Made by a program: the position numbers and the translations under genes
The notes under the pieces: generated by a model
The model's input: only the letters and a program-made list of their open reading frames with translations
Told to the model about the DNA's origin: nothing
The model's database searches: none
DNA from: Cyanobacteria bacterium P01_D01_bin.156
Lineage (GTDB): Bacteria > Cyanobacteriota > Cyanobacteriia > Phormidesmidales > Phormidesmidaceae
DNA length: 56,420 nt
Direction: 5' to 3'
Assembly (NCBI GenBank): GCA_039024555.1
Contig: JBCCQQ010000042.1
Location: forward strand, 1-56,420
Part shown: piece after piece, positions 1 through 56,420 of the stretch
Numbering within the stretch: the stretch's first letter is position 1
Layout of the letters: the number at the start of each line of letters is the position of its first letter

Positions 1-1
1 C

Positions 2-658
2 AGTCAAACACCACGGGGTACACTGCGGGTGACAGCACCTAGTGTGTTTGCACAAAAGCAGCTAATACCACTGTTGCCAGAATTTGCTAGGCGATATCCG
101 GAACTACGGGTGGAGTTACTTTTAGTAGATGCTTACTTGGATTTAATTGCTGAGCGGATCGATGTAGCAATTCGAGTAGGGGCACTGCAGGATAGTGCCT
201 ATCGGTTACAAAAGCTGCGCTCGATGGAGTTTTTTATTTGTGCAGGGACAGGGTACTTACAACAACATGAGGTGCCTGAGCAACCTGAGGAGATTATTGA
301 CCATAACTGTTTATTGTTTCCTCGTCGCAATCACTGCCTGAGCTGGTTATTTAAAAACAAAATTGGACAGGTAACGGAAGTCCCCATCCAGGGGCAATAT
401 TTGATTACCGATTCAGCGGCAATTCGAGACTGTGCGCTGGCAAATATGGGTATCACCCTACTACCGGATTGGCTGATTGAAAAAGATATTGCTACGGGTC
501 AATTAGTTCGATTATTTAGTGATTACACAGTCACTGCCACAGATTTTAATAGTGCAGTCTGGTTACTCTATCCCTCCCAGATGTTTATTTCCAGAAAAAC
601 TCAGATATGGATAAACTATCTAGTCGAGAATTTGGCCAGAGAGCATGTCATTCTCTAG
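2..658 (+). CDS. LysR-family regulator, substrate-binding domain (5' truncated by window edge)
   Basis: Frame is open from base 2 (SQTPRGTLRVTAP); 'LDLIAERIDVAIRVG' and 'GITLLPDW' are CrgA-like LysR motifs; the HTH lies outside the window. Confidence 0.9.
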   Translation, partial: SQTPRGTLRVTAPSVFAQKQLIPLLPEFARRYPELRVELLLVDAYLDLIAERIDVAIRVGALQDSAYRLQKLRSMEFFICAGTGYLQQHEVPEQPEEIIDHNCLLFPRRNHCLSWLFKNKIGQVTEVPIQGQYLITDSAAIRDCALANMGITLLPDWLIEKDIATGQLVRLFSDYTVTATDFNSAVWLLYPSQMFISRKTQIWINYLVENLAREHVIL

Positions 659-970
659 TGGAATGAGATTCAGAAAAGCTTGCATTGAGGGGCCGTTTGG
701 CAAGCAACCTAATCAGTGACGGTCCAGTAGCGCATAGAGCACTCAAACAGCCTAGGCAAAGTTGGGCATGGCTAATATTCAGCATCACTTGAGCTGTCAA
801 ACTCTTTGCCTTAGAAAATTTTACAGTTTGTTTTTGACTTTAAATCAACAATTGCTAAGGGCTTGTTAACAATTAGAGCCCTGGCTTTGTGCATTTGAAT
901 CATGGCTAAACAAGCTTTTCGGGCTTAAGCTGTGACGTCGTTTCTTAACAGTTCCCAAGGACACCTGCGA

Positions 971-1147
971 TTAGGGATTTTTAGGCTCTTTGCTCGTATT
1001 AACAACTGATTTTTGAGGTTCTAAAACCTCTAGGTAGTCGGCTAATCTGGTCCATTCTTTCGCAGCTCTAGCATTGCCACTGTCGGCGGCAAATCTCAAT
1101 GCATCAATGATGATGCGTTTTTGACTCTCAGTTACGATGTATTCCAT
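971..1147 (-). CDS. Small hypothetical protein (58 aa from ATG at 1147)
   Basis: MEYIVTESQKRIIIDALRFAADSGNARAAKEWTRLADYLE looks like amphipathic helices; no family recognised. Confidence 0.5.
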   Translation of the reverse strand: MEYIVTESQKRIIIDALRFAADSGNARAAKEWTRLADYLEVLEPQKSVVNTSKEPKNP

Positions 1148-1831
1148 GGTTGATAATGAATAGTTAATGCGTGGCTGTTTAGGGATGTCTAGTAGCCCCA
1201 AACGGCTACGCTAACTTTCAGGGTTACGGGACAACTAAGTGTCTAACGAACTACAGGAGCGTATTGTTATCGTTGGCACAATTTGGCAAACGTGATTTAT
1301 TTTTTTCAAGATTTTTAGGTTCTTGAAAGAAGATGTAAGCCTGCATTAGTCTATGGGATTGTTCTGCGATCGCACTGATGCTACTAACGTCAAATTTGGA
1401 TAACTCCCCTGTCATTGTAGCTATTTAAGCTGCTTGCATATCCACCTCGTCCAGACGAGAAAATGTCCGTAACCCTTTATCATTCGCCTGAATACGTTCG
1501 GTTCCTGTAGTGTTTTATGGCACTCATGTTAGTATCTATTCTCTCTGGATCCTGTTCTAATTCATTTTCTAATTGAGAGTTGCTTTTAAATGTTGTAAAT
1601 CTTTATGCACCATCATAGCCAAGACCAATTTTCTTGCCAATAGAGAGTCGACGACAATACTGATGAAGCCAACGTGATTTATGGGAAGGATACACGTTAT
1701 TTGTTGCTTACAAGAACACGGGTGATGTGTAAGACAATTTGTCTACTGGTTGGCAGTAATAGATGTTCCGCTGTAAGAAGCATCATTTTAGCTAACCTGA
1801 CACTGTCTATGTGTTCGTAAATCCAATATTA

Positions 1832-1860
1832 AAAGCAGCAGCGGTAACCGCTGCTGCTTT
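1832..1860. terminator. Intrinsic terminator downstream of the HtrA gene (possibly bidirectional)
   Basis: aaagcagcagcgg-taa-ccgctgctgcttt, 13-bp stem with A/T flanks. Confidence 0.75.
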
Positions 1861-1933
1861 AATGAGACAAACCAGTGAGTACTGCTAGCTAACTGTTGGA
1901 TAGATTTTGTCCACCCTCAGTCAGCAGTGGCAT

Positions 1934-3145
1934 TTAGCGAGTTGCCTCCTGCAATTCTGCCGGACGTACCGTTACCGTTTGATTCTGATTGCCCCGTAGT
2001 ACTTCAAACCGTAACCCTTGACCAATTTTGCTACCTTCAACAATTTCCTGTAGCTGCTCTGCTGTAGTTACCGCATCGCTACCAATTTTTACAATCACAT
2101 CACCACGTCGCAGCCCCCCTTTCGCTGCAGGGCTATCGGGTACCACCTGCATAATCAGTACACCGTCTGTTTCTGGCACCGTTAGTAGTGAGTTGGGATC
2201 GCTGTTAATCTCCTTGGCCTGATCTTCTGTTAGATTAACCATTTGGATACCAATATATGGATGGGGCACCCGCTTACCATCAGCTAAGAAGGTTTGGATT
2301 TCTTTAGCTTTATTAATGGGAATTGCAAAGCCAATACCTTCTGCGTCGGCGCGGATAGCTGTATTTATGCCGATTACTTCGCCTTGATCGTTGACTAAGG
2401 GACCACCAGAATTACCTGGGTTAATGGCTGCATCAGTTTGTACAAAGTCCAGCCGTTTGTCAGGAATACCAACTTGGGAGCTAGACCGGTTTAGGGTGCT
2501 GATGATACCTAGGGTGACGGTGTTGTCTAGACCTAGGGGGTTGCCGACTGCGATCGCCCAGTCGCCTACCTGTAGCTGGCTGGAATCTCCTTCGGGAGCT
2601 ACTGGTAAATTGTCGCCTTTAATTTTGACTACGGCTAGATCAGAGGGTTCGTCTGTTCCTCGAACCTCACCGTCAAAGGTGCGACCATCCCGTAAGGTAA
2701 CGGTTACTTTATCGGCACCGCTGACCACATGGGCATTGGTGAGTACTAGACCACTGCCATCTACGATAAAGCCAGATCCCTGTCCTTGCTGACGAAACTC
2801 CTGGGGTAACCGGGGAAATGCGTCGTCTCCAAAGAACCCACGAAAAAACGGATCGTCAAAGAATGGATCCCGTGTTTGCCTAGCGACTGTACGCTCTGTA
2901 TCCACACGAACTACGGCGGGACCCACTCGATCAACCGCCGCTGCAACAAAATTGTGGGGGGTGTCTGGAATTCTAGAGGCTTGTACTAGCTGGGCTGTGG
3001 GTGGACTTACGTCTGCCACACTGGGGGGAATGATCCACTGAGAAAATAATCTTAGGGACGATAGGGTTAAGGCTACGCTTAGAACGATCACTAGTGCGTA
3101 GTTGCGGATCTGACGCATGGGCCGGGCTCTCATTTCAATCGACAA
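1934..3145 (-). CDS. hhoA: HtrA/DegP-family serine protease with one PDZ domain (HhoA-like)
   Basis: GSGFI, TNAHVV, DLAVVKI, TDAAINPGNSGGPL catalytic motifs; N-terminal TM; C-terminal PDZ; true start may be ATG 3133 or 3118. Confidence 0.92.
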   Translation of the reverse strand: MSIEMRARPMRQIRNYALVIVLSVALTLSSLRLFSQWIIPPSVADVSPPTAQLVQASRIPDTPHNFVAAAVDRVGPAVVRVDTERTVARQTRDPFFDDPFFRGFFGDDAFPRLPQEFRQQGQGSGFIVDGSGLVLTNAHVVSGADKVTVTLRDGRTFDGEVRGTDEPSDLAVVKIKGDNLPVAPEGDSSQLQVGDWAIAVGNPLGLDNTVTLGIISTLNRSSSQVGIPDKRLDFVQTDAAINPGNSGGPLVNDQGEVIGINTAIRADAEGIGFAIPINKAKEIQTFLADGKRVPHPYIGIQMVNLTEDQAKEINSDPNSLLTVPETDGVLIMQVVPDSPAAKGGLRRGDVIVKIGSDAVTTAEQLQEIVEGSKIGQGLRFEVLRGNQNQTVTVRPAELQEATR

Positions 3146-3647
3146 ACGGTTTATTCTTTATTTCCTAGCTTGCACGGTTCTAAAAAAAATGAACAGTTGT
3201 GAGAACCCTACAAAATAGGTAGAAATGTCTGTAAATTACCTCTTGCCAAAGCTTTGATTGATAAACTCTCTGACATCCAATTTGAAGATGATGTTCAAAG
3301 ATTTATTGAGAAGAACAAGGTTATTGTCCTAACAAAATCAGAAATGCCAAACTGCGTAAACTTCATGATTTTCTAAAACAAAAAGAGTTAGAACAAACTT
3401 AAGGTGGTTTAACAAGAACGATTACACCTGGAGGTGATGTTTTATGGTTATGCGAAGAAAATATTAAAGAGATTTAACCAACATCCTAACAGTTTGTTAG
3501 TGCTTGGGATTATTGGTGCATAGAGTGTGTGGTTGCTCAGGGCTTGCCCCCCTGAAACCCCCTTGTTCGTGGGGAACTCAACTTCCCCACACCCCTCGCA
3601 AAAGAGAGTAATTGGCCACAACTATAACAATTGATTTAGGTGCCCGG

Positions 3648-3682
3648 TAGGGGGTTACGCTGCTCCGCGTTCGCTCCACACC
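3648..3682 (+). repeat. Short dispersed repeat, copy A
   Basis: tagggggttacgctgctccgcgttcgctccacacc matches the reverse complement of about 11980-12015. Confidence 0.6.
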
Positions 3683-3698
3683 GTAAAAGAGAAATTAT

Positions 3699-3732
3699 CC
3701 CTTTCCAAGAAGAGGTTTCCTCTTGGAAAGGG
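3699..3732. repeat. Inverted repeat / possible terminator
   Basis: ccctttccaaga-N10-tcttggaaaggg, 12-bp stem. Confidence 0.55.
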
Positions 3733-4022
3733 TATGTATCCATAGAAAGATTGGACCCTTGATTTAAAGGAAATCAAACATCAATGGAATGACCCTGTTT
3801 AGAATTTTAAGCTCAGTCGCACAAAATTCTGAACCGCTTCAACGATACATCCCAACCCATTTCGCAATAATCTGTACCCCTCTAATCCGCTGGGTCCTAG
3901 GGCGGAAACCGCCGCCCTAGTCATGGGAAACTCCATTATGCCTAGATAGGATAGCTTGGTTATTTCCACAAAGGGAATTCGAAGGTACCCCAAGCAGCAG
4001 GTTTTGCAACTAACCAATACCC

Positions 4023-5153
4023 CTAAGCCACCATGGCAACATCCGTTGCCAAAACCTCAGCATAAAACTTCTGCAACTGCTGAGTTGCTCCACGCCAACC
4101 CCAGCGTTCCGCCTCAATTCTGGCATTGCGTCGCAGTAGCTCGATCTCTGTCCGAGCTGCTAACAATCGCTGTGTTGCCTTGATTGCACCCTCATCATCG
4201 TGGGGGTCAAATAAGAACCCGTTGGTCCCATCTGTAACAATGTCAGGAATACCACCTGCATTGGCCGCCACTGTAGGACAACCCGCTGCCATCGCTTCTA
4301 ATAGCACCAAACCCAACGTTTCAGTACGAGATGGGAAAATAAACGCATCCGCCGACGCATAGGCCGATGCTAACTCCTCACCACCGAGATAACCCACAAA
4401 ATTAGTAGCTGTACCGGCAAAATGTTCCTCTAGTTCTTCCCGATAAGGACCATCGCCCACTAGCGCCAGCCGCGCATCCGGAATGGCTTCTAAAATTGGC
4501 TTAATGCGATCGACTTCTTTTTCTGCTGACAGACGACCCACGTACAACAACAATGGTGCATCGGGATGGCCTTCACTCAAACGCTCGCGCATTTCACGGC
4601 TGGCCAAGCTAGGTCTAAACAGGTCCGTATCCACACCCCGCTGCCATACCTTTACATTTTCAATGCCGTGCTCCGTCAGCTCATCCTGCATGGCTGTGGA
4701 GGTACATAGATTAATGCGGGCATTGTTATGTACTGCCTTGAGCAGCTCCCACAGCATGCCTTCAAACATGCCAAATCCGTAATGCTCTAGATACTTAGGC
4801 AAGTGCGTATGATAAGACGCCACTAGGGGAATCTCTAGGGCTTTGGCGTAATACACTCCGGCTAAACCTAGCACTGCTGGGTTTACCACATGGATCAAAT
4901 CCGGATTAAAAGCTTCAATCCCTTCCCCAATGGAGGGTCGGGGCAATGCCAGCTTGAGCTCTGGATATAGCGGCATGGGAAACCCTGATACCCCTTCAAC
5001 TTTGGCACCTTTATATTCTGTAAGGCCCCCTTCCGGGCAAAACACGCAAACGTCATCACCCAGGGCCTGTAGCTGTTCGATGGTATGCTTGAGGCGAGTT
5101 ACGATGCCGTCAACTTTAGGTAAAAAGGTTTCAGTAAACAGAGCAATGCGCAT
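4023..5153 (-). CDS. sqdX: Sulfolipid sulfoquinovosyltransferase (GT4)
   Basis: MRIALFTETFLPKVDGIVTRL N-terminus, ETLGLVLLEAMAAG GT4 motif, adjacent to sqdB; start moved to ATG 5153. Confidence 0.93.
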   Translation of the reverse strand: MRIALFTETFLPKVDGIVTRLKHTIEQLQALGDDVCVFCPEGGLTEYKGAKVEGVSGFPMPLYPELKLALPRPSIGEGIEAFNPDLIHVVNPAVLGLAGVYYAKALEIPLVASYHTHLPKYLEHYGFGMFEGMLWELLKAVHNNARINLCTSTAMQDELTEHGIENVKVWQRGVDTDLFRPSLASREMRERLSEGHPDAPLLLYVGRLSAEKEVDRIKPILEAIPDARLALVGDGPYREELEEHFAGTATNFVGYLGGEELASAYASADAFIFPSRTETLGLVLLEAMAAGCPTVAANAGGIPDIVTDGTNGFLFDPHDDEGAIKATQRLLAARTEIELLRRNARIEAERWGWRGATQQLQKFYAEVLATDVAMVA

Positions 5154-5270
5154 ACGGTTAGCAGGGGTTGAACAAAGGTGTATCAAAAAATACGTAACTG
5201 TTGATCATTCAAGCGTGAAACTGTCCCAGGCTCAAGTCCCCATGGACAGTTTTTGGGGTAGCTGATAACC

Positions 5271-5321
5271 AAAAAACAGGAAGTAAGGTCAGCAGAACCA
5301 CCCACTGAATCTTACTTCCTG
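5271..5321 (-). terminator. Stem-loop with U-tract between sqdB and sqdX
   Basis: caggaagtaag...cttacttcctg stem followed on the minus strand by T6. Confidence 0.6.
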
Positions 5322-5334
5322 CGATCTGATAATG

Positions 5335-5378
5335 AAGTCCGAAGCTAGAATTCAGAATTCCAAACTCCGACTTCCAAA
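5335..5378. repeat. Degenerate heptameric STRR-like repeats
   Basis: aagtccg aagctag aattcag ... actccga cttccaa; similar to 44487-44545. Confidence 0.45.
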
Positions 5379-6578
5379 CTAGCTAGCGGGAATGGGGGTG
5401 GGCTTAGCCGCTGCCTGCTTAGTCCACTTAGATGTACAAACAATCTTGGACGTATCGCAACGACCGACGTACTTCTTAGCGATTTCTGTGACTTCTAGCA
5501 TTAGACCCTTGTCTAACTGGGTAGGCTGTAGACCCATATCCAAGAAGCACTGGTTATCTACCACGAGTTCGTTTTCAGGAGCCTCATTACGGGGGTTCTC
5601 CATGTACTGGATTTCAGCTCCGGTAATGTCTGCCACAATGCGAGCTAGATCGCGTACTCGGTGAGTTTCGGTCATCTGGTTTAGAATCTTCACCCGATCG
5701 CCCTTTTCAGGGGGATTGTCGATGGCCAGTTCCACACAGCGAACAGTGTCCTGAATGTGGATGAAGGCACGGGTTTGACCACCGGTACCGTGAACGGTCA
5801 GGGGATGACCAATAGCTGCTTGCATCAGGAAGCGGTTTAGAACCGTACCGTAGTCACCATCGTAGTCAAAACGGTTGATCAACCGCTCATCCATGGCAGT
5901 TTCGCGGGTGTTCGTTCCCCATACAATGCCCTGGTGTAGGTCAGTGACCCGTACCTGGTCGTTCTTGTTGTAGTAAGCAAAGAATAACTGGTCCTGGGTC
6001 TTGGTCATGTGGTAAATGCTGCCAGGATTTGCAGGGTGCAGAATCTGCTTTTCGATCACCTTGCCGGTATCAGTTACCACCTGGATATCTAGGTAACCTT
6101 CAGGAATTTTCATTCCAGCGGTACCGTAGCCATACACACCCATGGTGCCTAAGTGCACAACGTGGATATCTAGCTCGGAATCAACAATTGCACAAAGTAC
6201 GTTATTGGTACCGTTGAGGTTGTTGTCAACGGTGTAACGCTTGTGCTTAGGCGACTTCATGGAATAGGGCGCAGCCCGCTGTTCAGCGAAATGAACGATC
6301 ACGTCGGGGGCGTAGTCGCAAATTAGGTGAAAGAGTCTGTCATACTCTTGGGCGATATCCAGATTATGAAACTCGATGGTTTTGCCACTGACTTCTTGCC
6401 ATGTTGCCAATCGATTAGACATGGAGCTAATGGGCGTCAGGGAACCGATTTCTAGCTCGTTGTCAATGTTGCGTCGGGACAGGTTATCAACAATGGCAAC
6501 CTCATGACCTGCGTTTGATAGATGCAGTGCAGTGGGCCAGCCGCAAAAGCCATCTCCACCCAATACGATTACTTTCAT
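5379..6578 (-). CDS. sqdB: UDP-sulfoquinovose synthase
   Basis: GGDGFCGWP, HFAEQRAAPYSM, HLGTMGVYG, YHMTK, TDLHQGIVWG motifs. Confidence 0.96.
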   Translation of the reverse strand: MKVIVLGGDGFCGWPTALHLSNAGHEVAIVDNLSRRNIDNELEIGSLTPISSMSNRLATWQEVSGKTIEFHNLDIAQEYDRLFHLICDYAPDVIVHFAEQRAAPYSMKSPKHKRYTVDNNLNGTNNVLCAIVDSELDIHVVHLGTMGVYGYGTAGMKIPEGYLDIQVVTDTGKVIEKQILHPANPGSIYHMTKTQDQLFFAYYNKNDQVRVTDLHQGIVWGTNTRETAMDERLINRFDYDGDYGTVLNRFLMQAAIGHPLTVHGTGGQTRAFIHIQDTVRCVELAIDNPPEKGDRVKILNQMTETHRVRDLARIVADITGAEIQYMENPRNEAPENELVVDNQCFLDMGLQPTQLDKGLMLEVTEIAKKYVGRCDTSKIVCTSKWTKQAAAKPTPIPAS

Positions 6579-6902
6579 CGTCAGCGCTTAAGCCTCCTTC
6601 ATGATTAGCAAGAATTATACAGAATATGGGTATAAATTCGTTACATCTTGATGGAGAGCACCCTTAGACAGCCCCCGGTTTGAGTATTTGGTAAGCCTTG
6701 TTACGGTTATTGGGAAAACCGTTGATGCAATTGTTCCAGGGAGTTATGGGGACAGAAATAAGCCTCAGGCAAACAGTATTCTACATTCTCTGTTAGAAAA
6801 AAAATGAGTCGGGATGATTCAGGGTCCGATTGCCTATTTTCTATTCTTCATTATTTCCTGGCTTGAGTGGCTCTCCCTTTTCCATTGTGCTTAGGGTTTC
6901 TC

Positions 6903-8051
6903 CTAAAGACCTGCCAACTTAAGCAGCCAAATTTGAGTTTCCTGGCGATTGTCAAAGTTATTGTCACTGACGAGCAGCAGGCTTTGGCTACCGTCTTTGA
7001 AGCGCGGTCCGAGAGTCATGGCTTCTAAGTTATCTGGGTTGAGGGGGGTAAGGTCTGCCACCAGCTGCTTGCGAATGGGGGTAAGGGTGCTGATGTCGCC
7101 CTGGAAGGTGTCGATGGCACTAGTATCGGTGGCGACACCGGTGGCCAGCTGGTACAGCTTTACTGACAGTCCCTGAAGGCCATAGGCTCGTTCTAGGGCT
7201 AAAAAGTGCCCGCCGACATCAATGGATAAAATTTCTGATAAACCGTTGATTACGGCTCCGAGCGGGGCTTCATCCATGGGATACCAGTGTTCGGAAATTA
7301 GGGTGGACTGGCCTGTCCCTGCGGCTGCATCAATTAGGTAGTGGAGCCAGCGATTTTTGAATGGGATATCTGGATCTAGATCTAGGTCTTGATAGAGCGG
7401 GCCTTCGGTGGCGGCAAATATTCTAAAGGGTTCGTAGGGACCGCCAGGGGCGCTGATGGTCAGAGCTTCAAAGCCGATATTCTCTTGAATCCCCTGAGTT
7501 TGATCAGCCTTAGCAGTGGAGTCAGTGGTTTCGCCAAACAGATAGCGGTCTGGTAATCGTAATGTATTTTTTAGCTGACCAGTGGCGAGGTCAAATTCCT
7601 GTAGCTTGGGGGGAATCTGCTGTTTAAAGGAGCCTTCACTGGAAATGATTAAGGTGTTGCTGGGGGTGAGGACCAGACCTTCTGCATCTAGAGGTGCGAT
7701 CGCATCTCCATTTTCATCCTTTAGTAACGTGACCGCTTTGATGGTGACATCGTTGATGGCGTCGGGGCTTAAGTCCAGAGTTAGGGTGTAAAAACGGGGC
7801 TGGGTCCGATCGTCCGAGAGGGCATAGTACTGGTTTTGGTTGCGATCGTAGGCAATGGCCGAGAGTCCGCCAACCTCAGTGCCATCAAAGGACTCCATTG
7901 GCAGCACCACATGGTCCATAGGCTCCACCGATAAATCTAAAAACAGACGCTCCTCTGCGCTTACCTGGGGAATGGCGCAGCTACTGAGCAGGCTGATTAG
8001 AACAATACTGAAAATACTTGTCAGCCACTGTTTGAGCGTTTTTTTACCCAT
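6903..8051 (-). CDS. Esterase-like activity of phytase family lipoprotein (beta-propeller)
   Basis: Lipobox LSSC; VGGLSAIAYD, YALSDD, DAEGL, ISSEG, DNLEAM, VSDNNF motifs; start moved to ATG 8051. Confidence 0.85.
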   Translation of the reverse strand: MGKKTLKQWLTSIFSIVLISLLSSCAIPQVSAEERLFLDLSVEPMDHVVLPMESFDGTEVGGLSAIAYDRNQNQYYALSDDRTQPRFYTLTLDLSPDAINDVTIKAVTLLKDENGDAIAPLDAEGLVLTPSNTLIISSEGSFKQQIPPKLQEFDLATGQLKNTLRLPDRYLFGETTDSTAKADQTQGIQENIGFEALTISAPGGPYEPFRIFAATEGPLYQDLDLDPDIPFKNRWLHYLIDAAAGTGQSTLISEHWYPMDEAPLGAVINGLSEILSIDVGGHFLALERAYGLQGLSVKLYQLATGVATDTSAIDTFQGDISTLTPIRKQLVADLTPLNPDNLEAMTLGPRFKDGSQSLLLVSDNNFDNRQETQIWLLKLAGL

Positions 8052-8345
8052 ATCGGACCATCTACCACCGCAACCATTATCCACAGGGTAACTTAGTAAA
8101 TCCTTTAAGCAAGCTCAAAAACCGTATATCAGACGCTAACGGGTTTAAATTCGGGACCCATGGCATTCTTAAGGGATGGCGCAGTTGGCCCTAACGTCAT
8201 ACCTCCGAGGGAACTTAGTGAAGGTACAGACTTTCACAACTAAAATCATCTCAGGGAGTAGCAACACTACAAATTTTTTCCTCTTTCTAAGCCTAGACTC
8301 AGTTTTATTTGTTCACCTATAACTAGAAACAAGACAGTTTTAACA

Positions 8346-8957
8346 ATGCTAATTCAACATCTTAGTAAAGCCACCATCGCTCTCCTAGCGGGTTTAACTC
8401 TGGCCACCGCATGTAGTGCAACAGAGTCGACCAGCACCACTAATGAGACTCAGGGCACTAGTGTTGCCGTTGCGGCTGATCCATGTGCCGGAGCTGATCC
8501 CTGTGCTGCCAGTGTGGACGTGGCAGCAGAAACTGTGGCAGCAGAAACTGTGGCAGAAACCACTCCGGTAGAGACCATTCGCTACTTTGTTGATGGCAAC
8601 AATCTTGCTATTCGAGGCACCGACCCAGTGGCTTACTTTACTGAAGGCAGACCAGTCACCGGTAGTGCTGAATTTACCTATACTTGGAACAATGCCACTT
8701 GGCAATTTGCCAGTGCTGAAAATCGAGACTCGTTTACGGCTAATCCAGAGGCCTACGCCCCCCAGTATGGAGGTTTCTGTGCCTGGGCAGTCAGTCAAGG
8801 ATATACGGCATCCATCGATCCCAATGCGTGGAAGATTGTCGATGGCAAACTGTACCTGAATTACAGCAACAGCGTGCAGCGAAACTGGGAGCGCGATATT
8901 CCCGGCCACATTAGCAAAGCCGATGCAAACTGGCCCGGTGTTTTAACCGGTTCCTAA
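8346..8957 (+). CDS. YHS-domain lipoprotein
   Basis: Lipobox LATAC; AIRGTDPVAYF, WQFASAENRDSF, YAPQYGGFCAWAV, WKIVDGKLYLNY. Confidence 0.88.
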   Translation: MLIQHLSKATIALLAGLTLATACSATESTSTTNETQGTSVAVAADPCAGADPCAASVDVAAETVAAETVAETTPVETIRYFVDGNNLAIRGTDPVAYFTEGRPVTGSAEFTYTWNNATWQFASAENRDSFTANPEAYAPQYGGFCAWAVSQGYTASIDPNAWKIVDGKLYLNYSNSVQRNWERDIPGHISKADANWPGVLTGS

Positions 8958-8967
8958 TTATTTTGTG

Positions 8968-10521
8968 TTAAGCATTTCCTTGGTCTAAATCCCAGGTAAT
9001 CTCTCCTAAAAAGTTTGTCTGGGATGACAAAATAATTCTCACTTCTTCAACTGGAGTGGTATACCGGAGCAATTTCTGGGCAATGGCACGAAACATCGTA
9101 TCCAGAGCCATTCCCCTGGGAAAAGTACCCTGCTCCACACCCAATAACGGGAATGCCATAGATTGTACAGAAAGGGTTTCTGCTTGATAAAAACAGCTAT
9201 CTACAACATCTGTAATCACTTCCCGCATCATGCGCTGTTCAAATGCGTTGCCCCCATTCTGAGTGATGCCGTGAAAAACAAATCTAGATGACAGTTTTCC
9301 AGCAGCGGTGACTACCGCGCGCCCCTTGCGGGCTGGAGCAAATCGCTGAACATCTTCTCGAAACCCTTTACCAGCTTTGGTGGCGAGGGCGGCGGCAATC
9401 CCCCTGTCCAGGGTTAGCTGGGTATTATCAGAACTGACCAGCACATCCACAGTCTGTTCTGTTAAATCACCAAAGAGAATTTTGAGACGACGACAGTGGG
9501 GAAAATCAAAAAACGTAGTCTGTTTTAGATGGGTGGAGTCAGGGTTTAGAAACTGTGGACGATGGACCTGATAGATACCAATATAGCTACTCAGTGTGGG
9601 GTCAATACTACTGTTCCAGGCATCGGTGCTCGGCGTGTTGAGAATGTCGTTGATCTGCGAAAAACTGGAAAACCGTTCGGCAGGGTTTTTGGCTAAACAA
9701 CGCTCAAGGCAATCACTTAAGACGCTGCTCATGGATGGCTTGAGAATTTTAGGCGATACCAAGGGCTCGGTTTTATGTTTGCAGACCACTGACCAAGGAC
9801 TGTCGGCTTCAAACGGGGGCTGGCGGACGATGGCATGGTAAAACGTAGCCCCAAAGCTATAGATATCCGCCCGAGTATCCACATTGCTGGGATTTTCAGC
9901 CTGCTCAGGAGCCATATAGAGGGGCGTTCCCAATACTTGCCCCTCTAAGGTGAGATGATTCATGGTTTGCCCCATGGCAATCCCAAAATCCATCACCAAT
10001 GCTCGTTGACGGTTATCAATAATAATGTTGGAAGGCTTAAGGTCCCGATGGATCACCCCCTTGGCCTCCGCATCCATCATGGCGGTGCAAACATCCCGCA
10101 TCCACTGGCGAATCATCTCTTCGTTGAGATTAAAAGACCGATCTTTTAACAATGTTGAAAGATCCTTTCCCTCAATCCAATCCATCACCAGTACGCCCCG
10201 CTGTGGATTTAGCTTAAGAAAGTCATGGACCGTTACCACATGGCGAGATTGAATACCGGCCATGGCCATAGCTTCTTGGTACAGACGGGACGCTCCATCA
10301 GTCGTATGGGGTCTGCACAACTTAAGGGCAACGGAACGGTTGAGCAGTCGATCGTGCCCCCGAAACACTATACCCATGCTGCCATGGCCAACGGCTTCTA
10401 ACAGCTCATATCGAGCTGCTAACTGGTCGATTTCGTCTGAGGTCAATGGATAGGTAGTGTCTAGCTCGCCCCCCTCTAAAGGTTGTGGAACTAAAGAGTT
10501 CGGTAAAGAATAAGCGATCAA
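8968..10521 (-). CDS. Hanks-type Ser/Thr kinase fused to a C-terminal macrodomain
   Basis: GHGSMGIV, VALK, HRDLKPSN, DFG, GTPLYMAPE; C-terminal GDLTEQTVDVLVSSDN...GRAVVTAAGKL..RFVFH...SMAFP macro fold. Confidence 0.85.
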   Translation of the reverse strand: MIAYSLPNSLVPQPLEGGELDTTYPLTSDEIDQLAARYELLEAVGHGSMGIVFRGHDRLLNRSVALKLCRPHTTDGASRLYQEAMAMAGIQSRHVVTVHDFLKLNPQRGVLVMDWIEGKDLSTLLKDRSFNLNEEMIRQWMRDVCTAMMDAEAKGVIHRDLKPSNIIIDNRQRALVMDFGIAMGQTMNHLTLEGQVLGTPLYMAPEQAENPSNVDTRADIYSFGATFYHAIVRQPPFEADSPWSVVCKHKTEPLVSPKILKPSMSSVLSDCLERCLAKNPAERFSSFSQINDILNTPSTDAWNSSIDPTLSSYIGIYQVHRPQFLNPDSTHLKQTTFFDFPHCRRLKILFGDLTEQTVDVLVSSDNTQLTLDRGIAAALATKAGKGFREDVQRFAPARKGRAVVTAAGKLSSRFVFHGITQNGGNAFEQRMMREVITDVVDSCFYQAETLSVQSMAFPLLGVEQGTFPRGMALDTMFRAIAQKLLRYTTPVEEVRIILSSQTNFLGEITWDLDQGNA

Positions 10522-11170
10522 AATAGTGGTTTTCGCCCTAGGCTGACAACAAAGTCTGGGTGACAGATAACGTATCTGTCATTAAACGAATTATTTCTGA
10601 CGTTGTTGATTCTCAGAACGATTTTATCTGGAAAATACTGAGTGTCTTGAGTTGTTACCAGATTGGTTCATCCTCTAAATCAGCAACGGTTTTATACAAT
10701 AGTGACGAGATTAAGAATAATCAGCGACGGTAGGAATCAGGAGTAAAACCATGCCCTAAAGTAGCCATAGCTCAGGAATAGGAAAAAATAGAGATGATTT
10801 TTAGCACATTAAGGAGATACAGCTAATTAAGTAAAAATCCGTGTTATTCCGATTTATTTATTTAGCGTTGCTGGTTTACAACGACGGCTATTTAAATCCT
10901 TCGAAAGAGAGAAAATTGCTGTTGCTGATATAAGGGATGAACCGATCAAGCATTTACACAATGCATCAGTATTTCTTTAAAAAAATTATTCCGAGGATCA
11001 ACAACGCCAAAATTTTTTATTAATTCACCATGCCCTGAACAATGTTTTATGTATTAAGACTCGATATCCTCAAAAATACGTGTTCAGTATTACATACTTG
11101 TCTTCACATTTTGTGAATGTTTTATCAAGTTAAGATGAATCGATTTAACGTCTTGCACTACGGTAAGCCC

Positions 11171-11683
11171 ATGGATGTCTCTATTAATCACATCAATCAG
11201 CTTGACCAGTCGGCCTTTGTCGATTTGCTGGGGGGTATTTTTGAGGACACCCCAAGTATTGCGGCCCAAGTATGGGGACAACGTCCGTTTCAAGATTTAT
11301 TCGATTTACACACAAAAATGGTGGCCATTGTAGAGCAAATGACCACCGTCGAAAAACTAGCCCTGATCAAGGCCCATCCTGAACTGGGCAGTCGTCGACC
11401 CATGGCGGATGCATCTGTTAAGGAACAGGCCAGTGCTGGTCTCGACCGCATTAACCAATCTGTTTATGACCGTTTGGTACAGCTAAATGGTGACTATCGT
11501 CAGAAGTTTGGTTTTCCGTTTGTCATGGCTGTGAAGGGACAAACCCAAGAGGCCATATTAGGGGCCTTAGAAACCCGAATGGCTAATGCTCAGGATGATG
11601 AAGTACAGCAAGCGCTTGTGGAAATTTATAAAATTGCGCGCCTGCGATTAGAAGCCCTAGTGGTGAAACCGCCCGAGAAATAA
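11171..11683 (+). CDS. uraD: OHCU decarboxylase
   Basis: LIKAHPELG, SVKEQASAGL, YRQKFGFPFVMAVKG, KIARLRL; start moved to ATG 11171. Confidence 0.92.
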   Translation: MDVSINHINQLDQSAFVDLLGGIFEDTPSIAAQVWGQRPFQDLFDLHTKMVAIVEQMTTVEKLALIKAHPELGSRRPMADASVKEQASAGLDRINQSVYDRLVQLNGDYRQKFGFPFVMAVKGQTQEAILGALETRMANAQDDEVQQALVEIYKIARLRLEALVVKPPEK

Positions 11684-11746
11684 AGTGTTGTTTCAAGACA
11701 AAACCGATTGCTCGGGGCTCCTCCGAGTTCCCCGAACCCCATGGGC

Positions 11747-11766
11747 AGGGCGGACTGCCGCCCTAC
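11747..11766 (-). repeat. GTAG-headed REP-like hairpin
   Basis: Minus strand reads GTAGGGCGGCAGTCCGCCCT; related hairpin ctagggcggaaaccgccgccctag at 3897-3920. Confidence 0.5.
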
Positions 11767-11979
11767 AATCCTCAGAATAGAGAGTTTCAGTAAAACAGCC
11801 ACATCAGTTGGGATGTGGTCGGTAAAGCGGTTTAGAATTTTACGCTCGGTCGCGCAAAATTCTAAAAAGGGTTATTCCATCGATGTTTTGCTAATCGATG
11901 TTCAAAGATTTTTTTACAGAGTTTTGATTCTATGCCCCAAAGAAGCCTGACAAGAAAAATTAAACACCTTGCGTTTTGA

Positions 11980-12015
11980 GGTGTGGAGCGAATGCGTAAC
12001 AGCGTCACCCACCTA
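11980..12015 (-). repeat. Short dispersed repeat, copy B
   Basis: Minus strand taggtgggtgacgctgttacgcattcgctccacacc, similar to 3648-3682. Confidence 0.6.
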
Positions 12016-12018
12016 AAG

Positions 12019-13431
12019 TTATCTACGTTCTCCTGGCAACAAAATATTGAGCACTAACGCACTAATTCCTCCAGTAGAAATGCCGGAACCAAAAATATTT
12101 TTTGCCAGAACCGGTAGCCCAGTTAGAAAGTCTGGGGCAAACGTTACCCCAAGCCCCAAACCTAACGATGTTGCCAAAATAATTGTTTCTCGACGGCCAA
12201 TTTCAATGGAGGAAATAATTTTGAGCCCAGCCGCAGCAACACTACCAAACATGATGATAGTGGCCCCACCTAAAACCGGCTGTGGAATAGCCTGGAGAAC
12301 GCCACCCACGATGGGAAACAACCCCAGCAAGCTAAGAATTACGGCAATGAAATACCCTACATAGCGACTGCCGATGCCCGTTAGCTGAATCACACCGTTG
12401 TTTTGGCTAAAGGTGGTGTTGGGAAACGTATTAAACATGGCCGCAATAAACGAATTGATGCCATCGGCCAGCACCCCGCCGCGCATTCTCCGAAAATAGG
12501 TCGGTCCTTGGATCGGCTGTCCGGTAACCACCGATGTCGCTGTCAGGTCACCAATGGATTCGATGGTGGTAATCAAATACAAAAAGGCAAAGGGAATAAA
12601 TGCCGCTGGGTTAAAGCCAAAGCCGTACTTGAAGGGAATTGGGAGGGTAAAGGCTGACAGCTGGCTCAGTCTGCTTAAGTCCACAAGTCCCATGGATAGA
12701 CCAACGATGTAGCCAACAATTAACCCGATGGCGATGGAGGCCATGCGCAGAAAGGTATTGCGACTGCTATTGAGAATGATAATAATTGCCAACACCAGCA
12801 GCGATAAAAATATGTTTTGGGCACTGCCGTAGGTGCCATTCTGCCTGGCGAGAGCCCCTCCGCCCATGGCTAAAACACCGGCATTAATCAAGGTTAAGCC
12901 AATTAGCATCACCACCGTGCCAGTCACCAGGGGGGTAATGATGCGGCTAATCACCTCAATGAACTGGCTAAACACCATTTCAATAAAGGAGCCGAGCAGA
13001 CACATGCCAAAAATTAGCCCTAGGGCCTGGGCTGGGGTGGCCCCCCCGGCAACGGCAGCGGTACCGGCTCCAATAATTGGTCCAATAAAGGCAAAGCTGG
13101 TGCCCTGGATACTTAATAGCCCCGACCCGACCGGTCCTATGCGTCGAGTTTGAATAAAGGTGGCAATGCCCGACACAAACAGGGACATGCTAATGAGATA
13201 GGCTCGATCTTCCGGTTCTAGCCCCAGGGCACCGCCGATAATAAGAGAGGGGGTGATGATGCCAATAAAGCTGGCTAAAACGTGCTGTACGGCAGCAAAT
13301 AAGGTATCCCGTAGCGGTGGTCTGTCGTCTAAATTGTAGATTAGGTCCGTTGACTTTGAGATCGCAGGTTCCGGTGGTCGCTCGGCTACAGTCTCATCCG
13401 GATATTGAATTACACCCTCTTGTTCACTCAC
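12019..13431 (-). CDS. NCS2 xanthine/urate permease
   Basis: QHVLA TM1 motif, IESIGD, NAT signature TTFSQNNGVIQLTG, PVLGG. Confidence 0.93.
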   Translation of the reverse strand: MSEQEGVIQYPDETVAERPPEPAISKSTDLIYNLDDRPPLRDTLFAAVQHVLASFIGIITPSLIIGGALGLEPEDRAYLISMSLFVSGIATFIQTRRIGPVGSGLLSIQGTSFAFIGPIIGAGTAAVAGGATPAQALGLIFGMCLLGSFIEMVFSQFIEVISRIITPLVTGTVVMLIGLTLINAGVLAMGGGALARQNGTYGSAQNIFLSLLVLAIIIILNSSRNTFLRMASIAIGLIVGYIVGLSMGLVDLSRLSQLSAFTLPIPFKYGFGFNPAAFIPFAFLYLITTIESIGDLTATSVVTGQPIQGPTYFRRMRGGVLADGINSFIAAMFNTFPNTTFSQNNGVIQLTGIGSRYVGYFIAVILSLLGLFPIVGGVLQAIPQPVLGGATIIMFGSVAAAGLKIISSIEIGRRETIILATSLGLGLGVTFAPDFLTGLPVLAKNIFGSGISTGGISALVLNILLPGERR

Positions 13432-13512
13432 TCCAACTTTCTCCGCTATTCAGCAATGATCCCAGCCGCCGGGGCGCTTGCCTGTATTTAAGGTCAACTA
13501 CCTGTCAAAAAA

Positions 13513-13528
13513 TGTTCTTGACTATACA
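13513..13528. promoter_or_regulatory. Possible NtcA-like site between the permease and hpxO
   Basis: TGT-tcttgactat-ACA (GTT-N8-TAC, one mismatch to GTA-N8-TAC) in the divergent promoter of nitrogen-scavenging genes. Confidence 0.3.
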
Positions 13529-13599
13529 GATCGTGCGTTAGTCCTAGCCTAAGAAAGTACGGTGATACACTCTAACCACAGACTCGATAGCTCCCCCCC

Positions 13600-14766
13600 A
13601 TGGAAAACCTGAAAGTAATTGTTGTTGGTGCAGGTATGGGCGGTCTCACCACCGCTCTGGCCATGCGACATGCAGGCTACGAGGTGGAAGTCTATGACCG
13701 AGTCAAGTCTCTGCGTCCGGCTGGGGCCGGTATTTCCCTGTGGTCCAATGGGGTGAAGGTACTCAATCGGTTGGGGCTGGGCAGTGCGATCGCTGCTATC
13801 GGTGGTCCTATGGAGCAAATGGCCTACTACGGCGGCAAGACTGGCGACCTGCTTACCCGATTTAGTCTTTCTCCTCTGGTAGAGCGGGTGGGGCAGGCTC
13901 CCTACCCGGTGGCCCGCACTGACTTGCAAAACATGCTGCTGTCGGCCTTTGGTGCCGATCAGGTCCAGCTCAATAAACGCTGTGTTGCCATTGAACAAAC
14001 TGCTGACAAGGCCACGGCTATTTTTGAAGGCGGCCATCGGGCAACCGGGGATATCGTTGTCGGGGCCGACGGCACCCATTCCATTATTCGTACTCACGTA
14101 GTGGGCCATGCCACCGAGCGCCGCTATGTAGGCTATGTCAACTGGAATGGTCTGGTTCCGGTAAGTGATGACCTGGCACCGGCCAACAGCTGGGATATCT
14201 ATGTGGCAGATGGTCAGCGCGCGTCGGTAATGCCTGTGGGGTGCGATCGCTTTTACTTCTTTCTCGATGTGCCCCTGCCCAAGGGGACCGAAAACAACCC
14301 TGACACCTATCGGCAAGAGCTGTCGAATCATTTTGCTGGCTGGGCCAAGCCAGTGCAGACACTGATTCAGCAGCTAGACCCCAACAAAACCAATCGTGTC
14401 GAGATTCACGACATTGAACCCCTCACAACTTTAGTCAACGGTCGAGTCGCCCTTATTGGCGATGCCGCCCACAGTACCGCACCAGATTTAGGGCAGGGGG
14501 GCTGTCAGGCCATGGAAGACGCTTGGGCATTAGCTAATTATTTATCCACCACCAATATCAGCGTAGGCGATGCCCTCCAACGCTATCAAAATAACCGATT
14601 AGAACGGGTATCCCAGATTATTCTCAAGGCTCGCAAACGGGCTGCTATGACCCATGGCAAAGTGCCCGCCAAAACTCAGGAATGGTACACTGAGCTGGCT
14701 TTAGAAGATGGCTCAAACATTATGAACGCCATTGCAGACACCATTTTGCTGGGGCCAATGCACTAA
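13600..14766 (+). CDS. hpxO: FAD-dependent urate hydroxylase
   Basis: [49 protein letters not shown]; purine cluster context. Confidence 0.92.
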
Positions 14767-14779
14767 GGGGAGATCGCCA

Positions 14780-15160
14780 ATGGCAAACAAAACAGCGGGC
14801 AAACTCACCACCCATGTTTTAGATACAGCAAACGGCTGTCCCGCAGCGGGAGTTGAACTACAGCTTTATCGTCTAGAAAACGATCAGGCACACTGTCTTA
14901 CCAAAACGATCACCAACAGTGATGGCCGTACCGATAGCCCGCTATTAACGCCAGAGACCATGGTGGCCGGTCTGTACGAACTACGCTTTTGGGTAGGAGA
15001 CTATTTTGCTGCCCAGGCTACACCCCAAGCAACATTTTCATCACCCATCCCCTTTTTAGATTTAGTGCCCATTCGGTTTGGTATTGCCGATGCTGCCGCC
15101 CACTACCATGTACCGCTGTTGGTATCGCCCTGGTCCTATAGTACCTATCGCGGCTCCTAA
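14780..15160 (+). CDS. uraH: 5-hydroxyisourate hydrolase (transthyretin-like)
   Basis: [32 protein letters not shown]; start moved to ATG 14780. Confidence 0.96.
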
Positions 15161-15172
15161 GGAGAGTAAACA

Positions 15173-16540
15173 ATGGCCACACTACTGGTAAAACATATTC
15201 ACACGTTGGTAACCATGGACGACCAGCGTCAAGAGATTCAAGATGCAGCCATCCTGGTGCAGGATAATGTTATCCAACAGGTAGGAACAACTGAAGCCGT
15301 TGAGGCAGCCTCCCCTCAGGCTGATGAAGTCCTCGATCTAAACAATCGCCATGTTGTTCTACCCGGTCTGGTCAATACCCACCACCACTTTTACCAAACC
15401 CTGACCCGGGCGATTCCCGCTGCCCAGGACTGCGACCTGTTTACCTGGCTGCAAACGCTATATCCCATTTGGTCAAATCTCACCAGTGGTGCCATCTATG
15501 CCAGTTCCCAAATGGCCGCCGCTGAACTTATGTTGTCGGGCTGTACCACTAGTAGCGATCATCTCTATATATATCCCAACGACTGCACCCTAGATGATGA
15601 GATCCGTGGTGTGCAGGACATTGGCCTGCGGTTTCATGCCAGTCGTGGCAGCATGAGCGTTGGTGAAAGCCAAGGAGGGCTGCCGCCGGATGCTTTGGTG
15701 GAAGCTGAAGTCAACATTCTTAAAGATTCTCAGCGGCTGATTGAAACCTATCATGACAACAGTCGCCATGCCATGGTGCGTATGGTATTAGCCCCCTGTT
15801 CTCCCTTTTCTGTTTCCCAGGATCTCATGCGAGAGTCTGCTGCCATGGCCCGCAGCTATCCGGGCGTGCAGTTACATACGCACCTGGCAGAAAACAAAAG
15901 CGATGTGGACTACAGCCTGGAGAAATTTGGCCTTCGCCCCGGTGACTATGCAGAATCCTTAGGTTGGCTCGGTGAAGATGTTTGGCACGCCCACTGCGTT
16001 CAACTCGACGATGCCGCTATTCAAAAATTTGCCGACACCCACACCGGAGTGACCCATTGTCCCTGCAGTAATATGCGCCTCGCCAGCGGCATTGCCCCGA
16101 TAAGAAAAATGCGGGCTGCTGGGGTGCCGGTAAGTATTGGTGTGGATGGAGCCGCCTCAAACGATGCTAGCAATCTATTGCAGGAGGCCCGCACTGCCTT
16201 TTTGCTGGCGCGGGTGCGGGACCAGTTGGCAGCAGCGATCACAGCGAGAGAGACTTTAGAAGTGGCCACTCGGGGTGGGGCTGATGTGCTGGGCCGGGAT
16301 GATATTGGCTATCTAGCCCCTGGCATGGCGGCAGACTTTATTGCGTTTAATGTGGACAGGCCCGAATTAGTTGGCAGCCATCACGATGTGGTAGCTGCCT
16401 TGATTTTTTGTCAGCCCTCCGGAGTGGACTACAGCTTTATTAACGGCAAAAAAGTTGTTGATCAGGGTCGTTTGGTAGCTGTGGAGTTAGAGAAACTAGT
16501 GGAAACCTGTAATCGTTTTGCTGCAGGCTTGGTGAGCTAG
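15173..16540 (+). CDS. 8-oxoguanine deaminase (amidohydrolase)
   Basis: PGLVNTHHHFYQTLTR, PCSPFSVS, HTHLAE, HCPCSNMRLASG, GVDG. Confidence 0.9.
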   Translation: MATLLVKHIHTLVTMDDQRQEIQDAAILVQDNVIQQVGTTEAVEAASPQADEVLDLNNRHVVLPGLVNTHHHFYQTLTRAIPAAQDCDLFTWLQTLYPIWSNLTSGAIYASSQMAAAELMLSGCTTSSDHLYIYPNDCTLDDEIRGVQDIGLRFHASRGSMSVGESQGGLPPDALVEAEVNILKDSQRLIETYHDNSRHAMVRMVLAPCSPFSVSQDLMRESAAMARSYPGVQLHTHLAENKSDVDYSLEKFGLRPGDYAESLGWLGEDVWHAHCVQLDDAAIQKFADTHTGVTHCPCSNMRLASGIAPIRKMRAAGVPVSIGVDGAASNDASNLLQEARTAFLLARVRDQLAAAITARETLEVATRGGADVLGRDDIGYLAPGMAADFIAFNVDRPELVGSHHDVVAALIFCQPSGVDYSFINGKKVVDQGRLVAVELEKLVETCNRFAAGLVS

Positions 16541-16587
16541 GGAAGAATCTATTGGAGAATAACAGACTCTTACTTGCATACACTCCA

Positions 16588-17550
16588 TTACCCAGCAGTA
16601 AGCCACTCGATAACCTGATGCCCCAGTTTCACACCATCTAACCGATCAATTTCACGAATGCCTGTGGGGCTGGTGACATTAACCTCCGTCAGGTAACCAC
16701 CAATGATGTCAATACCCACAAAATAAAGACCGTCTTTTTGCAAAGTAGGGGCCAGCTGTTTACAGATATCTAATTCTCGCTCGGTAATATCCACTCGGGC
16801 ACTGCGACCACCAACGGCCATGTTGCCACGAAATTCTTTACCCGTAGGAATGCGATTAACGGCTCCCAAGGGTTCACCATTGAGCAAAATAATCCGCTTA
16901 TCCCCTTCTTTTGCAGCTGGTAAATAGGTTTGCACCATCACCGGTTCTTGGCCCTGTCTGGTGCTGATTTCAATCATGGAGTTAAAGTTAGGGTCCTCAT
17001 TACTGAGGAATAATATTCCTTCCCCACCTTTGCCCCCCAAGGGTTTTAACACCGCCTTACCCCCCCAAGATTTGACAATATCTCGGATCACAGCTTTGTC
17101 CTGACTCACAATGGTGTTAGGAATGGCCCCGGTAAACTGCAGCGCATACATTTTCTCATTAGCAGCCCGGATACCCCCAGGAGAGTTGATGACTTTAGTT
17201 TTCACCGGATCGATATAGTCCAGAATGTAGGTGGCATATAGGTAAGGTACCGTCACTGGTGGGTCCGTACGCATAAATACCGCATCCATGGTGTCTAAGG
17301 GCTGCCACTGAGCCTCACCTAGGGTGTACCAATCGGCAACTGCATCCCAGCAGTTATCCCCCAGGGTAACGGGCACTAGGGTCACTGGAGTCAGGTAGGC
17401 CATGGCTTGACCGGCCACCACCCCCATCTGCTGAGCTTGAGTAATAAACACCTGATGGCCCAACTCCTGGGCAGCTTCCATAATGGCGACGCTGCTATCG
17501 TGGCCAGGGTCTAGCTTAGCGATGGGGTCAATGATAAATGCAAATTTCAC
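16588..17550 (-). CDS. gshB: Glutathione synthetase
   Basis: MRTDPP, ANEK, EGDKRI, FRGNMAVGG, LTEVNVTSPTG. Confidence 0.97.
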   Translation of the reverse strand: MKFAFIIDPIAKLDPGHDSSVAIMEAAQELGHQVFITQAQQMGVVAGQAMAYLTPVTLVPVTLGDNCWDAVADWYTLGEAQWQPLDTMDAVFMRTDPPVTVPYLYATYILDYIDPVKTKVINSPGGIRAANEKMYALQFTGAIPNTIVSQDKAVIRDIVKSWGGKAVLKPLGGKGGEGILFLSNEDPNFNSMIEISTRQGQEPVMVQTYLPAAKEGDKRIILLNGEPLGAVNRIPTGKEFRGNMAVGGRSARVDITERELDICKQLAPTLQKDGLYFVGIDIIGGYLTEVNVTSPTGIREIDRLDGVKLGHQVIEWLTAG

Positions 17551-17918
17551 GGCGCAGGCAGTTAAGTGGGTCCGTTTGATTTTGCCATGATTAGTTGGGT
17601 TTGGGGCATTTTGAGACGGTAAAACCAGTTAGCTCAATCTGTCCAACACTTTGTGGAGCCAATCTCAATAGAGATACAGAAACAGTCTTATCCGTGGGTT
17701 TGTTGTTGTTGAGTTCACACTCTGACGATTGCCTTGATACTTCTTTTATAAATTCACTCAGTATTTCTATATAAGAGACTTTCCAGCTCCTCTAAGCAGT
17801 CTCAGATCATGTCTAAAGAGCGTACAGTCATCTAGCCGAAGGCGCTGCATACTCAATCCAGTTATACCTATAACGTAACAAACGATACATTTTGCTAAGC
17901 GTTTTGGAAATCATTGTC

Positions 17919-18758
17919 ATGAAGCGTCTATCCCTCTTTCTCAGTTCTGCATTGTGCAGTCTCACCATGGCCCATGCAGCCCATGCAGGCACCTTCCACA
18001 ATGGTTGGAACTACAGTATTGATGCATTTACTGATGGTTCTGGCGGGAATGCCTACGAGATAAAAGGGTTAGCCACTAAAGAGACTGAGGACCACATTTA
18101 TGTTTCCGTCAGCGGGGGAAGTTTACTGGCTGGGACTGACTACCATGGTGCCGCAGATGGCAATATCGGCTGGGGAGATTTGTTGTTTAATTTTACTGGC
18201 GACTCCATTAATGCCGCCAATGGTTCTCTGTTTGGTGTGCGTTTTGCCGGTTCTAATGACGCTGGTGTTTCCCAAGTAGGTGTTTTCAAAGATGTGACAG
18301 CTCAAGCTGTGGCCTTAGACAATTCAGGCTATAAGCATCTAAAACAGTATTACCGCTATGGTTGGGAACGTGAGGATACCATGGGCGATTTGGCCACTAA
18401 GCAAGAGGCCTATGGCTACATGGGAAAAAAGTCGCCGTTGTTAAACTCCATCGAGGATGGCACGTTTGTGGGTGATATTGATTTTCTCTCACAGCAACAG
18501 GCTGTAGAAGAAGGCATTGATTTTGATCACTTTGATGCTGATGGTGACCATACCCACACCTTTCGGTTTGACCGTGGCTTAATTCCAGGTGGAGAATTTA
18601 TCGCCACATTGTTGATGGAATGCGCCAATGATGGCATTGCGCTACTGGGCAGTTTCAATGAACAGGAGAGTCAAGATGTCCCTGAGCCTTCAGCCGCAAT
18701 CAGCTTACTTGCAACTGCTGCATTCGCTTATCGTAAGCTGCGTCGTTCTGCACAGTAG
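17919..18758 (+). CDS. PEP-CTERM exported protein
   Basis: Signal peptide ending AHA; C-terminal VPEPS + hydrophobic stretch + RKLRR; ECAND motif; start moved to ATG 17919. Confidence 0.9.
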   Translation: MKRLSLFLSSALCSLTMAHAAHAGTFHNGWNYSIDAFTDGSGGNAYEIKGLATKETEDHIYVSVSGGSLLAGTDYHGAADGNIGWGDLLFNFTGDSINAANGSLFGVRFAGSNDAGVSQVGVFKDVTAQAVALDNSGYKHLKQYYRYGWEREDTMGDLATKQEAYGYMGKKSPLLNSIEDGTFVGDIDFLSQQQAVEEGIDFDHFDADGDHTHTFRFDRGLIPGGEFIATLLMECANDGIALLGSFNEQESQDVPEPSAAISLLATAAFAYRKLRRSAQ

Positions 18759-18795
18759 TTCAATCCCGATTGTTTGAACTGGATAGAGTACGCTT

Positions 18796-18828
18796 AAGCT
18801 TCTCGGCAATTACCGAGAGGCTTTTTTT
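18796..18828 (+). terminator. Intrinsic terminator
   Basis: aagcttctcgg-caatta-ccgagaggc followed by T7. Confidence 0.75.
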
Positions 18829-18927
18829 CGCCGTTGCTGATTTAGAGGATGAAACGATCTGTAGAACTCATCAATTGTCTGGATTTGACAGATAAAATCA
18901 TCCCGAGGATCAGTAACACCCTTTTTT

Positions 18928-19827
18928 CTATTGCCCCATGGAACAGTAGGTGCTCAAAAACTCTAGAAAAACCTGCACCCGTGGTGACAGATTTCGACGG
19001 TGGGTAAATACCGCCTGATTGATTAACCCTGGCGGTAGCTGCTCAGCAAAGAGAGAAATCAGCTTTCCCGTTTTCAACTCGTCTTTCACCTGAAAGCTCA
19101 GCAGTCGAGCAATACCAATACCGGTTAGGGCAGCATTTTTTAGAGCTTCCCCACTATCTGAATTAAACGAGCCCTTTACTGGAATAGTCTGCCAACTATC
19201 ATCAATTAAAAATTCCCACGGTAATGGCTGACCGTTAAAGACATAGCGCATACAGTTGTGGTTTATCAAATCAGCAGGTGTGCCAGGACGACCATGGCTC
19301 TCAAAATAATCAGGTGACGCACATAGAACAAAGCGCACTTGACCTAGATGCTGGCGAATCAGACTAGAATCCTCTAACTCTCCCAGGCGGATAGCCACAT
19401 CCACCCCTTCAGTGACTAAATCCACCAAGCGATCGCTTAAGCGCAGTTCCACCTGAATTTCTGGATACTGGTTCAAGAACTGTGGCAGAGCCTGAACTAA
19501 AAAGCTTTGACCAAAATCCAGAGACGCACTAACAGTTATCTTTCCGCGAGGTTTTCCGCCAGAAATAATGCTATCGTTAGCATCCTCTAGTTCCTGTAGC
19601 ATGCGCGCTACCCGCTCGTAGTAAATTGTTCCCTCTGAAGTCAGGCTCAAGGAGCGGGTGGTTCTTTGCAACAGGCGCACTCCTAAACGATCTTCCAGCT
19701 TGGCCACCCGTTTACTAATGGCGGATGGAGTGGTGCCCAGGGCACGGGCTGCCGCACTAAAGCTGGTTCCATCCACACTTTCCACAAACGCAATCAGTTC
19801 AGGTAGCTGATTAAAAACCTTAAGCAT
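18928..19827 (-). CDS. LysR-family transcriptional regulator
   Basis: SFSAAARALGTTPSAISKRVAKLEDRLGVRLLQRTTR HTH; divergent from the SDR; start moved to ATG 19827. Confidence 0.95.
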   Translation of the reverse strand: MLKVFNQLPELIAFVESVDGTSFSAAARALGTTPSAISKRVAKLEDRLGVRLLQRTTRSLSLTSEGTIYYERVARMLQELEDANDSIISGGKPRGKITVSASLDFGQSFLVQALPQFLNQYPEIQVELRLSDRLVDLVTEGVDVAIRLGELEDSSLIRQHLGQVRFVLCASPDYFESHGRPGTPADLINHNCMRYVFNGQPLPWEFLIDDSWQTIPVKGSFNSDSGEALKNAALTGIGIARLLSFQVKDELKTGKLISLFAEQLPPGLINQAVFTHRRNLSPRVQVFLEFLSTYCSMGQ

Positions 19828-19931
19828 GGTTCTATCTATGCTATTCAGGCACAAGTCCTATGCCAATATACTGCCTTCTCTTCTAGAAGAGCACAGATTA
19901 GTTTAGATCTATAGATATCAGAGGTAATCAA

Positions 19932-20648
19932 GTGGACACTCGCAAGGTCGCAATTGTCACGGCAGCTAGCCGAGGAATTGGTGCAGGCTGTGCTAAAGAA
20001 CTAGCCGCCCAAGGATATCGCGTGTCGTTGTTAGCCCGTTCTGCCTCCGTTTTAGAGTTGGCCACATCGCTGGGTGGCATCGGGGTACAAGGGTCCCTCA
20101 ACCAGGTAAAAGATTTAGAAACATTGGTGCAAAATACTTTGGCTCAGTGGGGCCGCATTGATGCGGTGGTCATGAGCTTTAGGGACCCACCCCGTCCAAA
20201 CCTATTGGAGATTTCAGATCAAATGTGGCTCGACCATTTTGAAATGTTATTTCTTAGCGTGGTGCGTTTGGCTAGGTTGGTAACCGAGCCCATGCAACAA
20301 CAGGGTGGAGGCGCCATGGTCAATATCTCCGCCTGTGATTCCCAGGAGCCGTCTTTAGGAACACCGTTTAGCGGCACCCTACGCGCGGCCATGGAAGGCT
20401 TTACCAAGCTCTATGCCAAACGCTACCGGGACGACCACATTCGTATGAACAGCATTGCCCCGTTTTTTGTTGCCGATGATATGGCAGAACTGGAGGGCTG
20501 GGATGTGGCCCCAGATGATTTGATGTGGAACCGTCCGGCCACCTATCAAGAACTGGCAAAGACCGTATGTTTTCTCCTCTCGGAAGATGCCAAATTTATT
20601 TCTGGTACCACCCTAAAAGTGGATGAAGCCAGCTCCATGGCGATTTAA
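19932..20648 (+). CDS. Atypical SDR-family oxidoreductase
   Basis: VTAASRGIG Rossmann motif, WGRIDAVV, FISGTTLKVD; SxxxR in place of YxxxK. Confidence 0.85.
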   Translation: MDTRKVAIVTAASRGIGAGCAKELAAQGYRVSLLARSASVLELATSLGGIGVQGSLNQVKDLETLVQNTLAQWGRIDAVVMSFRDPPRPNLLEISDQMWLDHFEMLFLSVVRLARLVTEPMQQQGGGAMVNISACDSQEPSLGTPFSGTLRAAMEGFTKLYAKRYRDDHIRMNSIAPFFVADDMAELEGWDVAPDDLMWNRPATYQELAKTVCFLLSEDAKFISGTTLKVDEASSMAI

Positions 20649-20737
20649 ACAACAGCCTCTAGGCAACGATTTGATGGACTGCTTGAACGCCATCGATAGT
20701 TTCTATTGTCCAATTTGCTTACATTGGTTTTATCAAA

Positions 20738-22192
20738 ATGTTATTTAGAGTCACCCTCCCCATGGCCATTCCTCGGCTTCAGTCATCTCTACGTCGGGAG
20801 ATACGCGAGTTCTTTAAATTGGCAATTCCTCTGGCCAGTGCCCAGGTGGCTCAGTCCGCTACAGGGTTTGCAGACACCATTATGATGGGCCGCATGGGGC
20901 CAGACGTGCTGGCAGCAGGCGGTCTGGCAGCGATTATTTACATTGTGATCATGACTGCGTTTACAGGTGCTGTTATGGGGGTTAGTCCTTTAGTGGCCGA
21001 AGCATTTGGCGCAGGCAAAAAAGGACGCGTGCAGCAAATAGCCAGTCAGGGACTGTGGCTAGCTATGCTGGTAGCCGTTCCCGCCATGATATTTACAGGG
21101 CAGTTAGAAGGTTTGATGCTGCGGTTGGGTCAAGACCCGGTGGTAGTTGAGCTCACAGACACCTATTTACAAGTTATTCTGTGGAGCTTTTGGCCCATAG
21201 CCGGATTTACAGCCCTGCGGTCTATGGTATCGGCCCTTTCCCAGGCCCGCCCCATCATGGTCATTATTGTAGTGGGAACGATTTTTAATATTGTTGGTAA
21301 CTACCTCTTGGGCTTTGGTAAGTTGGGACTGCCTAACCTGGGGTTGGCCGGTTTAGCCTGGGCCACCATGCTGACCTGGTGGGGAATGTTTACAGCTTTA
21401 GCACTGTATGTACTACGCCACCCCACACTGCGTAATTATCGAATTTTTCAGTCTCTCCGTTGCCCTAAGTGGCGTATTCTCAAGCAGCTGATTTGGGTGG
21501 GGGTACCCATTGGTATTTTCTCAGGGTTGGAGTCAGGATTTTTTCTGTCGGTTATGTTGATGATGGGGCGTTTGGGAACAGATGCCCTAGCAGCTCACCA
21601 GGTTGTTTTGCAAACTATTGTGGTGGTGTTTATGGTGCCCCTGGGAATTTCCTTTGCTACTACGGTCAGGGTAGGCCAATGGTTTGGCCGTCAGGATGTG
21701 GCGGGAATGCAGCGGGCCACTGGGGTGAGTATGGCAATTACGACGGTGACAATGCTCATGGGTTCTCTGGCTTTTTTGTTATTTCCAAAACAGCTGATTG
21801 GTATTTATTTGGATGTGAATAGTCCAGAGAATAAGGCAATTGTTGAGTTGGCGATGCCATTGTTGACCATTGCGTCGGTCACGATGGTGTTAGACGGGTT
21901 GCAAAAGGCGGTGTATGGCGCACTGCAGGGAGTGCAGGATACTCGGGTGCCTATGGTGCTGAATGCAGTTGGTTTTTGGGGTGTGGGTCTGTCGGCTGGA
22001 TATGGTTTGGGGTTTTATTTGGGGCTGGGCAGCCAGGGATTGTGGATTGGGCAGTCAATAGCCATTGCTACCGTAGCGACTCTATTTAGCATAAGGTTAT
22101 ATCGAGTTCTGAATAGGCTAAAAAATGATTCGATATTTGTACCTATTCATCCAGAGACAAGCAATCCAACGACTCAACCGTTAATCAGCTAG
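20738..22192 (+). CDS. MATE-family efflux transporter
   Basis: FFKLAIPLA..Q...GFADTIMMGR, VRVGQWFG, GALQGVQDT; about 12 TM; alternative start 20762. Confidence 0.93.
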   Translation: MLFRVTLPMAIPRLQSSLRREIREFFKLAIPLASAQVAQSATGFADTIMMGRMGPDVLAAGGLAAIIYIVIMTAFTGAVMGVSPLVAEAFGAGKKGRVQQIASQGLWLAMLVAVPAMIFTGQLEGLMLRLGQDPVVVELTDTYLQVILWSFWPIAGFTALRSMVSALSQARPIMVIIVVGTIFNIVGNYLLGFGKLGLPNLGLAGLAWATMLTWWGMFTALALYVLRHPTLRNYRIFQSLRCPKWRILKQLIWVGVPIGIFSGLESGFFLSVMLMMGRLGTDALAAHQVVLQTIVVVFMVPLGISFATTVRVGQWFGRQDVAGMQRATGVSMAITTVTMLMGSLAFLLFPKQLIGIYLDVNSPENKAIVELAMPLLTIASVTMVLDGLQKAVYGALQGVQDTRVPMVLNAVGFWGVGLSAGYGLGFYLGLGSQGLWIGQSIAIATVATLFSIRLYRVLNRLKNDSIFVPIHPETSNPTTQPLIS

Positions 22193-22456
22193 TCAATATA
22201 CTCAAAATCCTTGTTCATGGGCATTTCACCCCAACTCAGATACAGAGCAAAGTTCATAGGGGTTGTGGCAGGGATGGGGACAATGCCCGTGCTATTTGGC
22301 GTTGATGTTATTGAAGGAATTAATTTAAGGCTAAATAAACCTTACTGCCAGAGCCTATAGAAAGCATTTACATTTAGCCATATTGTTAAGGGTTAAATTT
22401 TGCTGATTCTATGAAATCTGTTGAGTAGTACTAGGGTGTAGCGCGAACGCTCATCC

Positions 22457-23803
22457 ATGGATCTTGAAAGTGCATTCCGAAACTTACCCCAAGATGCTGA
22501 TGAAGCAATGGTTCAGCATCTTTTCTCGCAGCCTTTCCTTCAGTCATTAGGCTTTGAGCAACTCGAAATGCATTCTGAGTACCCTATTGGGCGTAAAGCC
22601 GTTGATTGGGCCGCTCGTAAAAATCCAGATCCAAACAATGTCTTTTTTCATACAAAGCAATCCCCTTACCTCTACATGGAGGTTAAAGGGAGGACTGAAA
22701 ATTTAACCGAAGGGCACACACACTATTTGAAGCATGTTGCTCAGCTGAAGCAATACTTACTGGCTCCACAATCAAAAACAGTCCAGTGGGGAATTTTAAT
22801 GAATTCTCTGAAAGCTCAGTTATTTCGTAAGCATGGGAAAGTTATCCATCCTGCTTTACCGTGCATGTCTTTTGACGATGGAAATCTTCAGCAAACAATT
22901 AGTAGTATCAAGACTCGAATAGAACACCCTAAGCGTGGGTTAGTGGTCACTGTTTACAACAACAAAGGTGGTGTTGGAAAAACTACCACTGTCGCTAATC
23001 TTGCAGCAGTACTATCTCAGCTTAAAAAGCGAGTATTGATTGTTGACCTTGACTCTAATCAAGGAGATCTAGGGGATGCCTTAGGAGTGCAAAAGACCTC
23101 TGGGGATATGAAGGCATTACTTTTAGGCTCAGTTAAAGATATTCGAGCAATAACGAGCCAGTATAATCCCAAACACCCTAAGCTCAAGGGCTATAGGTTT
23201 GATATCGTCGCGGCGGATAGAGAGCTATCCAGCACAAATATAAACGCCATGGCTCAAATAAAGCAACGAGCCAAACCGCATACTCTTTTAATGTCATTGG
23301 AAGCAGCACGACAAGAGTATGACTACATTTTTATAGATGCCCCTCCTGGCTGGTTAGAGTATTCTAGGCAAGCTGTTTGTGCTGCGGATGTTGTACTTAT
23401 TCCAGCCCGACACGATAACTTGCACTCCCTACAAAATGCAGGGATGACAATCGCTCGATTCATTCCTGATGCTCAGAAAGCTTTAAGAGAGCGTGGCTAC
23501 CCAGGGCCTGTAGCTTTACCTATATTCCTAAATAACGCTCACTCCATCACTGACGCCCAAGTCAACGTGATGCATAAGGCTATAGCGAGAATTATCACCT
23601 CTAATAGGCAGCATGGTATTAACCTTACCCCGTACTTCTATTCCAAGAGAAAGCCCCGGCGCGACAGTCAAGACTTAGCAATGATTTCAGTGCCCTATCT
23701 GGCTTATATTTCTCAATCGGATTTTATTCAAATCCCTGGAGCTTTTTGGCATAAGACTGTCCGAGACCAGTATGTAAATCTAGTTAAGGAGTATTTTCTA
23801 TGA
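22457..23803 (+). CDS. HsdR-N-type PD-(D/E)xK nuclease domain fused to a ParA/Soj ATPase
   Basis: N-terminal E..VD...MEVK...QLKQY...WGILMN; C-terminal deviant Walker A NNKGGVGKTT, VDLDSNQ, IDAPP. Confidence 0.82.
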   Translation: MDLESAFRNLPQDADEAMVQHLFSQPFLQSLGFEQLEMHSEYPIGRKAVDWAARKNPDPNNVFFHTKQSPYLYMEVKGRTENLTEGHTHYLKHVAQLKQYLLAPQSKTVQWGILMNSLKAQLFRKHGKVIHPALPCMSFDDGNLQQTISSIKTRIEHPKRGLVVTVYNNKGGVGKTTTVANLAAVLSQLKKRVLIVDLDSNQGDLGDALGVQKTSGDMKALLLGSVKDIRAITSQYNPKHPKLKGYRFDIVAADRELSSTNINAMAQIKQRAKPHTLLMSLEAARQEYDYIFIDAPPGWLEYSRQAVCAADVVLIPARHDNLHSLQNAGMTIARFIPDAQKALRERGYPGPVALPIFLNNAHSITDAQVNVMHKAIARIITSNRQHGINLTPYFYSKRKPRRDSQDLAMISVPYLAYISQSDFIQIPGAFWHKTVRDQYVNLVKEYFL

Positions 23804-24483
23804 GCTTCTCAGAATTGGGGACGTTGATGTGTTTTCCTTTCGACTCCATTACATCATGTAAGGATACTGATGAGCATGATTATTTGATCCAATCAACGGC
23901 TGAATTGCTTGCTGAAAGAGGCCGAAACTGGCTTCCACTGATTGTGGTCGAAACTGGTCCCGATCAGTATGAGGTAATAGCTAATGAATTTGTTTATGCA
24001 GCAGCAGCAGCAGCAGATCTAGAAGAAGTTTGGTGTATTGTCGCTGACGAGTCGTCCGAGACTAAAGAGATTGCGCAAGCATTATGCCGGGAGTCTACTC
24101 CTAAAACCAACCTATCCACAGCTAGTCGAGATGAAATTAAACTGGCGTTAGATTACCTGCTCAAACAACCTAATACGCCTCTCAAGGGAGTTAATATAAG
24201 CATCGCTGTAACTCGTATAGAGGACGCCCCCAGACAATACTGGAGTAGTTTTCAACCCATTACTAAACTAGGATGCAGAATCATGGCAGGTAAGAAGTTG
24301 AAGGCATTAGAACAAGTTTTCTATTTAACTCCAGAGCCTTTGCCTGATGTGATAACTGATCGCAAGCTATTAGACTCATTCACGGTGAAGCAGCTCAAAG
24401 AGTTGGCTAAGAAGCGAGGTATGAAGGGCCTCTCAAAGCTGAAAAAAACTGATCTGGTTGATTTGTTGACTGAGGAAGAGTAA
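23800..24483 (+). CDS. ParB-like N-domain + HhH-like + Rho-N/HeH domain protein
   Basis: NWLPLIVVETGPDQYEVIAN...EEVWCIV; NLSTASRDEI; TVKQLKELAKKRGMKGLSKLKKTDLVDLL; ATGA overlap with the upstream gene. Confidence 0.75.
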   Translation: MSFSELGTLMCFPFDSITSCKDTDEHDYLIQSTAELLAERGRNWLPLIVVETGPDQYEVIANEFVYAAAAAADLEEVWCIVADESSETKEIAQALCRESTPKTNLSTASRDEIKLALDYLLKQPNTPLKGVNISIAVTRIEDAPRQYWSSFQPITKLGCRIMAGKKLKALEQVFYLTPEPLPDVITDRKLLDSFTVKQLKELAKKRGMKGLSKLKKTDLVDLLTEEE

Positions 24484-24697
24484 GACTTCTGTCTTTATTC
24501 TGACAGCTCTAATTGAGACCACCCAATTGGAGAGTGTTCAGAATTTTGTGTAAGACTGTTACTCCACCTCACTCTCCAAAAGAGCATTACCCAAGAGAAA
24601 TATCTATAACATCCACAAAAGTATCACTGAGCAAGATCTAGGACATTTCCAAATGCCCGGCGCTAGAATCAAAATAGTGACTTTTTATAAACCCGTT

Positions 24698-25135
24698 ATG
24701 AAAAACTCCTGGAAATTACTGCCCTTACTATCTGTTATTTTTGCTGTTGCTAGCCATCAGCCCCTGGCTGCAGAAGTAGCACCCACACTACCACCCACCA
24801 TTACCATCCCTAGCGCTCAATCAGAAGTCACCGTCCGCCTAGAAAACCAAACCCCAGCCGCCATTACTTATGAAGCTCTGGGAGATACCCAACCTCGCCT
24901 GCTAACCTCAGGAGATGATGTTCTTCTCCAAAACCTCAACACCCCCACTACACTCACATTCTTCTACCAAGACATTCAGAAGAATCGACAGGCGGGTGAA
25001 GGACTCCTAACGGCTGCCATAGAAGTAAACGAAGCCACCGGTAACCTAGAAGTAGTTGTTAAACCAACCACTAGCCTAGGTTCAGATGTAAGCAACATCA
25101 CCATCGAACCCAGCGGCAACGTATTTGTTTTCTAA
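24698..25135 (+). CDS. Secreted hypothetical protein (beta-rich)
   Basis: Signal peptide MKNSWKLLPLLSVIFAVAS..LAA; start moved to ATG 24698. Confidence 0.7.
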   Translation: MKNSWKLLPLLSVIFAVASHQPLAAEVAPTLPPTITIPSAQSEVTVRLENQTPAAITYEALGDTQPRLLTSGDDVLLQNLNTPTTLTFFYQDIQKNRQAGEGLLTAAIEVNEATGNLEVVVKPTTSLGSDVSNITIEPSGNVFVF

Positions 25136-25148
25136 TAACTAAAAGAAG

Positions 25149-26438
25149 CTAGTTAGCAAGGGGCTGAGCCGGACGGAAGGGCAGTCCCTTGTCCGTTACA
25201 TTGCCAGGAACAGAAGGCTTAGTACCTTCTACATTCTCCTTACCAACTAAGGCCGTAACCGAATTTCCTAACGCCTGACTCAACGTTGCCAATGATTGCT
25301 TTAACAACAAGTCAGGGTTGAGCACGGCCCAGCCAGTTTCAGTCAGTTGACGTAGCTCAAAGTGCAAATGAGGTCCCGTAGAGAGCCCCGTACTCCCCAC
25401 CAGACCAACCACCTCACCTTGTTCAACCCATTCACCTGGCTTAACCAGTAGCCGAGCCAAGTGAGCATAGCGACTTTCCAAAGTATCGTCATAGTGGCGT
25501 AGCACCACCATCAGGCCATAACCACCCGCCACATCAGCAAAATCTACGCGACCTGACTGGGTTGCCACCACCGGAGTACCTAGCTGGGCACCTAGATCCG
25601 AACCGGTATGAAACCGACGTACACCCAAAACTGGGTGCATCCGCCACCCAAACAGCGACGTTAAAGACGCTGGCACGGATAGGGGAAAAATGAACTTCTC
25701 ACCCAGCTGCAGATCAACAACGGCTTTAGCTGCCTTGTTGTAATAATCACGGCTAGCAGAAAGCGTAATGTCTGCTACCTGCTGAACACCCGGCAGATTC
25801 ATAACTGCCCTGGCAATATTTGCCTGAGGGACAGAAGCCGTATCTGTCGCTGCCGCTAGTTGTTCTGACTGACTGCAGCCACCTTGGGATACTGAGCGCC
25901 CAGCATTAACAGAAAACTGACAACCGCTGCCCCGATCCGAAATAATCACCTCTGGCATGGTGGCACCGACGCTATAGTCGGTGGGGTCAATGGCAGCACC
26001 GCCATAGTCTAAGGGTGATACCAGCTCTACTGCGGGAGTTTGTCCCTCGCTACTTGCTTGCTCGCCCAGCAAAGAGTCCAAAGTGGGCGCAGGTTGCTGA
26101 GCTGCTGGTTCAGGCTCTACAAAAACGGTGCCGTAGTTAGATGAGCCAGCATCAACGGTTTCAACAGTGCTCGGAACAATTTCTGTGGGCTGCACTATGG
26201 GTTGGGGCGTGGGCTCTACGATGGCAGGGGCAGGGGTAGTGACTACCGGTGCGACTGGAGCAACTGGCTCAGCAACCGTTGCTTCAGGGATGGCAATTTC
26301 AATTGCTTCACCATTGGTTTGGGCCATAACAGCTTGGGTGCCTAGCAAACCTGCTGCAGCTAGGGTGCTCAGAAGCTGCGATGCCTGGGGCAAAGATTTC
26401 TGAGCAATTTGAATAAACTTTTTACCAGAAGCGGTCAT
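25149..26438 (-). CDS. M23-family metallopeptidase
   Basis: TSLFGWRMHP, HTGSD, YAHL, STGPHLHFE; Pro/Ala-rich linker. Confidence 0.92.
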   Translation of the reverse strand: MTASGKKFIQIAQKSLPQASQLLSTLAAAGLLGTQAVMAQTNGEAIEIAIPEATVAEPVAPVAPVVTTPAPAIVEPTPQPIVQPTEIVPSTVETVDAGSSNYGTVFVEPEPAAQQPAPTLDSLLGEQASSEGQTPAVELVSPLDYGGAAIDPTDYSVGATMPEVIISDRGSGCQFSVNAGRSVSQGGCSQSEQLAAATDTASVPQANIARAVMNLPGVQQVADITLSASRDYYNKAAKAVVDLQLGEKFIFPLSVPASLTSLFGWRMHPVLGVRRFHTGSDLGAQLGTPVVATQSGRVDFADVAGGYGLMVVLRHYDDTLESRYAHLARLLVKPGEWVEQGEVVGLVGSTGLSTGPHLHFELRQLTETGWAVLNPDLLLKQSLATLSQALGNSVTALVGKENVEGTKPSVPGNVTDKGLPFRPAQPLAN

Positions 26439-26671
26439 GGCGTCATCAGTACTTGATAGAAAACCTTGATAAATCTCTTAAACAGTCCCCGTAGCTCTTC
26501 AGTTTGGGGACAAGCTGAGCGTCTAACTTAGCCACATTAACTTCTATACCAGAGTAGCAATAAAATCAAAGAATCATCTGACAGCCTTACAACGATCCTT
26601 AGCTTGCCCATCAAGATAATTAACTACAGCAGTGCTGTTTGGGGTAGGACGGCAGTCTGTAACTGGATGGC

Positions 26672-27460
26672 TCAAGACCGACGAATTTTTGCCGCTGTTC
26701 TAATGATCTGACCAGCTAGGACAGCGGCGCCAAATCCATTGTCAATATTCATCACACCAATGCCAGCGGCACAGGAATTCAACATAGTCAGCAGTGCTGA
26801 TACGCCGCCAAAGCTAGCGCCGTAACCCACGCTGGTAGGGACAGCAATTACCGGACAGTCGGCTAGACCAGCAACCACACTAGGCAGGGCTCCTTCCATT
26901 CCTGCTACGACAATCAGTACATCCGCTTGATCAATAACGGATTGATTATTTAACAGTCGGTGGATACCCGCCACCCCCACATCCCACAGTCGGGTGATAG
27001 GAAAACCTGATAGTTCTAGGGTGACGGCAGCCTCTTCAGCAACGGGTAGGTCCGCTGTGCCAGCAGTAAGGATAGCAATGTTACCCGGATGTACCGTTTC
27101 AATTGATTTGGGCTGTAGTGCACAGATGCGGGCTGTCTCGTAATACCGCAAATTGGGTAGCGCCCCTCGCAGCTGGGCATACACCTCTAGGCTAATGCGT
27201 GTGGCCATCACCACGGGCTGTTCTGGTGCCATGGCGCGAAAAATTTCAATCAGCTGACTGACAGTTTTATCCTGCCCCCAAATGACTTCTGGAAAGCCTG
27301 TGCGCAGTGCCCGATGGTTGTCGATTTTGGCAAAGTTGCCCACGGGCTGATAGTTCAGGTGCTTGAGCTTATCGAAAGCGGTATCGGGGGTGATCTGCCC
27401 GTGGGCAACGGCGGTCAATAAATCTCGTAAGGCAGCAGGCTGGGTCACGGTGAGCCACAC
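26672..27460 (-). CDS. larB: LarB / circadian phase modifier CpmA (PurE-like)
   Basis: RTGFPEVIWG, AGTADLPVAEEA, DVGVAGIHRL, AGMEGALPSV, NIDNGFGA; alternative start GTG 27448. Confidence 0.92.
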   Translation of the reverse strand: MWLTVTQPAALRDLLTAVAHGQITPDTAFDKLKHLNYQPVGNFAKIDNHRALRTGFPEVIWGQDKTVSQLIEIFRAMAPEQPVVMATRISLEVYAQLRGALPNLRYYETARICALQPKSIETVHPGNIAILTAGTADLPVAEEAAVTLELSGFPITRLWDVGVAGIHRLLNNQSVIDQADVLIVVAGMEGALPSVVAGLADCPVIAVPTSVGYGASFGGVSALLTMLNSCAAGIGVMNIDNGFGAAVLAGQIIRTAAKIRRS

Positions 27461-27545
27461 AAATTCTGAAGGACGGTTTAAAGGCTAACGTTTTTTGTGG
27501 GGTTACTGATTTGGAGCTCCCTGCGATCTGATTAGATTACGCCAT

Positions 27546-27863
27546 CTATGCCAGTAACCAGTCCTCGGCCGCTTGAAAAGTTTTGAATGCCTTAACTTCG
27601 GTTTGGCTGCAGCGCAGATTTATGGAAGATACCAAAAACTGAATGAGTAAATCATTACGTACCAGGGCCATTACCGATACAGGGCTCTTGTTGATGGAGA
27701 CCACCAGCAAATCGGCAAAATCCTTGGCTAAGCGCCCACTGCCTTGAATTTCAATCAGCATGGCGGCCTTGGGGTCGGAAGACTGTTGTTGAGCAGTGAA
27801 CGTAGCTTGGAGATCGTCGGCCAAAGTTAGCAAACTGACTGTGTAGGTATTGTAATTAGACAT
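27546..27863 (-). CDS. Small SpoIIAA-like (STAS/SEC14) protein
   Basis: 105 aa alpha/beta; C-terminal VKAFKTFQAAEDWL resembles the F-x(4-5)-A-x2-W-L terminus of that family; 8-nt overlap with the desulfurase gene. Confidence 0.55.
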   Translation of the reverse strand: MSNYNTYTVSLLTLADDLQATFTAQQQSSDPKAAMLIEIQGSGRLAKDFADLLVVSINKSPVSVMALVRNDLLIQFLVSSINLRCSQTEVKAFKTFQAAEDWLLA

Positions 27864-28992
27864 GGAGAATTTGCCGGTAACTCTGGCTAACGCCTTGGAG
27901 AGCCTGGGTGAGCTGCTCTAAATCAGCAGCGGCGGTGGTAACTCCGGTGGATACCCGTAGGGTTCCGTTAGGAAAGGTACCCAAGGTACGGTGAGCTAAA
28001 GGAGCACAGTGTAGCCCTGAACGAAGCTGAATGTCGAAACAGCGCTCTAATATATCGGCAGCTTCTGAAGGGATAATTCCTGGCAGGGTAAAGCTAACAA
28101 TCGGCACGGCGGGCGACTTACTAGTGGTAACTATCTGACCACCACCTGCCGTCACTGCCTCACGTAAATCGTGGACTAAAACATCTGGCTTAGAAAACTT
28201 AGTTACGTTAGCAGCCTGGGCAGACATTGCTGCGATCGCAGGCAAATTAGGTGTACCTGCTTCTAGTCGCTGGGGTAGCAATTCTGGCATTGTCTCTGCT
28301 GCCGCCTCACCGCCGGTCCCACCGTAAATTAAGGGTTCTAGAGTTAGCCCATGGCTTACGGCTAAAACCCCCACACCGGGTAGAGATCGCAGTCCCTTGT
28401 GGCCCCCAAAGGCAATGGCATCAGCGGCGGCCAGTCCATGGGTATTGATCACACCTACGGTTTGGGCCGCATCAATCACCACCTTTGCCCCGGTCTGATG
28501 CGCCATAGATATTACGGTGTCTACCGGCTGCACGATGCCCGTGACATTGGAGGCATGGGTTAGCACAACCACGTCAGTGTCAGTTTGCCAGGTAGCGGCT
28601 AACTGGGAACAGTCAATCAATCCCTCGGGAGTGTTTGGCAGAATCCAATATGGAATACCCTGCTGCTGGGCCAGGGCCATTACGGGCCGATAGGCAGCAT
28701 TGTGGGCCAAAGGATCGATGGCAATGCGTCGAGGTCGAGGCCGTATACCCAGAATCGTCTGGTTAAGGGCCGCAGTCGTGCTGGGTAAAAAACAAACGGC
28801 ATGGGTTTGGGAAGAAACGCCGATGAGGGGTGCGATCGCATCCCGAGCCCGAGCAATCACCTCGCTAGCGGCCATCGCCGACTGGTGGATCCCTCGCTGG
28901 GCACTGCCCATATTCATCGCCCTGGTGGCAGCCTTGAGGGCAGCTGGTGCCCGTGGCAGCCCAGTCGCTGCATGGTCAAAGTAGTAGGTCAT
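27856..28992 (-). CDS. Cysteine desulfurase family (PLP class V aminotransferase)
   Basis: YFDHAAT, THASNVTG, DAAQ, GHKGL (PLP Lys), EAGTPN, RSGLHCAPLAH (catalytic Cys). Confidence 0.92.
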   Translation of the reverse strand: MTYYFDHAATGLPRAPAALKAATRAMNMGSAQRGIHQSAMAASEVIARARDAIAPLIGVSSQTHAVCFLPSTTAALNQTILGIRPRPRRIAIDPLAHNAAYRPVMALAQQQGIPYWILPNTPEGLIDCSQLAATWQTDTDVVVLTHASNVTGIVQPVDTVISMAHQTGAKVVIDAAQTVGVINTHGLAAADAIAFGGHKGLRSLPGVGVLAVSHGLTLEPLIYGGTGGEAAAETMPELLPQRLEAGTPNLPAIAAMSAQAANVTKFSKPDVLVHDLREAVTAGGGQIVTTSKSPAVPIVSFTLPGIIPSEAADILERCFDIQLRSGLHCAPLAHRTLGTFPNGTLRVSTGVTTAAADLEQLTQALQGVSQSYRQILHV

Positions 28993-29417
28993 GGGTTATT
29001 GGAGGTAACTGGCTCCAGTGGAACAACATCCAAAGAGACCTGCATCAGTTCTGCCACAGCGTGGAGGACAATGAGTCGAGCCTGAGACACCGCAGTCTCT
29101 CGAAGAGTAAAGCGCACTCGGGCATCATGAACAATACCGGTCAACAAAAAACGCTGAGAACAGTCAATGCGAAAAAATGGCCGTGGTAAATCCTTGAGAA
29201 TTGTACATTGAGAAACGTGGGAGAGATTTTGTAAATTTTTTAGGGCAATGGGTCTGGGCAAAACAACTTCAACAATACGGTGATCGCCAAAACAGTCACT
29301 GATCAGAGTAAGGGGTAATTCTCCTAAGCAAACTTGAGTGATCTCTCGTTGTCCAACAGTTGGGTTCGATGCGATTTCAGATTGATGTTCTACCATTGTC
29401 ATGCCAGTAATTGTCAT
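28989..29417 (-). CDS. Hypothetical protein (142 aa, 4 Cys)
   Basis: ATG 29417 lies 7 nt after the upstream stop; ATGA overlap with the desulfurase; the longer start (29537) overlaps the V4R gene. Confidence 0.7.
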   Translation of the reverse strand: MTITGMTMVEHQSEIASNPTVGQREITQVCLGELPLTLISDCFGDHRIVEVVLPRPIALKNLQNLSHVSQCTILKDLPRPFFRIDCSQRFLLTGIVHDARVRFTLRETAVSQARLIVLHAVAELMQVSLDVVPLEPVTSNNP

Positions 29418-29424
29418 GGCCGCA

Positions 29425-30075
29425 TTACCCCATGCGGGTAACCACAAACCGACATAAATCATCACCCATGGTGCGACAGCTAATTTCTTGACTGCGGAAA
29501 CTTCCAGGACTGTGGAAACACTGTTGGAAGTAGTCATCAGTGAGGCTAGGCCGTTGACGAATATTCCCCTGGTAGAGCAGATTCATAATGCCAGCACAAC
29601 CGCCCTGGACCAGATAGCAGCGGGGTCGGGTACTGGTTTCATAGTGGGCTAACCACCCCATAGATTCATAGCTGTTGGCAATAGAAATCTCTAGGCGCTC
29701 CCCTGGCACAAACTCTTCAAGCGTCCATTTGCCCCAACCTAGACTATTGACCACAGCGATAATCCCAGGCACCCAGTCATCGTCTGTTTCCACCATAGGC
29801 ATCACCACAGCCTGCCATTCTTGGGATAACATGATGCCGCCAAAAGTGTAAAAAGCGCAGAGCATTCCTGCTTCAACTAAGCTTTTCTCGGTTTTGGTAA
29901 GGGCGGCTGGTTGCTGCGCCTCTACCTGGCGTACCGCCGCAAACGAGCTGAGGTTATAAAAGTCTGCATAATGTCGAGATAGATACAGCCCAAAGGCAGG
30001 AATTAAGCCATCTTCATTGCCAATAAGGGGCAGTTGGCTACAGGCTGCTACCACTGCTTTTTCATCAATTGCCAT
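29425..30075 (-). CDS. V4R-domain protein (second)
   Basis: LGWG..., PRCYLVQG, EISCRTMGDDLCRF V4R pattern; AGGAGG at 30082-30087 before ATG 30075. Confidence 0.82.
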   Translation of the reverse strand: MAIDEKAVVAACSQLPLIGNEDGLIPAFGLYLSRHYADFYNLSSFAAVRQVEAQQPAALTKTEKSLVEAGMLCAFYTFGGIMLSQEWQAVVMPMVETDDDWVPGIIAVVNSLGWGKWTLEEFVPGERLEISIANSYESMGWLAHYETSTRPRCYLVQGGCAGIMNLLYQGNIRQRPSLTDDYFQQCFHSPGSFRSQEISCRTMGDDLCRFVVTRMG

Positions 30076-30664
30076 GGGCAACCTCCTCTACCGATAGCTG
30101 ATTTAAAGGGGAGTCATTGACCGTGACGACAAAAGTGCAGGCTGCATCACCTGTAGCTAAACAATCCACTTCTTTAACCCTCACCTGCTGCACATTTAGG
30201 TTATAGGCAACAACCATCAACGCTTGCAAATAGCCTTCTATAAACTGACACACCGGAGTCTCCCGCAGGCCATACCGAGCTAACCACCCTAAGGCATAGT
30301 GGGAACTGGTAGAGGTAACTGTGCCCCCAGCTGATGTAAGTAAGTGGGGGTCAAAACGGCCAAAGCCCAGTTGCTGAAATAGGGTTGCTCCTTTTGAGAT
30401 CCGGGTTGACGGACTATCGACCTGAGCGACAATGGCAGCTAGCTGAGGTTGAGCAGCAGCAAATGCCGAGCTTCGAAACAGTTCAGCCGCGTCAGTGGAC
30501 AGGGCATCTTCAATAGACTTATGAATGGCGCAGTTGTAGTAGTGGCAGTGAAACACCATATGGCTACCTGCCAATAGCGCCTGATTCGTTTGAGGGTCAA
30601 ATTCTACGGTGTGGGTAGCCATAGGCAATTGCGGCCAATCTCCTTCAGCGAATGTTGCGTCCAT
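30065..30664 (-). CDS. V4R-domain protein (first) with HCHYYNC motif
   Basis: MVFHCHYYNC, LGFG, PVCQFIEGYL, EVDCLATGDAACTF. Confidence 0.82.
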   Translation of the reverse strand: MDATFAEGDWPQLPMATHTVEFDPQTNQALLAGSHMVFHCHYYNCAIHKSIEDALSTDAAELFRSSAFAAAQPQLAAIVAQVDSPSTRISKGATLFQQLGFGRFDPHLLTSAGGTVTSTSSHYALGWLARYGLRETPVCQFIEGYLQALMVVAYNLNVQQVRVKEVDCLATGDAACTFVVTVNDSPLNQLSVEEVAHGN

Positions 30665-30918
30665 AGCTTTTTTAACTTTAAGGATTCCAGCAATCGCTTA
30701 ATGAACTACGGGGCGCAATATACACCGGTAGAATACCCAGCCCTTGGAGCAACAGCACGTCTGATTCAATAGAACATTGTGACAATGGTTTGCGTAAGCT
30801 AAAAACAATGAGGCCAATAAAGTAAAGACGGGCACCTTAAGGAAAAAGGCGCTGCTACTCCTTATCCGCTTTTATCTGCAGGACAGTTTTTTTACAGACA
30901 GAGCGCTGCCAGTAAACT

Positions 30919-32436
30919 ATGACACCCTCTTCTCCGAGCACCCATGTAAACGGATCTTTCCCTAATAATCCCCTCGCTAGGATTTATCAGCAGCTACAGA
31001 CGCAGCACCAGGCGCTGGGCGAAGAATTAACGCTTACTAAGCAGGCCCTTACCCAAAGCTATGAACAGCTGCAGTCCATATACTACTGGGCAGCAACCAC
31101 TGATAGCATTAATCAGGCAACGTCTGTTGCGGCCATTTATGAAGCGGCTAGCCAGGGGTTACAACATGTATTCAATGCTGATTTAGCCAGCTTTGCCTAT
31201 TGGGATACCCATGGAAAACTACAGTGGAATAACCAGGCAACAGCTGAACTAAAATCAGTTTTTGAAGACTACGATCCTTGGGCTGCTGGCTCTAACCCCT
31301 ATGAGCCAATATGCGTTACAACCGTTGCCCAACTCAACAGCAGCACAGCGTATCCTGGCTTATTTGAGAAGAAACCTTACCTGCAGGCGGCTGGCATTGA
31401 AGCATTACTGTGGTTACCCATTGTCTCTACCAGAAAAGAGAACCAGCAAGCACTGCTAGGCTACTTGGGCATTTATTTTTATCATCCCAGTCATTTTGAT
31501 GATGCCCTTCTTGCCCTAGGGCAAACCATGACGAATTCTGTTGTACTGGCTGTGGAGAGAAAACAATCAGAAACTCAACTTCAGGCCACGCTCGAAGAAC
31601 TGCATCAGACTCAATTTCAGTTAATCCAAAATGAGAAAATGTCTAGCCTGGGGCAGTTGGTGGCCGGTATTGCCCACGAAATCAACAATCCTGTAAATTT
31701 CATCTACGGAAATTTGGCCTATCTTAAAACCAGTGCTAAAGGCCTTCTAGAACTGGTGAAACGCTATACTCAACAAGTGCCCAATGCCAGCCCTGAAATC
31801 GATACGCTAATTGAAGATCTAGACCTAGATTTTTTAGCTAGGGACTTACCCAAAACCCTCTCCTCAATGGAGACAGGAACTCACAGGATTCGAGATATTG
31901 TCAAATCTCTACGGACCTTTAGTCGTTTAGATCAGGACAATCTTAAACCAGTTGATCTCCATGAGGGGATTGAAAGCACGCTGATGATTTTGCAGCATCG
32001 GCTAAAGGCGACGGATCAGCAACCTAGGATTGAGGTCGTAAAAGACTATGGTGAGTTGCCTAAGGTAAATTGTTATTCAGGGCCGCTAAATCAAGTCTTT
32101 ATGAATATTTTAGCGAATGCTATCGACGCAATTAATGATACAGCTGTGGGGAACTCAAGAAAAATTGTTATCCGTACAGTAATTGTTAAAGACGATTGGG
32201 TAGAGATTGAAATTACCGACAGTGGTAACGGTATTCCCGACTCGGTAAAATCTAAAATTTTTGATCCATTTTTTACAACCAAACCCATTGGCAAGGGAAC
32301 GGGCATGGGCTTATCCATTAGCTATAAAATTGTTGCCGAGACTCACCAGGGGCAGCTTCTATGCTATTCCCAGCCTAAATGCGGTACAAAATTTATTATC
32401 CGTTTGCCTTTGGGATTGACAGATGAGGGAACGTAG
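30919..32436 (+). CDS. Soluble GAF-domain sensor histidine kinase
   Basis: N-terminal coiled coil, GAF-like region, [21 protein letters not shown]-box, [32 protein letters not shown]. Confidence 0.93.
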
Positions 32437-32632
32437 ATTTGAGCAATAGAAGCTCAAAAATTTACCTGGCAAAAAACCTCTCTAGCTAGGATTATAAGCA
32501 TACCAAAACACCTATGGCAGGGTAGCTATGAAATGCTGCTCTGGCTTAATTGGCTGGATCGCTTTGGTATGATGCATAGATGATTCAATGTATCCAAGCT
32601 GCCCAATATCAGCCATATTCAGGAGGATTTGA

Positions 32633-33820
32633 ATGTATCCCTACGTTACTAGCTATGCGAAGTCCAATAGCCTGAGCCGGTTGATGCGGGCTATGATTTT
32701 TGCAAGTGTTTTATCCCTAAGTCCGACAGGAAATTTTGCTCTAGCAACATCTGAGGGATTACCAACGGACAATAATTCAGAGACAATTCACTGGCTTGCT
32801 AACACGGACCAAGCCCATGAGGATCCAGGCTATGTTGTGGCCCAGCGACGGATTCAGGTAGCCCTAGAAACTCAGGCAACGGAATTATATTTGGGCTGGT
32901 TAGACTTACAAACAGTCCCGCCCGAAATTGGACAGCTCAAGAATCTAAAAGATCTGAATCTCGGTGGTAACTTGTTAACGAGCCTGCCACCTGAAATTGG
33001 TCAGCTGACTAATTTGGAAGCGCTAGGTCTTGTGGGCAATTATCTAACGAGTCTCCCACCTGAAATTGGTCAGCTGACAGAGCTAGAGTTTTTGATTCTT
33101 GAGAGAACCCAGCTGACGAGTCTTCCCCCTGAAATTGGTCAGCTTACGAAGCTAGAAGAGCTGGATGTCTCTGATAGTACGTTAACGAGTCTTCCGCCCG
33201 AGATTGGCCAACTGACTAGTTTAAAGATACTAAATCTCAAAAAGAATCAGCTGAGATGGCTTCCGTCTGAGATTGGCCAGCTCACGAAGCTGGAAATGAT
33301 AAATCTAACGGACAATCAGCTGGACAACATTCCCTCTGAAATTGGTCAGCTTAGGAATTTGCAGACGCTCCGTCTCACACTCAATTCTCTATTTAGCCTT
33401 CCACCTGAGATTGGTCAGCTCACTAAGCTGGAATATCTGGATATTAGTGCTAATTTGCTCACGGGTGTACCTTCCGAAATCACACAGCTTACTAGCCTAC
33501 AAACGTTGCAGTTCAGTGCCAACCCGCTGCCCAAGAGTATGCCGCTTGAAATTGGTCACCTCACGAATCTCAAAAAGCTAAATCTTAGTAATAACAAGTT
33601 CACAGATATCCCCCCTGAAATTGGCCAGCTGACTAACCTAGAATCGCTGGATCTTGGTGGCAATCAGCTAACGGGTATCCCCCCTGAAATTGGCCAGCTG
33701 ACTAACCTGGAAACGCTGGATCTCCGCGAGAATCAGCTCACAAGCGTTCCCCCTGAGATTAGCCAGCTGACTAACTTACGAACACTTCATTTGATGGGTA
33801 ACCCCATACCACCAGAGTAG
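32633..33820 (+). CDS. Leucine-rich repeat protein (13 repeats of about 23 aa), probably exported
   Basis: LxxLPPEIGQLTxLxxLxLxxN repeats with 69-bp periodicity; hydrophobic N-terminal segment. Confidence 0.92.
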   Translation: MYPYVTSYAKSNSLSRLMRAMIFASVLSLSPTGNFALATSEGLPTDNNSETIHWLANTDQAHEDPGYVVAQRRIQVALETQATELYLGWLDLQTVPPEIGQLKNLKDLNLGGNLLTSLPPEIGQLTNLEALGLVGNYLTSLPPEIGQLTELEFLILERTQLTSLPPEIGQLTKLEELDVSDSTLTSLPPEIGQLTSLKILNLKKNQLRWLPSEIGQLTKLEMINLTDNQLDNIPSEIGQLRNLQTLRLTLNSLFSLPPEIGQLTKLEYLDISANLLTGVPSEITQLTSLQTLQFSANPLPKSMPLEIGHLTNLKKLNLSNNKFTDIPPEIGQLTNLESLDLGGNQLTGIPPEIGQLTNLETLDLRENQLTSVPPEISQLTNLRTLHLMGNPIPPE

Positions 33821-33942
33821 TGGACCCCTATGTTTAATGAAACATTACAACGCCTTTATTTGTTTCATAGCATTCTGGGCAATCCACTCCGAAAGACTCA
33901 TGCTACTGTAGCCATTGCAATGCCTCTGAAACCTGGAAACTA

Positions 33943-35211
33943 ATGGCAGTAGACGTCCTGCTTTTAACGAATGGACCGGGAGAAGTGTCCACCTGGGTAA
34001 AGCCGGTGGTGCAACAACTTCGCAACCACGAGCCAGACCACGAGAAAATACGTCTCTCGGTAATGCTTTCCCCCTGTCCCCATGCATCCGGTGGGGAAAC
34101 ACTCTCTCTTAAGTCCTATCCAGAAATTGATCGTGTGCAGGGACCAAGCGATTTCTTTCGCTTCCTGTTGACGGGGAAAACCGCCCATAGCTGGGATTGG
34201 CACCCTCAGGGTGTTGTTGTATTTCTCGGTGGTGACCAGCTCTATGCCGTGTGGGCAGCCAAACGTCTTGGCTACGGCAGCGTGGTCTATGCCGAATGGG
34301 AGCCACGCTGGCTCAACTGGGTAGATAGCTTTGGCATGATGCAGGGGGATACCACTGACAAGATTGCGGCTAAATATCAGCCCAAGCTGACCGTGGTAGG
34401 GGACTTGATGGCGGATGTGGAGTCAACCTCAGGAACAGAACTGCCCTTCGATGCAGATACCCAACTCATTGGCCTAATGCCGGGTTCAAAACCAGATAAA
34501 CTGCGGCCCGGTGTGCCATTGTCCTTAGCTATTGCCCAACGCCTCCATCAAATCCATCCCAATCTAGAGTTTATTGTTCCTGTTGCCCCTACGGTTACGC
34601 CTGAAACCTTGGCCACCTATGCTGACCCTAGCCGAAATGCAACAGTCCAGGTGATGGATGGCCCTAACGCAAAGTTAGTCACGCCTGACCGGGGACTGAC
34701 CTATTTTCAAATTCAGGATGGTCCTAAGGTGTGGCTATGGACCGAGTTTCCGGCCCACGCTCTGCTTAAGCGCTGTCGCCTGTGTGTTACTACCGTCGGT
34801 GCCAACACCGCTCAATTGGGGTCACTGGCGGTACCTATGGTGGTGCTACTTCCCACCCAGCAGCTGGATGTGATGCGTACTTGGGACGGTCTCTGGGGAC
34901 TGCTGTGTCGTTTACCTGTGGTCGGCTCGCTGCTCACTAAGGCGATTAACACTGTGGCTGTCTATTACATTCAACAAAGTCAAAAGCGGTTTGCTTGGCC
35001 CAACATTTGGGCGAAAGAAGAGGTGGTGCCAGAACTGCTAGGGCGGATTACGGCTGAGGAGGTGTGCGATCGCATTGCCTCCTATTTAGACCATCCTGAA
35101 CGCCTAGAAACCATGAGCCAAACTCTACGAAACCTTCGCGGCCCCTCCGGTGCCGCCCGCCGCTTCGCGCAATTGATTCTGGAAACGCTAAACTACGAAC
35201 ACCCAGAATAA
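33943..35211 (+). CDS. Lipid-A-disaccharide synthase-related glycosyltransferase
   Basis: LTNGPGE, FLGGDQ, LMPGSK, TTVGANTAQL, AWPNIWA...VPEL. Confidence 0.82.
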   Translation: MAVDVLLLTNGPGEVSTWVKPVVQQLRNHEPDHEKIRLSVMLSPCPHASGGETLSLKSYPEIDRVQGPSDFFRFLLTGKTAHSWDWHPQGVVVFLGGDQLYAVWAAKRLGYGSVVYAEWEPRWLNWVDSFGMMQGDTTDKIAAKYQPKLTVVGDLMADVESTSGTELPFDADTQLIGLMPGSKPDKLRPGVPLSLAIAQRLHQIHPNLEFIVPVAPTVTPETLATYADPSRNATVQVMDGPNAKLVTPDRGLTYFQIQDGPKVWLWTEFPAHALLKRCRLCVTTVGANTAQLGSLAVPMVVLLPTQQLDVMRTWDGLWGLLCRLPVVGSLLTKAINTVAVYYIQQSQKRFAWPNIWAKEEVVPELLGRITAEEVCDRIASYLDHPERLETMSQTLRNLRGPSGAARRFAQLILETLNYEHPE

Positions 35212-35264
35212 GCCTAATACCTAGAAGGCTAACACTAGCCACCTTGAGCGCTCACCCATTACCC

Positions 35265-37310
35265 ATGACCTTCGAATATCCCCCCACCCGCCGCTGCGAC
35301 CAAACTGACACCTACCACGAAACTGTTGTAGCCGATCCCTATCGGTGGCTTGAAGATCCCAACTCCGATGAAACCAAAGCATGGGTCCAAGCACAAAATG
35401 AGGTTACCTTTGACTACTTGCGTCAGCTACCAACCGTAGAACCCATTAAGCAACGTCTGACAGAACTATGGAACTACGAGCGCTACAGCGTACCGTTTAA
35501 GCGTGGGGGACGCTATTTCTACTACAAGAATGACGGTTTACAAAACCAGGCTGTGCTTTACACTCAGGCATCCTTAGAAGCTGAACCGGTTGTTCTGCTA
35601 GATCCTAATACGCTATCGACAGACGGGACCGTAGCCCTAGGCAGTATTGCCGTCAGTGAAAATGGCCAGTACTTGGCCTATAGCTTATCTAGTTCCGGCT
35701 CCGATTGGCTGGAATGGCGCATCCGCGATATTGAAACGGGTAAAGATACAACCGACCACCTCAAGTGGAGTAAGTTTTCTGGAGCCTCTTGGACCCACGA
35801 CAATCAAGGGTTCTTTTATAGTCGATACGATGAACCAAAGGCAGATGCCCAGTTTGAAGATGTTAACTATTTTCAAAAACTCTTCTATCACCGTCTAGGC
35901 ACTGCCCAATCGGACGATGTCCTAATTTATGAACGTCCTGACGAAAAAGAATGGGGCTTCCAAGGACGGATTACGAACGATGGCCGATATTTAATCATTT
36001 CAGTGTGGCGCGGTACCGAGCGAAAAAATCTTGTTTTCTATAAAGACTTACAGGATTCTAGCAGTGAAGTCATTGAACTCATCAATGAGTTTGAAGCCTC
36101 CTATAGCCTGATTGATAATGACGGCAGCACATTTTGGTTTAGAACCGACTTAAACGCTCCCCGTGGGAGAGTGATTGCCATAGATTTAGGCGCTGGCAAC
36201 CACCCTAAAGAGATTATTTCTGAAGCAGAAGAGACTTTAAATTCAGTCAGTTTAATTAACCATCAATTTGTTGCTAACTATCTCAAAGATGCCTATACCA
36301 CCATTCAAATTTTTGACCTAGAGGGTGAGGTGATTAGAACAGTAGAGCTACCAGGCATTGGCTCCGCTGGCGGTTTTGACGGCAAAAAAGAAGATACGGA
36401 AACATTCTATCGATATTCCAGCTTTACCGTACCCAGTCGCATCTATCGCTACAATCTAGCAACAGGAGAACAAAGCCTGTTCCGTGAATCCAAAGTCGCT
36501 TTTGACGCCGATCGGTATGAAACCCGACAGGTATTTTATACCAGCAAGGATGGCACCAAAGTCCCTATGTTTATCACCCATAGGAAGGGGATTGCTCTCA
36601 ATGGCAACACGCCCACCCTGCTATACGGCTATGGTGGCTTTAATGTCTCCCTAAGTCCAAGTTTTTCGGTGAGTAACTTGGTATGGATGGAACTGGGAGG
36701 TGTTTATGCACTAGCCAATTTGCGAGGTGGCGGGGAATATGGAGAAACCTGGCATCAAGCAGGCACGAAGCTAAATAAACAGAATGTTTTTGATGACTTT
36801 ATTGGAGCAGCCGAGTGGCTGATGGAGAACAATTATACATCTCCTAACAAACTGGCCATTATGGGAGGGAGTAATGGAGGATTGTTAGTGGGAGCTTGTA
36901 TGATCCAACGCCCTGAGCTGTTTGCAGCGGCCCTACCAGCCGTAGGTGTAATGGACATGCTGCGATTTAATCAATTCACCATTGGATGGGCCTGGGAGAG
37001 TGATTATGGGTCTCCCAAGAATCTAGAAGAATTTAAAGCTCTCTATGCCTATTCTCCCTTGCACAATTTAGCTGAAGCTAGCTACCCTGCCACCCTGATT
37101 ACAACCGCTGACCACGATGATCGCGTGGTGCCTGCCCACAGTTTTAAGTTTGCTGCGGCTCTGCAATCAGTCCACCAAGGAAATAATCCAGTGATGATTC
37201 GCATTGATGTCAAAGCCGGTCACGGTGCAGGTAAGCCAACCGCTAAAGTGATTGAGGAAGTAGCCGATAAGTGGGCTTTTCTTGTGGAAACTTTAGACGC
37301 TAAAACCTGA
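35265..37310 (+). CDS. Prolyl oligopeptidase (S9A)
   Basis: DPYRWLED, YGYGGF, GGSNGGLL, DHDDRV, KAGHG; start moved to ATG 35265. Confidence 0.96.
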   Translation: MTFEYPPTRRCDQTDTYHETVVADPYRWLEDPNSDETKAWVQAQNEVTFDYLRQLPTVEPIKQRLTELWNYERYSVPFKRGGRYFYYKNDGLQNQAVLYTQASLEAEPVVLLDPNTLSTDGTVALGSIAVSENGQYLAYSLSSSGSDWLEWRIRDIETGKDTTDHLKWSKFSGASWTHDNQGFFYSRYDEPKADAQFEDVNYFQKLFYHRLGTAQSDDVLIYERPDEKEWGFQGRITNDGRYLIISVWRGTERKNLVFYKDLQDSSSEVIELINEFEASYSLIDNDGSTFWFRTDLNAPRGRVIAIDLGAGNHPKEIISEAEETLNSVSLINHQFVANYLKDAYTTIQIFDLEGEVIRTVELPGIGSAGGFDGKKEDTETFYRYSSFTVPSRIYRYNLATGEQSLFRESKVAFDADRYETRQVFYTSKDGTKVPMFITHRKGIALNGNTPTLLYGYGGFNVSLSPSFSVSNLVWMELGGVYALANLRGGGEYGETWHQAGTKLNKQNVFDDFIGAAEWLMENNYTSPNKLAIMGGSNGGLLVGACMIQRPELFAAALPAVGVMDMLRFNQFTIGWAWESDYGSPKNLEEFKALYAYSPLHNLAEASYPATLITTADHDDRVVPAHSFKFAAALQSVHQGNNPVMIRIDVKAGHGAGKPTAKVIEEVADKWAFLVETLDAKT

Positions 37311-37385
37311 AACAGTTCCGACAGTTAAACAGGAACGCTACAGTTGTCCACATGTTGTTACATTGTCTACTAGGGCTAGTTCTAT

Positions 37386-37425
37386 GGTGATAAAGAAGGC
37401 TATTGACCTAGCCTTCTTTATCACC
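37386..37425. terminator. Stem-loop between convergent genes
   Basis: ggtgataaagaaggcta-ttgacc-tagccttctttatcacc, 17-bp perfect stem. Confidence 0.7.
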
Positions 37426-37466
37426 CAGATACCCCCCCCTAAAACCAACAGCAAGTAGGTGTAGCG

Positions 37467-37934
37467 CTATCGACTGGTTTTGGAGTTAGGTAACAGTTGC
37501 TTCCCCTCTAGATACTTTTGCAGCTCATGGGTACTTAAACGACATAAGTCCTTAGCTAATTCATGCACAGACACTCTAGAGGTGATCTGACTGGGTAGAG
37601 AGTCTCGCAAGTTACCTAGAATATGGGGTTCTGCCACCAAAATGAGATGATGGCCATTCCAGTTTTCCAGTATTGAGCTGACTTGTTGAGTCACTTTGTT
37701 AGCAAAGCGACGGTTGATTTCTTCGGACTGGGTCGTTTTTTCATGGCGATGGCCGTGGTGTTTACGCCCAATATTGTTTTTAGTACCCTTAATCGCCATG
37801 GGCTTATCGGCATTATTTAGACTGCTATGTTCTAGCAAGTGGGGGGTAGGCTCTGCCTCAGAGAACTCAGCAGTTGTAAAGGTGAAAAAGCGAGCATGGG
37901 CACCATCAACAACTGCAACGAGATATGAGTGCAT
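37467..37934 (-). CDS. Host-attachment (AtsE/baeRF-like) family protein
   Basis: VAVVDGAHARFF, RRFA..V, LILVAEPHILGNLR, ELAKDL. Confidence 0.82.
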   Translation of the reverse strand: MHSYLVAVVDGAHARFFTFTTAEFSEAEPTPHLLEHSSLNNADKPMAIKGTKNNIGRKHHGHRHEKTTQSEEINRRFANKVTQQVSSILENWNGHHLILVAEPHILGNLRDSLPSQITSRVSVHELAKDLCRLSTHELQKYLEGKQLLPNSKTSR

Positions 37935-38137
37935 GGTTTTTTTAGATTAGAGAGTAATGTAGTTAGCTTCGAATTGTAACAGTAAGATTCAACATCTCTA
38001 TGGCTGTCATCCACAGGTTTAACAGGGTGATTCATTTGTTAACATTTGGTGACTGTAGTTATTAATCATTTCATCTCGCATTGTGTCTAAAGCGATACCG
38101 GTATAGTTAGGTAGGCGTAGAACTACACAAGCAAATT

Positions 38138-38488
38138 ATGTCCAGACAACATCTGGCAACAAAACATCCATTGGTGTACACAATGATGAATAGGCATCGT
38201 CAACAAAACCAGTCTCTGAAACGCTTGAGCGGACTGCTGGGTGTTTCTTTAATGTCCGCATTGTTTTTAGCTAGTTCAGTCAGTGCCCAAACAGTTCGCA
38301 GAATTCAGGCACCTGCCCCCTACAATGCCTGTAATGTTCGCAGTTCAGCGGGTGTCCAACACCGCTCCATAGGCACTTATCGCAACGGTACGCTAGTGAC
38401 CCTGCTGGGTGAATCCGGTCGGGGTTGGTATCGTATCCAAGTAGGGCAGGTGGTTGGATGGATGGCTCGACAATGTCTAGGACTTTAG
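38138..38488 (+). CDS. Secreted bacterial SH3-domain protein
   Basis: Signal peptide; CNVRSSAG...GWYRIQ...GWMARQC; start may be 38183. Confidence 0.8.
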   Translation: MSRQHLATKHPLVYTMMNRHRQQNQSLKRLSGLLGVSLMSALFLASSVSAQTVRRIQAPAPYNACNVRSSAGVQHRSIGTYRNGTLVTLLGESGRGWYRIQVGQVVGWMARQCLGL

Positions 38489-38581
38489 TTTTACACTTGG
38501 TTCACCCAGCGATCTGTCTGTTCAAGAGTGTTTATAATAGATGCACGAATGTAGAGCAAGGCGTTGAGGGAAAATTCGGCT

Positions 38582-38974
38582 ATGAATTTTGATTCGTTAA
38601 CTGAGTTAATTCAAAAAAGCTTTCGAGTTTCATTGGGTGCGGCTGCTTCCGCCGTTGAGGCCATCCAAGACCCCCAGGCATCCGCCACTAAATTTTCTGA
38701 CATTGGTACAGATTTTGAGCGTCTTACCAACGAGCTAGAAGTAAAAGGGGAGCTGACTGAAAAAGAGGCTCGTGAATTTGTTGATAATTTAAGCACCAAT
38801 TTTGATGGTCAGTGGCCTAACCCGTTTGCGTCTTCTCCGGCCAGCAGCGCAACTGTTAATACGGTGGCTAAGCCCGTTGTAGATACTGGTATTCAGGCTG
38901 AGATTAAGGCACTAACTGAGCAACTATCGGCTATCCGTCAGGAAATTGAGCAATTGAAGGCTCAAGAATCTTAG
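38582..38974 (+). CDS. Phasin-like coiled-coil hypothetical protein
   Basis: QKSFRVSLGA, KGELTEKEAREFVD, C-terminal coiled coil. Confidence 0.7.
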   Translation: MNFDSLTELIQKSFRVSLGAAASAVEAIQDPQASATKFSDIGTDFERLTNELEVKGELTEKEAREFVDNLSTNFDGQWPNPFASSPASSATVNTVAKPVVDTGIQAEIKALTEQLSAIRQEIEQLKAQES

Positions 38975-39028
38975 GTATGAGTTTATCTTGTTGCTTGTAG
39001 CAGAGGATAAAACTTCAATCAGTTAATC

Positions 39029-39059
39029 AAGGCGGGGTGTTTTTTTGACACCCTGCTTT
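39029..39059 (+). terminator. Probable terminator
   Basis: aaggcggggtgt-loop-acaccctgcttt. Confidence 0.55.
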
Positions 39060-39189
39060 AGCTATGAAGCATTACTGGGGGCGGGGCATTCCGTCAGCAG
39101 TAGATATTTTTTGAGTGGTTCGAAATTATTGTTCGTGCTTTTGTAGCTATGACCTGGAGTATTCCTGACGTTATTCCAGTAGGCATCCT

Positions 39190-39873
39190 ATGAACCATTT
39201 TTCAGTTTTAATTCGACTACTGCGCGATCGCAACCAGTTTCTTGACGATATTCGCCACGATGTCAAACTGGAACGAAAAATCTTCTCATTACTCGTCGTC
39301 AGCTGTAGTTTCTTTGCCATTTACGGGGCTATTATTGGCTCTTCTAGCAGCCTGCTACAAATGCTAGCGTCGGCCATTAAGCTACCGGCCCTGTACTTAA
39401 TTACATTAGGTATTTGTCTACCCACCCTCTACTTTTTTGATATTCTCTTTGGCTCAAAGCTCAATTTTCGCCAGTACACGGCCATGCTCATGACCGCTGT
39501 ATCCGTGATCAGCGTGCTGCTATTTAGCTTTGCCCCGGTTGTTCTCTTCTTTCTAATTTCTATTCAGGGATACAACTTCTTCCTGTTGCTTAATGTAGCC
39601 GTCATGGGCTTAACCGGAGTCATTGGTGTGCGGTTGTTTTACCAGGGTATGCGCAAAGTAGTCGGAGCTGATGCCGTCGGAAGTCGTCTGCGCAATCGTT
39701 TGTTACTGGGGTGGTTAGGACTATATGCCCTAGTGGGCTCTCAGCTCGGGTGGACCCTCAGGCCCTTTTTTGGTGCCCCCAATGAACCCTTTCAAGTATT
39801 TCGACCCGAAATTGAAGGGAACTTTTATGCTCAAATTTTTACCAGTCTGTCGTCTTTGCTAGGACTGTATTAG
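39190..39873 (+). CDS. Multi-pass membrane protein (Yip1-like)
   Basis: About 5 TM segments; AIKLPALYL, VGSQLGWTLRPFFG. Confidence 0.8.
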   Translation: MNHFSVLIRLLRDRNQFLDDIRHDVKLERKIFSLLVVSCSFFAIYGAIIGSSSSLLQMLASAIKLPALYLITLGICLPTLYFFDILFGSKLNFRQYTAMLMTAVSVISVLLFSFAPVVLFFLISIQGYNFFLLLNVAVMGLTGVIGVRLFYQGMRKVVGADAVGSRLRNRLLLGWLGLYALVGSQLGWTLRPFFGAPNEPFQVFRPEIEGNFYAQIFTSLSSLLGLY

Positions 39874-39889
39874 CGTGGAGGTATCGGGG

Positions 39890-40582
39890 ATGAGTCATCC
39901 CAATTTTGATAATCTTCGCATTACGAATGGCGATTTAGATGAGCTAACGGGGCTAGATATTAGCCCCCTGTCCATGGGATGGGCCACTCGGTTGTCCCTG
40001 TTTCAAACCCCAAAACTGCGGTGGAGCTGGCTGCTAAACCAAGGGCTTGTACTGGCAGTTACCTTAGTTCTATGGTTGCCAGTCTGCTTAGTACTGGGGC
40101 GCAGCTGGTCGAGCCAACCACTGGTACTGTTTATGGGGCTGGGAACCGCAGGTGCGATCGCTACCACCGTAACCTACGGTTTCTATGGCATCCACAAAGG
40201 TCGTAAGCTCAGGGTGCTTAATCATCTGTTAGATCAGGTAGACCGTTTTAACGAAATGATTACAGCGGTGGAAATTCTTGAAGAATTACGCCAGGCCGAC
40301 GCTAGCTCTAAGCAGCTGTCCTTAGACAATCCAGAGGCTGTTAAAGAAGCCCTACACCTAACCCGTGAGAGCCTAGTGTGCGGCCTGATGAGCGATAAAA
40401 TTATGCGCAAACATCAGCGGTTCATTGCTCGTCGCCATGAGTTGTTTACCAGCATTGAAACCAACCTATCAAACTTGCAAACACTCCAAGCATCAGACCT
40501 AGCAGGGGACTATGGACAGCTTTTAAACGAAGCTCTAAACGTAGGCACCAGCGTTCACCAAGAGTTAAGAAAATTAAGCTAA
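39890..40582 (+). CDS. Hypothetical 2-TM protein with helical C-terminal domain
   Basis: Follows the previous gene by 16 nt; two hydrophobic segments. Confidence 0.75.
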   Translation: MSHPNFDNLRITNGDLDELTGLDISPLSMGWATRLSLFQTPKLRWSWLLNQGLVLAVTLVLWLPVCLVLGRSWSSQPLVLFMGLGTAGAIATTVTYGFYGIHKGRKLRVLNHLLDQVDRFNEMITAVEILEELRQADASSKQLSLDNPEAVKEALHLTRESLVCGLMSDKIMRKHQRFIARRHELFTSIETNLSNLQTLQASDLAGDYGQLLNEALNVGTSVHQELRKLS

Positions 40583-40766
40583 AATCAGCCCACAACGTTT
40601 CTTTAAATCTTTGGAATGTAGGCAAATCCACAAAATACAAGGGATTCTGTATTCACTTGTGACTCAACCGGGTAGAGTTTAATTAGAATAGTACACACAT
40701 TTCTATTGCTGTAGCGAAGCTCCTGCCCATAGGGTTCAAAGGACTTCAAGGGTGACCCTTTAGTTT

Positions 40767-42092
40767 ATGAAAAAAACATTCGTCCTCGATACTAACGTGC
40801 TTTTGCACGACCCCAGAGCCATCTATCGCTTCGAGGAGAATGACGTTATCCTGCCCATTGCCACCATTGAAGAGTTAGATCGGTTCAAGAAATCTTTGGA
40901 TGAAACCGGTCGCAATGCCCGTCAGGTATCGCGTGCCCTAGATAAGCTACGCAGTCGGGGGAGTTTAATCGAAGGAATTACCCTAGATGGGGAGGGCACC
41001 TTAAGGGTTTCCCTATGTCACCAGGAGACCTTGGCTTCTTTACCCTTGGAGTTGGAAGGGGACAAAGCAGATAATGAGATTTTAGCCGTAGCGTTAGAAC
41101 ATAAGCATACCTGTGCATGTCCTGTGGTGTTGATTAGTAAAGACACCAACCTGCGGATTAAGGCGGACACTTTGGGAATCGCCGCCGAAGATTATGAAAC
41201 CGACAAAATTGACATTGATGATCTGTATTCTGGTACGGGTGAGTTGTTAGTTCATGCGGATCAGCTTACTGAGCTATTTCGAGGGGGCACCTTAGCGCTA
41301 GAAGGCAAATTCTACCCAAACCAAGCCCTTACCCTAATCGATGTCAACAATCCGGCCCATACCGCACTGGCCATGGTGGATAGCGAGTCAGGTCATATTG
41401 TTCCTCTGCCTAAAATTCCCTATGCGGGTATTTCTCAAATTCACCCTCGCAATCGAGAACAGAAGTTTGCGTTGAATCTGTTACTCAACGACAATATCCC
41501 CCTCGTGACTCTAGTGGGAAAAGCTGGCACAGGTAAAACCCTATTAGCCATTGCGGCTGGTGTGCAAAAAGTGTCTGAAGAGCATGGCTACAGCCGTTTA
41601 CTAATATCTCGCCCGGTTGTTCCCATGGGACGAGATATTGGCTATTTGCCTGGGGATATCAATGAAAAACTCACCCCGTGGATGCAACCCCTGTACGACA
41701 ACTTTGATCTGATTTTTGGCACCCAGGACCCGACTGGTAAACCCGCCCACTGGCGACGGGGACACGAAGAGTTAATGGAGATGGGACTTCTCCAGATTGA
41801 AGCCCTGACATACATCCGAGGTCGTACCCTACCCCAGCAATTTTTAATTGTGGATGAGGCTCAAAATCTGACCCCCCATGAGGTCAAAACAATTTTGACG
41901 CGGGCTGGGGAAGGCACCAAAATAATCCTCACAGGTGATACGGCCCAAATTGATAATCCCTATGTGGATGCAGCAAGTAACGGTCTAACCTATGTGGTAG
42001 AACGCTTTAAGCATGAACCGTTAGCCGGTCATATATTGCTAACCCGTGGTGAGCGCTCGGCCCTGGCAGAACGGTCAACAGAGTTGTTATAA
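40767..42092 (+). CDS. PIN-PhoH (PhoH2-type) protein
   Basis: FVLDTNVLLHDP PIN motif, GKAGTGKT, YIRGRT, VDEAQN, GDTAQID. Confidence 0.95.
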   Translation: MKKTFVLDTNVLLHDPRAIYRFEENDVILPIATIEELDRFKKSLDETGRNARQVSRALDKLRSRGSLIEGITLDGEGTLRVSLCHQETLASLPLELEGDKADNEILAVALEHKHTCACPVVLISKDTNLRIKADTLGIAAEDYETDKIDIDDLYSGTGELLVHADQLTELFRGGTLALEGKFYPNQALTLIDVNNPAHTALAMVDSESGHIVPLPKIPYAGISQIHPRNREQKFALNLLLNDNIPLVTLVGKAGTGKTLLAIAAGVQKVSEEHGYSRLLISRPVVPMGRDIGYLPGDINEKLTPWMQPLYDNFDLIFGTQDPTGKPAHWRRGHEELMEMGLLQIEALTYIRGRTLPQQFLIVDEAQNLTPHEVKTILTRAGEGTKIILTGDTAQIDNPYVDAASNGLTYVVERFKHEPLAGHILLTRGERSALAERSTELL

Positions 42093-42273
42093 CTACTTCT
42101 TGGCAACGCTTTGTCTTCCAGTCGCGCGCCGTGTAGGCCCATGAGATGGGAGGCCCATGAGGTGGGCAAGCTAGACTGGGAGGGTCGCTTGCCAGAATAA
42201 TTTGGCCAGAGGACGTTTACCCTCTGCAGTGGCAACAACCCGGTAAACCTTTAAGACATCTGTTTGATTCACC

Positions 42274-42939
42274 ATGCCAACCCAGCAGGGCGACTATGAA
42301 AATCTACTAGCTCGATGCAGTGACTACCAGGGAGCATTAGCCCTACTTAAGCAACATCGCCCCTATTTAGAGATGTTGCCTAGCATGAGGCGGCCCCAGG
42401 AAAGTATTGTTACAATTCCGCTACCCAATATTAGCCTGCGGCGAACTATAGATCATGCTAGAGGCCCCATTAGTACCCGGAGTGAGGTCGTGTCTCTGCC
42501 CTGTGACTTGGTCATGCTGATGTGTGATCCAGAGTGGAAAATTAAAACCGGTGTGGATGTGATGCTGTTTATTCACCGCCCCAATGAAGACTTTTCAGAA
42601 CTGTTATCTCGCTGGCGACGCACACAAATTTTGCTCTCAGAAAGCTATGAATGGCTAATGCCGATGCAGCACCAACATTTACTCAATGAGGGTTCTGAAC
42701 AACCGTATCCTTTGTTTATTACATTTCCCCAGTCCCCTGAGCGAATTATTCGAGGGCTGAATGGGGCAGGGCTACCGGTGGTGGTTTATACTCCCACCCT
42801 ATGGAGCGATCCAGAAGGGCGTACTGAGTTGGTGCAGCCACCCCAGTTTGATTCAGAAGAACTCACAGATGAAGATGATGATGCGCTGCGGGAGCTCGGC
42901 ATTGATCTTGAATCCATGGACGAGGGTGATCAGGTGTAG
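42274..42939 (+). CDS. Hypothetical protein with acidic tail
   Basis: Operon-like position; LPCDLVMLMCDPEWKIK; native codon usage. Confidence 0.75.
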   Translation: MPTQQGDYENLLARCSDYQGALALLKQHRPYLEMLPSMRRPQESIVTIPLPNISLRRTIDHARGPISTRSEVVSLPCDLVMLMCDPEWKIKTGVDVMLFIHRPNEDFSELLSRWRRTQILLSESYEWLMPMQHQHLLNEGSEQPYPLFITFPQSPERIIRGLNGAGLPVVVYTPTLWSDPEGRTELVQPPQFDSEELTDEDDDALRELGIDLESMDEGDQV

Positions 42940-42941
42940 GC

Positions 42942-44462
42942 TTGATATTGCTGACCGCCAAGCGTAACGTGATTAATGCATTAACAGCCAGAAGCCACAC
43001 GCTTCTAAGGACACCTTGGCTAGCGTTAATCCTCTTAGCCCATGGTATTTACTGGCTGACGGCATTTCCAAATCCAGATGAAGCTTACTATTGGCTCTGG
43101 GGTCAGCATTTAGATTGGTCCTATTATGACCATCCCCCATTCCATGCCTGGGTACAGGGGGCGTTTGCCTGGTTGGGGCATTCTCATTTTGTTCTACGTC
43201 TGCCGACGGTCGTTAGTAATAGTCTTTTTTTTACAGCCTATTGGCACATTGCAAGGCATCTCTACGATAAACGGGCTGAACGGGCTTGGGACATCACCGT
43301 CATTTGTTGTTGGAGCAGCCCCCTTTATTTTTTGTTTTTGACCCTAGCTTGGCAAGATCAGTGGCTGATCGCGTTTGCGCTATGGTCTGCCTATGGGTTT
43401 ATCCGGTTTTTGGATGGAGAGTGGGTCCATGGCCAGGGCCAGAGTCGGTTTCTCTATGGAGCGGCCGTAGCCCTGGGACTAGCAGGGCTATGTAAGTACA
43501 CGGCTGTCTTTATCGGTTTGGCTACCCTAGGCGTCATTGTTTACAAGCCCCAGCTAAGGCATCTACTACGGGATGTCAGACTATATGGTGCAGCTGCGAT
43601 CGCAGCTTTATTTACCCTGCCCATCGTGATTTGGAATCTCCAAAATGACTGGCTTTCTTTTCAGTACTATGTGACCCGTAGCGTTGACGGTGGCGGTGCT
43701 TTCTTGCGCCCCGAAGCAGTTTTATTTTTTTGGCTAACCGCTGCGCTGATTTTATCCCCACCTCTAGTGTGGGCCATGGTCCGTGTTGCGACGGCATTGC
43801 CCCAAACCCAATCGCCCACATATGGACCGATGGCTCTGGGATTATTTCTCATATCTACTGGGGGATTATCCTTGGTAGGGCTGTTTTCCACCGCCCTCTA
43901 CTATTGGAATATTTTGGCCTATTTACTGCTTATCCCCCTAGTGCCGCGCTGGTTCTTGGGGGCCGGTTTAGCAGCAACTCCCCGCCGCACTTGGTTCAGG
44001 GGAACACAAATTTTAGGGACCGTTGTGGCCTGGCTGTTGGTGGTTAACTATTGCCTGGTTCCGATCACGGCTTTCTTTGGGCCAGAGGGCGATCCCGATG
44101 GGCGCATGTCCTTTGGTTGGTATCAGGTGGCCGCTGTGGTAAAAGACTATGCCTCTGACCACAGTTTACTCCTGACCACAGACTATCGTTCCGCCTCTGC
44201 CCTAGCTTATGCCTTGAATGACAAAACAGTTTTAGCCGTGTCTGACCGTATTGATCAGTTTGATGTTTGGGCTCAGTCGCGATCGCTAGTGGGAGAAAAA
44301 GCGCTGGTGCTGGCTGATGATTGGCACCCTTTCATAGACCAGGATTCCCTAAGGTTGGAACCCGGCTGGCAACAGATCGCGACCATTCCAGTGCAGCGAT
44401 TTGGCATAAAAATCAAGGACTACTATTTGTATTCAGGTGTGGTTGAAAGGGCATCAGCATAA
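42942..44462 (+). CDS. GT39/ArnT-like membrane glycosyltransferase
   Basis: PDEAYYWLW, YYDHPP, GLCKYTA, many TMs; start may be GTG 42969. Confidence 0.88.
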   Translation: MILLTAKRNVINALTARSHTLLRTPWLALILLAHGIYWLTAFPNPDEAYYWLWGQHLDWSYYDHPPFHAWVQGAFAWLGHSHFVLRLPTVVSNSLFFTAYWHIARHLYDKRAERAWDITVICCWSSPLYFLFLTLAWQDQWLIAFALWSAYGFIRFLDGEWVHGQGQSRFLYGAAVALGLAGLCKYTAVFIGLATLGVIVYKPQLRHLLRDVRLYGAAAIAALFTLPIVIWNLQNDWLSFQYYVTRSVDGGGAFLRPEAVLFFWLTAALILSPPLVWAMVRVATALPQTQSPTYGPMALGLFLISTGGLSLVGLFSTALYYWNILAYLLLIPLVPRWFLGAGLAATPRRTWFRGTQILGTVVAWLLVVNYCLVPITAFFGPEGDPDGRMSFGWYQVAAVVKDYASDHSLLLTTDYRSASALAYALNDKTVLAVSDRIDQFDVWAQSRSLVGEKALVLADDWHPFIDQDSLRLEPGWQQIATIPVQRFGIKIKDYYLYSGVVERASA

Positions 44463-44486
44463 AGGAGAGTGATTTTCCCAGGAAAC

Positions 44487-44545
44487 TAGAATTCGGAGTT
44501 AGGAATTCGAAGTTTTGCTAATTTCCGCCTTCCGCCTTCCGAATT
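44487..44545. repeat. Heptameric STRR-like repeats in inverted arrangement
   Basis: aattcgg agttagg aattcga ... ttccgcc ttccgcc ttccgaa. Confidence 0.5.
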
Positions 44546-44638
44546 TTTTCCTAGCCAAGATTTTCCGGCTTAAATTGATACCTGTTGTCAATGCAGAATG
44601 ATCCGTTATGGTGGTGCAACCACAAGGGATGGCCCCTA

Positions 44639-45298
44639 CTAGCTGCCTTCAATGCCTGCCTGATGCTCACATTTAAAGCCCTGCTGTCGCCATTGTTCTA
44701 AATCTACGGATGCTAACGGCATCAATCGAGGACAGGTAGGCTTGTATACCTGGGCAACAACAGCCCAAAGTACAGCACGAGTAATATCTAAAGAGGTTTT
44801 CAGGAGACTTTCTTGATTACCAGGCACGCCTGCTTCGTCAATCACTAGGGGCGTCACCCAAATGCCCTGGGCACCCAACAGGATCCGGGCTAGGGCAACG
44901 GCACGGAAAGTGTGGCTACCAGAGGTTATCAAGGTAACGTGGCGCGCCTGCCACTGTTTTAGGATAGGCGCTGAATACACAAAATTACCAAATGTGGATT
45001 GGGCACAGTGTTCTAACCAAACCTGCTCTAGAGAGGCGTCTGCTTGTTCAAATAACAAACGGATACAGGGATCCATAGAGCCCGATGAGATCAAAATGGG
45101 GGGCGGTTTAGGAGCTTGGCTAGCCAGCTGGGCCATGTGTATTTCGCGACGAATACTTCCACCTAGCACCAGGTAAGCATCCGTAGCCTTGTGACTGGCG
45201 TTCCACAGATTAAAGACGATGGCAGACACCATGATAGTGACTGCAACCAATAGGCCCAGCACCATGGGCTTAACCCATCTTTTTAGCAACCTAAGCAT
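44639..45298 (-). CDS. YdcF/DUF218 family protein
   Basis: LVLGG, ILISSG, AQSTFGN, LITSGSH..RA. Confidence 0.85.
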   Translation of the reverse strand: MLRLLKRWVKPMVLGLLVAVTIMVSAIVFNLWNASHKATDAYLVLGGSIRREIHMAQLASQAPKPPPILISSGSMDPCIRLLFEQADASLEQVWLEHCAQSTFGNFVYSAPILKQWQARHVTLITSGSHTFRAVALARILLGAQGIWVTPLVIDEAGVPGNQESLLKTSLDITRAVLWAVVAQVYKPTCPRLMPLASVDLEQWRQQGFKCEHQAGIEGS

Positions 45299-45722
45299 AG
45301 GCAGTTATATTCGCTTATTTTCGCTGGGGTGTTCCGTAAATATACGCCTGCAGTTAGCGGTGGGAGAGCCTATCCTTATGGCTAGACTGATAAGCGTCCG
45401 AAAGCCTAGAATCTAGGTAGATTAAGGCCATATTGAAGACCTGCATTCTCCCCTTGCAAGCTGAGATAGGCAATTTTTCACATTCACAAAAAATAAGGTT
45501 TGGATAAAGATCCCATACGTTTATGCAATTTCATCATTTACTGCGCTAGATTTGAGACCAGTATTTATGCTGAATAAACTTGATGTATCGGGGTCCATTC
45601 TTAATCTTTAACGGTCCTCATTCGTAATTTCTAGGTCGATTCTACTGGCGTATTTCTAGATTTACATTTGGACGCTTACTTCGTTTTCCGACGTCCCGCT
45701 AATTTCTGCCGCAACCGTTTCA

Positions 45723-47057
45723 ATGAAAACTACTACAGGGTTTCTTCGTTCAACTGGCGCGATCGCAACGATTATTTTAGCACCTGTATTTTTACCTTCA
45801 CTGCCAGCGGAGGCATCATTTACGGATGGACCCAAGGCAGTTTTGGATGAAGCCTGGCAGATTGTTTATCGCGAGTATGTTGATAACTCGTTTAACCGCA
45901 CAGACTGGATAGAAGTACGGCAGGAGCTCCTGGGGCAAAGCTATACATCTCGCCAGGCGGCCTATGGTGAACTACGCCGTGCCCTACGACGGTTGGACGA
46001 TCCCTACACTCGCTTTTTGAGTCCGAACCAATATTCTGAACTGACGGATCAGACCTCTGGTGAAGTATCCGGTGTGGGGTTGCGATTGAGACGGGATCGC
46101 GCGGTAGGGACTATTGTCGTTACCGATGTACTACGTGATTCTCCTGCGGCCGCTGCCGGACTGGACGTGGGCGATCGCATCTTGATGATCGATGGCCGCT
46201 CCACCGATTTTATGAGTTCAGAGAGTGCCTCCCAGCTACTAAGGGGTGAGGCAGATACCCAGGTAACCCTCAGTATTGAAAAGGATAGTGCAGGCGCATC
46301 AGAAACGATCGTCATGTCGCGTGCCCGTTTAGAGGTGCAAACAGTAACGGCGAAGCTGGAAGTCAAAGATGGCATTAGTGTCGGCTACATCCGCTTGGAC
46401 GAATTTAGTGCCCATGCGGCCGAACAAATGGAGTCAGCCATCGCTGATTTGACCCGTGAGGGGGCCGAAGCATTTGTCCTAGATTTGCGAGACAATCCAG
46501 GCGGACTGTTGCAGGCCAGTATTGATATTAGCCGCATGTGGCTGAGACGGGGCCCCATTGTACGCACCGTGGATCGCAGCGGCGACACAGAACAAATTTC
46601 AGCCAATCGTACCCATCTCACTGAGTTACCCATGGCCATTCTAGTCAATGGAGAATCCGCCAGCTCCAGCGAGATTTTGACCGGTGCCCTGGGGGATAAC
46701 GACCGGGCTATTGTTGTAGGTAGCACCACATTTGGTAAAGCCCTTGTTCAGGCACTCCACGGTCTTTCCGATGGGTCTGGCATTGCCGTAACGGTAGCCC
46801 ATTACTACACACCCAACGGTACAGACATTAGTAAACGAGGAATTACCCCCGATATCCAGGTTGAACTGTCTTCGGATCAGCGCAGTAATTTAGCTAATAA
46901 TCCAGATTTAGTCGGGACTGCTAACGATCCCCAATTTTCTGAAGCCGTGTCTGCTCTGGCTACTGAAGTGGCGTCTGTGCGACAGCGACGGCGACTGACA
47001 ACAACGTCGACTGTCACACCCACACCGCAGCTGGGCAGACTAACCCCACTGCAGTAG
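45723..47057 (+). CDS. Carboxyl-terminal processing protease (S41, CtpB-like)
   Basis: LDDPYTRF, PDZ, LDLRDNPGG, SASSSEI, TFGK, GITPD. Confidence 0.93.
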   Translation: MKTTTGFLRSTGAIATIILAPVFLPSLPAEASFTDGPKAVLDEAWQIVYREYVDNSFNRTDWIEVRQELLGQSYTSRQAAYGELRRALRRLDDPYTRFLSPNQYSELTDQTSGEVSGVGLRLRRDRAVGTIVVTDVLRDSPAAAAGLDVGDRILMIDGRSTDFMSSESASQLLRGEADTQVTLSIEKDSAGASETIVMSRARLEVQTVTAKLEVKDGISVGYIRLDEFSAHAAEQMESAIADLTREGAEAFVLDLRDNPGGLLQASIDISRMWLRRGPIVRTVDRSGDTEQISANRTHLTELPMAILVNGESASSSEILTGALGDNDRAIVVGSTTFGKALVQALHGLSDGSGIAVTVAHYYTPNGTDISKRGITPDIQVELSSDQRSNLANNPDLVGTANDPQFSEAVSALATEVASVRQRRRLTTTSTVTPTPQLGRLTPLQ

Positions 47058-47104
47058 CTATGGAAAAGATTTAATGACTAACGTTACGGCGCTTTAGGTA
47101 TTTA

Positions 47105-48844
47105 TTAGTCATTTAAGTGATGGCGGGAAAAACTGTAGATACGTTGAGTGCTCAGCCGCTCTCCGATGATTTGTGGAGACTGCCAACCAAAGATTTGCCG
47201 ATTTAAGCCTACCTGGAGTGTGGTGAATGGATCGGTTCCGTTCGCGATCAATAAATCTAACTCTTCGAGATCTGGCCATTGAATTAGCTGTTCCAGCAAA
47301 TTCGAAAGTCCACGACGATAGTCACTATCAGGTTGTCGGTACCAATCCCCCTTCACCGGTTCCGCCAACCCCAAGTTGACAATCAAGGCCTGGGGACTAA
47401 ACAATGCAACAGCAATGGAACGGGCCTCTTCCTGAAGCAAAAAACCAGCACCGTGGGCCAGTTCTCGCAACCGGTTCACCGTTTCATGGCGTTGGGCTGA
47501 GGGCAACGGAGCTGACCAATGCAGCGCTAAGGTTGCCAAGTAGGATTGCAGGAGCAAATGACCTAGCTTCTGCGCCTTAGTGGATAGATAGTCAAAATTG
47601 TAGGTGTTGGCTTCAATCAACAGGGGCAACCGGTCCACCATTTCTAGACCATACCCCTTGAGACCGGCAATTTTCCGAGGGTTGTTGGTGATTAACTTAA
47701 ACTGATTGACCCCCAAATCATTCAAAATTTGGGCACCAATGCCGTAGTTGCGCTGGTCCGCCGGAAGTCCTAACTTTTCGTTAGCCTCTACGGTGTCGAA
47801 CCCCATATCCTGCAGAGAGTAGGCCTTAAGCTTATTGACCAAACCAATACCCCGCCCTTCTTGTCGCAGGTACACCACTACACCGGTACCCGCATTTTCC
47901 AGCATTTTGAGGGCGGTTTGTAGCTGCAGACGACAGTCACATCGCAGGGAACCTAAGGCATCCCCGGTTAAACATTCTGAATGCACCCGCACCATTACAG
48001 GGTGGTCCTTAAATGTAGTTGGATCTCCCTTAACAATGGCAACATGTTCAGAGTTATCCAGCAGGTTGCGATAGGCGTAAATTTTAAATTGACCAAACTG
48101 GGTGGGTAACTCCGCGACGGCCTCCCGTTTGACCAAACGCTCATGACGCAGCCGATAGCTGATCAAATCGGCAATGCTAATTAGCTTTAGACCATGGGTT
48201 TGGGCATAGTCAATTAATTCAGGCAGGCGGGCCATGGAACCATCTGCATTCTGAATTTCACAAATGACACTGGCAGGATACAGCCTCGCCAGCTTTGACA
48301 AATCCACCCCTGCTTCAGTGTGACCCGCTCGTTTGAGGACACCCCCCTTCTTGGCTCGCAAGGGAAAGATGTGTCCTGGGCGTCGCAAATCCTGGGGAGT
48401 GGCCTCTGGATTAATCGCTACCTGAATAGTGCGGGCTCGATCCTCTGCCGAAATTCCTGTCGTTACTCCCCAGGCAAGACTGGCATCAACACTAACCGTA
48501 AAAGCTGTTTGTTCGTTTTCATCCTCAAAACCATTACCACTTACCATGAGGGGCAAATCCAGTTCATCCAAACGCTCCCCGGTCATGGCCAAGCAAATCA
48601 ATCCCCGTGCTTCCACGGCCATAAAATTGATCATATCGGGGGTGGCAAACTGGGCTGCACACACCACATCCCCCTCGTTTTCACGATTTTCATCATCAAC
48701 AACGACAATAGCTTTTCCAGCTGCTAAATCTGCTAGGGCCGCATCGACACTATCAAACTCAAAATTAGCCAGCTTTTGCTCCAACGTCTGCTCTGTAGAG
48801 GATTGAGACGATAAAGAAGATGGCGGATTAATGTTGGCGACCAC
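47105..48844 (-). CDS. ribBA: Bifunctional DHBP synthase / GTP cyclohydrolase II
   Basis: DDENRENEGD, RAGHTE, RVHSECLTGD..GSLRCDC, RQEGRGIG, TNNPRK. Confidence 0.96.
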   Translation of the reverse strand: MVANINPPSSLSSQSSTEQTLEQKLANFEFDSVDAALADLAAGKAIVVVDDENRENEGDVVCAAQFATPDMINFMAVEARGLICLAMTGERLDELDLPLMVSGNGFEDENEQTAFTVSVDASLAWGVTTGISAEDRARTIQVAINPEATPQDLRRPGHIFPLRAKKGGVLKRAGHTEAGVDLSKLARLYPASVICEIQNADGSMARLPELIDYAQTHGLKLISIADLISYRLRHERLVKREAVAELPTQFGQFKIYAYRNLLDNSEHVAIVKGDPTTFKDHPVMVRVHSECLTGDALGSLRCDCRLQLQTALKMLENAGTGVVVYLRQEGRGIGLVNKLKAYSLQDMGFDTVEANEKLGLPADQRNYGIGAQILNDLGVNQFKLITNNPRKIAGLKGYGLEMVDRLPLLIEANTYNFDYLSTKAQKLGHLLLQSYLATLALHWSAPLPSAQRHETVNRLRELAHGAGFLLQEEARSIAVALFSPQALIVNLGLAEPVKGDWYRQPDSDYRRGLSNLLEQLIQWPDLEELDLLIANGTDPFTTLQVGLNRQIFGWQSPQIIGERLSTQRIYSFSRHHLND

Positions 48845-48945
48845 GAACTTGTACCTACTGACTTGTTGTCGACTGCCAATAGATTGTAGTGGTTTATTTT
48901 TTATGTTGCCGGAGGAAATATCGCCTCCGGGGTCCTATATGAACC

Positions 48946-48987
48946 GTCTCAACAAGGGGCGAGCGGCCGCTCGCCCCTTGTTGAGAC
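48946..48987. repeat. Perfect 42-bp palindrome
   Basis: gtctcaacaaggggcgagcggccgctcgccccttgttgagac equals its own reverse complement. Confidence 0.9.
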
Positions 48988-48988
48988 T

Positions 48989-49333
48989 CTATTGAGAATC
49001 CTGTAGAGGGTCAATCAAAACAATGGGATGGCGAGACGGATCCTTCTGACCACTTTGTTCTCCCATAATTCGCCCTGACTGCTCTGGATCAAAATTGTGG
49101 CTAAAATCTTGCCAAACGCCATCGTGTTCCTTTTCCAAAGAAAGAATGGACCGATTTAGCTGATTTAATTCATCCTTTTGCTGCTGATAGTGGGGCAGCA
49201 GTCTAGCAATGGTAGATGCTGCTACAACTCCTAGCAAAATATTGACGGTGAGTTTGACTGTAGACTCCAGCATTAAGGACTGTTGTGCTTTTCCCCTAAT
49301 GGTCAAGATTTTTTTGGAACGAGTCATTGCCAT
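48989..49333 (-). CDS. TM + coiled-coil protein (FtsL/DivIC-like, putative cell-division protein)
   Basis: KLTVNILLGVVA..RLLPHY, coiled coil; sits next to psaM. Confidence 0.6.
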   Translation of the reverse strand: MAMTRSKKILTIRGKAQQSLMLESTVKLTVNILLGVVAASTIARLLPHYQQQKDELNQLNRSILSLEKEHDGVWQDFSHNFDPEQSGRIMGEQSGQKDPSRHPIVLIDPLQDSQ

Positions 49334-49433
49334 ATTCCCAGCAAGTACCGGAGCTATGCATCAGTTTGCCCCATTATGGAGCTTCTTGATTAATTTAGGG
49401 AATAACTTTCCACATTTCCAAAAAAATTCACAC

Positions 49434-49476
49434 AGATAGCCTGCGCTATGTGTACCGTACATAACGCAGGCTATCT
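49434..49476. terminator. Stem-loop downstream of psaM
   Basis: agatagcctgcg...cgcaggctatct, 12-bp outer stem. Confidence 0.5.
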
Positions 49477-49676
49477 TTAACGGCTTTAGACACGTACAAA
49501 ACTAGTGGCTGGTGCACTGCGGTACTGCAGCACATAAAAAAAACAGCGTGAGGCTCGGGGCACTCAACGCTGCTTGTATCATTGCTTAAAAAATATTGGT
49601 TAATCCGGGGCTAAATTAGCTTCGCAAAGCAGAAAGCCAAATACCCCAATGACTCGAATGCGCTGATATGAATGCT

Positions 49677-49772
49677 CTACTTGTATAGTTCGGTGCCCAG
49701 ACGTAGCGCCAAAACACCAGGGACTAAAGCAATTAGCAAAGCGATGATGATTTGAGTGTCGGATAAAGCCAT
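49677..49772 (-). CDS. psaM: Photosystem I subunit XII
   Basis: Manual translation [31 protein letters not shown] (31 aa); absent from the ORF track. Confidence 0.96.
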
Positions 49773-50274
49773 GGAGCGCTAAGTTCCTTACTAAATGTTA
49801 ACTACTATGCTCATAGAGAATTGTTTACTAAAACCGTCTCAATCCGACGCTTTGTCTCTAATCTGTTACAGACTTTAACAACGGGGCTTGGTAAAAACGT
49901 TTGATCTCCTGGCGTTATGCCTATTTGAGCATTTTTTTAGTTTTATGAAGACCGGTGCTATTTAGTTTGAAGTGCGTCGGTCTAATGGGTCAGAAATTGC
50001 CCCAGGAATAGCTGTTGCCATAGCAGCACCTCCCCATTCAACTGACATTGAGGCCGGGGGTGTGAATCATACCTTTAAAGCTGTTATTCAGTTGGAATGG
50101 ATGGTTGCATGCAAATGCATGCAAGGAATCTATGAATCTGAATTAGAATGTAGTTTCCATAACACCCATATAGGTATCGATTAAGGTATCACTACCAAAA
50201 CCCAATCTCTTAAAAGCGGCTCTTAAGGGCTGTCTTTAAAATAATTAGTATTTACAATAAATTCACTTTAGAGA

Positions 50275-50997
50275 ATGAATATAGCTTCTTCTGACATTGA
50301 TAGCCATGTCCCTAGCGTGTTAGATAACAACTCAAAAACGTTAGGTGGAGCATCCGTATTTCGTTCAGCCTTAGACTTAAAGCTAACTCGACTGCAGCGT
50401 GACGTTTTACGGATGGGGGCATTGGTGGAAAGTTCCTGCCTGATGGCCAGGGAAGCCCTGTGCGATCGCAACATTGATGCCGCCAGAAATCTAAAAGTAC
50501 ACGACAAGCAGGTGGATCAGCTCTATCGGCAGATTGAAGTAGACTGCATCAACCTGATTACCCTAGAAGCTCCCGTCACCAAAGATTTACGCTTGGTGAG
50601 TGCGCTCATGCAGATGATCCGTGACCTGGAGCGCATTGGTGACTACGCCAAGGATATTGGAGAAGTCTCCCTAAAGCTGTTTCCCTATCCGGTTCATCCC
50701 GCTATGGACCAGATGCAAGTCATGCTGGACCGCTGCCGTTCCATGGTAGCCATGAGTTTACTATCCCTGTCTGAACTAGACGCCGAGGCAGGCCATGAAA
50801 TTAAAGAAAAAGATGATGTCGTCGATGATGACTACGACCGTCTCTATGAGCTACTCGTGCAAACTCCCACATCTGCCAGTGTCGTTGAACCAACCGTATT
50901 GCTAGTGCTCGTCATTCGATATTTAGAGCGGATCGCCGACCATGCCACGAATATCGGTCGTCGGGTGGTATTTGTCGTCACTGGCGAGCGGCGCTAA
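50275..50997 (+). CDS. phoU: Phosphate signalling protein PhoU
   Basis: VLRMGALVE, PVTKDLR, DLERIGDYA, LERIADHATNI. Confidence 0.96.
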   Translation: MNIASSDIDSHVPSVLDNNSKTLGGASVFRSALDLKLTRLQRDVLRMGALVESSCLMAREALCDRNIDAARNLKVHDKQVDQLYRQIEVDCINLITLEAPVTKDLRLVSALMQMIRDLERIGDYAKDIGEVSLKLFPYPVHPAMDQMQVMLDRCRSMVAMSLLSLSELDAEAGHEIKEKDDVVDDDYDRLYELLVQTPTSASVVEPTVLLVLVIRYLERIADHATNIGRRVVFVVTGERR

Positions 50998-51388
50998 GGC
51001 GCTAGGGCGCTAGGGCGCTATTTATAAGTTATTTGAAACATATTTGACATAACTGTCACTTTGCGGAAAACTTATACCGTTCATATGCTAATTTGCTGGA
51101 GCGTGCTCGTCTGCGAGCAGTGTGAACGGTACGTTGCTCCCGTAAGCGGTGGGTTACAGTAACTTTTCAGGGATGCGTCTTGGGGGATTGCCCTTGTACC
51201 TTGGTCAGTTTCTGGTTGCTAACGGGGTAATGGCTGTAATCTGCAGACCGTAGGGCATCGTTTGGCATTTAGGTTTTGGTAGAGAGTCCGCTCTTGCAGG
51301 TTTCGCGAGGAAACAGTGTTCTCTATACCCGGTCTCTAGCCAAGAAACCAGTGGCATTGTTTCACTAACGCGTAGGATTCATCGCTAC

Positions 51389-53788
51389 ATGCACTTTTCA
51401 ATCGCTTCCCTGTTAGCTAACTTCTCCAACGACAAACTGGTCACCGCTAAGGCTCTAGAAAAAAAGCTGAATTGTTCTGATGAGGATCAGCTCAGCGATT
51501 TGGGAATTGCATTGGACGCCCTAGAGCGCATTGGTGTTTTAGAAAAAGAGCGCGGCAAGTATCGTCGTATTCATGAAGACGATGTTATTGAAGGTAAACT
51601 GCGCTGTTCTAGCAAGGGTTTTTGTTTTGCCATTCAAGATGAAGAGGAAGCCGACGACATTTACGTACGGGAAGCTCACCTTAACCATGCATGGAATGGT
51701 GACCGAGTTTTAGTAAAGGTGACCAAAGAAGGAAACCGACGACGCAGTCCTGAAGGGGAAGTGCAGCTGATTTTGGAGCGTGCCAATTCTTCAGTGCTGG
51801 CTCGAATAAGGCAGGCTGAGGATAACTTGCAGGCAGTTCCTCTAGATGATCGGCTGCTATTTCAGCTAGACCTCAAAAATCAAGCCGATGACGAGCTTAC
51901 CCAGGAAGATCTCCAGGCCGCGATTGATCACTTGGTGCACGTAGAGATTCTGCGCTATCCCATTGGCCAACATTTGCCCCATGGCCGGGTGGCCCAGATT
52001 CTGGGCAGCGATGCCGAAGCAGCAGCAGACATCGACATCGTTTACTGCAAGCACGATTTACCTCGGGCCTTTCCTGAGGAAGTGATGATGGCGGCTAAGG
52101 CGCTGCCCAATCGGGTGCGGAAGGCAGATATTAAAAAACGAATTGATCTACGGGACCAGCCCACCATCAGTATTGACTCTGACGGTGCCCAGGTAATCGA
52201 TGATGCCCTTACTCTGGAACAGCTTGATGATGGTAATTGGCTGTTGGGTATCCATGTAGCAGACGTTTCCTACTATGTGCCCCCCAATAGTCCCATTGAC
52301 CAAGAAGCCTATCGCCGGGGGACATCGGTGTATCTAGCCGATTCTCCTGTGCCGTTGTTGCCGCCGCCCCTCTCCACCTCCCTATGTGCCCTGTTGGAGG
52401 ATAAAGAGCGACTGACGGTTTCAGTGATGGTGATTCTTTCTGCTGAGGGAGAAGTGCTCACCTATGAGGTGCAGCCATCGGTCATTTGTAACGATAAGCA
52501 GCTGAACTACCACCAAGCTCAAGCCATTTTAGCTAGGGATGATGCGGAAGCCTTAGAGGCATTATCTGTTGACGAAGATGATTTAGCTGAGTTTGAAGAT
52601 AGCTTTGAACTCGTAGACCAGCTGTTTGAAGTCAGTGCACTACTACAGCAACAGCGCAATCAGCGGGGCTCGTTTGATTTGAATCTCCCCGATCATGTCT
52701 TCCCAGAAGAGGCCGGAGAAGAGTTGTCGCATTTTCTCTCTCCTAAGTTCCAGCACGATGATGAAGGAGGACTGGGCGTAATGGTGGTATCGGATCTGTT
52801 GCCCGCCCGCCGTATTGTTACTGAGTGCATGCTGTTGGCAAACCAGCTGGTGGCCAAACACCTCAAAGAGCTGGGGGTACCAGCAGTGTATCGTGTGCAT
52901 GGTACTCCAGACCCCAGTGATGTACAGGAGCTAATCAAGCTTGCCAACAACATGGGGCTAAATTTACAGCTCGAAGATGAAGAGGTGGTACTGCCTAAAG
53001 ATTATCTCGACTTTGTTGGTCAGTTTAGCCAGTCTAGGGCAGAGAAAGTGCTCACCTATTTGCTGTTGTCTACCCTGAAGCCAGCATCTTACACCAGCCA
53101 CCCCGATAATCACTTTGGGTTAGCCCTGGAGGATGGCTACACTCACTTTGCCTCTCCTGTACGACGCTATCCCGATTTGTTGATCCATCGGGTGCTTCAT
53201 GCCATCTTTAGTGACGGTCGCGATCGCAAAACCACCCGTTCTAGGGAGCGAGTGGACCTTAATAGCAGCAGCAGCCACGGCGGCCAGATTACTTGGAGTG
53301 TGCTGCCGCCGGACGTACACAGCGAGTTTGAAGAAAGCTTCCATCACATTACGACCCACCTGACCGAGCGGGAGCGGTTGGCCCAGGAAGCAGAATCTGA
53401 CCTTGAGGGTCTGAAAAAAGCTGCCTTTATGCAGGCCCACACCGGGGAAGTATTCCACGGGTTGATTACGGGTGTGCAGTCCTACGGTTTCTTTGTGGAA
53501 CTCGAAGAGCTACTGGTGGAAGGATTAGTGCACGTCAGTTCCCTAAAGGATGACTGGTATGAATATCGCTCTCGTCAACAAAAGCTGATGGGTCGTAAAA
53601 ACCGTCAACAGTACCGGCTAGGGGACCGGGTGGAGGTTCAGGTAAAAAGTGTTGACTACTATCGTCAACAAATTGACCTGGTGGCTGTGGGTGGCGGTAG
53701 TGAAGCCGTTGACGACGATGAGGACGACCTAACTCCGGATGAGCCCATGGCTCGGGACGATGATATGTATGACGATGGAGAAGAGTAG
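51389..53788 (+). CDS. rnr: Ribonuclease R family exoribonuclease
   Basis: CSD domains, SID..AQVIDDA, HVADVS, ECMLLAN, HFASPVRRYPD, C-terminal S1. Confidence 0.93.
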   Translation: MHFSIASLLANFSNDKLVTAKALEKKLNCSDEDQLSDLGIALDALERIGVLEKERGKYRRIHEDDVIEGKLRCSSKGFCFAIQDEEEADDIYVREAHLNHAWNGDRVLVKVTKEGNRRRSPEGEVQLILERANSSVLARIRQAEDNLQAVPLDDRLLFQLDLKNQADDELTQEDLQAAIDHLVHVEILRYPIGQHLPHGRVAQILGSDAEAAADIDIVYCKHDLPRAFPEEVMMAAKALPNRVRKADIKKRIDLRDQPTISIDSDGAQVIDDALTLEQLDDGNWLLGIHVADVSYYVPPNSPIDQEAYRRGTSVYLADSPVPLLPPPLSTSLCALLEDKERLTVSVMVILSAEGEVLTYEVQPSVICNDKQLNYHQAQAILARDDAEALEALSVDEDDLAEFEDSFELVDQLFEVSALLQQQRNQRGSFDLNLPDHVFPEEAGEELSHFLSPKFQHDDEGGLGVMVVSDLLPARRIVTECMLLANQLVAKHLKELGVPAVYRVHGTPDPSDVQELIKLANNMGLNLQLEDEEVVLPKDYLDFVGQFSQSRAEKVLTYLLLSTLKPASYTSHPDNHFGLALEDGYTHFASPVRRYPDLLIHRVLHAIFSDGRDRKTTRSRERVDLNSSSSHGGQITWSVLPPDVHSEFEESFHHITTHLTERERLAQEAESDLEGLKKAAFMQAHTGEVFHGLITGVQSYGFFVELEELLVEGLVHVSSLKDDWYEYRSRQQKLMGRKNRQQYRLGDRVEVQVKSVDYYRQQIDLVAVGGGSEAVDDDEDDLTPDEPMARDDDMYDDGEE

Positions 53789-53803
53789 TCGCTGACCTTT
53801 TCC

Positions 53804-54463
53804 ATGAGTTCAAATATATTGATCAAGCGCCCGTTGGTGCTTGGAGTTACTGGGGCATCTGGCCTGATCTATGCGGTGCGTGCTCTGAAACATCTGCTAA
53901 CTGCGGGTTATCAGGTGGATCTGGTGGCGTCTAAGGCGGTGTACATGGTGTGGCAAGCCGAAGAACAGGTACGTTTGCCAGGGGATTTAGACCAGCAGGT
54001 GCAGTTTTGGCGTCAGCAGGCGGGGGTGGAGACCAGCGGACTGCTGCGGTGCCATGCCTGGAGTAATGTGGGGGCCACCATTGCCAGTGGTTCATATAAG
54101 ACCTCGGGCATGGTAGTCATGCCCTGCAGCATGAGTACGGTGGGTAAACTGGCCGCTGGACTGAGCGGCGACCTGCTAGAGCGAGCGGCCGATGTGCAGC
54201 TCAAGGAGGGCAAGCCCTTGGTGCTGGTGCCCCGGGAAACGCCGCTGAGTTTAATTCATTTACGAAATCTGACGGCGTTAGCGGAAGCGGGCGCTAGAAT
54301 TGTGCCAGCGATTCCAGCCTGGTATCACCAGCCCCAAACCATTGATGATCTGGTAGATTTTGTGGTGGCTAGGGCCTTGGATCAGTTGGATATTGACTGT
54401 GTGCCCTTAAAGCGTTGGCAAGGCCATGGTCAGGTGAGCGGTACGGGCGCGGCCCAAGCGTAA
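53804..54463 (+). CDS. ubiX: Flavin prenyltransferase
   Basis: GVTGASG, IASGS, PCSM, RAADVQLKE, PRETPL. Confidence 0.95.
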   Translation: MSSNILIKRPLVLGVTGASGLIYAVRALKHLLTAGYQVDLVASKAVYMVWQAEEQVRLPGDLDQQVQFWRQQAGVETSGLLRCHAWSNVGATIASGSYKTSGMVVMPCSMSTVGKLAAGLSGDLLERAADVQLKEGKPLVLVPRETPLSLIHLRNLTALAEAGARIVPAIPAWYHQPQTIDDLVDFVVARALDQLDIDCVPLKRWQGHGQVSGTGAAQA

Positions 54464-54475
54464 GGGGAAGGGGAA

Positions 54476-55213
54476 ATGGTTCGGATCATTGCGTTTCTGG
54501 TGGTGGTGGCGGCACTGGTGACTCTGGTGTTGCAAAATCTGACTCCGGTGCTGGGGCTGGTGGTGTTGGGCCAGACGACGGTGGAGCTACCGCTGGCGGT
54601 ATGGTTGCTGGGTGCGATCGCGGTTGGGGCGATGTGTACGTTGGTTATGTATCAGCTGGTGCCGCAGAAAAAGGCGTATCGACCGATGGGTAAGCGGTTA
54701 AGTGATCCGCCGCCTGCGAATCGGTTTGTTGATTCCGAGCCGCCGATTGCTAATCAGGTTCAGCCTCCTGCGGGCGGTGCAGACACTGGGCGAAATCCTT
54801 ATGATCGGGATTGGGATAATTTTCGAGCGCCGGAGCAGTGGGAGGATTGGGGGCAGCAGTCTGCGGCAGCAGATTACGGTCCTCGGGATAGGTCTAACAT
54901 GCCTTCTGATGATGATGCGATGCGGGATATTGAGTCGGGTTGGGAGGAGGAGGATTATCAGGCGTCTAGGCGGTTTGTTGATAGGCAGGAACCTAGTAGG
55001 CCGGATACGGGCTGGGATGATAGGGATTATCCTGCTGAGGGGGGGGAGCAGCCGCGCTCTTATGAGGAGGGTTGGCTTTATAACAACAGCTCGGGGGTGG
55101 AGTCTCGGGAGAGTGTTGAGGAGGAGTCTCCTCGGGCTGAGGAGGCTAATGAGGATGTGTATGATGCGAACTATCGGGTGATTATTCCGCCCTATGATAC
55201 GAAGGATAGCTGA
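54476..55213 (+). CDS. LapA-like 2-TM protein with disordered acidic tail
   Basis: LQNL.P...LG.....LPLAVW; C-terminal VYDANYRVIIPPY. Confidence 0.75.
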   Translation: MVRIIAFLVVVAALVTLVLQNLTPVLGLVVLGQTTVELPLAVWLLGAIAVGAMCTLVMYQLVPQKKAYRPMGKRLSDPPPANRFVDSEPPIANQVQPPAGGADTGRNPYDRDWDNFRAPEQWEDWGQQSAAADYGPRDRSNMPSDDDAMRDIESGWEEEDYQASRRFVDRQEPSRPDTGWDDRDYPAEGGEQPRSYEEGWLYNNSSGVESRESVEEESPRAEEANEDVYDANYRVIIPPYDTKDS

Positions 55214-55246
55214 TATCTTTTGACATAGGTGGTTTCAAACGTGAGG

Positions 55247-56113
55247 CTAACGGGTAGCCAACAAAAATATCAAAATTATTACTACGATTAGCAACAGTCC
55301 ACACAGTATGAGACTAAGGGTAAGCTGTTGTCGTAGTTTAGCAGTACGACGAGTTGCGATCGCATCTGCTTCCCTCATCATTTGTTTCTTATCTTGTTTT
55401 CGAGCGGCTTCTTGTTTAGCCATCTCTTGTTCATAGATATGAGACTGGCTATGCATTAAAAACTGGTGATGTTCTTCACTCAGGCTTTGGTTTCCAGCCC
55501 AGGCTCGGGCTTCTTGCAACGACTCCTTAGTAAGTAACCACCGAGCATCACAGTTTGAAGTTAGCCACTTATCAAGCATGGTTTGATAAGGGCACAGAGA
55601 TGTTAAACGCCGCTCTATCCACCAGGGTCTAAAGATTTCGCTATAGATTTTGTTGGCAATTTTGAGATACGCTCCTTCTTTGACAACCAAGCCCGTTAAC
55701 TGTAGTTCACTTTGTTCTGAGCTACCATCCATTAAAACAATGCACGACAGGATGACATTCTGATAAACTTCTAACATTCTCTGGATTCGGGAGCTGTGGA
55801 GCAACCGGTCCTGAATAGTTTTAAAATGTTCAGGCGTGTCTTGCTGCTGCCAATCTTGAATAATCTTTCGCTCAACAAGTTTGTCGATGTATGGGGCTGG
55901 GTATTCCCGTGGTTTAATGTCAGCTTCGGTGATGACAAGCTGACATAATTTTTGGGTGAGAAAGGGTTGTCCTCCGGTCCAGTCTAAAATGCATTTGATC
56001 AGACCTTCTGAGTAGTCTGACAGATGGGCTAGATCAGTACTTAAGGGTTTGGCTTCGTTTAGGGTGAAACCTTTGAGCTGGATGGCGGTACCGATATTAA
56101 GGGGGGTGCGATC
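55247..56113 (-). pseudogene. 3' half of an AAA_35-type NTPase gene (P-loop missing)
   Basis: Frame is open to 56113: DRTPLNIGTAIQLKGF...WTGGQPFLTQKLC...QDTPEHFKTIQDRLL; preceded directly by TGA, with no start codon or Walker motifs. Confidence 0.8.
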
Positions 56114-56115
56114 TC

Positions 56116-56217
56116 ATGCTTCACAGCATTGTAGACATCGCCAGGGGCAGATTTCCATGTGCCCAATCCCAATATGGGCATTTGATCACCGTTGCTAAAC
56201 CTAACTGAATTAACCAT
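56116..56217 (-). pseudogene. 5' fragment of an aldo/keto reductase gene
   Basis: Manual translation MVNSVRFSNGDQMPILGLGTWKSAPGDVYNAVKH with GGAG upstream; similarity ends abruptly at 56115. Confidence 0.82.
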
Positions 56218-56420
56218 CCGTCAACTCCCAAAGTAGACATTGCAACTTGGCACCAAATTAACAAGAAAATCTATATTTACGCTGACGGGGTTACACAACT
56301 GCTGCAAGCCTTATAAATTCAGTGGTTAAGAATGGGTAGATAAAAAAAGATAGGCTAGTTTTACGAACACGACCTATCACGCCCTATGATACCGTCAATC
56401 TACCAAAGCTATCTAGAGAA

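Follow-up and report, generated by a model that had tools for sequence, protein, structure and literature searches.

A nuclease–ParA fusion and its arginine-less ParB partner at a variable cyanobacterial site, with kindred ParB domains in phage head-region proteins

The locus described here is a pair of overlapping genes (Table 1) in a 56,420-nucleotide stretch of cyanobacterial DNA, called the window below. An earlier reading, made from the letters of this stretch alone, had reported two genes joined by an ATGA overlap with no methyltransferase beside them. Both observations hold, since the two genes are present in this arrangement and are flanked in the window by genes for a MATE transporter, a 160-aa hypothetical protein and an M23 peptidase (Pfam).

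Table 1. Positions of the two genes, their domains and motifs in the window, and of phage proteins with gene 2-type domains (L numbers are our handles for loci; the last row gives positions within those loci).
Feature	Position	Strand	Description
Gene 1	22457..23803	+	REase-ParA fusion (effector-ParA), 448 aa
Gene 2	23800..24483	+	Inactive ParB + HhH + Rho-N, 227 aa
ATGA overlap	23800-23803	+	Gene 2 start / gene 1 stop
Gene 1 nuclease domain	22457..22930	+	HsdR-N-like PD-(D/E)xK, aa 1-158; PF13588 matches in relatives, BpuSI fold
Nuclease residues	D50 at 22604; E75-V-K77 at 22679-22687; Q96 at 22742; Y100 at 22754	+	
Gene 1 ATPase domain	22931..23803	+	Soj/ParA-type, aa 159-448
ATPase motifs	Walker A at 22964-22987	+	Walker A KGGVGKTT (aa 170-177); DxD 197/199; Walker B D294; N359
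Gene 2 ParB/Srx domain, arginine-less	23800..24096	+	aa 1-99; RNWxP 42-46; common to phage head-region proteins
A-NEFV box of gene 2	23980-23994	+	Replaces A-GERR
Gene 2 helix-hairpin-helix	24097..24330	+	ComEA-like, aa 100-177; Z 6.4
Gene 2 HeH	24355..24483	+	Rho-N-type, aa 186-227; Z 7.0
Variable interval	22193..24652		MATE gene to 160-aa hypothetical gene, from congener comparison
Phage proteins with one or two arginine-less ParB domains	L166:7599-8669; L167:6825-8276; L168:1-747; L169:6154-7926; L171-L174; L176		

Gene 1 had been read as a restriction-type nuclease with an intact D...EVK...QxxxY motif fused to a ParA ATPase bearing KGGVGKTT. The residues are indeed present, and a check on their conservation bore them out: in 109 full-length copies (non-identical, more than 400 aa, taken from the fetched loci) D50, E75, K77, K170, K175, T176 and D294 are invariant, and Q96 is retained in 103 and Y100 in 98. 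The QxxxY motif is a mark of the RecB/HsdR-like nuclease group. A Pfam scan of gene 1 itself (P0001) matched the ParA part only, with no nuclease match, and the nuclease domain alone had no sequence match in the PDB; HSDR_N_2 (PF13588) is matched by 24 of 53 aligned relatives at E≤0.01. The AlphaFold model (pLDDT 92.6) aligns with BpuSI, a restriction enzyme of type IIG, at Z 13.1 (rmsd 3.2, 144 residues aligned, model range 1-341) and with ParA at Z 28.1 (rmsd 2.5, 247 aligned). Through its PD-(D/E)xK core with QxxxY, gene 1 resembles both BpuSI and the N-terminal part of type I HsdR, from which the pair differs in having no methyltransferase, specificity subunit or helicase motor and a ParA switch instead. 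Among 55 candidates (785-2240 aa) for a longer fusion of the nuclease domain, none proved to be one, which is weak evidence. Full-length identity of the relatives runs from 43 to 79%, and a hypervariable sensor is not obvious.

The model of gene 2 (pLDDT 90.2) matches the N-terminal ParB domains of PadC (Z 10.3, rmsd 2.7, 93 aligned) and KorB (Z 9.8) over residues 2-99, the ComEA helix-hairpin-helix (HhH) at a middling score over residues 100-177, and Rho-N over residues 186-227 (rmsd 1.1, 42 aligned); Pfam PF07498 is also matched (E 3e-5). These matches bear out the HhH-like segment and Rho-N/HeH tail that had been proposed. The further proposal, that the GxxR motif of ParB is replaced by ANEF, stands as regards the lost arginine, which is found at the GxxR columns in none of 27 gene 2 partners. 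The box itself lies one residue further on, the A-GERR of canonical ParB aligning with A-NEFV, and ANEF is a variant of the studied strain (1 of 57), GNSF being the form in 29 of 57. Two polar residues, N43 and N62, are invariant in alignments A2 and A3. Beyond the ParB domain, the HhH or the Rho-N part is duplicated in variants at L110, L111, L112, L114, L115, L118 and L119 and at L032, L035 and L038, and Rho-N is absent from the divergent variants L123, L183, L185 and L186. Another ParB-like family, with a long linker, carries the same HhH domain terminally (P0341, P0358 and P0369). A 1:1 complex prediction for the two gene products (alignments A1 and A2) scored 0.01 against a mark of 0.32, a value that is evidence neither way.

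Of 301 genomes sampled from the whole phylum, 44 (∼15%) have a match to a gene 2 profile and 257 have none. Searching this set with the nuclease domain likewise gave 44, and 38 genomes are common to both lists. Of the six found with gene 2 only, three have a divergent gene 1 ahead of it (G008, G119 and G139); the other three hold fragments (G050, G095 and G177). Within the genus, 11 of 22 genomes match gene 2, 10 of them at full length, and G303, G317, G327 and G328 carry two copies each; the pair is missing from several complete congeners. It also occurs in small-genome lineages, and the named relatives include many genera that we take to be filamentous. The DNA beyond the MATE gene was compared across 14 congeners. 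In five of them the gene for the 160-aa protein is directly adjacent (an empty site), in two it comes after short open reading frames, and in five the site is occupied by unrelated genes. In G317 the same site holds a different subfamily of the pair, 46%/48% identical (L141:2397-4432), and in G307 it holds a TIR_2 protein and a 912-aa AAA_16 ATPase (L142:2020-5505). The pair is therefore an accessory module at a variable site rather than part of a syntenic core, and the position after the MATE gene is possibly a hotspot for conflict genes.

Where gene 2 is found, it is immediately preceded by gene 1 in all but three of 80 named loci (77), and those three start less than 90 bases from a contig end. 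The reverse is not always so. Two small complete genomes, G123 and G259, have an unbroken gene 1 (L178:4347-5801 and L180:4605-6011) in which D, E and K are intact and the tyrosine of QxxxY is leucine, followed by an ABC transporter gene in housekeeping-like surroundings; no gene 2 match was obtained in either at E≤0.01, a threshold that a very divergent partner elsewhere could escape. Since gene 1 persists there with no detectable gene 2, the partner may not always be needed, and the earlier suggestion that gene 2 may be an antitoxin is weakened in its strict form. Decayed copies of the pair are common: at L162 a stop interrupts gene 2 beside a full-length gene 1, and at L021, L027, L047 and L086, all loci selected by gene 2, a broken gene 1 stands beside an intact gene 2. 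The only candidates for a fusion of the two genes, P0282 and P0288, are both partial and were not accepted as real fusions.

Chromosomal neighbours of the pair are mostly metabolic. On a Pfam reading, about 10 of 109 distinct immediate neighbours are toxin-antitoxin, mobile or Uma2 genes, and none is a methyltransferase of the restriction-modification kind. At 1e-10, PADLOC matched 8 of 145 sampled neighbours (280 candidates, no control set), mostly through generic kinase, ATPase, methylase and TnpB domains. Neither the immediate nor the PADLOC-sampled neighbours thus amount to a defence island, and enrichment near defence genes, which had been put forward as a check, was not seen. Nor did a third conserved gene emerge from 746 clusters of 1004 neighbour open reading frames. 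The pair is carried by 4 of 72,556 plasmid records, two of which were read wholly or nearly so and two around the match; each of the four encodes a ParM or ParA of its own apart from the pair, close to it or in another part of the plasmid. One of these plasmids, NZ_CP091922.1, also has dynamin, YjcZ-like and patatin genes in a row (L120:7685-11986), which looks like further defence cargo. A single viral contig contains the whole pair (L165:6661-8684), between a repressor-like HTH gene and an HTH-metallopeptidase with toxin-antitoxin genes, and gene 2 matched 0 of 50,697 records in the annotated phage collection.

The pair is indeed AT-rich beside its flanks (43.3% GC against 48.3% and 50.1%; genome 47.1%), but a GC content as low as this occurs in 12% of genome windows of its size. 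HIP1 (GCGATCGC) is absent, as had been noted; only 0.78 copies were expected and 42% of windows have none, so its absence is put down to chance and was rejected as evidence. Codon use of the pair is in the lowest 2-3% among long open reading frames of the genome. Scans for promoters, terminators and repeats gave nothing above chance, and no repeat array was found in 22100-24750. An 11-bp inverted repeat with a 35-base spacer lies upstream of gene 1 (22326-22382) and may be chance.

The architecture corresponds to one predicted computationally in October 2026 as the effector-ParAB system (ConB1 clade) by Li, Burroughs and Aravind (bioRxiv 10.64898/2026.10.19.760177). According to the available text of that preprint, ParA and ParB are operonic, the ParB is likely inactive with conserved polar residues, an effector, most often an REase, stands N-terminal to ParA, an HhH or a Rho-N HeH replaces the HTH C-terminal to ParB, and the systems are enriched in multicellular taxa such as cyanobacteria. 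Our cyanobacterial pair agrees in the ATGA-coupled order of ParA then ParB, in the REase N-terminal to ParA, in a ParB inactive by its residues (GERR to NEFV) with N43 and N62 kept, and in the HhH and Rho-N HeH that stand in place of an HTH. Of the signatures that the preprint gives for ConB1/PriB1, namely a Walker A valine, a preceding asparagine and a glutamine two residues after DxD, the ConB1 valine (V173, 106 of 109 gene 1 copies) and the PriB1 asparagine (N169, 100 of 109) fit; the conserved glutamine lies three residues after DxD, not two (DxD-x-N-Q, 108 of 109). We regard membership of the REase type of this family as almost certain. The novelty implied by the sequence-only reading is not supported, because the family had already been described, and the pair itself is one more copy of it.

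The preprint proposes that ParB recognises invader DNA and recruits a coating ParA, with the effector as a force multiplier or second line. This model is presented as a proposal from sequence, structure and comparative analysis, and no experimental test was found in the available text. A second preprint (10.1101/2025.10.10.680097) does not cover the family in its available text. PADLOC and NCBIfam yielded generic ParA matches only and no named system, and no PADLOC model extended beyond the Walker A region. The weak matches to Mad8 of MADS and to PDC-M28B span 40-110 residues of generic ParA there, and no other component of either system is found beside the pair in the window. The available text of the MADS report (10.1101/2023.03.30.534895) is silent on Mad8 as a ParA, and the link was dropped.

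What is new here is the presence of arginine-less ParB domains of the gene 2 type in phage head-region proteins that occur without gene 1; no mention of such homologues was found in the main text of 10.64898/2026.10.19.760177 or in a literature search. A profile of gene 2 residues 1-180 run against 1.84 billion representatives gave 195 matches at E≤0.001, few enough to show that the profile is specific and does not draw in canonical ParB. Many of the distant matches are long, lysine-rich proteins that end in the ParB-like part, often in tandem; fusions with a Mu-type portal, with an ADP-ribosyltransferase or with a GNAT domain also occur. Scans of IMG/VR found head-region proteins with the degenerate domain on nine distinct contigs, five of which resemble one related phage group, so that about five cases are independent. 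On six contigs compared with PHROGs the genes lie among those for terminase, portal, minor head, head protease, major head or neck proteins, and the L174 protein matches a minor head protein family at E 1.5e-27. The domain spans residues 390-483 of the L167 protein and 224-321 of the L174 protein, and L166 has it as a tandem pair. In five phage records, two of them at least 90% complete, the gene 2 profile matched every time and gene 1 never. Within the annotated phage collection the L167 domain had no match and the L169 domain had one weak ParB-like match (E 3e-3).

The kinship of these domains with gene 2 is close. Best local identities between the C-terminal-type and gene-2-type domains are 42-60%, profile-profile comparison of these two types gives E 8e-35 over 99 columns, and the phage domains retain the N/WxP and GN motifs with arginine in 0 of 7. 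Trees with three canonical ParBs as the root place the phage domains and the partner domains together in a single group (100/99). When two long rows (L179 and L187) are left out, the seven phage domains become a clade (97/92) within the partner family, beside one partner subfamily (97/94). A direction of transfer from host to phage was nevertheless not taken as proven: with the same two rows left out, monophyly of the partners survived an AU test (p=0.385). The trees thus show kinship but not direction. A 119-row domain tree, completed in quick mode, left 52 of its 116 forks open. From this kinship the hosts of the phages would be cyanobacterial. The DdrB-like ParB domains of phage polyvalent proteins are likewise ParB folds encoded among late virion-region genes and were proposed to be packaged and injected, but, according to the available text of Iyer et al. 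2017 (PMC5512222), they retain the catalytic arginine, which the domains described here, grouping with gene 2, lack.

The best reading of these data, which we hold with about even confidence, is that the pair is an REase-type effector-ParAB, an accessory unit of two genes that gives immunity to phages or plasmids and in which gene 2 is the DNA recruiter. It draws on the domain anatomy, the intact nuclease and ATPase residues, the lost ParB arginines, the coupling of the genes and their patchy, mobile inheritance. A role against mobile elements is probable; whether gene 2 acts as a recruiter or gate rather than as a plain antitoxin is evenly balanced. Beyond anatomy, conservation and distribution, the mechanism is drawn from the known workings of ParABS and of PD-(D/E)xK nucleases. 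Gene 2 would bind DNA non-specifically through HhH and Rho-N, perhaps favouring structures typical of invaders, and its dead ParB domain, no longer hydrolysing CTP, would dock the ParA part of gene 1. ATP-driven ParA dimers would then gather on and coat the DNA, bringing paired HsdR-N-like nuclease heads together to cut the invader, or the host chromosome if activation spreads, in which case the infected cell would die. Because no methyltransferase is linked, self-protection would have to come from gating by ATP and the partner rather than from marking of DNA. Against this reading stand the mostly metabolic neighbours, the lack of an obvious hypervariable sensor and the apparent dispensability of the partner in G123 and G259. 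The original proposal of partition machinery repurposed with a nuclease, probably for defence, keeps its footing in anatomy, accessory distribution and the published prediction. Two observations that would have refuted it, a place for the pair in the syntenic core and variable nuclease residues, were looked for and not made.

Gene 2 might instead be a brake (antitoxin) on the nuclease-ParA, displaced or depleted on infection so that the freed nuclease kills the cell; such abortive infection would still be defence. ATGA coupling, near-invariant pairing and the lack of a methyltransferase would all suit a brake, as would the four loci where gene 1 is broken and gene 2 intact, and a phage-borne partner domain is how an antitoxin mimic would be expected to look. 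However, the count of broken genes is biased because the loci were chosen by gene 2, the nuclease gene comes first, and an obligatory antitoxin is made less likely by G123 and G259, whose unbroken gene 1 has no gene 2 match, and by L162, where gene 1 outlasts gene 2; we consider a brake unlikely. It is more doubtful still that the pair is selfish or competitive cargo of plasmids or prophages, serving addiction or interference with rival partition and merely collected by hosts. Its occurrence on four plasmids and one viral contig, often near integrases and toxin-antitoxin genes, its variable sites and its frequent decay speak for such cargo, but matches are very rare among plasmid records and absent from annotated phage records, and most copies stand alone amid housekeeping genes.

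A housekeeping role in the DNA maintenance of polyploid cyanobacteria, with no immunity (organising the nucleoid, repair, or the processing of DNA that enters the cell), would account for moderate conservation over many families, for the generic DNA-binding HhH and Rho-N modules and for the missing defence-island context. It sits poorly with the 257 genomes that have no match, the complete congeners that lack the pair, the frequent pseudogenes and the failure of any third gene to be conserved, and we judge it improbable. Least probable is a variant type Ia partition system whose nuclease domain is incidental. The order of ParA then ParB and the closest solved folds, Soj/ParA (Z 28.1) and ParB/Noc (Z ∼10 for ParB-N), recall chromosomal Soj-Spo0J and type Ia ParABS, yet gene 2 has neither GxxR nor an HTH, a repeat array is missing from the region scanned, the ParA is fused to a nuclease with invariant residues, and the pair is accessory. 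Moreover, the host plasmids have other partition genes and the genome has a separate GERR-bearing ParB.

That phages carry the gene 2 domain suggests that it is a point of host-phage conflict. Phages may have captured the dead ParB domain and placed one copy or a tandem of it, in most cases lacking the HhH tail, on minor head proteins of the polyvalent type. Entering the cell along with the phage DNA, these proteins would act at once as decoys or antitoxin mimics tying up the nuclease-ParA. We put this forward tentatively, as a doubtful possibility, because the phage domain may just as well be a small binding domain reused for an unrelated purpose. If it were correct, the effector-ParAB family would gain a matching counter-defence delivered by virions and, for the first time, outside evidence of phages as its target, and an interface of partition proteins contested by host and virus would be shown. 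A packaged ParB copy would serve as counter-defence whether gene 2 recruits (as a decoy) or restrains (as a spare brake). The look-alikes, which are the observation added here to the predicted family, offer candidates both for the phages targeted and for a counter-defence, together with a means of telling a recruiter from a brake. The module itself is compact at two genes, common in cyanobacteria and easy to assay.

Several genes elsewhere in the window deserve record. On the reverse strand, 8971-10521 encodes a Macro domain fused to a Ser/Thr protein kinase. What looks like an operon occupies 27549-30664 on the same strand and encodes a pair of V4R proteins, a class-V aminotransferase, a hypothetical protein and a small protein; the histidine kinase-like gene at 30919 points away from it. 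Downstream of this V4R and histidine kinase-like region lies a leucine-rich-repeat protein (32633-33820), and the reverse strand at 37470-37934 encodes a protein resembling a release factor (Host_attach / baeRF12).
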